Virus record (IMG/VR): IMGVR_UViG_2858656345_000001
DNA length: 64,000 nucleotides
Reading direction: 5' to 3' (one strand)
Origin: an uncultured virus (IMG/VR IMGVR_UViG_2858656345_000001)
Lineage: Duplodnaviria > Heunggongvirae > Uroviricota > Caudoviricetes
Under the pieces are notes generated by a model. It searched no databases. It worked only from the letters and a program-made list of their open reading frames with translations, and was not told the DNA's origin. Position numbers and translations under genes: made by a program. Positions 1 to 64,000 of the stretch are shown here, one piece after another. Each line of letters opens with the position of its first letter. The stretch's first letter is position 1.

Positions 1-187
1 TGGTATGCCATGGGAGGAATATTATGCTGTTTTTAATACTCAAATATACAAAATAACTCCCTATTATACAATGAATTAATAAACAAAATACACACCAATC
101 GCCGTGCAAAGGTCTCATTATAGAGGAAAGAGACTAAAATTTTCAAACGCGATCGTCCTGCTGCATTGTCCATTTAGAAAATATTCT

Positions 188-195
188 TATATTTG
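188..195 (+). promoter_or_regulatory. Bacteroidetes -7 promoter box (TATATTTG) of tRNA-Ser
   Basis: Matches TAnnTTTG consensus ~40 bp upstream of the tRNA. Confidence 0.7.
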
Positions 196-233
196 CACCG
201 TCATTAAGAGATGCCTCATGTATTTCTTGATTA

Positions 234-321
<88 letters not shown>

Positions 322-323
322 AC

Positions 324-361
324 AAGGGTGTAAATCAGCAAGTTATGTGATTTACACCCTT
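324..361. terminator. Inverted repeat downstream of tRNA (terminator-like; also contains ACACCC arm-type motif)
   Basis: AAGGGTGTAAATCA ... TGATTTACACCCTT perfect 14-bp IR. Confidence 0.6.
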
Positions 362-435
362 TATTACACCCAAATATTCTATTACAAAGAAAATGCTACA
401 CCTTAATGAGGTTGAATTGAGTGTAAGCAGATTTA

Positions 436-1449
436 TTATTTTATGTTTGATGAACTGTTGCCACGCTTTGGCAAGCGTTTCACCATTTTGTCGAAATCGC
501 TTTCAAGTTGTGCCATTTCTCTTTGGCGATAGATATTGAACTCTCGTTCGGCTTTTTCTATGGCTTCTTGATGCGACACACTGCCCTTACCCTCCAATAA
601 TTTGCGTTGTAGGGAAATGATTTGGTTGTCAAGAGCGGCTATCCAGTCTGTCATTCGCATGGGATGTTCTTCAAGGGCTTGAAACTCGGCAAAGTCTAAA
701 AATTGCGACACAAGCAGGTTGAGCCGTTGCAGTTCGTTTTCAGTGAGATAGTTCTTGGCTACTTTTACATCGTCTTTGGTGATATAGTCCCCCTTGAAAT
801 TGGTCATGCCCACAAAGGGTTTATCACAGTCCACACGGTCATAGATAATCTCGGCAGCGGTATGCTCGTGTATGGCATAATGCAACTTGTTTTGCACTGT
901 CGCAAAAAAAGTGCGTGTGAGATCGGTGCGTGGATCATAATCCACAGATGTGGCGTAGATATCCGTTACCTGCTGGTAAAAATTGCGTTCCGAAGCCCGA
1001 ATGTCCCGAATGCGTTGCAGCAACTCTCTGAAATAGCGATTACCGCCTTGCTTCAATCGGTCATCATCCATCGCAAAGCCCTTTTGGATATACTCATGTA
1101 GTCGCTCTGTTGCCCAACGGCGGAAGCGTGTCGCTACTTGCGATTGTACTCGATACCCAATAGCTATAATCATATCAAGATTATAGTGGTCAATGTTGCG
1201 TTGCACATTGCGATTACCTTCCTGCCGAACTAACAAGTATTTCTTGTGAGTTGCCTCGTCTGCCAATTCCTTGTCGGCATAGATATTCTTGATATGCAGG
1301 GCTATATTCTGTTGCGTAGTATCGTAAATCTCGGCCAACTGACCCTGCGTGAGCCACACATCCTCGTCTGCAAAGCGCACATTCACCTTTACCAAGCCAT
1401 TATCGTCTTGGTAGATAATAAGGTTGTTATCATTCTTTCCCTGTACCAT
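436..1449 (-). CDS. RhuM family (virulence RhuM-like) DNA-binding protein
   Basis: WLTQ..LAEIY, HIKNIY..EL, YNLDMIIAIGYRV.S..ATRFRRWAT, ASERNFYQQVTDIYA motifs. Confidence 0.85.
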   Translation of the reverse strand: MVQGKNDNNLIIYQDDNGLVKVNVRFADEDVWLTQGQLAEIYDTTQQNIALHIKNIYADKELADEATHKKYLLVRQEGNRNVQRNIDHYNLDMIIAIGYRVQSQVATRFRRWATERLHEYIQKGFAMDDDRLKQGGNRYFRELLQRIRDIRASERNFYQQVTDIYATSVDYDPRTDLTRTFFATVQNKLHYAIHEHTAAEIIYDRVDCDKPFVGMTNFKGDYITKDDVKVAKNYLTENELQRLNLLVSQFLDFAEFQALEEHPMRMTDWIAALDNQIISLQRKLLEGKGSVSHQEAIEKAEREFNIYRQREMAQLESDFDKMVKRLPKRGNSSSNIK

Positions 1450-1507
1450 TTTTTATACTGTAAAATATAGCTTATTCCCAAATAATATTTCAAAAAGCTA
1501 ATTGGCA

Positions 1508-4500
1508 TCATATTGTCCCGCCAATACCCTTAAACTTTTCTATGAAAGTTGCTATCTTTTGGAAAACACTTTGTTTCTTCGTTAGATATTGTGGGTTGAG
1601 TAGACTCATCTTTGGGAGAACAGCATTGAGGTCTGTTCCGTTTTCACTGGCAAACTCATGCTTTAATGATGTTTGGATATAACGCTTTGCAGCTTCCATA
1701 TTCAGTTGCTCCTCCGTTATCAACTTGTCAGCCTCTTCCTTTTGCTTTTTTTGCGCATAAGAGAAGAAAGCAGAAATTACATCCGCCTTGTCCTGGATTG
1801 GTTCCAAGTCTGTCTCATGGATAAAATCCACAATCAGTCCCTCTTTGGCTCTGTTTCCTATGCTGCTTCTGATAATTCTACGAACTTCATCAACCAGTGC
1901 ATCTTTATCTTTAGTCTTTTTGTTATGCTCGAATACCAGCTCAAGTATATAGTCTAAGTCTATCTCCTGTGATTTGAGTAGATCCACCTCAAATACCACA
2001 TCGTCCCAGTCTATTTTATATTCTTCTGAGGCTTTTCCTTCTCGTTCCATTCTAAACCAATCTCGAATATCATTATATGTAGAGCGGTAATCTTGTGCAT
2101 TCCGTTCTTGCAGAACATCAACCTCCATCATGGCAGACACTTCTTCGTCTGTAAGGAAATGGCTATTCTTAAATGCTTCCAATGCATCAGGATCTCCCTT
2201 ATCAATCTTTTGCAACTTCTTGAGGTTGGTAAACTCATCATAGTTCTGCAGTATATTCTCTATTTTCAGATAATCACCAAAGAGTTTCACAAAGGCTTTC
2301 TTGTCAGCCTCTGTTGTTATCTCGTCAGGTTGTGGAAACCGCTCTTTGAGTTCTTTCACAATATCAACATAGCCTCTGCGTGCCTCACCCGTTGCAATAT
2401 CAGTGAAACCATTGAGATATTCCTCATAACTCTTCTCAAGCACCACATTCTTTGTGTTTTTGTCACCAAACAGTGTGATGGCATCTATGGTTGCTTGTTC
2501 CAAATCTCTGAATGTAATGATGTTGCCAAATGTTTTGGTAGCATCATAGATACGATTGGTTCGTGAGAAAGCCTGCATCAGTCCATGATAACGCAAGTTC
2601 TTATCTACAAAGAGCGTGTTAAGGGTGGGCGCATCGAAACCTGTGAGGAACATTCCTACCACGATAATAAGATCTACTTCCTGGCTCTTTACACGTTTCG
2701 CCAAGTCGCGGTAGTAGTTTTGGAATTCCTTGCTGTCTACGCCGAAACTTGTTTTGAAGATGGCATTGTAATCATTAATTGCCTTGGTCAAGAACTCTTT
2801 GGCACTACTGTCCATTGCCGTGGGCTCAAAGTTTTCTTCCAGAATATCGCCTACGGCATTCTGCTCTTCATTGGGAGCAAAAGAGAATATCGTGGCTATC
2901 TTCAGTTTCTTGTCGTTATCTTCTTGCAGGTTGTTCAGTTCCTCATAATAGAGTTTGGCAGCTTCTACACTGTTCACAGCAAACATAGCGTTAAAGCCTT
3001 TGCCGTTTCCTTGATTTCGATGTGTCTTTATCCTAAAATTCTGCAAGATGTATTGAGAAACCTCTTTGATTCGATCAGGATGAAGCAAGAGTTTCTTATT
3101 TTCTGCTGCTGTCAGTTTAATTTCGTCTTGCTCGGTTTCCAAATCCTTGAACTGTGGACGCACATCGTTATAATCAACCTTAAATTTCAACACTTTTTCA
3201 TCTCTTATGGCATCTGTGATGACATAAGAATGGAGTTCACGACCAAACACACTGGCTGTTGTCTCTGCTCCCAATGCGTTTTCCGGAAATATAGGTGTGC
3301 CCGTAAATCCAAACTGATAATATCGCTTAAACTTTTTCTTAAGATTCTTCTGTGCTTCACCAAATTGCGAACGATGACACTCATCAAAGATAAAGACTAC
3401 CTGTTGACCATAGACAGGCAATGATGCCTCGCTCTTCATCAGATTGTTCAGCTTCTGTATAGTCGTAACGATAATCTTGTTATCATCCTTCTCTATATTA
3501 CGCTTCAGTCCTGCTGTGCTTTCCGAACCATTCACGCTGTCGGGTGAGAAACGCTGGTATTCTTTCATCGTCTGGTAGTCCAAGTCTTTACGATCTACCA
3601 CAAAAAACACCTTGTCTATGAAATCCAGTTCGGTAGCCAAGCGTGCAGCTTTGAAACTGGTCAATGTCTTGCCCGATCCTGTCGTGTGCCAGATATAGCC
3701 ACCGCCTTCAGGTTTGCTCCACTGTTTTGCCTGATAGGAACTTTTGATTTTCCATATCAATCGCTCGGTGGCTGCAATCTGATAAGGGCGCATGATTAGC
3801 AGCGTGTTACTGGTATCAAACACAGAATAGGTGAGCAGCACTTGTAGAAGCGTGTTCTTTTGGAAGAAGGTTGCCGTGAAATCCTTCAGGTCTTTAATCA
3901 AAGTGTTATCTGCCTTCGCCCAGTTCATTGTAAAGTCAAAACTATTCTTGTCCCGTTTTACGGTGTTAGCAAAATAGCGAGTATCTGTACCATTAGAGAT
4001 AACGAAGATTTGTAAATATTTATACAATGAGCACTCACTGTTAAAACTCTCCTTACTGTAACGATGTACTTGGTTGAATGCTTCACGAATAGCAACCCCC
4101 CGCCTTTTCAGTTCCACCTGCACCATTGGCAAGCCGTTCACTAAAATGGTTACATCATAGCGGTTGGCTTGTGTACCTGTTTGTTCAAACTGATTGATTA
4201 CTTGTACTTTGTTTCGGGCAATATTCCGTTTGTCTACCAAATAGATATTTTGGATATGTCCGTCATCAAACACAAAGTCATAGATGTAATCATCCTGAAC
4301 CTTGCGGGTTTTGTCGATGATGCTGTCGCTGGGCTTGTCCAAGTACTCATCCATGAAACGCTGCCATTCTGCATCGGTAAAGACTGCGTTGTTTAGCGTT
4401 TGCAGTTGCTTTCTCACATTCGCCAACAATCCTTCGGGAGTTGTAAGTGCAGGAAGATATTCATATCCTTGATACTCCAAGTCTTCTATCAGTTCATGTT

Positions 4501-4615
4501 CCAAAGCCGCTTCGGTCTGATAGCCGGCAGGTGGTTCATTTACCATTGAACTCTTGGTATAATTTTCAAGAACGATGAAGTTTTGTAATTCTGCTATAGT
4601 ACTATATTGTGTCAT
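1508..4615 (-). CDS. hsdR: Type I restriction endonuclease subunit R (EcoR124/IC-like)
   Basis: [16 protein letters not shown] nuclease motif, [35 protein letters not shown]; start taken at MTQYS (TAATG coupling with prrC). Confidence 0.95.
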
Positions 4616-5724
4616 TATTGTTGTTCCTCCTTTTTCCAATATCTGTTTTCAATAAGATGGTCTAATAAAAATTTCACAGTTTGTTTTTCTGCTGCTGTCG
4701 GTTCTGCTACCGCCTCATTGGATAGTGTAGAATGGCTGGTAAATTGTATAATTCGATTATAATAGGTCTGCTTATCATCAGGCAAAAGGTCTGACCATCG
4801 AGGATAACCCAAAAAATTTGCAGTTTTCTCATACAGATTACGAAGAAGTGTAAAGTGATATTTCTGAATGTTGTCCACTTCTATAGCCTCTTCTATTGTC
4901 TGCTTCAAAAAAAGGTGATAGGAAAAACTCTTGTTAGAATCTCCTTTCTTCTCTTTTAATTCAAATGTTCCATCTTCGTTTTTATCCAACATATAACCCA
5001 CTTTGGAGTTAAGTTCATTATAAATCACATTGTAAAATAATGGATTGTGAGTTGTTATTACGAACTTCAGTTCCTTTGGACTTAACTTTATTAGTTCTGC
5101 TACATTTACGGCTAACTCTATCAAGTGATTTTCATCCAAAGAACTTACAGGGTCATCAATAAATACATATTTTAAGTTATCGAACTGATGTGTAGAACGA
5201 TTTTCCGCTTCCGAAGTACTCAAAACTTCGACGACCTCTTTTAGGAGACTATAAAATACGCACCATATCAGGCTACTTTCTTCACCTCTTGAAATTTTAA
5301 TATTTTCAGTACGTTCTTCGTTCCCTCCATCAATAGAAAAACTTATCTCACTATAGGTTTCGTTGAAACGTGGAGTTAGTTTGTTGCTTGTGTAATGTTG
5401 AAAAAGAGTAATAATATTATTAGCTTGTCCTTCATCTTCCAATACCCAACGTGTAAAGCCATTGGGACGTATCTTCAACTTCCTATTTACATCTTCGTCC
5501 AAATCATTGTCCCAATAAAATAGATCTTCGGTAAAAGCATTGTAATAGATAATCTTTGCAACTGTTTCCTCTTCCCCGGTACCGTCTTCTTGTTTAGGTG
5601 CAATCAGCTCTTTGAAAGTACGCGACAGTCGGGTTTTACCTACACCATTAAAGGCATAGATTAGTTGCACTTTCTTATCACTTTCCCTTAATTCTTGTGC
5701 TATTTCTGCTAATGATTTTCCCAT
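4615..5724 (-). CDS. prrC: PrrC anticodon nuclease (ABC ATPase + HEPN RNase)
   Basis: [11 protein letters not shown]alker A, ISRGEES signature, [12 protein letters not shown]alker B, ITTH, PrrC box [19 protein letters not shown] catalytic motif; located between hsdS and hsdR. Confidence 0.92.
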
Positions 5725-5726
5725 AT

Positions 5727-6347
5727 TTAGGCTATTACTCTATGTTTTGGAAATGACAATATTTCATTTCTGTAATATTCATATTGCTTTCTGCGCAACT
5801 CTATCTCCTTGGGCAAACCTTTACTGATGGAGTTGGTGAGTGTGTCGAATTTATCAAGAATAGAAATAATGCGTTGTTGCTCGAAAAGGGGAGGAATTGG
5901 GATGAGAATTTTTTTGAATCTTTCCTTTGATATATTAAATCGAGTTACGCCATTAGCAGTCTTATATATCTGGTGACGCATAACTGGGGAACGAAATAGA
6001 AATTTCGAAAATTCTGGCATAAGTTCTATTCCTTCTTTGAAACGGACGCCAAAACAAAAGCTATTCAGATATACATTACTTTGAGGCTCTGTCGTGACAG
6101 ACGAAGACATACCCACCTCTTCAGGCGTTTCTGAAGAGCCTGTAAACAATACATCTCCATATTTGACATTATGTTGTATCTCTCCGGTATCAACGCTAAC
6201 CTTTTCAAGTTTATCCAACTTTACGGCACTATGGTTAAAGATATTTTTATAAGGTATAAAATAAGCATCGCCTATTCCAAAATCAACCTTACTTTTGCCC
6301 GTGAGCCCACCATATATTTCTGCTATATCTCCCATTTTTAACCACAT
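5727..6347 (-). CDS. hsdS: Type I specificity subunit, C-terminal half (TRD2)
   Basis: IPIPPLFEQQRIISILDKFD...LPKEIELRRKQYEYYRNEILSF conserved helix; joins the upstream half if one G is added to G7. Confidence 0.85.
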   Translation of the reverse strand: MWLKMGDIAEIYGGLTGKSKVDFGIGDAYFIPYKNIFNHSAVKLDKLEKVSVDTGEIQHNVKYGDVLFTGSSETPEEVGMSSSVTTEPQSNVYLNSFCFGVRFKEGIELMPEFSKFLFRSPVMRHQIYKTANGVTRFNISKERFKKILIPIPPLFEQQRIISILDKFDTLTNSISKGLPKEIELRRKQYEYYRNEILSFPKHRVIA

Positions 6348-6355
6348 TACATTAT

Positions 6356-6955
6356 TTAACCTTTGCCCCCCCTATTTAACATATCGAAAGACAGCAGCTG
6401 GTTACGATAGTATTCATACTGCCGCTTGCGGCAGTCCAGCTCCGCTTCCAGCTCCGCTTCCAGCGTAGTGAACTTGTCAAGGATTTCCACTATTTTACGT
6501 TGGATTTCCAATGATTTTGTAGGATTGTCGGGGCAAGGGATTGGAATTGATATTCCTAAAATATTCGTTGTATGCAATGCAGGAATACCTGCACCAAGTT
6601 GTTTACTCATCAAGTTTTCCTGATTCATTTTTAACAAATGATAGACATACTTATTATCTACCCTGCTTATATTAGGCAGCACAACATAACAGTGAGCATT
6701 AGCATAAAATTTCGTAGTAATAAAATTCACAAAACCCGCAGAAGCACCTCCTTGACTAATTATAGTTTTATTCTCACTATAATTATATCTATCCGTAAAT
6801 CCAGAGTATGTAATCCCTCCGTTATATGCTGGATAACTTCCACTTTCTGTAAGTAAGCTCTTATTAAGTTGTTTACCTTTTTCTAAAGTTGCAACCTCGC
6901 CCAATGGTTTCCAGTCCACCTCTGCACCTTGCAGCAATTTTTCTATATAACTCAT
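6356..6955 (-). CDS. hsdS: Type I specificity subunit, N-terminal half (TRD1), terminated after a G7 tract
   Basis: [21 protein letters not shown] start; [39 protein letters not shown] central conserved region. Confidence 0.88.
6366..6372 (-). repeat. G7 homopolymer at the hsdS frameshift
   Basis: CCCCCCC on + strand; G8 would give [16 protein letters not shown] in frame. Confidence 0.85.
6435..6464. repeat. 12-bp tandem repeat (2.5 copies) encoding the LEAE spacer of HsdS
   Basis: TCCAGCTCCGCT x2 + TCCAGC. Confidence 0.85.
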
Positions 6956-8499
6956 GCTTCCAATTTCTTTATAATTCTGTCAATATCTGTACGCAATGCA
7001 TCAATTCTCTTCACCGTCTCCGCCACTTCAGCGTTCAGCTTCACAATGTCTATTACTTCCCGTTTGTCCTCTGCTTCAACGTATGAACTCACGGAGAGAT
7101 TGTAATCGTTCTCGGCTATGCGAGAGTTATCTACCGATGTGGCTACATATGGCACTTCTTCCTTTTTTCCAAAAATATCCACGATGCGGTCAATATGCTC
7201 GGGCAATAACACATTGTTGTTGGTTTCTTTCTTGAAGAAGTCCTCACTGCTGGAATCGATGAACTGTGTCATCGTATCAGTTTTGTGTTTTGACAGAACA
7301 AGAATATTTACCGCGATGCTTGTGCCATAAAACAGATTGGGAGGTAGGGAGATAACCGTTTCCACAAAGTTGTTGTCTACCAGATACTTTCTGATTTTCT
7401 GTTCTGCACCACCACGATAAAAAATGCCGGGGAAGCAGACAATGGCAGCACGCCCACGAGCTGAAAGATAACTGAGGGCATGAAGCACAAAGGCGAAGTC
7501 GGCTTTTGACTTGGGAGCCAGCACTCCTGCAGGAGCAAAACGGTCGTCGTTAATCAGCGTGGGGTCATCACTACCCACCCAGTTTACCGAATAGGGAGGA
7601 TTGGAAACAATGGCATCGAAAGGCTTTTCATTGCCATATTGCGGTTTGAGAAGCGTGTCGCCCAAGGCAATATCGAACTTATCGTAATTGATATTGTGCA
7701 GAAACATATTCATACGCGCCAGGTTATAGGTGGTATGATTGATTTCCTGCCCGAAAAAGCCTTCTTCTATCAAATGTTCAACAAACTGCTTCTTGGCTTG
7801 AAGCAACAACGAGCCGGAACCACAAGCAGGGTCATAAATCTTGTTTACGGAGGTTTGTCCTAACAACGCAAGTCGAGCTATCAACTTTGAAACATTCTGT
7901 GGAGTAAAGAATTCCCCCCCGGATTTGCCAGCATTGGCAGCATAATTGGATATTAAGAATTCATAGGCGTCACCAAAGAGGTCTATCTCATTATCTTCAA
8001 AGTTTCCGAAATCCAACCATTCAACGCCCTTGATGACGGCAGCCAACCGTTTGTTCTTCTCCTCAACGGTGTTTCCCAAGCGATTGCTAGTGGTATCGAA
8101 GTCGGCAAAAAGACCCTTGATGTCATGTTCAGACGCATAGCCGCTGGCAGAACTTTCTATCGCGTTGAAAATAGCTGCCAAATCCGTATTCAAATTAGGG
8201 TTGTTGTTAGCCTCCTTAGCTATATTGACGAACAACTGACTGGGGTAAATGAAATATCCTTTGGTCTTGGTTGCATCATCTTTTATTTCAGGAGTGATAA
8301 CGTCATCGGAAAGATGGGAATAATCTACACCCTCATCTCCAGCCTCTATAAAGTTAGTAAAATTCTCACTGATAAAACGATAGAACAACGTTCCCAAGAC
8401 AAACTGCTTGAAGTCCCAGCCATCTACGGCACCACGCACTTCGTTGGCAATTTTCCAGATGGCAGCTTGCAGCTCATCTCTTTGCTTTGTATTTGTCAT
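6952..8499 (-). CDS. hsdM: Type I methyltransferase subunit M
   Basis: [14 protein letters not shown] (motif I), VSNPPY (motif IV); TATATTTG -7 box on minus strand at 8533-8540 favours the MTNTK start. Confidence 0.95.
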
Positions 8500-8860
8500 T
8501 ATCACGATCGATTTTAATTCTAATTTAATTTGCAAATATACAATTTTATGGCGTAAAAAGCGAAGAAATGTGTGGGTTTTAACATGAGTAGCTGGAACTA
8601 TTTAATGTAAAAGCTACAAGAACATATCTTCAGCTATTGTTAGAAGTAATCAATGAATAAAACATTTCTCTAAAAAGTACTCACTTTCGAGTTCAGCTTT
8701 ACATTTCCTGAGAGTTTATGATTTCCTTGCATCTCCCTATACTTCCCGCTATATCCCTGACTCTTGGAATAACATCACAAGCCCTCTACTTTTGCATTGT
8801 CAGACCTGACTGAATGCCCTATGCGCAAGGGCAAGCTATTCATTTCAAAACAATTGAATT

Positions 8861-9169
8861 ATGACGATAAACGAATTACTGGACAAGCCTGTTTGGCAGA
8901 TGACTGGTGAAGAATTACTTTTCCTTGCACAGCATGGTAATATATCCACGAGCAGGGAATTAACAAAGGCTTCTTCCTCCAAAGAAGAAAAGCGATATGT
9001 GTACGGGTTGGCTGGCATTGCACGCCTCTTTGGGTGTAGTCTGCCTACAGCTAACCGTATCAAGCAGAGTGGTAAAATCAATCGTGCCATTACACAAGTA
9101 GGACGCAAGATTATTGTTGATGCTGACCTTGCACTGGAATTGGCAGGACGAAAGACTGGAGGAAGATGA
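8861..9169 (+). CDS. DUF3853-like HTH protein / excisionase
   Basis: PVWQMTGEE...YVYGLAGIARLFGCS..TANRIK.SG...ITQVGRKIIVDADLAL; TACTTTTG -7 box at 8787-8794. Confidence 0.8.
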   Translation: MTINELLDKPVWQMTGEELLFLAQHGNISTSRELTKASSSKEEKRYVYGLAGIARLFGCSLPTANRIKQSGKINRAITQVGRKIIVDADLALELAGRKTGGR

Positions 9170-10218
9170 TGAACACAACTGATTATGAAAACATATGGCA
9201 AAAGTCGCTCATTCATGTAACCGATGAGTTTGCGCTCCCTCCTGTTGTACTACAAGCAGGTGAAGCCATTATAGGCACACTGGGGAACTTCAGTGTATCG
9301 ACAGGTAAGGCGAAAGCTAAGAAGACTTTCAATGTGAGTACCATCGTTGCAGCAGCTCTTGTCAATGGGCAGGTGCTGGAATATCAAGCATCATTTCCAG
9401 AAAGTAAACGCACTATTCTTTACTTTGACACGGAACAAAGTCTTTATCATTGCCAACTTGTGATGCAACGTATTTTGAGATTGGCAAAACTACCGATAGA
9501 CAAGGAACCGCAGAATTTGAAGTTCAGTCATCTTAGGGCCATTGCTGACCCTAACGAACGCAGAGAAATCATTCGCTATGCCATCTACAATACACCCAAT
9601 GTGGGTTTGGTAGTCATTGACGGCATTCGGGATTTGATGCTCGACATCAACAATTCAACGGAGGCAACCAAGTTGGTAGGTGATCTAATGCAGTGGACAA
9701 GTGAACAGAATATCCATATTCAGACCGTGCTTCACCTCAACAAGGGGGATGACAACGCACGAGGACATATTGGGACGGAACTCAACAACAAGGCTGAAAC
9801 AGTTCTTCAAATCACGAGGGATAACACTATGCCTGAACGCAGTATTGTCGCGCCCTCCATCATCCGCTCCAAGCCTTTTGAAAAGTTTGCCTTTCGACTT
9901 AAGGAGGTTGAAGACGATATTTGCATACCCCAAATAGATCTCTCATATTCTGACAATAAACGGAAGTCACATCGTTTCTCCTACCAAGAGTTAAGCACTA
10001 ACGAACATCGAAAGGCGTTGGAACCTGTCTTCTCTACAAGCGAATTTTTGCCATATAGTAAACTTATCGTAGCTCTCAAAGAGGCTTATGCAAAAGTTGT
10101 GGGACAATCCTACGGACAAACTAAACTCAAGGAACTTTTGCAATTCTTGCTCAACAAAGGCATAGTGGTTAAGGAAGAACGAGGAAAATATCGGCTCAGC
10201 CATAATTCTCTACAATAA
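9166..10218 (+). CDS. AAA/RecA-like ATPase (RepA-type helicase) of mobilizable element
   Basis: GKAKAKKT P-loop variant, LYFDTEQS, VVIDGIRD, VLHLNK, RGHIG. Confidence 0.75.
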   Translation: MMNTTDYENIWQKSLIHVTDEFALPPVVLQAGEAIIGTLGNFSVSTGKAKAKKTFNVSTIVAAALVNGQVLEYQASFPESKRTILYFDTEQSLYHCQLVMQRILRLAKLPIDKEPQNLKFSHLRAIADPNERREIIRYAIYNTPNVGLVVIDGIRDLMLDINNSTEATKLVGDLMQWTSEQNIHIQTVLHLNKGDDNARGHIGTELNNKAETVLQITRDNTMPERSIVAPSIIRSKPFEKFAFRLKEVEDDICIPQIDLSYSDNKRKSHRFSYQELSTNEHRKALEPVFSTSEFLPYSKLIVALKEAYAKVVGQSYGQTKLKELLQFLLNKGIVVKEERGKYRLSHNSLQ

Positions 10219-10221
10219 AAC

Positions 10222-10329
10222 CTTTGGTCGGTCGGACACAGGCTATATATACCTGAACCAATCCGACCAAAGAGAAACAAACTTGGTCGGACGCAAAGGG
10301 GTGCCTATAGTGTACGACTGTCTGACCAA
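10222..10329. repeat. Two TTGGTCGG-type inverted repeats; putative replication origin
   Basis: CTTTGGTCGG(10222)/CCGACCAAAG(10263) and TTGGTCGGAC(10283)/GTCTGACCAA(10320), between ATPase and primase genes. Confidence 0.55.
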
Positions 10330-10400
10330 TCCTAAACCCTTCAGCCTCCAAAAGAAAAAGGCTGAGAGTTATTCTTTTCAAACATCAAAACAAAATCACA

Positions 10401-11291
10401 ATGGAAATACAAAATATCAAGCAAATCTCTATCACAGATTATTTGCAACAACAGGGTTATTCACCTGTACGAGTACAAGGAATTCATTTTTGGTACTGCT
10501 CCCCACTTCGTAACGAAAGTACGCCATCATTCAAAGTAAATACAGAGCGTAACCAATGGTATGACTTCGGGACAGGAGAACATGGCGACATCATCGACCT
10601 TGTGTGTGCCTTACAGCATTGCACCATTAGCAAAGCCATCGAACTTTTGGGAGATATAAAACAAGTAGCGCATAGAGATTTTTCTTTTGGCGGTGAAAGA
10701 AAAACCTCTAAGCACAAATTAGAAATCATATCTGTGCAATCACTTACCAATCCTTATTTGTTACGTTACATCGCAGAGCGAGGAATATCTCTCAGCATCG
10801 CTAATAGATTCTGTTCTGAAATTCGATACAATAATACCAATCGAACATACTATGCCATTGGATTTTCAAACGATGCTGGCGGATGGGAAATTCGTAGTCC
10901 TTATTTCAAAGGCTGCATTGCTCCAAAAGCGATTACAACTATTAGTAAAGGCACAGACGTTTTACAAATCTTTGAAGGGTTTATGGATTTCCTTTCGTGG
11001 CAAACGCTAAATCTTTCTTCAACCTGCGACACCATAGTTCTTAATTCTCTGGCTCTTTTGCCACGCATTCAAGAGAAGATAAAAGGCTACAAGCAAGTTG
11101 AGAGTTTTCTAGACAATGATGAAGCAGGACGAAAATCGTTTGAATTTTTGAAACAGTTTTACCCATCTGTCATAGATGGATCTGTTCGCTATCAAACTCA
11201 CAAAGATCTCAACGAATGGCTTGTTTCTCAATCCAAAGTGCAAGAAAGTCAACCTTCGTTACCGACCACGAAGCGTGGTATCAGAAGATAG
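10401..11291 (+). CDS. DNA primase-like protein (zinc-finger-like N-terminus + Toprim)
   Basis: SPLRNESTPSFKV..N.WYDFGTG..GDIIDL; FEGFMDFLS; LDNDEAG; HKDLNEWL. Confidence 0.85.
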   Translation: MEIQNIKQISITDYLQQQGYSPVRVQGIHFWYCSPLRNESTPSFKVNTERNQWYDFGTGEHGDIIDLVCALQHCTISKAIELLGDIKQVAHRDFSFGGERKTSKHKLEIISVQSLTNPYLLRYIAERGISLSIANRFCSEIRYNNTNRTYYAIGFSNDAGGWEIRSPYFKGCIAPKAITTISKGTDVLQIFEGFMDFLSWQTLNLSSTCDTIVLNSLALLPRIQEKIKGYKQVESFLDNDEAGRKSFEFLKQFYPSVIDGSVRYQTHKDLNEWLVSQSKVQESQPSLPTTKRGIRR

Positions 11292-11298
11292 TGTTTAT

Positions 11299-11359
11299 CA
11301 GGGAAGCAGGGAAGCAGGGAAGCAAGTTTGTGTTTTGAGTATCTCAAAACCTACTTGCT
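11299..11359. promoter_or_regulatory. Putative oriT region upstream of mobC
   Basis: CAGGGAAG x3 followed by IR AGCAAGT..GTTTTGAG/CTCAAAAC..ACTTGCT. Confidence 0.5.
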
Positions 11360-11409
11360 CCCACCATTGGGAGATAAAAATCCCGTTGGTCTCATCAAAA
11401 AATAAAAGT

Positions 11410-11757
11410 ATGGAACAGAAGAATAAAGGTGGACGACCTACCAAGACTTTATCAGAGAAGCGAAAATACCAAGTGCTTCTTCGGCTTAACACAATGGAGT
11501 ACTACACCTTGTTGGGAAAAGCACGTGAAGCCTCTATTACTCGTACCGAGTTTTTGCGACAGCTCATCACAAAAGCAGAAGTCATGGCACGCATCAAACC
11601 CGAAGATATGCAACTCATCCGCACAGTCTCGGGTATGGCAAACAATCTCAATCAGATAGCCCATCGACTCAATGCCTTTGGCATTTATGCACTCAATGAA
11701 GACTTGAATGCACTCAAAGTCCTCATCCATGAACTCATCAAACGCTTGAAACCATGA
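11410..11757 (+). CDS. mobC: MobC relaxosome accessory protein
   Basis: KGGRP, RHH-like segment, GMANNLNQIAH motif; ATGA overlap with relaxase. Confidence 0.85.
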   Translation: MEQKNKGGRPTKTLSEKRKYQVLLRLNTMEYYTLLGKAREASITRTEFLRQLITKAEVMARIKPEDMQLIRTVSGMANNLNQIAHRLNAFGIYALNEDLNALKVLIHELIKRLKP

Positions 11758-12673
11758 TAGCAAAGATTATCAAAGGAGCAGACTTCGGAGGTGTCATCAA
11801 CTATATGCTCAGTAAACAGGGAGGAAAAGCTATGGTTTTGGCGAGTAATAACATAGGTTCGACCAAAACCTATGCGTTCGCGAGTTCGCTCTGCAAGCCT
11901 CCATGCGCCCGAACGTGCAGAAGCCTGTTTGCCACACGATACTCTCATTCTCATCCAGTGATACCGAGCGACTGACAGATGATGTGATGGTGAAGATTGC
12001 CAATGAGTATTTAGAAAAAATGGGCTACGGAGACACGCAGAGCCTTATCGTAAGGCATAGCGACCGCCAGCATCCGCACTTGCACATTTGCATCAATCGC
12101 ATTGGCAATGATGGCAAGACCATCAGCGACCGCAACGAAAAATTCCGCTCTACAAAGATTTGCCGAGAACTGACAGAACGCTATGGTTTGACCATAGGAG
12201 AAGGAAAGAAGGCGGTGAACCGCCACCGGCTGCGAGGTGAAGACAAGTTGCGCTATGAGATATTCGATGGAATCAAAGCAGTTTTGCCCAAATCGAAGAA
12301 TTGGAAAAACTTTGTCACAGACTTAAACAAACAAGGCATTGCCACTCGTTTCAAGACGAAAGGCAATACGGATGTTGTGCAAGGTATCATCTTCAAGAAA
12401 GACGGTTGCAGTTTCAGTGGCTCAAAGATAGACAGCTCCTGTTCTTTCTCGCGCCTCAATGCAGAGATAGAGCGAAACATTCAACAGGCACAGCAACATC
12501 TATCGAAAGAGCCAATGGCACATTCGATAGATGAGAGCGGATTTGCAAGCGACTTATCCGATGCACTTGACGAAATCTTTACGATGCCGATGCCCAGCGG
12601 AGGCGTAGACGTTGATGAACTCCGATTCCAAAAGAAACTTCGCAACAGAGCCAACCGCAAACGTAGAATTTAA
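11754..12673 (+). pseudogene. MOBP relaxase, frameshifted near 11858
   Basis: MIAKIIKGADFGGVINY (catalytic Tyr) in one frame; DQNLCVREFALQASMRPNVQKPVCH...HSDRQHPHLHI (3H motif) in another. Confidence 0.85.
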
Positions 12674-12693
12674 TCATCAAAAATTATATCAGT

Positions 12694-13353
12694 ATGAACA
12701 ATGAAACGGCACCAATCCTCGACATTCTCGAAGAACTCAAACAAGAATGCAAATCCATCAGTAAGGCGCAAGCAGAACTACGCACCACGCTTGCAGAACA
12801 GCCTGCCAACTCAACAGCAGCGCGCACTACAACGCAAGAAACCGTGCAAATTCATCTTTCCAAAGAGACGCAAGCCAAAATCAAGGAGCACCAACTTTTT
12901 GTTTTGGAGGCACTCTCGCAGTCGAGCAAGAAACTCGACCCGAAGTTTGAAGCCTTGCAGCAACTCATCATAGAGCAACAAAAGCCTGTAGAGTACAAGA
13001 ACTACTCGCTCTTTGCCAGCGTGCAATTAGCCGAACGTATATTGCTCCTGTTAGTTTGCGGCTTGGTTATGGTCAGTTGCTGGTTCTTCGTCATGGGAGC
13101 CAACCAACTGCAAACCGCCTCCGATTATGACCTCCGCTACCGCTACCTGCGGATGCAAGGCAAAGCCACAACTTTGGACTTCGCTCATCTTGATAGTATC
13201 TTCATAATGCATCGCAATCCCAAAGCCATTCAGCAGTTGGAGCAGAAGGTTATCAATTACGAGCAAGCCTTGCAACGCCAAGCCGAGTTGTTGTTGCAAC
13301 AGAAACGTATTCAGCAGGAGCAAGGGGAATTGAAGAAGTGTTTGGAGAAATAG
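12694..13353 (+). CDS. Hypothetical membrane protein, typically downstream of Bacteroidales relaxases
   Basis: Single TM segment then DLRYRYLRM motif and coiled coil. Confidence 0.65.
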   Translation: MNNETAPILDILEELKQECKSISKAQAELRTTLAEQPANSTAARTTTQETVQIHLSKETQAKIKEHQLFVLEALSQSSKKLDPKFEALQQLIIEQQKPVEYKNYSLFASVQLAERILLLLVCGLVMVSCWFFVMGANQLQTASDYDLRYRYLRMQGKATTLDFAHLDSIFIMHRNPKAIQQLEQKVINYEQALQRQAELLLQQKRIQQEQGELKKCLEK

Positions 13354-13409
13354 CCGTCCAAGAAATTGTTTAACACAGTTCCTTGGGGTATATTTTATGT
13401 AGCTACCAT

Positions 13410-15098
13410 TCATGTTGAGTAGCTTGTAATCATATTAGATAGATGTTCTCCAAATAGAAATTCTGTTTCTGATGCCTGTAGCCTCTTGTTTTTTAAATAA
13501 TTATCATACATATATGTGTCAAATGAATTTAACAAGTTTGCTTCCTGTAAGTACTTATCGAGTATGTCCTTGAGAGATATAGTCCCATCAGATAATTCTT
13601 TTGCACATGAAATCAGTGTATCTAATCCCATAATAACAGGCACAGAAATAAATACCTTTTTATTGATAGGATTGTCGCTTATTATGTCTGAGAACTCTTG
13701 TGTCACAAAAGCATTTACTCCTATTGCAGAGAAAGATCGATCTGTCGTTACTATAATGGGGTATATTTCTGATATGTTATTTATACTTGAATCGAACTCC
13801 TCCATTAGGTTTTCTAGTAGAATTCTCCTTATGTTATAGAACAATTGTCCTGCACCTTTCTTCTTCTTACCATATTTACAGAGCCTATCATTAATTCCCC
13901 GTTTTATTGCTTGGATGTCTTGCGAGTATTTAATATTGTCCCCTAGTGTAACATCTTTGTACTCAAATAGGAATAAAGTTGTTCCTATACGCAAATATAA
14001 ATCAGGCTCCCCTGTAACCCCTTTTTGTTTTAACTCTTCACCTGTAAACATCTTGGTTTTGCCATTGTCTGGATAAATCTTTTGCATTAATCTATATAGA
14101 AGGTGCCGCTCGGAAAATCTTGTAGCTAAATCTGAGTTGAAGTCAGGATATGTTTTGTATTTCCCATTCAGAGACTGAAAAAAGTCAAATTTCAATCCCT
14201 GATAGAACTTATCTACCAAAAGATTTGCATTGAGAAGAAGATATGTATCATCTGTGATTTTAAGTAGAAAATGATCTCTGAAATATTTTAAAGCGTTGTG
14301 TTCACTCCATAAATCCTTACAATCTTGAAGACTAACCATGTACTGATTGAAAAAGCGAACATCATTCTCTATTTTTGTATCGACCTTTATATATTGACTT
14401 CTTAGAGAAGCTTCAAAAAAACCAAACAACCTTGAGATGTATTCTTGCCAATTTTCAACATTCTTATTGTTGCAAAAAGATTTTAAGTATTCAACGTACT
14501 CCTTGTCACCTTCGCAAAAATCAAAAAAGCAGAATGCTTTATACAACTGTGCCTTAAAATCTTTATGCAACTTAAACTCCACTATAGGTAAGTCTATTAG
14601 CAAAGACATAGAGACTATATCTTTACTAATTCGATTGTCAACCCCTTGTGATTGTTCATCTGTCCAGCGCTGGTTGCAATAAATTACAGCTTTAAATACT
14701 GCTTCATACTCATCTTGGCATAAAGATAATTCTTTGTCATCTTCTTCGTGAGGTGTAAAGTTCTGAAGCGCTAATCCCATCAAAAGCATACTTCCATAGA
14801 AATCTATATAACTAATAGATTTATGCTTCCATATGAATTCTTGAACTTTCTTCCTAACAGTCTTAGGTAGATATTTATTCATCTCATGTACCATCTCACG
14901 TTGAAGAGATTGATTCCCAAAAGAGTATGTTATTTGATTAGTCTTTTGCGTAATATGATGCAATACAGATAATGTCGGGATGTTTTTTAATAAATCGTGC
15001 GCATTCACTGATTTATAATCACTGTATATTCCGTCATAGCCTAAGACAACGAGTATGTCAGGTATAGAGGACTTCATTTTTGTTTTCATTTTACTCAT
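13410..15098 (-). CDS. Hypothetical 562-aa protein with PD-(D/E)xK-like motif; candidate defence protein
   Basis: Long AT-rich ORF; GEPDLYLRIGTTLFLFEYKD and GAGQL motifs; TAATG coupling to DUF1016 gene. Confidence 0.7.
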   Translation of the reverse strand: MSKMKTKMKSSIPDILVVLGYDGIYSDYKSVNAHDLLKNIPTLSVLHHITQKTNQITYSFGNQSLQREMVHEMNKYLPKTVRKKVQEFIWKHKSISYIDFYGSMLLMGLALQNFTPHEEDDKELSLCQDEYEAVFKAVIYCNQRWTDEQSQGVDNRISKDIVSMSLLIDLPIVEFKLHKDFKAQLYKAFCFFDFCEGDKEYVEYLKSFCNNKNVENWQEYISRLFGFFEASLRSQYIKVDTKIENDVRFFNQYMVSLQDCKDLWSEHNALKYFRDHFLLKITDDTYLLLNANLLVDKFYQGLKFDFFQSLNGKYKTYPDFNSDLATRFSERHLLYRLMQKIYPDNGKTKMFTGEELKQKGVTGEPDLYLRIGTTLFLFEYKDVTLGDNIKYSQDIQAIKRGINDRLCKYGKKKKGAGQLFYNIRRILLENLMEEFDSSINNISEIYPIIVTTDRSFSAIGVNAFVTQEFSDIISDNPINKKVFISVPVIMGLDTLISCAKELSDGTISLKDILDKYLQEANLLNSFDTYMYDNYLKNKRLQASETEFLFGEHLSNMITSYST

Positions 15099-16384
15099 TA
15101 TTGTATATTTCGTTTTTTCTCTATAATCTTATATAATTCTTCCTCTACTTCCTCCACCGTAGGCAGAACCGATTTTAGATTATCGGGAATAGCCTTTGAA
15201 AGTTGGTAATCGCTGACACCAATTGGCTGGTCGTAGCCAGAAAGGGCATATTGTGCCACCACCTTATCTCCTCCATTGCAGAGGAGCAAGCCGATCGTCT
15301 TGTTGTCGTGTTCGCCACGGAGGGTATCATCCACTACATTGATGTAGAAGTTGAGTTGTCCCATATATTCAGGCTTGAATGGTGTAGCTTTGAGTTCGAT
15401 AACTACGTAGGCATGCAGTTGGATGTTATAAAGAATGAGGTCGGCATAAAAATCAGAATCGCCTACTTCAAAATGCTTCTGCTGTGCCACAAACGCAAAG
15501 CCACTGCCCATTTCCAAAAGATATTTAGTGATATGAGAAACCAATTGCTTTTCAATGTCTCGTTCTGCCATTTTATCTGTTTGCCCCATCATATCAAAGA
15601 TATAAGGGTCTTTCATCAGATAGTTGGCAAGGTCGCTTTGCGGTTTGGGTAATCGTACCGAGAAGTTGCTCACTTTCTTTGCGGTAATCTGCCGAGCAAA
15701 AAGGTTTGTTTCAATCTGCATTTGCAGAATGTTACTGCTCCAACCATCGGCAACCGCCTGTGTGATATACCAATAACGTTCACCCAAAGGCAGCTTGCTA
15801 TTAAGCAATATAACATGGCTCGCCCAGTTAGTGCGAACTACGGCAGACTGCTTAAAAATTTCTTCTATCTGATTTATATCGTGTTGGTAAATGACAGACA
15901 GTACTTCAGATATCTCTCCTAATTGTGCAAGAGGTTCTTGCGTAATTATATTTCCTTGATTATCTGTAACTTGAATTTGCGCAAGAGGTTCTTGCGTAAA
16001 TTGATTGAGTTCGCTTGTTAGTTGTAATACATTATCAACCGAAGGACTATTAAGCTGTTTTTCAACCTTACCCATTTCTAATAGAATCTCCATAGGATAG
16101 GCTTTGGCGAATTGACACATATAGATAAGATTACGAGTGGAATAACCTTTCTTATCAGGGAATTTAGAACGTATCGCCTTGGAAAGATTATCTATGACTT
16201 TGCTGCCCCAACCTTCATTCTTTTGGAGGTAGAGAATAAAGTGCCCTACTTTCCAATAGTGGAAAAGCATATCTGCATTTGCAGAGGCTATCATGCGTAC
16301 TTGCGTATGCTCAAGGTCAGAACCGATGGCTCGAACAACGAGAGATAAATATTGTTTCTCTGCTTTATTTATTTCTTGACTCAT
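15098..16384 (-). CDS. YhcG/DUF1016 PD-(D/E)xK nuclease-domain protein
   Basis: YWKVG, GYSTRNL.YM, KDPYIFD, LLEMGSGFAFV, DLILY...YVVIELK, GQLNFY, TIGLLLC. Confidence 0.9.
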   Translation of the reverse strand: MSQEINKAEKQYLSLVVRAIGSDLEHTQVRMIASANADMLFHYWKVGHFILYLQKNEGWGSKVIDNLSKAIRSKFPDKKGYSTRNLIYMCQFAKAYPMEILLEMGKVEKQLNSPSVDNVLQLTSELNQFTQEPLAQIQVTDNQGNIITQEPLAQLGEISEVLSVIYQHDINQIEEIFKQSAVVRTNWASHVILLNSKLPLGERYWYITQAVADGWSSNILQMQIETNLFARQITAKKVSNFSVRLPKPQSDLANYLMKDPYIFDMMGQTDKMAERDIEKQLVSHITKYLLEMGSGFAFVAQQKHFEVGDSDFYADLILYNIQLHAYVVIELKATPFKPEYMGQLNFYINVVDDTLRGEHDNKTIGLLLCNGGDKVVAQYALSGYDQPIGVSDYQLSKAIPDNLKSVLPTVEEVEEELYKIIEKKRNIQ

Positions 16385-16396
16385 ATTGTTTCGGTG

Positions 16397-17683
16397 TTAT
16401 AATTGATTGAATTTACTCATGGCATTTGCCTTGATGTCGTCCGCAATATCTATGTAAGGTTTCATAGCCTTGTAATCGCTATGCCCAGTCCATTTCATAA
16501 CTACTTGCGGAGGAATCCCCAATGCAAGTGCATTACAGATGAACGTTCTACGACCAGCGTGTGTTCCAAGCAGGGCATATTTAGGTGTAACTTCGTCAAT
16601 GCGCTCATTACCTCTGTAATAAGTTTGACGCACAGGCTCGTCAATGCCTGCGAGTTCAGCTAATTCTTTAAGATAATCGTTCATCTTTTGATTGGTAATG
16701 ACAGGCAACACTTTGTTATATTCAAATGCCACATCCTTGTATTTATCAAGAATTGCTTTACTATGCTTGTTCAACTCGATAATCAGGCTATCAGATGTCT
16801 TGACCGTTGTAACCTCAATGTGGTCGCCCTTTATATCACTTCTACGAAGATTAAACACATCGGAGTAGCGCAACCCCGTAAAGCATTGGAAAAGAAATAC
16901 ATCACGTACCCGGTCCAAAGCTTGCTTAGCAGCTGGTATTTCGAACTCTCGGAGTTTGTTCAGTTCCTCCCATGTGAGAAAGATTATTTTCTTCTGTGTG
17001 CTTTTGAGTTTAGGTTTATAACTATCGTAAGCATTGTTCTGATGCAAACCTTTCTTGAAAGCCCAGCGTAAAAACCACTTCAAGAAACTTAGTTGCTTGC
17101 CAATAGTAGAATTGCGCATTTCCTTTACATCACGAAGATAGGTAACATAATCATTTAGACCTTTCTCATCAAAGAAATCAAATGTAAGTCCACCACGAAA
17201 GTTCATCAAATGATTTTTCACAGCAGCAAATTTCTCGTAAGTAGAATCAGTCCAATCATTCTGTCGTCCACAATCTCTCACAAAATCATCGAAAACCTTA
17301 TAGAAAGCGTTAGGTGTTGGTTTTCTCGGTTTGACTTCTTCTATAGGTTTGTGCAGCGCATTGAATGCTTCTTTAATTTGTTCAGGTGTTGGCATTATTT
17401 CTTCTACTTCAAACTTCTTGAAGATTTCCTGTACCTCGGTATAATAGCCCAAGAGTGAAGCATTGATTTCAGAGGCTGATTGTTTCAGTTTGTTTGTGCA
17501 ACCGTTTCTTACACGCTGCTTATCAGTATCCCATTTCGCAGCATCAATACGATAGCCTGTTGTGAATTCAATTCGTTTGGAAGCAAAATTAACACGCATA
17601 CGGATAGGTACATTCTCAACAATGAGTACTCCGTCCTTCTTCCTGCTTTCCAACGTGAAGATAATATTCCGCTTGATGTTCAT
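16397..17683 (-). CDS. int: Tyrosine integrase of the IME
   Basis: Arm-binding N-terminus, RDVFLFQCFTGLRYSD, HAGRRTF, GHSDYKAMKPY; adjacent to att repeat. Confidence 0.95.
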   Translation of the reverse strand: MNIKRNIIFTLESRKKDGVLIVENVPIRMRVNFASKRIEFTTGYRIDAAKWDTDKQRVRNGCTNKLKQSASEINASLLGYYTEVQEIFKKFEVEEIMPTPEQIKEAFNALHKPIEEVKPRKPTPNAFYKVFDDFVRDCGRQNDWTDSTYEKFAAVKNHLMNFRGGLTFDFFDEKGLNDYVTYLRDVKEMRNSTIGKQLSFLKWFLRWAFKKGLHQNNAYDSYKPKLKSTQKKIIFLTWEELNKLREFEIPAAKQALDRVRDVFLFQCFTGLRYSDVFNLRRSDIKGDHIEVTTVKTSDSLIIELNKHSKAILDKYKDVAFEYNKVLPVITNQKMNDYLKELAELAGIDEPVRQTYYRGNERIDEVTPKYALLGTHAGRRTFICNALALGIPPQVVMKWTGHSDYKAMKPYIDIADDIKANAMSKFNQL

Positions 17684-17842
17684 ACTTTTGGGTGTTTTGA
17701 TTTCTGCACCCAAATTTACACCCAAAAATTGATTCTACCAAAGATTTTCCATGAAATCTCATTTTATTAGTATTCTAATTAAAGGGCTATTATACAATAG
17801 ATTGAACGTTTATGATACTATTTGAAGGTTCAAGAGAAAGAG

Positions 17843-17857
17843 CCTCTCTCTCCGCAA
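17843..17857 (+). repeat. att core copy: IME right boundary and probable prophage left boundary
   Basis: CCTCTCTCTCCGCAA identical to 307-321. Confidence 0.88.
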
Positions 17858-17908
17858 TAAACCTTGATCTTCAAGGACTTACAAACCAAGTACACGAAAG
17901 TGTACACG

Positions 17909-17943
17909 AAAAAGCCCCGAAACATAGCATTTCGGGGCTTTTC
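17909..17943. terminator. Bidirectional rho-independent terminator ending the late operon
   Basis: AAAAGCCCCGAAA...TTTCGGGGCTTTT. Confidence 0.8.
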
Positions 17944-17960
17944 TTTTATCATGTTGAACC

Positions 17961-18491
17961 TCAGGGTATTTTCCTTTTTCTTTTCAGCAGCCTTTTCGTT
18001 AGGCTACTGACAGGTCTATGAAATAAGTACATCGCTATGGCAAACAAAGCAGTGTAAATGTATCCTTTTAGTGATACGCCTTTCGTTTCTGTCCTCTTTT
18101 GCTCGGACTTCGTTTCTTTGCGTACAACGGCCTTTTCTCTCGCCTCCTTATTCGTTGAGCTCTCTGATTCTTTTCCCTTGTTTTCCTCCAGCTCCTCGAC
18201 AGTTGTTTGCCGTATCGACTTGATAGTCTGACCTCTAATGCGTGCTAAGTCTACAGCTGCGTTGTCAATAGACACGTCAAAGATTGTGCTATCGCTACGA
18301 TAGAACTCTATTTCCGTAACGCTCGCGCGCCTTTGACTCTTCCGCATAGCTTCTGCCAGCCTGTCGAAAGCGTTTTCCCTCGAAAGGGACAACGAAACGG
18401 AATCAAGCCTATTGCGATTCAGCTGTACCTCCTTTCTGCTCGAACAGGCGGAAATGAGAGTAAGAATAAGAACGAATAATATCTTTATCAT
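17961..18491 (-). CDS. Lipoprotein with C-terminal TM; putative unimolecular spanin
   Basis: Lipobox LISAC, C-terminal hydrophobic [14 protein letters not shown], follows endolysin. Confidence 0.65.
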
Positions 18492-19063
18492 TTGATGCGC
18501 CTAATATCTTCGAGTCGGTTCATCCAACCTTTCAGGAAGCGTTTGTTGGTATGCTTTAGCAGCTCTTTTTCAGTTGCCTTTCGTCCGATACGCTCCTCGT
18601 ATCTTCTAATGCTTCTTGCTGTGATGTCCTCTAAGAACTTACGACGCGCGTTGAAGATGGACTCAAACAGCTCATCGGGGTCTGCGTCATTGATGGCCTT
18701 GAGGGTCTTTTCTCCGACAACGCCGTCCTGCTCCACTCCCAGCAATCGCTGTGGGATTGTGATGCCGTATTTGCCACTCCCCCAAACCCAATCGACAAGG
18801 ATATTGGCTACCTTTTGGGACTTGATGCGGTCGGCTTGCCAGCGATCCCAGTAAAGCGTTTTCAGGATGTCGATCCACTCTTTTTCTGTGAGCTTTTTCA
18901 GACGCTCGACCGTTGGGCGTGGATAGCCTTTTTTGCGGCAATAAACCTCGTAAGTTCCGATGGTTACGCCCATGTTGGTAGCTCCACCGGCATCGGCAGG
19001 ATCATGGACAAAACCGCCCTCCCACCTCTTGATGTATGGAGCAAGTAGTTCAACCTTTGCCAT
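18488..19063 (-). CDS. Endolysin, glycoside hydrolase family 108
   Basis: [37 protein letters not shown]. Confidence 0.92.
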
Positions 19064-19520
19064 CTTCTTTCTCCTCCTCTTTTTTGTGCATATACTCTGA
19101 AACAGCCTTTGCGATTGCGTCTAAGTTGTCCCTGTTTGACATGACTTGACCGGCGAGCGTCGCTACATTGTCTATCCGAACTTTGTCCTCCGCTTTCTCG
19201 TATATAGACTTGATTTCGATTAACCCGATACCTATTGCACCAAGCAGCGTTATGAACGGAAATACCGGCAGACTATATTCGTAGTACGTTTCAAGGTACC
19301 ACGTCGATGCCATCTGCATAGCGTCTACCACGGTCAAAGCAAGCAGCACGTTATAGTATCGTGCTACCTTGTCGATCGTCCGTTTGAAGCCATAGCTTGA
19401 ACGGGCTATGCCGTTCTTTTTCGCCTTTCTCACACCTGACCATAGGTCTGCTAAGATGGCCATCAAGACCATCATATAGATACCGAACAGTATCCAGAGG
19501 GTCGCTAAAATTTTTTCCAT
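19050..19520 (-). CDS. Holin
   Basis: Multiple TM segments, [16 protein letters not shown]; upstream of endolysin. Confidence 0.8.
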
Positions 19521-19948
19521 TATGCCGGTAAGTCAATCGGTATGTTATACTCTAAGCAGTCCGCGTCCACCATCGCGCGGATTGCTACTCTTTCGCGCAA
19601 GAAGTCTTCATACGGCTTCTTGTGATCGACCGGCAGGATGCCAAGCTGCGCACTCTCGTACTCGTTGGCAAGCTTGCGCTCTACCTTTGCCGGATATTTC
19701 TCTGATAGGAGAGTCGCAAATATGTTATCCGCCGTGATCGGGTACTCTACCCTGACACAGCTATATCTGTACATTGTTGTTGTTTCTTGACCCTCCGAGC
19801 CTCCAGGCACGACCTCAATGGTTCCGCTTTCGCTTGTGATCGTTTGCACCTCTTCGATGTCGTAGTTATAAAGGACGGTCATCTGTCCATTATTGAGCGG
19901 CTGTATCTTACTCGGCTGCTCAGTTGATAGTAATCCTGTCTGTATCAT
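19520..19948 (-). CDS. Hypothetical phage protein (tail-associated)
   Basis: ORF coupled in the late operon. Confidence 0.65.
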   Translation of the reverse strand: MIQTGLLSTEQPSKIQPLNNGQMTVLYNYDIEEVQTITSESGTIEVVPGGSEGQETTTMYRYSCVRVEYPITADNIFATLLSEKYPAKVERKLANEYESAQLGILPVDHKKPYEDFLRERVAIRAMVDADCLEYNIPIDLPA

Positions 19949-19951
19949 TCG

Positions 19952-21322
19952 TTATCCTCTGCATAATCTAAACGCGTAATCCTCATGCGATATATTTACC
20001 TCTCGATATGTTGCTATACACCCGAATCCGAATTTACCTCCATCGTGCGAAGGCCCACTCAGTAAGCCGTGCACCCACTTCGAAGAAAAAGAACTCGGTG
20101 CTGAAACGCCATCACACGAGCCAGTCACGCTCGAACCTCCGAGAGACATTGGGAACCCGTACCCTTGACTGGATACAGAAATAGCTTTTACATAGCCAGA
20201 CTCTGTTGGCAGGCTTGCAATCCTTTCGTATCCAGCAGGGGCATCACTATTAGCAGGCGTTAATTCCGGAGTTGAGAATCCGCTTGGCTCAGAGCAGACA
20301 TACGCCCAGCTCTCTTTCACTCCGCCTGTTAGCATGTTGAGTACAAATAGGTCATCCGCCTGCAACCATAGGTATTCAAACGGGGTCTCAAGCCCTCGGT
20401 AGGATGTAACTTGTATGATCTTTTCAGGTGTATTGTTCCATCCTTTTATCGAATATACAACCCTGCCCGTTTGATTGCCAAGGGTCGCCGTAACCCCCGA
20501 CGGCACGAAAGGCCTGTATCCGTTCCAGCCGGCTAATTCGGGCTGAGGCACAGCACAGCCGATTCCAAGCCCACCGGATTTGAAGCCTCCTAACGCCAGA
20601 TTAGGCTGAAACTTGTCTTGACAGTGTAGAGAGGCGTATTCGATCCGTTGAAGCCATGCTATTTGATTATATGCCCTGTAAGACCCGTGATGGGTGCCGA
20701 GCTTGCACGCCGCTCTGACATTGTCACGAGATACGCCCGTGCGCGCCATGCCTACTTGTGATTTCGGCGTGTTATCCAAGCCTGCATCACTCAGACCTCC
20801 TCCGCCCCGGTATCTCTCTGCTCCTTGTGTGTAGATAATAAGACCCTGCTCGTTGCGAGCAATGCTATTACCTCGCCACGTCAGGAAGCACCCGGACACC
20901 GCCGTGTTTGTCTGTGAGTCTATCGTTGAGTACCACGGGCTTATAGTCTTACGCTCCTGCTTGATAAACCCCGGAAGCGGATACTCTGAAATGGCAAACA
21001 TCCATTTCGTCCCTGATACCTCAAATTTCGTATAGTATTCAGGTATTTCGAGCATTACATTTCCATCTGTTGAGTCTATAGTCGCCGGACTCCCATCTTC
21101 CCTCTTCCTACTGTCGTTTCCGTGTAGGTAATACTTCACAGAGCCATCCGCATTCTCCACAAACCGTCGCAGTCTGGACTGTATAGGCAAAGACCTGTGC
21201 AAGTCCAAATTCCCGACCCGTTTCAGCTTGTAGTCGAGGCTTGAGTAGTCACCCTCAACGCCGTACCACATGTTGTACGGAGACTCCGGGTTGCTTCTCC
21301 CTATCCCTATCAGTAATCCCAT
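19952..21322 (-). CDS. Putative receptor-binding/tail fibre protein with C-type-lectin-like C-terminus
   Basis: DGNVMLEIP, SYRGLETPFEYLW, terminal YAFRLC resemble Bacteroidales phage CLec-fold tropism proteins (recognised by eye). Confidence 0.65.
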   Translation of the reverse strand: MGLLIGIGRSNPESPYNMWYGVEGDYSSLDYKLKRVGNLDLHRSLPIQSRLRRFVENADGSVKYYLHGNDSRKREDGSPATIDSTDGNVMLEIPEYYTKFEVSGTKWMFAISEYPLPGFIKQERKTISPWYSTIDSQTNTAVSGCFLTWRGNSIARNEQGLIIYTQGAERYRGGGGLSDAGLDNTPKSQVGMARTGVSRDNVRAACKLGTHHGSYRAYNQIAWLQRIEYASLHCQDKFQPNLALGGFKSGGLGIGCAVPQPELAGWNGYRPFVPSGVTATLGNQTGRVVYSIKGWNNTPEKIIQVTSYRGLETPFEYLWLQADDLFVLNMLTGGVKESWAYVCSEPSGFSTPELTPANSDAPAGYERIASLPTESGYVKAISVSSQGYGFPMSLGGSSVTGSCDGVSAPSSFSSKWVHGLLSGPSHDGGKFGFGCIATYREVNISHEDYAFRLCRG

Positions 21323-21323
21323 A

Positions 21324-21596
21324 TCAGTACCCCCATTTCAAGCTACCAGACGGCTGTGACGTTTGCCTCACAACCTTAATAATTTCGGGATTCCATCCAA
21401 CATCAAACCGTGTTGTGACGAAATCGCCCTCCTCCATGCCGGCGAGCTGTACGGTCAACTCTACAGCGCTTACACCGTCATTCTTTAAGTTGAAGCACTG
21501 CCCATCAGACAGAGAGAAATCGCCGTTTCCCAGCCCTGTTATTTCGCCTATTTTTCCGATTTGAATAGACGCCTGTTCCCCTGATCGTGAATCCAT
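21324..21596 (-). CDS. Small phage tail-associated protein
   Basis: MDSRSGEQASIQIGKIG...GWNPEIIK...LKWGY; own promoter upstream. Confidence 0.65.
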   Translation of the reverse strand: MDSRSGEQASIQIGKIGEITGLGNGDFSLSDGQCFNLKNDGVSAVELTVQLAGMEEGDFVTTRFDVGWNPEIIKVVRQTSQPSGSLKWGY

Positions 21597-21622
21597 TATC
21601 TTTTTGCAGAATTTGTTCTTTA

Positions 21623-21680
21623 CAAACTTAGCTACGTGTTTTAATATAAAACACGTCTTTTTATAAGTTAAGCATAACTT
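21623..21680 (-). promoter_or_regulatory. Late promoter: -7 box TAAGTTTG + palindrome GTGTTTTAATATAAAACAC + second palindrome AAGTTAAGCATAACTT
   Basis: Motif also at 35973-35991 and 51266-51284. Confidence 0.7.
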
Positions 21681-24621
21681 ACCCCCAGCTGTTGTCGTAT
21701 TGCGAGGCAAACAACCAACCTGCGCCGAGCACGGTCGATCCTTGCGCAGGTACCATGTTCGCATATCCGACATTTACAAGCGTGGATACCAGCCCACCGC
21801 GCAACTCCTGTAGTGCGCCGTGTGCGAATATATAGTGGCTTAATTGATCGTTGGCATTTGCGACAAGTACAGACTTACCTTGGTCTCCTACAAGGTTGTA
21901 GTTGTGCCTTTGTCTCGCGTTGATTACGATGAGATCAACAGCAAAACCTGCGGCATCCCCCATTGCCCCATAGAGCGGTATATCATAGTAAACGACGCCA
22001 CCGCCTGATGTAGCTTGATTGAATGTAACCGGAATACGCCCGTTGTTTGCTCCGAGTCCATTTACATAATAGTATCCGCTTGATCCGTTTACCACGAGTG
22101 TGTTTAGAGACCGTGCACCAAAGTTGCCACGGCACCAAATGCTCGAAGCGTAGAGCCTATACCCACGCCCAAGTGTGTAGTCGTAGCCTTGCGAAAACAG
22201 GTCGCCGGAAAACCACATCTTGCCATCCGAGCCGAACTGAATAGAGCCTACTTCTTGAGAATTTTCGTTCACACAGATAAGCCGCTTGAAGCTTCCTGTT
22301 ATGCCCGTTACCATACCGCTGAACGTTGATTCCCCTGATATTTTTATCCTTTGTGCAATCGCCGTTCCGTCTTGCTGTACCCGAAACGGGGCGAGGTGCT
22401 TGTTCTGCTTCGTAGCTCCTGCGTAGAACCGAATTGATGACAGAGATATACCGTCGCCGCAAATACCGGCGTTTATGCCAAGTGAATTCCCAACGCCGAT
22501 GTCTCCGGAAACAAGTCCGTCCTTGAAATTTATCCGCCCCGCAATCTCAGCGTCGTCGAGGTCGAAATACGTAGACTTGTCGCCGCTCTGTATGCGCCCG
22601 GTCGTAATGAACCGCCCATTTATCATCGAGAATCCGTACATAAGCGCGATGGAGCGCACTCGGAGCTCCGGATCCACAGAGTTAAGGACGCCCACCCAGA
22701 AATGGTAATAATTCGGATCTTGGTCTGCCTTTATAGTTTCTGTGCTAAACAAAAACACGCCGCTATTGCCTCGTCTAAGACACTTAGCGTATATATAATA
22801 TGCCTGTTTGTCATCGTTCATCGTTTGGGTCGTATTCGACATTTTCCATGTCCTAATGACCTCTTCTATAGCATAATGAACAAGAGACCCGCCGATTATC
22901 CTCACAGCGTTCTTGTTGCCGTTGAAGTTCGCCTCAAATGTTGTGCCGCTTAGGATAAATTGCATAGACTTCGCTCCAACGGATAGAGCCAGAGTGTCGA
23001 CCGAGTTGGGCTTTATCTTATCTGTGTAATAGTCTCCGTCAGGGTCAAATACCATGCCCATTATTTCACGAGAAGACCGCCAATTCGATTTCGCCTTTGC
23101 CGGATCGCTAAGGCCATTCATCGTTATCGCGTTATTTACAGACGAGAGTTCGGAAACCATAGACGACAATATACTCGTCTCAACAGTGTCGGATATAGTG
23201 AGCGTGTAATCGTACACATCAAGCAGATTCCTGTCTACTGCCTGTATTCTAACCGACTTGTCTACGCCGATGCCGGCATCAATAATATGCAATGAGTCTC
23301 CGGGAGAGAAAACATTTGCAGAAGCATCAGTGCCGAATAACTTTTCGAGGTAAGACTTCGACACACTCAACCCGTACTTTATTTTCGGTTGGCTGTTTTC
23401 GTTGTAGTGTTTTTCCGCCTCCTCTTTCAGCTTCTCCTCCGCCTCCTGCTGGTATCTACCGGGCAGGGTTACATCGAGGATCTTGTACTCATCACCGACG
23501 TCGAACTGAAATGCTACTGCATTATCGGACGGGAACTTATGCCCGCTCTCGTCTTGAAATTGCTTCAGTGTAAAAGTACGACTCGGATGGTCGTACTCAT
23601 GCACATCAAACTCATAGCCGGCAAGGTTTCCGGTATTGAAGTGAATTTTTGCACTCACGCCTGCAATCAGATACTTTGTCTCTCCATCCGGTTCTTTTTC
23701 GTTGAGATCGAACATAGAGGCATCCGAGAACTTCAATACTTCACCAACAAACGTTCCGGTTATCCGTCCATTGAATGTCGGCTTGATATCCTCGAATATC
23801 TTACACGCCTCGTGGATGCCGTATTTTCTCACGGCTTCTATTTTCTCGATGAATGATTGCGCCTTGCTCTTGCCTGGGAGACACAGCCTATGTGCACGGT
23901 ACTTGTGTGTTATATTATCAGTCGAGCCGTACGCCTTTAGGCGCGTAATGATGTTACTGCTGTCCACGTTCTGCCTGTCCAGGGCGTACAAGCCATTTCC
24001 CTTGCCGAATGAGAACTCGATGGGCAAGGTAGCGCCAACCTTTTCGTGAAAATTGATCACATATACGCCTGACACCTGCACGATCTCCATCTCCACCTCG
24101 AACTCCTTACAGAGATTCTGTAGCACAGCCAAGCAGTTGTCGCCCTCGCTGAACGAGAGCGTTTTATCAGACACTGTCCCGGGACAGCTCCCAAGCCTCC
24201 ACCGGTTTGGATACACGCGGTTGGCGTTTGATACAAGTACTGTTGCAAATCTTCTCAGATCTCCTGTTAAGGCATCGCCTTGTACGTCTTGTAGTACATT
24301 GCTCGTCGTCTCTATCGTCAGGTCGTAGAATACCCTTAAAAGGTCGTACTGAACGCCCTCAAACGCTAGGTCATATGTGTACTTATACACCCCAGTCTTT
24401 CTCACGCGTGGCAGCCTGTTGAGCCGGTAATCGCGTGCAAAAGCGCGAATGGTATCCCCGATGCGGTAATCCTGCGGATACGGGCTTTCGATCGTTATAT
24501 TGACAACGTCCTCCGAGAGGAGCGACCAATTTTGGCGTGCGCTCGTTATCGTTGTCGCGTCTTTTTTTACAGCAAGAGGGTACTCGCTCCCGTCTCGCCT
24601 CGTTACTATAATCTGTCCCAT
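21679..24621 (-). CDS. Phage tail protein (baseplate hub/tail spike-like)
   Basis: 980 aa, ITRLKAYGSTDN motif, position after distal tail gene. Confidence 0.75.
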   Translation of the reverse strand: MGQIIVTRRDGSEYPLAVKKDATTITSARQNWSLLSEDVVNITIESPYPQDYRIGDTIRAFARDYRLNRLPRVRKTGVYKYTYDLAFEGVQYDLLRVFYDLTIETTSNVLQDVQGDALTGDLRRFATVLVSNANRVYPNRWRLGSCPGTVSDKTLSFSEGDNCLAVLQNLCKEFEVEMEIVQVSGVYVINFHEKVGATLPIEFSFGKGNGLYALDRQNVDSSNIITRLKAYGSTDNITHKYRAHRLCLPGKSKAQSFIEKIEAVRKYGIHEACKIFEDIKPTFNGRITGTFVGEVLKFSDASMFDLNEKEPDGETKYLIAGVSAKIHFNTGNLAGYEFDVHEYDHPSRTFTLKQFQDESGHKFPSDNAVAFQFDVGDEYKILDVTLPGRYQQEAEEKLKEEAEKHYNENSQPKIKYGLSVSKSYLEKLFGTDASANVFSPGDSLHIIDAGIGVDKSVRIQAVDRNLLDVYDYTLTISDTVETSILSSMVSELSSVNNAITMNGLSDPAKAKSNWRSSREIMGMVFDPDGDYYTDKIKPNSVDTLALSVGAKSMQFILSGTTFEANFNGNKNAVRIIGGSLVHYAIEEVIRTWKMSNTTQTMNDDKQAYYIYAKCLRRGNSGVFLFSTETIKADQDPNYYHFWVGVLNSVDPELRVRSIALMYGFSMINGRFITTGRIQSGDKSTYFDLDDAEIAGRINFKDGLVSGDIGVGNSLGINAGICGDGISLSSIRFYAGATKQNKHLAPFRVQQDGTAIAQRIKISGESTFSGMVTGITGSFKRLICVNENSQEVGSIQFGSDGKMWFSGDLFSQGYDYTLGRGYRLYASSIWCRGNFGARSLNTLVVNGSSGYYYVNGLGANNGRIPVTFNQATSGGGVVYYDIPLYGAMGDAAGFAVDLIVINARQRHNYNLVGDQGKSVLVANANDQLSHYIFAHGALQELRGGLVSTLVNVGYANMVPAQGSTVLGAGWLFASQYDNSWG

Positions 24622-25838
24622 ACGACTATTGCGTTTGTTTCAAATTTTTTTATTTCTTCGATACAGCCCGTTATGACTATATAGTACTCGCCTTTCTTCG
24701 CATATCCGTGAGAAACCCCCATCTGCCCTGAGACATCCTCTGAAATTACGCCATCTCCCCAGTCGATATTGATCAGCTTATCAGTACTGAAAAGGATTCG
24801 GCAATCCTGCGTGTCACTCGAAGAGTATATGTGCTTCAATATTTTCTTCACCGGCTGCGGCTCTATCAGTTTAAGCTTGAACGTGCCTACCATCTGCCGG
24901 TCGCTCCACTCTTTCGCGACGACTATCTCATCTCGACAGTAGACGTTGTATATAAGCGGCTTTGTCGGATGCACGTCTATCGTAAGACGGCGGAGTCCCT
25001 TTTTGTCGAACAGCTGCTCGAACCGAGAGACTTTCGTCGCGAAGTCTACCTTACTGCTCGCCGTGATAAAGCAGTGCAGGGTTATCTCCCGAGGTTCATA
25101 GTAGATATGTTTCAGGTCTACGTCCTCCCCGTGGTAATCGTCCCACGAGGCCGACTGGGTGCGCTTGATCTTTGGCCTGTTCATTACACCCTCCGAATCG
25201 GATACAAACACGCCGTATTCTTTTAGGTCTACGCCGTCGATTGAGTACGTAGGCGACTTCTCCCCGTGTGCTTCACTCATAATCTCCTCTTGTGTTAAGG
25301 CTCTGTTGAAAATCTTGACGTTGTCAAGAAGACCGAAGCCGTATTTTCCTCCGTAATAGTCCTGATTCAGCGACAGCCCTGCGAGCGTGTCCGACCCTGA
25401 ATGCTCTTTGATTTTCACCCCGTTCTCATAAAAGGCGTACAGCCTACCTGACTTGACGAGAGCAAGGTGTTTGAAAGAACTTGCCGATGATTCGACCTCG
25501 ACCTCTACATACTTGTTTACACCGCCGAAGTTCAGTAGCCAGATGAATTTTTTTGGCGCTCCTGTTTCTACTGACAGGGCCTTTGCGAAAAACGACAGCG
25601 TGAAGTTGCCGGAGAGGTTGATTGGTACCTGCTTTGTTGTTGCGATCTTGTCATTGCCTGCGAACCTTACCGCATTACCCATCCTCCCTGTAACCAGCGA
25701 GGCCGTGCCGACTTGCACGTCCGATCGCGTTGCGCTATAGTCGTATGCAACCTTAGAGCCGGCAGGCTCGTCGAATGGGAAGTACAGGATGACGCTCTCG
25801 TCAATCTCCTGCTGTCGTGCTCTGTCTCTCTCCTCCAT
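24606..25838 (-). CDS. LamG-like domain + distal tail protein
   Basis: LYFPFDE..G..AYD, FTLSF, YENG, LDNVKIFNRALTQEEI; YSIDGVDLKEYG...YEPREITL. Confidence 0.75.
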   Translation of the reverse strand: MEERDRARQQEIDESVILYFPFDEPAGSKVAYDYSATRSDVQVGTASLVTGRMGNAVRFAGNDKIATTKQVPINLSGNFTLSFFAKALSVETGAPKKFIWLLNFGGVNKYVEVEVESSASSFKHLALVKSGRLYAFYENGVKIKEHSGSDTLAGLSLNQDYYGGKYGFGLLDNVKIFNRALTQEEIMSEAHGEKSPTYSIDGVDLKEYGVFVSDSEGVMNRPKIKRTQSASWDDYHGEDVDLKHIYYEPREITLHCFITASSKVDFATKVSRFEQLFDKKGLRRLTIDVHPTKPLIYNVYCRDEIVVAKEWSDRQMVGTFKLKLIEPQPVKKILKHIYSSSDTQDCRILFSTDKLINIDWGDGVISEDVSGQMGVSHGYAKKGEYYIVITGCIEEIKKFETNAIVVWDRL

Positions 25839-25847
25839 GCTGTGCTG

Positions 25848-26366
25848 TTAATAAGTTTTGCGTCCTTTCTCCTCGATCTTTATTGCGCTATCGTCTTGCT
25901 GCTCTGTAGAAAGCGTTCCGCCATATCGGTTGATGTGCACTTTTGCCTTGCCGGAGCTTGTGACCGAAACCACCGAATCATCGAACATATCTATCTCGAC
26001 AAAAGCATTATCCTCGACTGTGATGTCGAGTGTGGATTGGTGCTTCGCGAACACCTCGCAAACACCGTATGACGTTACTAAGATCTTGCCCTTCGTACTG
26101 CCGAGCGCAACGCACCGGCGGAAGTTCGTCAGGTCGATACGGTCATCGAGGAATACGCCCTGATCCTCCATGTGCCCTTTGAAATTCTCACGTATATAGT
26201 CATTGTTCGGAAACTCGTTCGACAGGCAGAAGTCTATTCCACGTATATACATGTCGATCATCTGACGCTTGCTATCTAAGCGTTTCAGGTCATCGTGCCA
26301 CTCCTTGCAGATGCCTTTCGCCTTAGCGTCTTTCGCGAGCTGTTTTGCTATCTTTTTTGTGTCCAT
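25848..26366 (-). CDS. Hypothetical phage protein
   Basis: ORF between tape measure and distal tail genes. Confidence 0.7.
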   Translation of the reverse strand: MDTKKIAKQLAKDAKAKGICKEWHDDLKRLDSKRQMIDMYIRGIDFCLSNEFPNNDYIRENFKGHMEDQGVFLDDRIDLTNFRRCVALGSTKGKILVTSYGVCEVFAKHQSTLDITVEDNAFVEIDMFDDSVVSVTSSGKAKVHINRYGGTLSTEQQDDSAIKIEEKGRKTY

Positions 26367-29300
26367 TAAAGCAGTCCTTTTGCCCTCAACGGGCTTGTTG
26401 ATGATGATATATTAATGCCCTTAAGCTCCCTGTAGATGTTTACGAGAAGCTTGTTGTAAGCCGTATTCTGTGCGATAGTAGACAGCACGGCAAGCTGCTG
26501 CCGGAGAATCTCGGAAGCCTCTGCTTGGTTGATACGCATAGCGTTCAACTGTCCGGCCACGATACCGGCCGTTTCTTCCGTTACGCCTTTCACCGCACCG
26601 CTGAGAGAGTCCGGCGACAGTGATAAGTTTAGCTTGTCCTTGAGGGCGTTTAGCGCGCCCTCAAGCTGCGGATACAGCCCTGTCAGTTCGTCATTGAGAT
26701 TGTCTATATCGCCTATAACAGCATCAAGTCCAGCAAAATTCCCATCTTTATCGACCCACTTAGAAGTGTATTTGTCGATTATGTTTTTGATAGGATCATA
26801 AAGTACTTTCTGAATGATCATGTTCTTGACAAGGTTGTTGATAATGTTCTTAACCGTGTCACCCCAAGCGTGTGCAGCGTTCTTGCCATTCTCAAAAGCA
26901 TCCGTTAGCGCATCTCCGAGTTCGGATGCAATACTCTTCGCGTCAGAACCGAGGAGGTCATTCTTCATCTCCTCGATCATGTCCGCAATTGCTCTGTTTA
27001 TATCCTTGATTCGTTCCTCCCATTCCTTGATCTTGTCCGAATCGGTTTTTTTCTTCGACTTCTCGGCCTGAATCATAGCAGCAAGCTCCTTTTGCTGTTG
27101 CTTCATGTTTTTTATTGCGTCGTGCTGATGCTTGTATTTCTCAGTCGAAAAGGCTTTCGATATTTGCCACTCCAGCTGCTTGTAGAGAGAGGTCAGTTTT
27201 TCGACGTTCTCCTGATGCATCCTGATCGCTTTCTCGGCTCTCCGGTCGTTGGCTCCTGCAAAATAGCTCACCACCGAACCGATTGCCTTTACAGCACCGG
27301 CAACGGCTTGCACGGGGTTGCCGCTTGCAATTCCCATGATGGCGTCCTGCGCTCCGCTGGCGAACCCCTCGACAGCTTGCAGGGCGAATCCCACCTCGTC
27401 AAGCCCCTCGACACCTAAGGAGTCAAGCGTGCCCATGATGTCTGTCAGGATGCCTTTCACCTGTGAGCCGGCCTTTGTCGCACTATCCATCATGCCTGCA
27501 AGGGCGGCCATCTTGTCGCCCTCGGTCGCGGCTTTCCTGAAGTCCTCAAAGCCCTGTTTAAGGGCACCGAACGGGTTGCGCTCTCGGATTTCGTTCTTTA
27601 GCTCCTTGATCTTGCCCTTGATAACGTCGAGGTCTTTCGGGTCAAACTCGACGCCGAGAAAGGCTGTCTTACCCTCGATAAGTGCGAGGAGTTTTTCTAA
27701 CTCTTTTGTTCCGACCTCGTCGAGGTTCCCGAACAGCTTTTCCCAGTCGGGGCTTTCTTGTAGTTCTTTAAGTACGAGTTTCGATTTCAACTGCTGTTCC
27801 GCCTTATCGAGCTGTTCGATCATCTCGGTATTTCCGTGCTCCTTTGCTCTCTTGCGCTTTTCGGCGAACTCCTCGGTGATAGCTGTCATCTTCTGCTCGA
27901 ACGACTTGTATGTCTGTAGCATCTGATCATACTCCGGATCGCCTGACAGCTTGCCGTCCTTTTTGTGCTTCTCTTTTCGATTAGCGATTGCTGCGTCTAT
28001 CTTCTTACGTTCCTCGTCCGTTGTTGCCTTAGCCCTTGCCTTTTCGAGTAATGCTAAGTCGTTGCTATACCGCAAGTCGAGGGCAATCTTTCTGTCAAGA
28101 TAGGACGCGTAATCTTCGAGCAGCTTCTGTGTCTCCTCTCTCTGCCTCTGTAGCGCGCCCTTCTCTACGTCGGCTAAGGCCTGCTTCTTCTCGTTGTCAA
28201 GCTCCGTCCCATCGTTCGCGAGACCCTCCCGTTTCTTTTCTATAATGTTTAAGATTTCAAGCGTTGTCCTTGTGTTATTCAACTGATCCGACAGCTCGGT
28301 GTTGAACCTCTCAAGGACTGTCTTCTTTGTCTCCTCAGCTATCTGATCGTTAAGCGTCCGCAACTGCTTGTTCTGCTCCTTAGTGCGCTTCTCGGCGTCT
28401 ACAGATTGGATTATATCGCGCTGCTTCTTCAAGTAGTCGATATAAGTAGCCCCCTGTGCAAGCAATCCTTTGAACTCCGTCTCGGAAGACTTGGCCAGTA
28501 CCTTGTCCCCGGAATTGACCCAAGACAGGAATCTCTGGTATTCCGCCTTTCGCTTATCCAGCATTTCGACGAACGGGTCTTTTTTGCTCGATGATTCCGA
28601 CTTGCCCGGCTGTGCCAACTTCTTTTGCAGCTCCTCGATCTCCTTATGTGTCGCCTTCCATTCAGCGGAATTGGGGACTAAGTCTTTCAAAGCTTCTCGC
28701 TTCTCTGAAATAGCCTGTTCGATGGCTCCGACTGTTCCTTTTGCGTATTCCTTGGTGGCGTTTACTCCTGACTTTTTCATCTTTTCGATGACAGCGGCTT
28801 CCTCCTTTGCGGCGTTTTCGTAGCCTTTCCTTATCTCTTTGTCAAGGGCTTCTATCTCCTGTTTCTTTCTTTTCTTTTCTTCGTTTTCGACTGTTATACT
28901 TGTGTAGTTTCCACCATCGAGGAAGAAGCTCTTTCTCTTAGTGTCGGACATAGCTTCGTACTCGGCCTGAAGCTTCATTTTCTCTTTGATTTTCTCTGTC
29001 GCTTGCTGGCTATACACCAACGCCCTTGCCTTAGCCATCTGCGCCTCAATAAACGCCTCCTTGTTGTTGATCAGCAGGTTCTCTGCATCCCGGACGCTTG
29101 TAATAGACACGCCCAGTTCCTCAAAAGCTTTTTTATTGCCCTTGACGAACTGCTCCTTGTCCTTGATGTTGTTGCCGAGGGCGGTGTATTTCGCTGAAAG
29201 TTCCTCGATCTTTCCGATCGGCTTGTATGCTCCATCTATCATCGCATTCGAGAACTCCTCCTGTGCTTTCTTCGCCTCTCGCGCCTTACTTGAGAAGTGC

Positions 29301-30439
29301 ACCACAAGGCCTATCAGCGCGGATATACCGGCGAGCACCCAACCGAACACCGGGATGGATTTGAGCGCAACCCCAACGAGACGAAGAGAACCGGCGAAGC
29401 CCAAGTTTGCCGTAGTGCCTGCTGTCGTGGCAACCGTTTGCGCTGTCGTGGCTGCAGTGTTAGTCCCTTGCACAACAGCATTCTGCGCCGTGGCTACTGC
29501 CTGCGCCTCCTTAGCAGCTGTATTGGCCGCCGTGGCCGCCGTGTTGGCTGTTTCTGCGACAGTTGCTTTTGCGACGACGCCTGCCCACCAGCTTTTCAGC
29601 CCGTTCAGCGTAACGAGCTGAAACGCACTGTCCTTGTTGAGCGTCTGCGCTACCTGTTGCATACCGATAGCGATTGCCATCACGCTCTGCACCTTGGTCA
29701 TGACCTTTTGCAAGTTCTCGTTCTCGCCTGCAAACAGCGACACGGCTCCGGTTGCAGCCGAAATCCCTCCGGCTAATCCCGAAATGCCCTGAATAACCCC
29801 CTGGAACTTAGCCTCGTCGTTTGCGAGGATCTTACCTTGCGTTGCGATGTCTCCTTGAATATCTTGCAAGCGTCCCAGCTCATTTACAAGGGCTTTGTAT
29901 GATGCACTCTGCTGGTCTATACCCTGCTCGATGAGTAGAGCCATCTCCTCTTTTAGCTCCTTGATTCGTCCACGCAACGACTGTTGCGCGGTTTCGTTCC
30001 TCTTGATCCCGGTTGTCAGCCTCTCACGTTTCTGCGCCTCCTCCTCTAAGGCATCGGACAGCTCCCTCGCCTCAGCGAGGGCTTGCTTTCTTACTACCAT
30101 TTCACCGGCGATAGCTGCCTGCATCTCCTTCGCCCTGCGCGCCTCGTCCATTCGTCCTGCACCGAGGGCAGCCTGTGCCTCTTTGCCAAGCTGGTTGTAC
30201 TTAGCCTCCAGCTCCGACAAAGCCCTCTCATGCATTTCGCACGCCTGCCCGATCTGTCCTATCGCCTGCCTGATTCCGTCCGCCGTTTGCAGGAAAGCCT
30301 TGTCCATCTTCTTACCGCCTGATACGGTTGCATCTGAAAGCCCCTGCACGCGCTTCAATGATTCCTGTATCGCCTCGTCGAACTGCCCGTTGTCGAGCAA
30401 CGACCGAAACGATAGTGATCCGCCGTCTATATTTGCCAT
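26366..30439 (-). CDS. Tail tape measure protein
   Basis: 1357 aa, Ala/Lys/Glu-rich helical protein with hydrophobic segments, canonical position. Confidence 0.88.
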   Translation of the reverse strand: MANIDGGSLSFRSLLDNGQFDEAIQESLKRVQGLSDATVSGGKKMDKAFLQTADGIRQAIGQIGQACEMHERALSELEAKYNQLGKEAQAALGAGRMDEARRAKEMQAAIAGEMVVRKQALAEARELSDALEEEAQKRERLTTGIKRNETAQQSLRGRIKELKEEMALLIEQGIDQQSASYKALVNELGRLQDIQGDIATQGKILANDEAKFQGVIQGISGLAGGISAATGAVSLFAGENENLQKVMTKVQSVMAIAIGMQQVAQTLNKDSAFQLVTLNGLKSWWAGVVAKATVAETANTAATAANTAAKEAQAVATAQNAVVQGTNTAATTAQTVATTAGTTANLGFAGSLRLVGVALKSIPVFGWVLAGISALIGLVVHFSSKAREAKKAQEEFSNAMIDGAYKPIGKIEELSAKYTALGNNIKDKEQFVKGNKKAFEELGVSITSVRDAENLLINNKEAFIEAQMAKARALVYSQQATEKIKEKMKLQAEYEAMSDTKRKSFFLDGGNYTSITVENEEKKRKKQEIEALDKEIRKGYENAAKEEAAVIEKMKKSGVNATKEYAKGTVGAIEQAISEKREALKDLVPNSAEWKATHKEIEELQKKLAQPGKSESSSKKDPFVEMLDKRKAEYQRFLSWVNSGDKVLAKSSETEFKGLLAQGATYIDYLKKQRDIIQSVDAEKRTKEQNKQLRTLNDQIAEETKKTVLERFNTELSDQLNNTRTTLEILNIIEKKREGLANDGTELDNEKKQALADVEKGALQRQREETQKLLEDYASYLDRKIALDLRYSNDLALLEKARAKATTDEERKKIDAAIANRKEKHKKDGKLSGDPEYDQMLQTYKSFEQKMTAITEEFAEKRKRAKEHGNTEMIEQLDKAEQQLKSKLVLKELQESPDWEKLFGNLDEVGTKELEKLLALIEGKTAFLGVEFDPKDLDVIKGKIKELKNEIRERNPFGALKQGFEDFRKAATEGDKMAALAGMMDSATKAGSQVKGILTDIMGTLDSLGVEGLDEVGFALQAVEGFASGAQDAIMGIASGNPVQAVAGAVKAIGSVVSYFAGANDRRAEKAIRMHQENVEKLTSLYKQLEWQISKAFSTEKYKHQHDAIKNMKQQQKELAAMIQAEKSKKKTDSDKIKEWEERIKDINRAIADMIEEMKNDLLGSDAKSIASELGDALTDAFENGKNAAHAWGDTVKNIINNLVKNMIIQKVLYDPIKNIIDKYTSKWVDKDGNFAGLDAVIGDIDNLNDELTGLYPQLEGALNALKDKLNLSLSPDSLSGAVKGVTEETAGIVAGQLNAMRINQAEASEILRQQLAVLSTIAQNTAYNKLLVNIYRELKGINISSSTSPLRAKGLL

Positions 30440-30440
30440 C

Positions 30441-30712
30441 CTACATCAAGCTGTTTACGTAGTCTATAATATCGCTGCTGTTTTGCTCAGTCAGGACTAT
30501 CTCATCCTCGTCTTCAACGTCATAATTCGGAGCGTCTATCATCATCCTCTGCACCACAGACCAAGCAATGCCGTTCACGAGATAGTCGTAAGTCCAACCG
30601 AAGTGCGCGCATATCGCGCCACGCCGCCCGTACGGACTCTTTAGTCCCCTTCCTCTATCCGATCCGGCGCGCTTGTCCTGTCGGCGGACATCAATCGAAT
30701 AGAGTTCAAAAA
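30441..30712 (-). CDS. -1 frame extension of tail assembly chaperone (gpT-like)
   Basis: Frame open from GGGGATTTTTTG to TAG at 30441; SPYGRRGAICAHFGWTYDYLVNGIAWSVVQRMMIDAP. Confidence 0.65.
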
Positions 30713-31213
30713 ATCCCCAAAATTACACATCGCTGTAATGAGCACGTATATCTGATACAGCTCCGACGGCTTGATTTGACGGGCAAACAGCCCGGTAAGC
30801 TCTTCAAGTCGAGCCGTGTTGTACTCATATAGTATTACTCCACGAACGCCCAATTTCGGAACCAAATAATCGGAGCCGAGTACGGCAAGGGCTATGACCT
30901 TGGCGCAACGCTGTGCATGCTTTTTGGTCATTATCCGCGCTTGGAGCATTCCATTCTCGCCCCTTAGAGCCTCCTCGTCGATAGCCATTTCGACCCATTC
31001 GGCGGAAAGTCTGTCGAGCGTCCCAAGCGTCGGCTCTTCGATTGTAAACTTGCGCGTGACCGGGGTGAGCGTTTTCTTTTTTAGGAGTCCGAAGAAGTAC
31101 CGCTTGCGCTGTACCTCCACGTCTTGCACCTCAAAGGATACGCCGCGGTTGATCATCGTGTTGAGTTCTGCGCGCTCCTGCTCTAATGCGCGCTTGTTAT
31201 CCTTTACTCGCAT
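30641..31213 (-). CDS. Tail assembly chaperone (gpG-like)
   Basis: Between major tail and tape measure genes; slippery site near the 3' end. Confidence 0.75.
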   Translation of the reverse strand: MRVKDNKRALEQERAELNTMINRGVSFEVQDVEVQRKRYFFGLLKKKTLTPVTRKFTIEEPTLGTLDRLSAEWVEMAIDEEALRGENGMLQARIMTKKHAQRCAKVIALAVLGSDYLVPKLGVRGVILYEYNTARLEELTGLFARQIKPSELYQIYVLITAMCNFGDFLNSIRLMSADRTSAPDRIEEGD

Positions 31214-31227
31214 AGATTTCTAAGAAA

Positions 31228-31264
31228 GAAGCCCCGAACACATGCACGCACGGGTCGGGGCTTC
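31228..31264 (-). terminator. Hairpin/terminator after major tail gene
   Basis: GAAGCCCCGA...TCGGGGCTTC followed by TTTCTT on minus strand. Confidence 0.6.
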
Positions 31265-31301
31265 GACTAACAACTATGAAGAAACATTATGAAAAAGATA
31301 T

Positions 31302-31811
31302 TTACGTCTCCTTAGGGTCGTAGGCTCGTAAGGCCTTTCCAGACGCTACCGCGCAAGGTGTGACGGTGAAATTGACGAGGAAGATACCCTTTGCCGACAT
31401 GTCCGCGTCGATAACGGCTTCAATATCCGCATTAGGTATCTCAAAGTTAAGCCCTTGTTCGCTCTTCACAAGGATAGCCTTGTTTTCCACCGGCTCGTTA
31501 CCGTCAAACGCCCATTTGGTCTTTCCTCCGCTCCCTTTCGGAACCTTGGTACCACCGATATAGGCCACCAGCGCGTCGATGTCGGCATCCATGATTGAAA
31601 AGGTGAGCTTGGGAATCTTCTTGTTCTTCTTAAGCACCTCCGGGGCAGAACGACCCTCCTCGAAGTGCTCTGTCACCTCCGCCTGCTCCTGACTGATTTT
31701 GGCCGTGTCCTTGTAGGTCTTGCCAATCTTCGTCATAGCCGATTCCTGCGGCATCGTCCCATTGGGAGCTGCCGGAGCGACCTTGATTTCCGATAATCCG
31801 ATTGTGATCAT
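31302..31811 (-). CDS. Major tail (tube) protein
   Basis: Position, size and downstream terminator. Confidence 0.7.
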   Translation of the reverse strand: MITIGLSEIKVAPAAPNGTMPQESAMTKIGKTYKDTAKISQEQAEVTEHFEEGRSAPEVLKKNKKIPKLTFSIMDADIDALVAYIGGTKVPKGSGGKTKWAFDGNEPVENKAILVKSEQGLNFEIPNADIEAVIDADMSAKGIFLVNFTVTPCAVASGKALRAYDPKET

Positions 31812-31818
31812 ATTTCTG

Positions 31819-32235
31819 TTATTTTCCTGTTTGTATATTCCAGCTTATTCGTATGTTGCAAAAGTGCTGGCTCACGTTCGTCTCTGCCAGTACCGATTGA
31901 TTTTCCGGTATTAGCTTCATGCCCTCGATGTTTGCACTCCTCAACACTCCTAACACGAGCCTTGACAGCTCTGCCAAACGCTTATGGTTAGGCTTCTTTT
32001 GCTCTTTTCCATCGATCCTGACAGTCATATCCGGGACATAGACGTTTACATTGCTCGTCGCAATCTGCGGCAAGTAGTCTTGCGTCATCGCAATCGTGTT
32101 GATTGCTATATCCTCTTTGTCCGAGTTATCGGGGCGGTCATTTTGGTAGCAGATTCTGCCACTGATTTTCGTCTCGATTCCTGCTTGGACAAGCAGCTTT
32201 CTGACAATACTGTCGATGTCAAAAGAGGTATTCAT
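31819..32235 (-). CDS. Tail terminator/completion protein
   Basis: Synteny in head-tail connector module. Confidence 0.6.
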   Translation of the reverse strand: MNTSFDIDSIVRKLLVQAGIETKISGRICYQNDRPDNSDKEDIAINTIAMTQDYLPQIATSNVNVYVPDMTVRIDGKEQKKPNHKRLAELSRLVLGVLRSANIEGMKLIPENQSVLAETNVSQHFCNIRISWNIQTGK

Positions 32236-32238
32236 CTA

Positions 32239-32694
32239 TCAAATGCTCTTTATATCGCTAATGAGCTGCTCAATCATGCGTGGCAACTCCCGTTCCGCCA
32301 GCTGCTCGGCACTTGCTATTACGTCACGGCCTCGGCTCTCGACGTGCAGCGCGTAGTTCATCCCTGCCGTTACGACAAGACAAACACCCTGTGTGCCCTG
32401 TCCGACCTTGTGTGCGAGTGCTTCACCGGTCTTTGCTCCGACGCTGCCACCTTTCACCTCCTCGTAGAGTGAGTGTACGGCAACGCCATCGACGAACACC
32501 ACATACCCGATTGAGGAGCGCAGATTGCCTGTTTGGTCTTCAAAGCCTTGCTCCTTAGGGATGGATCGTGCGTGTGCTACGCACATTTCCCCCAGCTGTT
32601 GCAAGGCTTCAACCTGCTGCCGGACTATCTCTTGCAGAAACGCCTCGAAGCGTCCCCGAACGACCTCCGTCGTGAATTGTGCCTCTACACCCAT
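32239..32694 (-). CDS. Neck protein (HK97 gp10-like)
   Basis: DQTGNLRSSIG and GMNYALHVE motifs. Confidence 0.75.
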   Translation of the reverse strand: MGVEAQFTTEVVRGRFEAFLQEIVRQQVEALQQLGEMCVAHARSIPKEQGFEDQTGNLRSSIGYVVFVDGVAVHSLYEEVKGGSVGAKTGEALAHKVGQGTQGVCLVVTAGMNYALHVESRGRDVIASAEQLAERELPRMIEQLISDIKSI

Positions 32695-33017
32695 AGCCGT
32701 GAATGCAACTGCCCCCTGTCAAACTTAAGCACCTTTCCCCTGATGCGTACCCCGGAGCCATCCTCGCGCTCTGCCACAAACACGCTTGTTCCGTCCTCCA
32801 CCACCAAAGCGCCCTTGGGCATTTGGATAAGTGACGAGAACTTGCGAAATGTGCCATCTGCGGTCTGTACCTCCGAGCCTCTGCCGTCGGTTTCCTCCCT
32901 GCACTTAGACAGGAGTACGGGCTGCTGGGCGTTTTCTGTCCAATAGCCGTCCTCGTCCTGCACGGATTCCCCCGTTGATTGGAGCGCAAACAGGTAATGA
33001 GGGTACTGTATGATCAT
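32685..33017 (-). CDS. Head-closure/stopper protein
   Basis: QDEDGYW motif; synteny. Confidence 0.6.
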   Translation of the reverse strand: MIIQYPHYLFALQSTGESVQDEDGYWTENAQQPVLLSKCREETDGRGSEVQTADGTFRKFSSLIQMPKGALVVEDGTSVFVAEREDGSGVRIRGKVLKFDRGQLHSRLWV

Positions 33018-33018
33018 A

Positions 33019-33333
33019 TCACCAAATGTTCGACCGGTTGCGGATTTTAGGGCGACTAAACAATACATTCTCGCGCCCTAATTCGGCACAAAGCGAAGCG
33101 TAGAAGAATTTCACGGCGTCCATGTTCCACGAGATCGAATAACCGCCCTCTGAAACGTTCTGCACAGCTCCTTTGAGCACTACGGAGAAACGTTTGTAGA
33201 TAGCTTCGTCGCACCTCAAGACATCGACCTCCGCGCCTCCGTCAATCCCTGCTTTCAGCAGGATGACCTCGACGTCGTCCTCCGAGACCCCAAGCCCTGA
33301 TAGGGTTGTGAGTAAGTATTGTTTGTTCGTCAT
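33019..33333 (-). CDS. Head-tail adaptor protein
   Basis: VSEGGYSISW motif; first gene after capsid. Confidence 0.7.
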   Translation of the reverse strand: MTNKQYLLTTLSGLGVSEDDVEVILLKAGIDGGAEVDVLRCDEAIYKRFSVVLKGAVQNVSEGGYSISWNMDAVKFFYASLCAELGRENVLFSRPKIRNRSNIW

Positions 33334-33359
33334 GCCGCCCTGTGTGTGTGATTGAGCTT

Positions 33360-33520
33360 GTGAAAAAGACTGTCCCCGGATTGAGACTTACCTACGAGCA
33401 GTGAGGTACCGGGTCTTTCGTTCGCATTGCCCTGTCTGCTTGCAAACATCAAGGGTTGCCGCTCGTGTCATGAGAGGTCGGCGATGCACCGCCATCTGAC
33501 CGACAGTCTTTTTTGTCACA
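33360..33520 (-). ncRNA. Candidate structured RNA with multibranch fold and 8-bp pseudoknot
   Basis: 12-bp closing stem, three internal hairpins, loop CUGCUCGU complementary to ACGAGCGG; stem non-Watson-Crick pairs are G-U on the minus strand. Confidence 0.6.
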
Positions 33521-33531
33521 GTTTGCGTCTC

Positions 33532-34635
33532 TTAATTCTTAGTCCACGAGGTAGCATTCACTTGCATCAAGACAGAGCGACCGGCCAAGTTCCACGCCGG
33601 GAACAGGTTGCTGATACCCTCTGTTACCTCCTTGACGGGGCTTTCCTCCGAATACTTCTTGATAAGCGTATGCCCATGCATCACCTTCTCGGCAACGCTG
33701 CCTGCGATAGGCTTGGCATCAATAGGACGCTTCCAATATGTGTTTCCGAGCACTTTGCTCTCTGAGAACAGGATAACGTCGTCCTCGAACGGGTTCGACG
33801 TAGTCCTCGTGCCGTCGGCAAGCTCAATTGTGATGTCTTGATCGATCACGATGATTTGAAGCCCCTTGTACAGCTCTTTCTTTCTCGACAGGTAGGCATT
33901 CACCGTCTGCAAGTCAGGCGTGTCGGTGGCTCCGGTGATATTCTCAATCAGCGTCGCGCACCTCTTGATAACCTCCTCCTGTGAAGCGAACTTGGCAAAC
34001 GTTTCAACGTTCATGAACATGAACTTGTAGTTTGCGCCGATAGCTTTACCTTTCTTCAACGCTTCCGGAATATCCTTGCTCAAAGGCTTACCGGCTGTTC
34101 CGCTGGTATACGAAGTCGCAACGCCCATCTTCTGCTCGCTCGGAATCATGTAGTCCACGTCGTACTCAGTTACAACAGCAGCGTTGTTTGAGTTTGTGAA
34201 CTTCACCTTGCCGAGTGAAATCTGCTTGAGTGCGATCCACTCGGCACGTGCAGCAACGCCTTTCCAGCAGAACTCCGTATCCTCCGCCCAAAATTCGATG
34301 AGGGCTTTCAGGTCGGGGTTTCCGGAAGACATCGCAACCATGATGTCATACTCGGTTAGTTCGTCCTCGTTCTTTTCGCGCGAGATCGAAATCTTCGGAA
34401 TATCCCCTTGGATTCGACTGATTGCCTCGCGCATCTTGCGCGGAATGGTTGCACCACGAGAAACAAGGTCGGCAGCAATCTTCAATCCGGCTTGCGCTTC
34501 GAGCATCTTCCACGTCAAGAAGTTGGTTTCTTTCAGTGGGAACAGCGTCGGGTAGTAGTAATCTTTCAGGTCGTAGGTGTGGATCACGGCGGCCATGTCC
34601 TTTTCGTTCAACCCTACCATTAACGTCTTTTGCAT
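33532..34635 (-). CDS. Major capsid protein
   Basis: 367 aa following scaffold and decoration genes; lambda-E-like size and context. Confidence 0.85.
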   Translation of the reverse strand: MQKTLMVGLNEKDMAAVIHTYDLKDYYYPTLFPLKETNFLTWKMLEAQAGLKIAADLVSRGATIPRKMREAISRIQGDIPKISISREKNEDELTEYDIMVAMSSGNPDLKALIEFWAEDTEFCWKGVAARAEWIALKQISLGKVKFTNSNNAAVVTEYDVDYMIPSEQKMGVATSYTSGTAGKPLSKDIPEALKKGKAIGANYKFMFMNVETFAKFASQEEVIKRCATLIENITGATDTPDLQTVNAYLSRKKELYKGLQIIVIDQDITIELADGTRTTSNPFEDDVILFSESKVLGNTYWKRPIDAKPIAGSVAEKVMHGHTLIKKYSEESPVKEVTEGISNLFPAWNLAGRSVLMQVNATSWTKN

Positions 34636-34654
34636 TTCGATAAAATTTTAAGGG

Positions 34655-35218
34655 TTATACGTAGACAATACCTTTCAACGACGCCTTGATGTCTTCATTG
34701 ACCGCCGGCGCGTTCTCTTCTCTCACAACACCAATGACCCAAGCGGATACGAACACGTTCGCCCCCTGTTTGACGTCTTCGTTAGAACCGGCTACAGCAA
34801 TAGGGGTAACCCGGATCGCATCGGTTTCTCCGGCACTTTCATAGAGGCAGGCCCTACTCGTGAAACTTCCCCCAAGCGGCCCTTTTAGCGTGATCACGTC
34901 TTTCTCCGGATTACTCTTGTCGATAGATGCAATCTGCGCACCATTGCAGCTCTTGGCTGCAATGTAGTCTCCCTCCTTAAAGTGGTGTCCTTTTGAGACC
35001 ACCAGCTTTTTGGGAGATGCACCCGAATCCGCTATGGCGTGTACAGTCTTGCAGACTTCGTAAAGCCCGTCTGCGCCCTTGCCGATAGGCGTACCCTCTA
35101 ACAGTGCAGAGCCTCCGAGTTTGACCGTCGAAATGCCGACGCCTCCGGGGATGTCTGCCGTGCGGTGGAGCACGCATTTAATGACGCCTTTGTCTCTTTC
35201 TCTTTTAATACTAAGCAT
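34655..35218 (-). CDS. Head decoration protein
   Basis: DIPGGV, EGTPIG; between scaffold and capsid. Confidence 0.65.
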   Translation of the reverse strand: MLSIKRERDKGVIKCVLHRTADIPGGVGISTVKLGGSALLEGTPIGKGADGLYEVCKTVHAIADSGASPKKLVVSKGHHFKEGDYIAAKSCNGAQIASIDKSNPEKDVITLKGPLGGSFTSRACLYESAGETDAIRVTPIAVAGSNEDVKQGANVFVSAWVIGVVREENAPAVNEDIKASLKGIVYV

Positions 35219-35230
35219 CTTTCCTGTTTA

Positions 35231-35932
35231 TTATACCTCCTTGCCCGTGAGAGTGTTTGCTTCGGACTTCTGACTTGCGATATAGTCGGAGACGGCTTTA
35301 GATGTCCCGTCCTCGGTCTTTTGCGCCATCAATGGGGCACCACCGGAACCGGCCATTTTCGCATTTGCTACACTCTGATTTGCTGCAACGATGTCGGTTT
35401 CCTTTTCTGTCAAGTATTCGTTGAAAGCATTATCGTCGGCAAAGCTCATGCGTGCGAAGTCTTTCAATGTTTGAGCCTTGAAAGTTTCATCCTTGCATGC
35501 TGCGAGTTTCTCCTGCAATGCCTGAAGCCTTGATTTCCCGACTTCTCCCTGCTTGAAACGATTGAGTTCTTCCTGCAGTGGCTTAACCGCTCCGGCAACA
35601 GCTTGAGCAACGATTGTTGCGATGTCGTCTGCCGGTTTAGGATCATCTTTCGGCTTAGGCTCATTTCCTGGCTCTACCTTTTCCACGAGGTCGAACTTCT
35701 TTTTCAGGTTGGCCTCGAATGTTTTGTTTCCCTCCGAGACCTCCTTATCCACATCGGCGCGGAAGTCCTTGATGAACTGCTCCACCTGTTCCTTGGTGAG
35801 CTTCTCTACAAGTGCTTTCGCTTCTTCCTCTGTTGTCGCTTGTACGGCTAAGATGCCGGCCAAGACCTTAAGACCATCTTTTCGCGCGCCTAAAAAGCGT
35901 TGGTTCAGTAGCGCGAGTACTTTTTCTTTCAT
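35231..35932 (-). CDS. Capsid scaffolding protein
   Basis: Charged helical protein with EPKPKDDPKP linker upstream of decoration/capsid genes. Confidence 0.65.
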   Translation of the reverse strand: MKEKVLALLNQRFLGARKDGLKVLAGILAVQATTEEEAKALVEKLTKEQVEQFIKDFRADVDKEVSEGNKTFEANLKKKFDLVEKVEPGNEPKPKDDPKPADDIATIVAQAVAGAVKPLQEELNRFKQGEVGKSRLQALQEKLAACKDETFKAQTLKDFARMSFADDNAFNEYLTEKETDIVAANQSVANAKMAGSGGAPLMAQKTEDGTSKAVSDYIASQKSEANTLTGKEV

Positions 35933-35962
35933 CCTGATTCAGTTACGTTTCACAAATCGAAA

Positions 35963-36021
35963 CAAATCTAAAATGTTTTATATTAAAACACAGACATGCG
36001 TGCAAATACTTATGCTTAAGT
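35963..36021 (-). promoter_or_regulatory. Late promoter of head operon with palindromic operator
   Basis: TAGATTTG -7 box (35963-35970), ATGTTTTATATTAAAACAC (35973-35991), ACTTATGCTTAAGT (36008-36021). Confidence 0.7.
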
Positions 36022-36089
36022 TATCAAGCGCGGGTTAGGGCTAATGCTTCAACACGAGAGTGAGAAGAGAAGAGCGATTTAGTTTTTTC

Positions 36090-36330
36090 AGGTGTTGGTG
36101 GCACAAATGCTGTGCGTTTTGCCCCTATATATCCTATATCTTCTTTTATTCTTACATTCTTATCATTCTTGTTAGTTGTCAGTCGTTTGTCAGTCGTTTG
36201 TCAGTCGTTTGTCAGCTTCTTTGTCGGCGCACTCTTCAATCTGCTGGTAACCCTCCCAATTACAGATAGTTATGAGCCGACTTTGCTTTGTCGATTCGTT
36301 TGTCAAAAATCCGAAGTTTTGGAAACGAAG
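36090..36330 (-). pseudogene. Relic fragment of a phage replication-initiator gene with 11-bp tandem repeats
   Basis: Minus strand reads FGFLTNESTKQSRLITICNWEGYQ...DKRLT then YIGAKRTAFVPPT; 35/36 nt identity to 56459-56494. Confidence 0.7.
36176..36215. repeat. 11-bp tandem repeat TTGTCAGTCGT x3.6 (iteron-like)
   Basis: Direct reading. Confidence 0.9.
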
Positions 36331-36442
36331 CTCGCAACTACATTGTAGCCACCAAATCGCTATATTTGCCCCGTATCACACCCCGGAAGTGGTTGTTGCG
36401 GATTTTGCAACAACCACCGATGGGGCAAAACAGCACAACACA

Positions 36443-37276
36443 ATGAAGAAATTACTACTTACAATGATCGCCCTCGTAGGGCTGCTTGTGGCGTCCTCCG
36501 GATGCAAGAAGAACGAACCGAATAGCCATGATGAAGAAATAAGAGTCGTCGCAACATCAAGCCACAACGATATATACAACGGCTTGGATGTCGTTTTCTC
36601 TGCAATCGTTACAGGGGGAGAAGCCAATGAAGTTTTATTCTATTTCGATGGACAACAAATAAGCTCATTGATTTCACCGCCATATCAGATTAAGTATCAA
36701 ATAAAGGATATTGCACCTGGCGACCACAGGCTTGTTTGCATCGCAAAGGTTTCAGGGAAAGAGTATAGAGGGGAAGCGGTGGTATCCCTAAAATTACGAC
36801 TTGGTGATGAGTATCAAGGTGGAAAGATATTCAGCCTAAATTCAGATGGTAAAAGTGGACTTATAGCCGCAACAAGAGATTTGGAATATAGTAGTCCACA
36901 GGGGGCAGAAGTAGGTTTTTCTTGGGGAGACATCAGCGTGATAGGCACCAGCTTAGACGATGGGAAATCAAACACTCAGATAATGGCTGCACATGCAATT
37001 CACCCCAGCAGTGCAGGTTACCACTTCAAAAATGGATACAACTATAATGGGTATAATGACTGGTATATACCATCTATCAAAGAGCTTGAAATGCTAAAAA
37101 GTATGATGCATCTTGTTGGCGGATTTGTGGAATCGAATGTATTTTGGAAGAACTGCTATTGGTCTTCATCGGAAAAAAGTGCTCAAGATGCTTTTGGGTT
37201 AAACTTTTATGTTCTATCTGCAAACTACGACTTAAAGGTGAAAGTGAAAAAGATACGCCCAATAAGACAGTTCTAA
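36443..37276 (+). CDS. Moron lipoprotein, Ig-like domain + DUF1566/Lcl-like C-terminal domain
   Basis: MKKLLL...SSGC lipobox; GYNDWYIPSIKEL, YWSSSE, terminal IRPIRQF; TATATTTG -7 box at 36361-36368. Confidence 0.8.
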   Translation: MKKLLLTMIALVGLLVASSGCKKNEPNSHDEEIRVVATSSHNDIYNGLDVVFSAIVTGGEANEVLFYFDGQQISSLISPPYQIKYQIKDIAPGDHRLVCIAKVSGKEYRGEAVVSLKLRLGDEYQGGKIFSLNSDGKSGLIAATRDLEYSSPQGAEVGFSWGDISVIGTSLDDGKSNTQIMAAHAIHPSSAGYHFKNGYNYNGYNDWYIPSIKELEMLKSMMHLVGGFVESNVFWKNCYWSSSEKSAQDAFGLNFYVLSANYDLKVKVKKIRPIRQF

Positions 37277-37477
37277 CAAGGAAATCACAGGGAAATAATA
37301 TGCAATGGCTTATCAGGGCAACCGCATCAAAAATTTCGAGAAAATACAAGTTGCTAATTTTCAAATGATTGCATTTTGGAGCTATGGTTGATAATCAGGT
37401 ACTTACATTTTGATGCGGTTGCCCTGATGGCTTATAATAAAGTTTTGCCAGCTCAAAAACATTGCCTACCTTTGCAG

Positions 37478-37648
37478 TGTTGAAACTTTACGAGGGCGAA
37501 GTACAAAGGCTCTCAAATGGTTGAGGGCTATTTTTGTATAGCCACATCGACAAGAAAATAGATATTGGTGTCCATACCCCTGTGTGTTAGCTGTAATGGC
37601 GCACAAAACTTCTCTCGTAGAGTTTCAACAGCAGGAAAGGTGGGCACC
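37478..37648 (+). ncRNA. Structured leader RNA of antirepressor operon
   Basis: Starts just after TTTG-19-TACCTTTG promoter; ~19-bp stem 37478-37496/37612-37630 with G-U pairs; internal hairpins. Confidence 0.55.
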
Positions 37649-37665
37649 TCTTATTTTTTATAGTT

Positions 37666-38442
37666 ATGTTGAGAACTACGGAAGTCCTAAAACAGACGGA
37701 ATTGCTTGGACAACAATTCGAGGTGTACGGCACACCGCAAGAGCCGCTATTCAAGGCGCAAGACATCGCTCTTATGTTATCGCTGAAGAATACAAGCGAT
37801 ATGATTAGCAGAGTAGATGAAGAAGAACGGTCTAAGTTGAACTTAGGGCGTCAAGGCGAAACTTGGATGCTCACGGAAAACGGCTTATATGAAGTCTTGA
37901 TGCAAAGCCGTAAGCCTATCGCCAAACAATTCAAGAGAGGTGTTAAGGCCATCTTGAAAGAGATACGCACGAATGGCGGTTATGTTGCGACCCAAGCGGA
38001 CGACACCCCCGAATTGATTATGGCACGTGCATTGCAAGTAGCACAATCAACTATTGAAAGGCACGCAAAGCAACTCGAAGCCGCCAAAGCTACCGTCACC
38101 AGCCAAAGCGAACAACTCAAAGCCCAAGCACCTAAGGTTGAGTACACCGACAACGTATTAAACTCTGTAAACACCTACACCAGCACGCAGATGGCAAAGG
38201 AACTCGACCTGCGCACAGCGGAGCAGCTACATGACATGCTAAAGGGTTGGGGAGTGATGATCAGACAAAGCGGACAATGGTTGCTGTCTGCAAAATTTTG
38301 CGGACAGAGTTACACAAAGACGCGTACACACTCCTACACTCGCCAGGACGGGACACAAGGCACAAATACTATCACCGTGTGGACAGAGCGTGGACGTTGT
38401 TTTTTGCATCAACTCGTAGCAAAGAAAGGAGGCGCAAAATGA
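37666..38442 (+). CDS. Phage antirepressor (BRO-N + KilAC/ANT domain)
   Basis: EPLFKAQDI, LTENGLYEVLMQSRKPIAKQFK, PELIMARAL, APKVEY, TVWTERG. Confidence 0.9.
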   Translation: MLRTTEVLKQTELLGQQFEVYGTPQEPLFKAQDIALMLSLKNTSDMISRVDEEERSKLNLGRQGETWMLTENGLYEVLMQSRKPIAKQFKRGVKAILKEIRTNGGYVATQADDTPELIMARALQVAQSTIERHAKQLEAAKATVTSQSEQLKAQAPKVEYTDNVLNSVNTYTSTQMAKELDLRTAEQLHDMLKGWGVMIRQSGQWLLSAKFCGQSYTKTRTHSYTRQDGTQGTNTITVWTERGRCFLHQLVAKKGGAK

Positions 38443-38699
38443 AAACAACCATTGAGCAAATCAAGGGTTTACCTGTCAGCGAAAACACGGCTCGATTCAT
38501 CGCCTGTATTCGCACTATACAGGAGGTAGCGGAAGAGGCGTATTCGGCTCTTTCATCTGTGTATAACGAAAAGGTGGCAGATGTCATGTTCAATGAAAAG
38601 TTTCAGGGCTGCTACGGTGGGATGGAAAAAGCCCTACAGGAGTTTGTCATCCTGTCTATTGAAGATAATATGTCAGCAAAAGACATGACAGAGATTTGA
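38439..38699 (+). CDS. Hypothetical protein coupled to antirepressor
   Basis: ATGA overlap, 86 aa. Confidence 0.6.
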   Translation: MKTTIEQIKGLPVSENTARFIACIRTIQEVAEEAYSALSSVYNEKVADVMFNEKFQGCYGGMEKALQEFVILSIEDNMSAKDMTEI

Positions 38700-39026
38700 G
38701 GATTGCGATCTTTGGCGTTGCACCGCGCAGGAATTAAAATTCTAAATGCGACGAAACCACCGCCAATTTGAGCTGTAGCGCGTCCATTGAAGAGGTCTAT
38801 CGAAAGGTAGGCCTCTTTTTTTTTGCGCCCAAACGAAAAAAATCGCACCCGAATAAAAAATTTATTCGCCTATGAATCAATCACTTACAATGTTTCTATG
38901 AATTTTCTTCAAAAAAAGACGCAAAAGATTGTTTGTATGCAAAATATATTTCTTATCTTTGCAGTGTAAAGAGATAACAAACAAGACGTCAAGAGCGCAA
39001 GACGAAAACACCGCGCAACAATAACG

Positions 39027-39455
39027 ATGACAACAGAACAACTGATGAAAGTATTAGAGAGAGAAGACTACAAGAGAGTATCTAACAGAATCTCTGACTC
39101 CGCAGAGAAGCTGGAGGGTTTAATACGCGCTAAGATGGACACGCTCGAAGTGTCCGAAATCAGCGTGAACGGACATCATTATATAGTATCTAAAGTTCGA
39201 AGCAACTCCGGGCACAGCGAAGAATGCCTTGCAAGATATAAATCTTGTGATGAGCAATGCGAGTGGATCGGATGGCGATCCCAGTACTTCTGCGGAGATT
39301 TCCACTGCTGGATAGAGGGCGCGAAAACGAGAACAGAAGTTGAGTTTGTGAACGACGCGAAAGCGCTACTTCAAGCTCTTGATGAAATAGAAACAGAGCT
39401 GACCAAAGATGCGGAAGATGCCTTAGCGAGCGTAAAGGACATTGTAGAAGACTAA
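39027..39455 (+). CDS. Hypothetical moron protein
   Basis: ORF preceded by TATCTTTG -7 box (38954-38961) and followed by a GC hairpin. Confidence 0.7.
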   Translation: MTTEQLMKVLEREDYKRVSNRISDSAEKLEGLIRAKMDTLEVSEISVNGHHYIVSKVRSNSGHSEECLARYKSCDEQCEWIGWRSQYFCGDFHCWIEGAKTRTEVEFVNDAKALLQALDEIETELTKDAEDALASVKDIVED

Positions 39456-39595
39456 CAAAAACCCCACCCCGCGACCTTAGATCAGACGGGGTGGGTGCCC
39501 AAAGGCGGCAAACAAGAAAGCCGCCGATGGGTTAGCAAAAATAATAAAATAAACAACAAGACCGAGGCTCAATGTGATAACCGAGCAATAACGTA

Positions 39596-40531
39596 ATGAC
39601 TGCAACCAACAACGAAACAAAGAGTGTCCATATAGATAAAGAAAACGAGCGCAAATTCGTGGAAACCGGCCTCGAAAGAATATATGAAATATCCGCAGAG
39701 GAAAAAAATATGTGGGGTCGTTGGCGCGGGCAAAGAGACCTAACCAATTCTATCAAAAAAAATACTGACGCCATCATCGTCGGTATCGGGGACAAAGACG
39801 TGATCGCGGATGTCCCCGGATTTTATTTCATAAAGACAGCCCAGATAAACAAGATTGTCGAAGAGGGTAAGCGGCTCGGTATAACGATCCGTTACAAGGA
39901 TATAACAAGCTCATACAAGAGCTTGTTAGAGAAACGCTATGGGGTAGACCAAAGCGTGTTTGACACTTGCACCATAGAGGGATTCACCTCTGTGGATAAG
40001 GGCTTCTATATGGGTGGAAAGAAAGTGCGTTTCCGCCCAATAGAAACGCTAAAGACCGGGGTGTGGAACCACTACCCCGAAGAGCTATACGGGTACGAAT
40101 GGTGTGCCAGTATTAACAAGTACGCCACGGCAGGAGACTTGTGCAGGCTGCCAAGCCTGCTCCCGGATGACGGGAAGATTTACACCCTCTGGGTGGAGAT
40201 AGACGGAGACTGGTGTGTCTTTGTCCCGGACAGCAGCAAGCGAAAGTCCTGGAAAAGGCTGCCTGTTTTGTTTAATGCATTTGCAAAAAACATAAGCAGC
40301 CCGTGGAATATAGATAATCAAAGCGCATATTATGTGCGCCAGGACAATTGGGGCATCGGAATGCGAAGCCGCTATTGTGGGGAAATTATGATAGTCTATA
40401 GGCACGAATCAAATCCGTGCCCGCTCGCGCTGCAGCTTTCTCATGAGGGGTTCCTTAATGAGCTTGATAAAAAAAGAGCTCTTAAGGCAAGAGACGAGTA
40501 CTATAGTAGGCTAATTAACCCACGGTCATGA
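39596..40531 (+). CDS. Hypothetical 311-aa protein
   Basis: Long ORF, ATGA-coupled to recombinase. Confidence 0.7.
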   Translation: MTATNNETKSVHIDKENERKFVETGLERIYEISAEEKNMWGRWRGQRDLTNSIKKNTDAIIVGIGDKDVIADVPGFYFIKTAQINKIVEEGKRLGITIRYKDITSSYKSLLEKRYGVDQSVFDTCTIEGFTSVDKGFYMGGKKVRFRPIETLKTGVWNHYPEELYGYEWCASINKYATAGDLCRLPSLLPDDGKIYTLWVEIDGDWCVFVPDSSKRKSWKRLPVLFNAFAKNISSPWNIDNQSAYYVRQDNWGIGMRSRYCGEIMIVYRHESNPCPLALQLSHEGFLNELDKKRALKARDEYYSRLINPRS

Positions 40532-41421
40532 GTACTTCCCGTATAACTACCTGCCTGCGCGCATATTCAGCGTGCAGGAGGTGTTCGTCTAACCACAAGG
40601 GTAACATGCGCAACGCAGCACGTTACCTTGAAAGGTATGAGAAGTATGTAGGGCACCACATAGAGGGAAAAGACTTCGACTATCTATGTATCGAGAGCTT
40701 TTTCGCCTATATGCGGCAAAACCACGATCTGAGACATAATACTATCGTCAAGATTGCACAGACGATCGTGGCGGCCGTGAACCGTATGCGGAGGGAGGGA
40801 ATACAGGTCGGGCGCGACTACGAGGACTTTACGCTTAAAGAGGAGGAAGTCACAACGGTTGCGCTCTCCGATGACGAGATAGAGCGAGTCTACAACCTCA
40901 AACTAAGCAAGAAGTCCGCAATCATACGCGACTTATTTGTTTTCGCCTGCGAAACGGGACTGAGATACTCTGACTTAGCTGCCTTGCAAGACGACAATAT
41001 ACAGGGCAACATCTTGACTGTCAGAACAGCCAAAACGGGCGCACTTGTTTGCATCCCACTCCGCAGACGTGCACGGCAAATCATAGTCAAGCACGGTGGA
41101 GTTGTCAAGTATAAAGACTCGCAAACGAACTTTAATAGGTGTGTAAAAACGCTTTGCCGAAAAGCTGGCATAACAGAAAAAGTGCTGTGCGAATACACTC
41201 GCGGCACCCGATTTGTCAGGCGATCTATCCCGAAATATAAGCTCGTTTCAAGCCACACGGGACGGAGGTCGTTTGCGACAAATGCGTACTTTGCCGGAAT
41301 ACCCACAGTGCGCATCATGCTTATAACAGGGCATAAGACGGAGCAAGCCTTTTTCCGCTACATCCGTGTCGGCAAAAAGGAGAACGCAAAAGCCCTGTCA
41401 GAGCTTCCTTTCTTCAAATGA
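40528..41421 (+). CDS. Tyrosine recombinase lacking arm-binding domain
   Basis: RDLFVFACETGLRYSD, KTG, SSHTGRRSFATN, TGHKTEQAFFRY. Confidence 0.88.
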   Translation: MSTSRITTCLRAYSACRRCSSNHKGNMRNAARYLERYEKYVGHHIEGKDFDYLCIESFFAYMRQNHDLRHNTIVKIAQTIVAAVNRMRREGIQVGRDYEDFTLKEEEVTTVALSDDEIERVYNLKLSKKSAIIRDLFVFACETGLRYSDLAALQDDNIQGNILTVRTAKTGALVCIPLRRRARQIIVKHGGVVKYKDSQTNFNRCVKTLCRKAGITEKVLCEYTRGTRFVRRSIPKYKLVSSHTGRRSFATNAYFAGIPTVRIMLITGHKTEQAFFRYIRVGKKENAKALSELPFFK

Positions 41422-41462
41422 GTAGGAAACATTTTTTGTACCTTTGTTGAAAATATTGACGT

Positions 41463-50356: not shown

Positions 50357-51197
50357 AGCCGCTTACTTTGTCTGTCTGCCATCCGAGGTCTGTGCTCATG
50401 ACCTCCTCCCTTACGCGTATCAGGTCATCCTCGATGAATCCGTCGATAGAGCCATCGACCAGCACCATCCGGAGGCGTTCCATGACGGCCTTTTCCTCCT
50501 CTGTGGCGTTGAATGAGTAATAGTTTGCAGCAGCCTCGAAGTTTATCTTGATGAAGCGATAAGCAAACATCCTCATTGCTCTCTTCTGCTCTTCGCTCAG
50601 TGAGCTTTCCTCGATGACGCGAAGTTTTGCGTTGAATTTTTCGACATCGTAGCAGTCTTGCAGCTGTAGGCTGGGGATGATCTTCGGCTCGTAATACATG
50701 CCTGTAAACGCCAGCTCGCTCAGCCGTTTGGTTTCCGATTCCTTACCTCCGGTGCTGCTGTCCAATCCGTCTTCTATCTCTTTCATGGCGACGCCCCAGT
50801 CCTCCGGATCGAAGTCGAACTGCTCAACACATTGCGCGATTACCTCCTCATCCCATGCGAGGTTTGCCTTACCGGTTGCGTTGTCAGCGAGTGCAAGCTC
50901 GCGGCCTTTTTGGCTGTCGAGGTCTACGTCCTTTCGCTTTACAGCTACAAGCGTATTCCCATCCGTTTCGACGACGACAACCTTATCAAAGCCCAGTTCG
51001 CCGGCCTTTTCTGCGGTCTTGTTGCCTGCTATAATGCGGTTGTTCTTGTCGATAAGGATCGATCGCCCAAGTCCGAACTTTCGCAGGCTTTCGTCCATCA
51101 GGTGGCTACCGAACTCAGTCCCCTTATTGAAGTTCTTATCGTCCGGGATGAGCTGGTCGATCGACACGGTCTTTATGTCTGCGTCTTTAGCTTTCAT
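50340..51197 (-). CDS. ParB-like N-terminal domain protein fused to helical domain, partner of the glycosyltransferase
   Basis: IDQLIPDDKNFN, SLRKFG..RSILID..NRIIAGN, LALADN; YYEPK...ANYY...MERL..VLVD. Confidence 0.7.
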   Translation of the reverse strand: MKAKDADIKTVSIDQLIPDDKNFNKGTEFGSHLMDESLRKFGLGRSILIDKNNRIIAGNKTAEKAGELGFDKVVVVETDGNTLVAVKRKDVDLDSQKGRELALADNATGKANLAWDEEVIAQCVEQFDFDPEDWGVAMKEIEDGLDSSTGGKESETKRLSELAFTGMYYEPKIIPSLQLQDCYDVEKFNAKLRVIEESSLSEEQKRAMRMFAYRFIKINFEAAANYYSFNATEEEKAVMERLRMVLVDGSIDGFIEDDLIRVREEVMSTDLGWQTDKVSGYDYED

Positions 51198-51253
51198 TGC
51201 TTAAAATTTCGCCCGAAACAAACAGCGGTTTCGTGCTCGTCTACAATACCTTG

Positions 51254-51310
51254 TAAAGGTATTCCGTGTTTTAATATAAAACACAGCTCGGTGAAAAAAG
51301 ATATGCTTTA
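51254..51310 (-). promoter_or_regulatory. Late promoter of packaging operon with palindromic operator
   Basis: GTGTTTTAATATAAAACAC at 51266-51284; near -7 box TACCTTTA at 51254-51261. Confidence 0.65.
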
Positions 51311-51805
51311 CTTATTCCTCCCGACGCGTATTGGAAGACCGGAGAATACCCATGCGAGGAGTGCGGCATCTCGTGCGTCTTGATTCGTCCGCCCCTTTAT
51401 GCCTGTGAACGAGACCAGCTCTTCGTGCGTGATCTTTCCATCCTTGCCCCTCCAGCACTTCCTGAGCGGCGCGTGTTCTAAGACCTCGATGCCGAGGTGC
51501 CGGCACATTTCGGCAATCTTCCTGCCGGTCTCATGGTTCCTGCCCACGTCGTAGCCCTTAGATGCGGCCCTCTGTCGCCTCTCCCATGACGACAGGTGCC
51601 AATTCCCTTGGATCAGCCAGCTTGCCTCGACGAGTACGATAAGCGTCTCTGTTCCATTGCTCCGGTTTGCTTGTTGCAAGTAGTCGATTACCTGCGGAAA
51701 GGTGAGGTTTGAGACCTCCAACAGTCCGGTCGCCGGCTTCAAGAACGCAACACCGGAACGGGAGACGTCGGGATCTATAGCTATAATGTTGTCGTATCGC
51801 TTCAT
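51308..51805 (-). CDS. RuvC-like Holliday junction resolvase
   Basis: IIAIDPD, VLVE, NQDARDAALL. Confidence 0.65.
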   Translation of the reverse strand: MKRYDNIIAIDPDVSRSGVAFLKPATGLLEVSNLTFPQVIDYLQQANRSNGTETLIVLVEASWLIQGNWHLSSWERRQRAASKGYDVGRNHETGRKIAEMCRHLGIEVLEHAPLRKCWRGKDGKITHEELVSFTGIKGRTNQDARDAALLAWVFSGLPIRVGRNK

Positions 51806-51823
51806 CTTATCAATCTATTATTA

Positions 51824-52093
51824 CTATACACCATGCTCAAAATAATCTCCCCATTGGTCTTGGTCTGCACCATCATAATCTCCAGCGCTTTGTCCGCGGT
51901 CTGTTTCCATCCATACATTCCACAACCCACGTCTTATGTTGTTGCGCTCAACGCGCTCTTTGCTGTAGCATGGTCTGCCTTGCTCTCTTTTTCTTGCTGC
52001 ACAGCTTTTTGAGCAACAAAGCCCCCATCCACGTTTGAGGTTGCGGCTGTCAGCCTCGTATTCCTTTCCGCAATAGTCACACTTTCGCTTCAT
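51824..52093 (-). CDS. Small zinc-finger protein
   Basis: CDYC...CCSKSC. Confidence 0.6.
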   Translation of the reverse strand: MKRKCDYCGKEYEADSRNLKRGWGLCCSKSCAARKREQGRPCYSKERVERNNIRRGLWNVWMETDRGQSAGDYDGADQDQWGDYFEHGV

Positions 52094-52120
52094 CCTGTCG
52101 GGTTATTTAATAGGGGAATT

Positions 52121-52786
52121 TTAATCCTCCAAAATCTCGAAATCGTAAGCAAACACGTACGGATTGCTCCCCCATGTGCCTTTTCCGGAAAGCGCGTCTA
52201 TCAAGTGCGCATAGGCATCGCGAGGTGTTGGGAATAATTTCATACAACCCCTTTCAGTTTCTCTGTGTGGTTCTTTTTGCCAGTTTCTTACCTTTAAGCC
52301 ATCGACATAGAATCCAATACTTGCTTCCTGAATACCCTCCAGCAAACATTCATCATCGGTAATCTCTTGCAGGCACTGTATCCGCACATCGGTTATTTCG
52401 ATTCGTCTGGGCATGTATTTAGGTTTTACGAACATCTTATTATTCCAACCCTTTTCTCCCTCTAAATCCTTTCTAAAATCTGCCACAGACATTCCCGCTG
52501 GCAGATTTCGTTTATACGTCTCCCAGTCATACAAAAAACCAATATACATATCCGAATATCGCTGGGCGATGGCCACAATTTCGCCCTTTTTGTATTGTGC
52601 GAAACTGGTATCACGAATATCCCAAAAATCTCCATAGCGATCTTGCGTGTAGATTATCTTCGGGCTTTCAAATGTTTCTTCGACATCCCAGATCAACGAA
52701 AACACCGCTTTAGGAACGAATCTCCGCGTCTGCCTTTTTCTCCCTTCCAAGACCGCTTGCGTCAAAAGAAAGCGGTCGTTAAACAT
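52121..52786 (-). CDS. Phage protein, ASCH/PUA-like
   Basis: AVLEGRKRQTRR, MPRRIEITDVRIQCLQEI..ECLLEG, WGSNPYVFAY. Confidence 0.65.
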   Translation of the reverse strand: MFNDRFLLTQAVLEGRKRQTRRFVPKAVFSLIWDVEETFESPKIIYTQDRYGDFWDIRDTSFAQYKKGEIVAIAQRYSDMYIGFLYDWETYKRNLPAGMSVADFRKDLEGEKGWNNKMFVKPKYMPRRIEITDVRIQCLQEITDDECLLEGIQEASIGFYVDGLKVRNWQKEPHRETERGCMKLFPTPRDAYAHLIDALSGKGTWGSNPYVFAYDFEILED

Positions 52787-52793
52787 TATTTTT

Positions 52794-53246
52794 TCATATT
52801 ATTTCTTCGTTATAGAAATCCTCCAATTTATTGTCGTGAATGTTGCCGATTATTTCGATGGCACTACCACCGAACCCGTCGTGGTTGTAAGCCCTGTTTA
52901 ATGACAGCTCTACTCCATCATTACCAGCGATATATTGAGCTTCTTCGTTACTCCAATACACCTCTGCGACCCTTGAGTCTCCAATTTTCACAATATCCCC
53001 CTCGTATATTTCCTTGCCGTTTCGGTCTTTCAGTCCGGCGTATTGGCCTATTGAGTCGGGGTATACCTCCAAGAGCCCATGGACGAAATGTCCGATGATC
53101 TCTGGGTCTCCGCCTTCAAATACCCCAGCATATTCATCTGTATCCTCAAATAGATACGCATTTCCATTTGTTTGAATTACAGCATTTCCATAACCCCACA
53201 GATACCCACCTGTTGTGGGTTTTGCTCTAAATTTGATTTCTCTCAT
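52794..53246 (-). CDS. YopX family protein
   Basis: MREIKFRAK, GQYAGLKDRNGKEIYEGDIV, EIIGNIHDN. Confidence 0.9.
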   Translation of the reverse strand: MREIKFRAKPTTGGYLWGYGNAVIQTNGNAYLFEDTDEYAGVFEGGDPEIIGHFVHGLLEVYPDSIGQYAGLKDRNGKEIYEGDIVKIGDSRVAEVYWSNEEAQYIAGNDGVELSLNRAYNHDGFGGSAIEIIGNIHDNKLEDFYNEEII

Positions 53247-53262
53247 AGTTTTGTGTGTTAAG

Positions 53263-53683
53263 TCAAAATAAATATCCACTACTCTCCTGTGTGTAGTCTA
53301 CTAAATCCTCAGCAGCAAACAACTGCGGTACGGACTGTTGTTTCATCAGCCGCTCCTTGGCTGCGCTGTAATACTCCGGGTCAAGCTCTATACCTGTGAG
53401 CTCAAAGCCCATCGCATCAGCTGCAAGGCAGATAGAGCCACTTCCCAAGTGGGTATCAAGGATTCTATCCCCACTCCTTGCGTATCTTTTTAGCAGCCAC
53501 GCGTATAAAGCGACGGGCTTTTGACAAGGGTGAACCCTTTTCTCCTCCGGCTTTTGAGTACGGAGGATCGACAATGGCCAAGTCGAAAGCGTTATCCGGC
53601 AGCTCCCTCAACACGTCCATGCAGTCGGCGTTGATGAGACGGATCTTATTCAGATGTTCGATTCTAATCATAAATCCTTTCAA
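53263..53683 (-). pseudogene. Beta-class N6/N4 DNA methyltransferase with internal deletion and frameshift
   Basis: NADCMD..DLAIVDPPY in one frame, HPCQKP..ILDTHLGSGS..GIELD in another, with the intervening region missing. Confidence 0.8.
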
Positions 53684-54473
53684 ATTTCAATTCGTCAGAG
53701 GCAAACCGTATAGTGTTTGTCTCTCGGATTCGGTATATTGCCTTGTCTGATAGCTGGCACTCAATGGTGTCATGTGACGTAACGTAGGCGTTGCCACAAG
53801 CCTCCACCGTTGCACTGTCACAAGCCTCCACCGTTGCACTGCCCCAGGCCCGAACCGTTGCACTGCCCCAGGCCCGAACCGTTGCACTGTCNNNNNNNNN
53901 NNNNNNNNNNNNNNNNNNNNNNNNNNNNNNNNNNNNNNNNNNNNNNNNNNNNNNNNNNNNNNNNNNNNNNNNNNNNNNNNNNNNNNNNNNNNNNNNNNNN
54001 NNNNNNNNNNNNNNNNNNNNNNNNNNNNNNNNNNNNNNNNNNNNNNNNNNNNNNNNNNNNNNNNNNNNNNNNNNNNNNNNNNNNNNNNNNNNNNNNNNNN
54101 NNNNNNNNNNNNNNNNNNNNNNNNNNNNNNNNNNNNNNNNNNNNNNNNNNNNNNNNNNNNNNNNNNNNNNNNNNNNNNNNNNNNNNNNNNNNNNNNNNNN
54201 NNNNNNNNNNNNNNNNNNNAATAAATAGCCGGAATCTACCGATTCATTGCAGTGGATTCCATGTTCCGTAAATAGATCCCTGTATTCCTTTATGAGAGGT
54301 ACAGTAAGCACCTTGTTTGTCACACACCAGTGGAAATTGTCCTTGATTACCTCCATTAGCTCCTCTGGCGTTTCAGAAGAATACGCTCTTCCATATTGCT
54401 CTCGACAGGCTTCGGCGATTCTCGCGCTTGCAAGGATTGTTTCTTTTAGTTCTAAAAAATTGTTTGTTTTCAT
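53664..54473 (-). CDS. Hypothetical protein with 8-aa tandem repeats (SATVxAxx), spans assembly gap
   Basis: 24-bp repeats at ~53795-53891 run into the N gap. Confidence 0.6.
   Translation of the reverse strand: MKTNNFLELKETILASARIAEACREQYGRAYSSETPEELMEVIKDNFHWCVTNKVLTVPLIKEYRDLFTEHGIHCNESVDSGYLXXXXXXXXXXXXXXXXXXXXXXXXXXXXXXXXXXXXXXXXXXXXXXXXXXXXXXXXXXXXXXXXXXXXXXXXXXXXXXXXXXXXXXXXXXXXXXXXXXXXXXXXXXXXXXDSATVRAWGSATVRAWGSATVEACDSATVEACGNAYVTSHDTIECQLSDKAIYRIRETNTIRFASDELKFERIYD
53892..54219. other. Assembly gap (N run)
   Basis: Direct reading. Confidence 1.
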
Positions 54474-54505
54474 TGTCTTAGTTGTTTTCTGTTTCTTTTT
54501 TACTG

Positions 54506-54691
54506 TTAGTCGAACAAATCTCGGGCAATCGGTTGCCCTTTTATAATCTCGTTAACTCGCTGTATTTCCGCATCGACTGCTCTTTCAAGTTGCTTTGATT
54601 CAGCCAAAGCCGATGGACTCTTCGTTCGGAAGAACTCCTTTTGTGTAGCTCTCATGTTGCCAACAAGTTCAAAGAACAATTTCGCGTTCAT
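54506..54691 (-). CDS. Hypothetical phage protein
   Basis: 61 aa, ATGA-coupled. Confidence 0.6.
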   Translation of the reverse strand: MNAKLFFELVGNMRATQKEFFRTKSPSALAESKQLERAVDAEIQRVNEIIKGQPIARDLFD

Positions 54692-55290
54692 TTCTCGATA
54701 GTATTACTTGTCGATAGTATTTCATTCGCCTTATCTGCCATACTACGAAAATACCCGTTGAACCGGTATTCGTCGGGGTATTTGTTTATCATATGCAGCA
54801 TAGAGGAGATGTCTCGGTTTATGAATCTTGCGACGTCATCCAGCTTCAGATTTGCTGCCTTACAGTGGTGCACAAACAATATTCGGGCGAAGAATTTATT
54901 CCTCTTTCGGCTCTTCGTATTGTAGTCGTTGAGCTGTAGACCTGTGGCCTCATGGATAGCGTTCTGAATCCGCAGGAGCGAACCCTGCGTGTTCTTGACG
55001 TTCGATTCGAACAGGACTATCTTGCACGTTCGAATAGCGAAATCGTATTCGATTGTAGCACCTACACTGTCCATCCACCCGTCAAGCATGTAGATTGCAC
55101 TACATTCGTGAAGCATCTTAATGTCATTGCACATGTGGTCTATCCATGCGTCGCTTCTGCTTAGCCTGTTCTTCAGAGGGTTTACAGGCTCCAGCGACAA
55201 GCTTGTCAAGAACTCCTCGGCGAGTCCGAACCGCCTCTTTACAGTGTCGTAGCTTATGCCGGTTATACGGCCGCTTATGTACACTTTCAT
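54688..55290 (-). CDS. DUF4406-like protein with C-terminal HTH (DnaA C-terminal-like)
   Basis: KVYISGRITG, CSAIYMLDGW.DS.GA.IE. Confidence 0.7.
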   Translation of the reverse strand: MKVYISGRITGISYDTVKRRFGLAEEFLTSLSLEPVNPLKNRLSRSDAWIDHMCNDIKMLHECSAIYMLDGWMDSVGATIEYDFAIRTCKIVLFESNVKNTQGSLLRIQNAIHEATGLQLNDYNTKSRKRNKFFARILFVHHCKAANLKLDDVARFINRDISSMLHMINKYPDEYRFNGYFRSMADKANEILSTSNTIEK

Positions 55291-55508
55291 TGCAGCGGTG
55301 TGTTTATTCCGGCTGGGAGCTTACCGACTTCTATCGCAAGCTTCGCCCCACCGGTAATTTCTTCCAGCAGTCGTTCCTCGCTCTCGATTAGGCCCTCCGA
55401 ATCGTCATCGTAGAGCTTGTATATCTCGAAGAGTTCTACGTCCCATATTTTCCGAGCCTCCTCGGCACTTATACACTTCCACACGAAGCCATCTTTCGTT
55501 ATTTTCAT
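55287..55508 (-). CDS. Hypothetical phage protein
   Basis: Coupled ORF. Confidence 0.55.
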   Translation of the reverse strand: MKITKDGFVWKCISAEEARKIWDVELFEIYKLYDDDSEGLIESEERLLEEITGGAKLAIEVGKLPAGINTPLQ

Positions 55509-56239
55509 ACTTTTTTTCTTCTGTCTTTACCTTTTATTTCGAGATAATTGCACATTTCACAGAGACGCGATTGCACGCGGTCTCCGTAGTCGTTTCTCAG
55601 CCTTTCGCTCGATATTCGCAGGTTTGAGGTTATCAGCGTCAGCTTTCCGTCACAGTCTCCTCGATATTCGAGCAGCTGTTGCAGTACGTTTTGCCTATTG
55701 CCCATGTAGAGTATCTCACGCGGCTCCTGCCCCAAGTCCTGAATTCCGAGGATCGGAACGCTCCTAAACTTTGCGATGTCGCCTGTCGAAGCATATTCTT
55801 GACAAATAGCGTCTGCCCTGCTTGTTACCCAAAACAGATTCACGATAGACCTTTCCGCGCGCGCCTCGCTTAGCCCCACTTGGAAACCCCAAGCACGAGA
55901 GTAGGTCAGCATGACATCCAAGCACCAAGATTTGCCTGAGCCGGTATTGCCAGCGATATAGATTCCGCGATTTATGTCCCCCTGCACGACCTTGCCCGTA
56001 ATCGGGTCTATGGCTTGCATGGCAGGGTCTGCATGGCACCACCGGATGAAGTTCTCGTAAGCAAATCGGTTTTCTTCGTCTATAGCGAAATCCCTGTTGC
56101 GGATTCGGCCTATTGCAGTTACGACTTCAAGGGCATTGCCCATATCGTAGTCCGTAACGGGCACCCTTTCGATTCCGGCGTACAGCCTGTTCGCTTTCAC
56201 GAACTCAAGCACGTCTTCAATCTTTAGGATTTGACTCAT
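55505..56239 (-). CDS. DnaC/IstB-like helicase loader ATPase
   Basis: GIYIAGNTGSGKS, IQDLGQE, TLITSNL, YGDRVQSRL.EM. Confidence 0.85.
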   Translation of the reverse strand: MSQILKIEDVLEFVKANRLYAGIERVPVTDYDMGNALEVVTAIGRIRNRDFAIDEENRFAYENFIRWCHADPAMQAIDPITGKVVQGDINRGIYIAGNTGSGKSWCLDVMLTYSRAWGFQVGLSEARAERSIVNLFWVTSRADAICQEYASTGDIAKFRSVPILGIQDLGQEPREILYMGNRQNVLQQLLEYRGDCDGKLTLITSNLRISSERLRNDYGDRVQSRLCEMCNYLEIKGKDRRKKV

Positions 56240-56946
56240 AACCATTCGTCGTTTATGGAATTTGCGGAATTAGTTCCTTGTGGTCGTGGGCTGTGAACAG
56301 TATTGTTGCCCTTGCTCCAAGTGCGGACGGCGGCTTTCCAGTCTTTCATTTTGTTCTTGCCGACCATCCACCCTTTCGAGGTGTAGAAGTCGATGAAGCG
56401 TTCGGCGTCTACAGCGTACCCCTTTTCAAGAATATAAGCCTTAACTTCTTCAGTGGTCGGTGGCACAAACGCTGTGCGTTTTGCCCCTATATATTCTACT
56501 TCGTTAGAAGTAGATATATATTCTTTATCTTTATCTTTATCTTTATTCTTTGTATCAGTTTGTAATACATTTGTATTTGTTTCCTTTTTTCTGTAAGTCT
56601 TAGTGGTTCTTTCCCAGCGAGTTGCGATTGCAGACTTCCGCTTATCTGAAATCTCCTTGCGCTTATCTAAGCGAGCATTTACGGAGTTCGACCAAAAAAA
56701 GTTTCCGTCATTTTCAAATAATCCGAAGTCCAAAACGACGCTTTCTATCAATTCTCTCTCTTCGTGTAATTCAAAAGAAATACAACTGTATTCATCAGTC
56801 GGTATTTTCCCGTCTCGCTCATAAAGCAACTCTATGATACACCAATATGCACCGATTCCGGATAGCCCGTGTTTTTGCATCAGGCGTATCAGTTTCGGAT
56901 CTCTTCGTGCGTTATAGTCGTGCGGAAAGTATAATGTATCTTTCAT
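56236..56946 (-). CDS. Phage replication initiator (DUF4373/Lin1244-like N-terminus)
   Basis: YFPHDYNARRDPKL..G.YW.IIE.L; FVPPT.EEV; FIDFY...W...MKDWKAAVRTW. Confidence 0.85.
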   Translation of the reverse strand: MKDTLYFPHDYNARRDPKLIRLMQKHGLSGIGAYWCIIELLYERDGKIPTDEYSCISFELHEERELIESVVLDFGLFENDGNFFWSNSVNARLDKRKEISDKRKSAIATRWERTTKTYRKKETNTNVLQTDTKNKDKDKDKEYISTSNEVEYIGAKRTAFVPPTTEEVKAYILEKGYAVDAERFIDFYTSKGWMVGKNKMKDWKAAVRTWSKGNNTVHSPRPQGTNSANSINDEWL

Positions 56947-57007
56947 TGCCTATTGTGGTTGTCCGCCTCGGCTGACTTTTTATATCGGCCAAGGCGGTTG
57001 CTAATTA

Positions 57008-57436
57008 TTACTTCTCTGCGAACACCTCAAGTATCTTAGTCTCCTCGACCTTTTCTACGATGTAGTCGGAAATAGAACCTTTCATGTGTTCGTCCACGCG
57101 TTTGTGGGCATCCATAGCTGTATCAGCATTGACTAACAAGTCAAAAGGGCTCTTTTTCTCTCTTCCGCTCTTTTCGTCGAGCGTCACCAGATTGAGCTTG
57201 CAGTGGAACCACTTTTCCGCTGCATCTTCTTGTCCCCGGAGAACTTCTGCATAGTTCTTTCGGGCTATTGCAACTATGTCGAAATCGCCGCTTGCAGTTG
57301 GGGCTATATACTCCTGCACAGTCCTTTCTGCTACTCCGAAACAGTCCGTTTCAACTAAATAGACCTCGGAAACTTGTTTTAAGCTTCCATCCTCTTGCAC
57401 CTTATCAAGGCGCGCTTTTACTTGACAGTAAATCAT
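57008..57436 (-). CDS. DUF4494-like protein
   Basis: VSEVYLV, KWFHCKL..TLDEKSGREKK, VEETKILEV. Confidence 0.75.
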   Translation of the reverse strand: MIYCQVKARLDKVQEDGSLKQVSEVYLVETDCFGVAERTVQEYIAPTASGDFDIVAIARKNYAEVLRGQEDAAEKWFHCKLNLVTLDEKSGREKKSPFDLLVNADTAMDAHKRVDEHMKGSISDYIVEKVEETKILEVFAEK

Positions 57437-57440
57437 TTCT

Positions 57441-57938
57441 TTATTGTTTTATGAATAATATCCAGTGGGTGTTTGAGCGCTTTCCACTCTTGTGACCCAA
57501 CACGGGCTTCTGCTCTGTTAGCTTGAGTATTTCCGACAGGGGGATGTCGGTTTCGTTCCACTTGAATACAAGTAGCCCGTTAGGCTTTAGCACCCGAAAG
57601 CATTCCCCAAACCCCCTCCTTAGCGTATCTCTCCAATCGCTGTCGAGATGTCCGTATTTTACCATCTGCCACCCGTTGAGCTCTTTTTTTGAGCCGGTAT
57701 ATTTGAGGTGTGGCGGGTCAAACACAACAGCAGAAAAAGATAAATCCGGGTAGGGCATACTCGTGAAATCAGCGATGACGTCTGGTTTAACGACAAATTC
57801 GCGGCCATCGCAAAGGGTGGTCTCTACCTCCCTTATATCCTGAAACAGGACACGTGGATCCTGCTTGTCGAAGTAAAACATCTTCCCTCCGCAGCAAGCA
57901 TCAAGTATTGGCTTTGTATCCATCAGTCCTGAAATCAT
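57441..57938 (-). CDS. Small SAM-dependent (DNA) methyltransferase
   Basis: ILDACCGGKMF, VVFDPPH, ECFRVLKPNG. Confidence 0.8.
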   Translation of the reverse strand: MISGLMDTKPILDACCGGKMFYFDKQDPRVLFQDIREVETTLCDGREFVVKPDVIADFTSMPYPDLSFSAVVFDPPHLKYTGSKKELNGWQMVKYGHLDSDWRDTLRRGFGECFRVLKPNGLLVFKWNETDIPLSEILKLTEQKPVLGHKSGKRSNTHWILFIKQ

Positions 57939-58282
57939 CTTAGTCTTAGCTCCTCTATCAAGGCATCGGCGCAGGCAATAGCATATCGGGAGACAGCCTT
58001 GGGGGTGGTGCGTTTTTCTCCTTTTAAGTATATTGCTTCTGTGCAGGCATACCCCGTTTGTTCGTCACTGCTAAGGATGCCAGCCATAGCCTCCTTGGCT
58101 ATTTCGTACCGCCGCTGCTCCCAGTCGATGGTTGGCTCATCAAGAATAAGCTCTACATCATCGAGACTTTTTGTGTCATATTCTCCAAATGAGTTGTTCC
58201 CACCGTATTCGATACAGTAGTTATGTTTACTGTAGTTGATAACCTCTACTATCTCGCCTGTCTCTTTAATCCTCGCTTTCAT
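57935..58282 (-). CDS. Hypothetical phage protein
   Basis: IDWEQRRYEIAK...ADALIEEL motif. Confidence 0.7.
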   Translation of the reverse strand: MKARIKETGEIVEVINYSKHNYCIEYGGNNSFGEYDTKSLDDVELILDEPTIDWEQRRYEIAKEAMAGILSSDEQTGYACTEAIYLKGEKRTTPKAVSRYAIACADALIEELRLR

Positions 58283-58287
58283 TTTTT

Positions 58288-58755
58288 TTATTCTTTTGCT
58301 GTTATCCCAAATACGCTCTCAAGCAGCCTCCTCGCTGCTTTCTGCTTTGCTTCTTTCTGATTACATCCGCTTGCTCTTTCCTCTGTTCCATCTGGCAGCA
58401 CGATGGACACAGTGATCGTGGGGCAATGGTCTTGCCCGTTCTTCGCGATCACACGCGCTTCAAGACTCCTCCCGAAGCGCTTTTGCACAAGCTCCGATAG
58501 GACTATAATCGGGTTGCCTGTTGGTGCCGGTATAGGTGCTTGTTTTTGACCAGACAAGACGCCGCTCTCGATCTTCTCGGCTATCCCCTTTATGAAGAAG
58601 TGAAGACGATCGGCACTAACAGTTTTTGTTTTGCATGAATCCAGCAGCAACTGCGTGGACTTGGGGTCGTTCTTAACACGGCAAGTGTATTTGCCGTTTT
58701 CTTGCTGGTAGAACTCCACTTCTACACCGTGGAGCGTCTTTGTTATTGTTGTCAT
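58288..58755 (-). CDS. Protein with C-terminal double-stranded RNA-binding domain
   Basis: NPIIVLSELVQK...GQDHCPTITVSI...ASGCNQKEAKQKAARRLL matches dsRBD consensus. Confidence 0.75.
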   Translation of the reverse strand: MTTITKTLHGVEVEFYQQENGKYTCRVKNDPKSTQLLLDSCKTKTVSADRLHFFIKGIAEKIESGVLSGQKQAPIPAPTGNPIIVLSELVQKRFGRSLEARVIAKNGQDHCPTITVSIVLPDGTEERASGCNQKEAKQKAARRLLESVFGITAKE

Positions 58756-58758
58756 TTT

Positions 58759-59502
58759 TTAGAAAGGTGTTTTATTAAATTCTATTTCCGTCCCTGCGTC
58801 GGCTATATGCACGTTCTTGCAGGTCAGTTCTCGTATTCCATGCTTGAACTCCTCTGCCCTGCTGTTTGCGTCGGAGAGGTGTATCAATACGATGTTGTTT
58901 ACCTCCGACAGATCGTTGGCAGCAAGGACTTCCTTGCACGTTTCGTAGCTCATGTGGCTCTGTAGCGTCCTATCTCGTTGTTGCTTACTTATGCGACCCT
59001 GCTTGTAGTTGTCCTCCAGCAGGGTACTATCGTAGTTGCATTCGAGCAGGATGTTCGCAAGCCCTTTGAACTTGTACTTGAGGTAGTAGGTATCCGTTGC
59101 GAATAGCACCGTTCCCATCTCTTCGTGATAGATAAGGAAGCCGAAAGGCTCGGCAGCATCGTGCTGCACCTCGAACGGCAAGACAACAAAGCTTCCTATA
59201 ACCTGCTTGCGATTCGGGATTAGCATCTCCATCTTGGGGCGGCTTACACCACCCTCGATGGAAACGATCGTACCGGAAGAAGCCCACACGGGAATCCGCG
59301 CTCTCAAGAACGACTTAACGTGCTTTGCGTGGTCTCCATGCTCGTGAGAGACAAGGCAGCCAGCAATCCGTGCAATATCGAAATCGACTGCCTTTTGAAT
59401 CTCACGGAATGGTATCCCACACTCAACGACAAGGCACTCCTTCTCGTTGTCAAACAGATAGCAGTTTCCTGCTGAGCTACTTCCGAGTACTTTTAGTTTC
59501 AT
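58759..59502 (-). CDS. MBL-fold metallohydrolase (YycJ-like exonuclease)
   Basis: LGSSSAGN, SHEHGDH, HDAAEP, ATDT, ECNY, SHMS, LIHLS. Confidence 0.88.
   Translation of the reverse strand: MKLKVLGSSSAGNCYLFDNEKECLVVECGIPFREIQKAVDFDIARIAGCLVSHEHGDHAKHVKSFLRARIPVWASSGTIVSIEGGVSRPKMEMLIPNRKQVIGSFVVLPFEVQHDAAEPFGFLIYHEEMGTVLFATDTYYLKYKFKGLANILLECNYDSTLLEDNYKQGRISKQQRDRTLQSHMSYETCKEVLAANDLSEVNNIVLIHLSDANSRAEEFKHGIRELTCKNVHIADAGTEIEFNKTPF

Positions 59503-64000: not shown

What the first reader, a model, noticed from the sequence alone, without database searches (positions are those of the whole stretch)
33360..33520. Pseudoknotted structured RNA candidate directly after the major capsid gene
Seen (minus strand): closing stem AAAAAGACUGUC/GACAGUCUUUUU encloses hairpin GGUC..GGCGG/UCGCC..GACC, hairpin CCC..UGUUUG/CAGACA..GGG, and CCCGG..UACCU[CACUGCUCGU]AGGUA..CCGGG. 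That last loop pairs 8 bp with the single-stranded ACGAGCGG (+ strand 33394-33401 vs 33459-33466). Three non-Watson-Crick positions are G-U on the minus strand but A-C on the plus strand, supporting an RNA fold in the late transcript. It is far more elaborate than a terminator and matches no ribozyme or riboswitch I recognise. Inference: an abundant late ncRNA, processing element or ribozyme, e.g. setting capsid:adaptor stoichiometry, acting in assembly, or serving as an anti-defence decoy.
Basis: partly seen in the sequence, partly recalled or inferred. Interest (0 to 1): 0.8.

Follow-up and report, generated by a model that had tools for sequence, protein, structure and literature searches.

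The report
New pseudoknotted phage RNA family
The stretch after the capsid gene of this Porphyromonas gingivalis prophage encodes a real, elaborately folded RNA that belongs to a large, uncatalogued, phage-specific RNA family whose members probably pair up through a self-complementary loop.

Summary
Window 33363-33513 (minus strand) lies between the major capsid and adaptor genes of Porphyromonas phage phage005. It folds as a 12-bp closing stem (P1) around a hairpin (P2), a second hairpin (P3) and a third (P4) whose loop forms a pseudoknot.

The evidence is comparative, not thermodynamic (single-sequence z = -1.64). A short pattern from the element retrieved 56 viral and 118 metagenome stretches. 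Of these, 56 of 56 and 114 of 118 match a covariance model of the ~105-nt core. On 96 distinct sequences, 95.6% of cells pair and 14 of 23 pairs change on both sides, including three pseudoknot pairs. P1 covaries in 9 of 11 pairs among seven capsid-context copies.

Rfam 15 has no match. No ORF is conserved. Most members sit in phage tRNA arrays, co-oriented with the tRNAs. In 76 of 80 related phages the capsid-adaptor gap holds only a simple hairpin.

New here: the P3 loop carries a perfect 6-nt palindrome at one fixed place in 49 of 63 distinct versions, with 14 different hexamers. That is the signature of a kissing-loop homodimer.

The function is unknown. My best reading is a stable, processed, dimerising non-coding RNA whose P1 and U-run double as the capsid terminator.

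The parts
33363..33513 (-). Whole element (151 nt): P1-closed, pseudoknotted structured RNA in the gap between the major capsid and adaptor genes
   Evidence: Sequence; inverted repeat I9; covariance-model hit on the core at 33368-33471, 85.4 bits, E 5.7e-14
33502..33513 (-). P1 5' arm (AAAAAGACUGUC)
   Evidence: Pairs with 33363-33374. Among 7 capsid-context homologues, 9 of 11 P1 pairs change on both sides
33363..33374 (-). P1 3' arm (GACAGUCUUUUU). Its U-run makes the stem terminator-like
   Evidence: A U-run after P1 is seen in roughly half of the P1-closed members, judged by eye from the listing
33476..33501 (-). P2 hairpin (GGUC..GGCG[GUGCAU]CGCC..GACC), an optional peripheral hairpin with a UGCA apex
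   Evidence: Outer stem 96.4% and inner stem 85.7% paired in 7 sequences, each with one pair that changes on both sides. Absent from most family members
33460..33466 (-). Pseudoknot 5' strand (ACGAGC, plus G33460 as a G-U)
   Evidence: Pairs with 33394-33400. Three pseudoknot pairs covary, and only 1 unpaired cell occurs in the 6 firm pairs across 96 sequences
33424..33459 (-). P3: base helix GCA/UGC (33457-33459 with 33424-33426), CCC/GGG (33453-33455 with 33430-33432), internal loop and apical loop
   Evidence: Base helix found by mutual information and 99.3% paired. CC/GG pairs are 100% paired with covariation
33440..33445 (-). Palindromic hexamer UUGCAA in the P3 apical loop: candidate kissing-loop dimerisation site
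   Evidence: A perfect 6-nt palindrome at the same offset in 48-49 of 63 distinct P3 interiors, with 14 different hexamers. Shuffles give 6.9 +/- 2.4 at that offset
33414..33423 (-). Conserved junction (GAACGA...) between P3 and P4
   Evidence: Largely conserved columns: the central A of GAACGA is invariant and the others are kept in 80% or more of the 100 sequences
33375..33413 (-). P4: outer stem CCCGG/CCGGG, inner stem UACCU/AGGUA, loop CACU+GCUCGU (pseudoknot 3' strand 33394-33399), conserved bulge AAG.UCAA
   Evidence: All 6 outer-stem pairs covary. The inner stem and loop were fixed by the search pattern, so they give no independent evidence
33532..34635 (-). Major capsid protein gene, directly upstream
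   Evidence: phrog_29 major head protein, E 3.6e-42; record annotation
33019..33333 (-). Adaptor protein gene. Its start is 29 nt after P1
   Evidence: phrog_7935; annotated as adaptor in PP754928

Best explanation
Shown. The element is one member of a large, uncatalogued family of structured RNAs found almost only in phage sequence. The family core is about 105 nt. It consists of a 5' strand (UGAC-ACGNNC) that forms a 6-7-bp pseudoknot with the loop of hairpin P4, a hairpin P3 on a GCA/UGC base helix, and conserved junctions. The periphery is modular. Either a variable closing stem P1 is present, with or without a hairpin P2 and often followed by a U-run, or a 3' hairpin is present and the core is flanked by tRNAs or tRNA look-alikes.

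Inferred. The RNA is made as part of highly expressed phage transcripts. In this phage that is the late capsid message; in most other phages it is a tRNA array. Its ends are set by the flanking signals: P1 plus the U-run here, and tRNA processing sites elsewhere. It then acts as a free-standing non-coding RNA. Two copies join through the self-complementary hexamer in the P3 loop, a kissing-loop homodimer of the kind recalled for retroviral dimerisation hairpins. The dimer probably binds or sequesters a protein or RNA partner that is still unknown.

In this prophage, P1 with its U-run also takes the place of the plain hairpin that sister phages carry after the capsid gene. It therefore probably also ends or protects the capsid message.
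For: Family and fold:
- A 22-nt pattern taken from the element found 56 viral stretches. Fewer than about 3 are expected by chance (my estimate from the collection size). All 56 match the covariance model.
Of these, 114 match the model.
- On 96 distinct cores, 95.6% of cells pair against 81.8% in shuffles. Fourteen of 23 pairs change on both sides, and 0 of 500 shuffles reach the covariation score. Sliding the partners by 1-3 columns drops pairing to 20-41%.
- The pseudoknot and the GCA/UGC helix were not part of the model that made the alignment, yet they are 92.6% and 99.3% paired and both covary.
- P1 is supported by 9 of 11 pairs among 7 capsid-context copies.

RNA on this strand:
- G-U pairs occur on the minus strand only.
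- Twenty-six loci were scanned for tRNAs. In the 21 that hold tRNAs, all 57 tRNA/tmRNA genes lie on the motif's strand.

Free-standing module:
- It occurs directly after tRNA 3' ends, before tRNA look-alikes, or closed by its own P1.
- No protein family recurs beside it across lineages. The largest cluster is seen in 8 loci.
- On the capsid tree its presence is patchy, with sister phages that have and lack it and at least 3 changes (quick tree).

Dimer: the palindrome evidence.

Not coding.

Not in Rfam.
Against: - There is no expression or end-mapping data. The single RNA run found covers only the adaptor gene.
- Folding energy of the single sequence is not significant.
- Members were retrieved with a pattern that fixes the inner P4 stem and part of the loop. 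Invariance there is by construction, and more divergent members are missed.
- Alignments A4 and A5 were fitted to the nested part of the model.
- Dimerisation is inferred from palindromes only. Fourteen of 63 distinct P3 interiors lack a perfect hexamer: 8 keep a CUAG core, 2 are palindromic with G-U, and 4 GC-rich members have none.
- The U-run after P1 is seen in only about half of the P1-closed members, so termination is not a family-wide property.
- The molecular partner and the biological role are unknown.
- The family may already sit unnamed in the catalogue of 10,006 candidate viral RNAs. The large supplementary files of that catalogue could not be searched.
Confidence: 0.6

Rival explanations
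1. It is a new class of self-cleaving ribozyme that makes RNA ends. It would cut the late transcript between the capsid and adaptor genes here, and trim tRNA trailers or leaders in tRNA arrays.
For: Its size, its pseudoknot and its highly conserved junction bases are typical of small ribozymes. In many loci the core begins 1-5 nt after a tRNA 3' end. As I recall, HDV-like theta ribozymes of gut phages sit in the same way. In the capsid context it replaces a hairpin that also defines an RNA end.
Against: No known ribozyme model matches. The strand topology differs from the HDV-like nested double pseudoknot: the pseudoknot 3' strand lies inside the P4 loop, and there are no P3- or P4-type inserts (sequence). 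About half of the P1-closed members are followed by a U-run. Weinberg et al. 2017 (PMC5737381, passages read) argue that a downstream terminator is at odds with self-cleavage. A variable palindromic loop is not needed for cleavage in cis.
Confidence: 0.17
2. It acts only in cis, as an elaborate intrinsic terminator or 3'-end protector that raises capsid mRNA relative to the downstream head-tail genes.
For: P1 is a 12-bp stem that ends in UUUUU. Of 80 related phages, 76 carry a simple hairpin, often with a T-run, at exactly this junction. Several tRNA-array members are also P1-closed with a U-run (L128, L200, L218, L228, L257).
Against: A plain hairpin does that job in sister phages. That does not explain about 105 nt of conserved core, the pseudoknot or the palindromic loop. 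Members L198, L231 and L333, in the same capsid context, have no U-run after P1. Members in tRNA arrays lack P1 altogether.
Confidence: 0.13
3. It is a riboswitch-like sensor: ligand binding stabilises P1 and so tunes read-through into the downstream genes.
For: It has a complex fold with conserved junction bases and a P1 next to a U-run.
Against: Most members lie in tRNA arrays or after genes, not in 5' leaders. Many lack P1 or the U-run. No riboswitch model matches.
Confidence: 0.04
4. It is not an RNA element. It is either a small protein gene (the record annotates a 39-codon ORF here) or a miniature transposable element with terminal inverted repeats.
For: PP754928 annotates a hypothetical CDS at record 33075-33194, which overlaps the 3' half of the element. 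The 12-nt perfect inverted repeat could be read as terminal repeats. Presence among related phages is patchy.
Against: Each is interrupted by a stop or lacks a start codon in at least one of them. The 'terminal repeats' differ completely in sequence between homologues while keeping their pairing, which is the behaviour of an RNA stem. The window holds a single copy. The host genome could not be searched.
Confidence: 0.02

Closest known systems
Retroviral dimerisation initiation hairpins (HIV-1 DIS; recalled from established knowledge)
   Same: An apical loop of about 8-10 nt holds a 6-nt self-complementary sequence flanked by unpaired bases. The hexamer varies between lineages but stays palindromic. 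GUGCAC, one of the hexamers I recall from HIV-1, is also one of the 14 seen here.
   Different: Here the loop caps one arm of a pseudoknotted multi-helix RNA of DNA phages. There is no genome to dimerise or package, and dimer formation has not been tested.
Complex-fold motifs followed by terminators (drum, skipping-rope, DUF3800-I, FuFi-1; Weinberg et al. 2017, PMC5737381, passages read)
   Same: These motifs are highly conserved and have ribozyme- or riboswitch-like complexity. They are not in 5' leaders, are often followed by a Rho-independent terminator, and have unknown function.
   Different: No sequence or structure match to any of them in Rfam. Those motifs associate with particular proteins, whereas none was found here. 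Here the terminator-like stem encloses the motif instead of following it.
GOLLD and ROOL large RNAs (PMC5737381 passages; PMC12286853, search listing and abstract only)
   Same: They are found in phages and prophages, often next to tRNAs, and they self-assemble into homo-oligomers.
   Different: Those RNAs are about 580-800 nt and are in Rfam. This core is about 105 nt, and no loci matched them.
HDV-like theta ribozymes beside phage tRNAs (recalled)
   Same: A small pseudoknotted RNA placed within a few nucleotides of a phage tRNA 3' end.
   Different: The helix order differs from the nested double pseudoknot, and no HDV-family model matches. Cleavage has not been tested.
UG27 reverse-transcriptase ncRNA arrays (bioRxiv 10.64898/2026.09.22.753630, section 9 read)
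   Same: Units of about 150 nt with a basal hairpin and a pseudoknot, found in prophages of Bacteroidota.
   Different: Those units are tandem, diverse in sequence and lie beside a reverse transcriptase. This RNA is single-copy and conserved in sequence, and phage005 has no annotated reverse transcriptase among its 71 features.
Mu-gpT-DE motif downstream of Mu-like major head genes, and the stable 'species 1/2' RNAs of the T4 tRNA cluster (both recalled, not checked in a paper)
   Same: The same genomic niches: just after a major head gene, or inside a phage tRNA cluster.
   Different: No Rfam match of any kind at this locus. No sequence comparison with the T4 RNAs was made.

Membership tests
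Any Rfam 15 family (4227 models) | Covariance-model score at or near the family's gathering threshold | tested here: not met
   Window 33000-33900 at E<=10 gave only snoR117 (15.9 bits against 42) and RMST_3 (15.2 against 55). The whole window at gathering gave one tRNA only. Typical members L200 and L202 at E<=10 gave nothing on the motif. Twelve loci at gathering gave tRNAs only.
Intrinsic (Rho-independent) terminator | Stable stem-loop directly followed by a U-run | tested here: inconclusive
   P1 is 12 bp and ends in UUUUU, but it encloses 127 nt. Roughly half of the P1-closed relatives have a U-run, judged by eye from the listing. Termination was not measured.
HDV-like / theta ribozymes | Nested double pseudoknot in the order P1-P2-P3-P1'-P4-P2', with cleavage at the 5' end of P1 | tested here: not met
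   The helix order here is PK5'-P3 hairpin-P4a-P4b-PK3'-P4b'-P4a'. No HDV-family hit. Cleavage cannot be tested with these tools.
Kissing-loop dimerisation hairpin (DIS type) | Apical loop with a self-complementary hexamer that varies yet stays palindromic | tested here: met
   Forty-nine of 63 distinct P3 interiors hold a perfect hexamer, 48 of them at offset 7-12, against 6.9 +/- 2.4 (maximum 14) in 500 dinucleotide shuffles. There are 14 different hexamers.
Kissing-loop dimerisation hairpin (DIS type) | Physical dimer formation | not testable with these tools
   Needs a native gel, SEC-MALS or cryo-EM.
UG27 RT-associated ncRNA | Tandem units next to a UG27 reverse transcriptase | tested here: not met
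   There is a single copy in the window. No reverse transcriptase is among the 71 annotated genes of phage005b.
Miniature inverted-repeat transposable element | Conserved terminal inverted repeats and multiple copies | tested here: not met
   The arm sequences differ between homologues while the pairing is kept. There is one copy in the window. The host genome is not held.
Small protein-coding gene | An open frame kept among homologues | tested here: not met

The most novel reading that the evidence does not exclude
This is a new class of self-assembling phage RNA. It is a compact pseudoknotted fold that forms symmetric dimers through a freely evolving palindromic kissing loop, and possibly longer chains where P2 carries a second palindrome. 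It is planted wherever phages make abundant, end-defined RNA: after the capsid gene or inside tRNA arrays. The dimer would be the active form of a new ribozyme, or of a decoy or scaffold aimed at a host factor in translation or defence.
Probability: 0.3. Interest if true: 0.92.

Novelty: categorically new. Interest (0 to 1): 0.82.

Why it matters
New classes of RNA with this much conserved architecture are rare. In the past they have turned out to be ribozymes, riboswitches or RNA machines.

This one is abundant. It is nearly confined to phage sequence: only 5 model hits were found in one genome for each of 185,579 prokaryote species, and all 5 were on metagenome-assembled (MAG) contigs. It also carries a built-in evolutionary signal for RNA-RNA dimerisation.

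It occurs in a prophage that is known to make particles in a cultivable strain (phage005 of ATCC 49417; PMC10367356, passages read). Its expression, ends, dimer state and loss-of-function phenotype are therefore directly testable.

It also corrects the database record, which annotates a 39-codon 'hypothetical protein' across the RNA.

Tried and rejected
- **Thermodynamics alone.** The z-score of -1.64 is not convincing.
- **First search pattern.** The 15-nt pattern GGCAATGYGAACGAA gave mostly chance matches. Only 17 of the 114 loci retrieved matched the model.
- **RNA-seq.** One RNA run held a tenth of the sampled words. Its single contig covers 33058-33311, within the adaptor gene, and says nothing about the element.
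- **Own genome.** A search for further copies was not possible, because the assembly is not held.
- **Earlier scan notes.** Searching by sequence found nothing.
- **Literature by short sequence strings.** Only unrelated papers came back.
- **Catalogue supplements.** In Fremin et al. 2023 the two largest files hold no searchable text and a third was not fetched. Membership in that catalogue is therefore undetermined.
- **The P. gingivalis phage paper.** The words 'ncRNA', 'non-coding' and 'intergenic' do not occur in it.
- **Flanking proteins.** No protein family recurs beside the motif across lineages.
- **Rejected readings.**
  - Small ORF.
  - Transposable element.
  - UG27 unit.
  - HDV-like topology, judged by inspecting the helix order.
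  - A local alternative hairpin at 33372-33387 flagged by the terminator scan, because by my reading of the sequence it is not kept in L225.
- **Capsid tree.** The careful tree search did not finish. Only the quick tree was used.

Full report
**Where it is.** The window matches Porphyromonas phage phage005a/b of P. gingivalis ATCC 49417 at 100% identity over the stretch compared. The late genes run on the minus strand. The major capsid gene is at 33532-34635 (phrog_29, E 3.6e-42), and the adaptor gene is at 33019-33333. The gap between them is 198 nt. The element fills 33363-33513.

**The observation.** P1 is a perfect 12-nt inverted repeat (33502-33513 with 33363-33374, 127 nt apart). It is one of ten such repeats in the 64-kb window. 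The minimum-energy fold recovers P1 and P4. Its energy is not exceptional: z = -1.64, and 10 of 200 shuffles fold as well. The plus strand gives z = -0.28. The single sequence therefore does not prove a structure.

**Relatives of the phage.** I examined 80 IMG/VR loci that encode a capsid protein 78-100% identical to this one.
- In 76 of them the capsid-adaptor gap is only 50-72 nt. It holds a single hairpin, often followed by a T-run.
- Two more are the same phage.
- One lacks the adaptor gene.
- One, L081, has a 175-nt gap.

L081 carries a homologous element in which P1, part of P4 and three pseudoknot pairs differ from the window yet still pair. That was the first sign of real structure.

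**A large family.** The 22-nt pattern TACCTCACNNNNCGTAGGTAAG covers the inner P4 stem and loop.
- In viral contigs it found 56 stretches, where I estimate fewer than three by chance. All 56 match a covariance model (R1) built from 42 distinct cores.
Of these, 114 match the model: 54 of 54 and 60 of 64.
- In one genome for each of 185,579 prokaryote species it found only six stretches. Five match the model, and all five are on metagenome-assembled (MAG) contigs, four of them 5 kb or shorter and one of 30 kb.

The family is therefore abundant and almost confined to phage sequence. That fits what I saw around many members. I did not compare the sequences.

**The fold, tested by covariation.**
- On 96 distinct sequences (alignment A5), 95.6% of cells form standard pairs, against 81.8 +/- 0.4% in column shuffles and 20-41% when partners are slid by 1-3 columns.
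- Fourteen of 23 pairs change on both sides. No shuffle reaches the covariation score.
- The outer P4 stem covaries at all six pairs.
- The pseudoknot has three invariant and three covarying pairs, with one unpaired cell in the six firm pairs. A seventh pair is G-U in 47 of 96 sequences.
It is 99.3% paired, and all three pairs covary.
- The model that produced the alignment contained neither the pseudoknot nor this helix, so both are independently supported.
- The inner P4 stem and much of its loop were fixed by the search pattern, so they carry no independent weight.
- In the seven copies that sit between capsid and adaptor genes (window, L198, L231, L225/L081, L333, L363, L373), P1 changes on both sides at 9 of 11 pairs. 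P2 also keeps pairing.
- G-U pairs are found on the minus strand only, so the fold belongs to the RNA of the late transcript.

**Not coding, not mobile, not in Rfam.**
The 'hypothetical protein' that the GenBank record places here is therefore very likely spurious.
- The arms of P1 differ in sequence between homologues. The window holds one copy.
- Rfam 15 gives nothing for the window locus at E<=10, nothing for typical members, and only tRNAs for twelve loci and for the whole window at gathering scores.

**Context.** Two architectures appear.
- Type I is closed by a variable P1, with or without P2. By eye, in roughly half of the cases a U-run follows. The window, L225, L128, L200, L218, L228 and L257 are examples with a U-run.
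- Type II lacks P1. It has a 3' hairpin with a GAAAGA-type loop and lies in arrays of tRNAs and tRNA look-alikes. It often starts 1-5 nt after a tRNA 3' end.

Twenty-six loci were scanned with ARAGORN, and 21 hold tRNAs. All 57 tRNA/tmRNA genes in them lie on the motif's strand. No protein family recurs next to the motif across lineages.

On a quick capsid tree, presence of the element is patchy. Sister pairs with and without it are L231/L004, L198/L069 and L081/L053, and well-supported branches force at least three changes. The careful search did not finish. The element therefore behaves as a swappable module that can stand in for a plain hairpin.

**The palindromic loop.** The apical loop of P3 holds a perfect 6-nt Watson-Crick palindrome in 49 of 63 distinct P3 interiors.
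- In 48 of them it starts at the same offset (7-12).
- Dinucleotide-preserving shuffles give 6.9 +/- 2.4 at that offset (maximum 14 in 500 shuffles) and 18.3 anywhere in the loop.
- The rest of the RNA shows palindromes at a background rate, 17 of 84.
- Fourteen different hexamers occur. They include all four of the form AC-NN-GU, and UUGCAA in the window (33440-33445).
- Of the other 14 interiors, eight keep a CUAG core, two are palindromic if G-U is allowed, and four GC-rich members have none.

A six-base palindrome cannot fold on itself, and most members have no second matching loop. The simplest reading is pairing between two copies of the RNA, that is, a kissing-loop homodimer. This is an inference from sequence. 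No physical test was possible.

**What it most likely does.** Shown: a conserved, pseudoknotted RNA fold on the transcribed strand that is modular and phage-specific. Inferred: it is released or terminated as a discrete RNA from abundant transcripts, it dimerises, and it acts in trans on an unknown partner. In phage005, P1 and its U-run probably also end or protect the capsid message, taking the place of the hairpin of sister phages.

I give this 0.6. The rivals are a new self-cleaving ribozyme (0.17), a purely cis-acting terminator or stabiliser (0.13), a riboswitch (0.04), and an ORF or mobile element (0.02).

**Novelty.** No Rfam family, no paper found by four text searches and no passage of the phage005 paper describes this RNA. 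It may be listed unnamed among the 10,006 candidates of Fremin et al. 2023, whose large supplements could not be searched. The closest analogies are by behaviour only: dimerisation hairpins of retroviruses, the 'complex motifs with terminators' of Weinberg et al. 2017, GOLLD/ROOL near phage tRNAs, theta ribozymes, and UG27 ncRNA units. Membership in each was tested and not met, or could not be tested.

Noticed in passing
L197, L199, L202, L226, L236, L246 and others, directly downstream (some also upstream) of the motif: Repeated tRNA look-alikes share an acceptor stem (AGUCAGG/CCUGACU), a Leu-type D-arm and a T-arm, but carry inserts of 40-100 nt where the anticodon and variable arms should be. 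ARAGORN finds no tRNA in L199. One such unit in L202 scores 27.8 bits against the tRNA threshold of 29.
   Followed up: partly
L202, L212, L229, L248: about 130 nt after the tRNA look-alike downstream of the motif: A second conserved block of about 120 nt that looks non-coding recurs in several phages. It includes GGAGAAUCUG...CAGUGCGACCGCCGGUAA...GGGGAGAGACCCGACC. No Rfam match was found in L202 1000-1700 at E<=10.
   Followed up: partly
window 37312-37332 and 37408-37428: A perfect 21-nt inverted repeat with 75 nt between the arms, the longest in the window. It lies just past the lectin-fold gene of the prophage's opposite-strand island.
   Followed up: no
window 33330-33449 (record PP754928 33075-33194): The GenBank record annotates a 39-codon 'hypothetical protein' that overlaps the 3' half of the RNA and the adaptor start. 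The frame is not kept in homologues, so it is probably a false gene call.
   Followed up: yes
window 33484-33493 (P2 apex); L225 P2 apex: The P2 loop also ends in a self-complementary core: UGCA in the window, AUGCAU in L198 and UGUACA in L225. A second palindromic loop could allow chains and not only dimers, or a P2-P3 contact within one molecule where both loops hold UGCA.
   Followed up: partly
L228 1335-1409; L201 2583-2966: In L228 a suppressor-type tRNA (anticodon UUA) lies immediately upstream of the motif. In L201 a phage-encoded tmRNA lies in the same island. Both hint at a link between these islands and translation or recoding.
   Followed up: no
window 234-319: A tRNA-Ser (UGA) lies near the window start and is followed by a 14-nt perfect hairpin at 324-361. 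It is probably the prophage attachment region.
   Followed up: no
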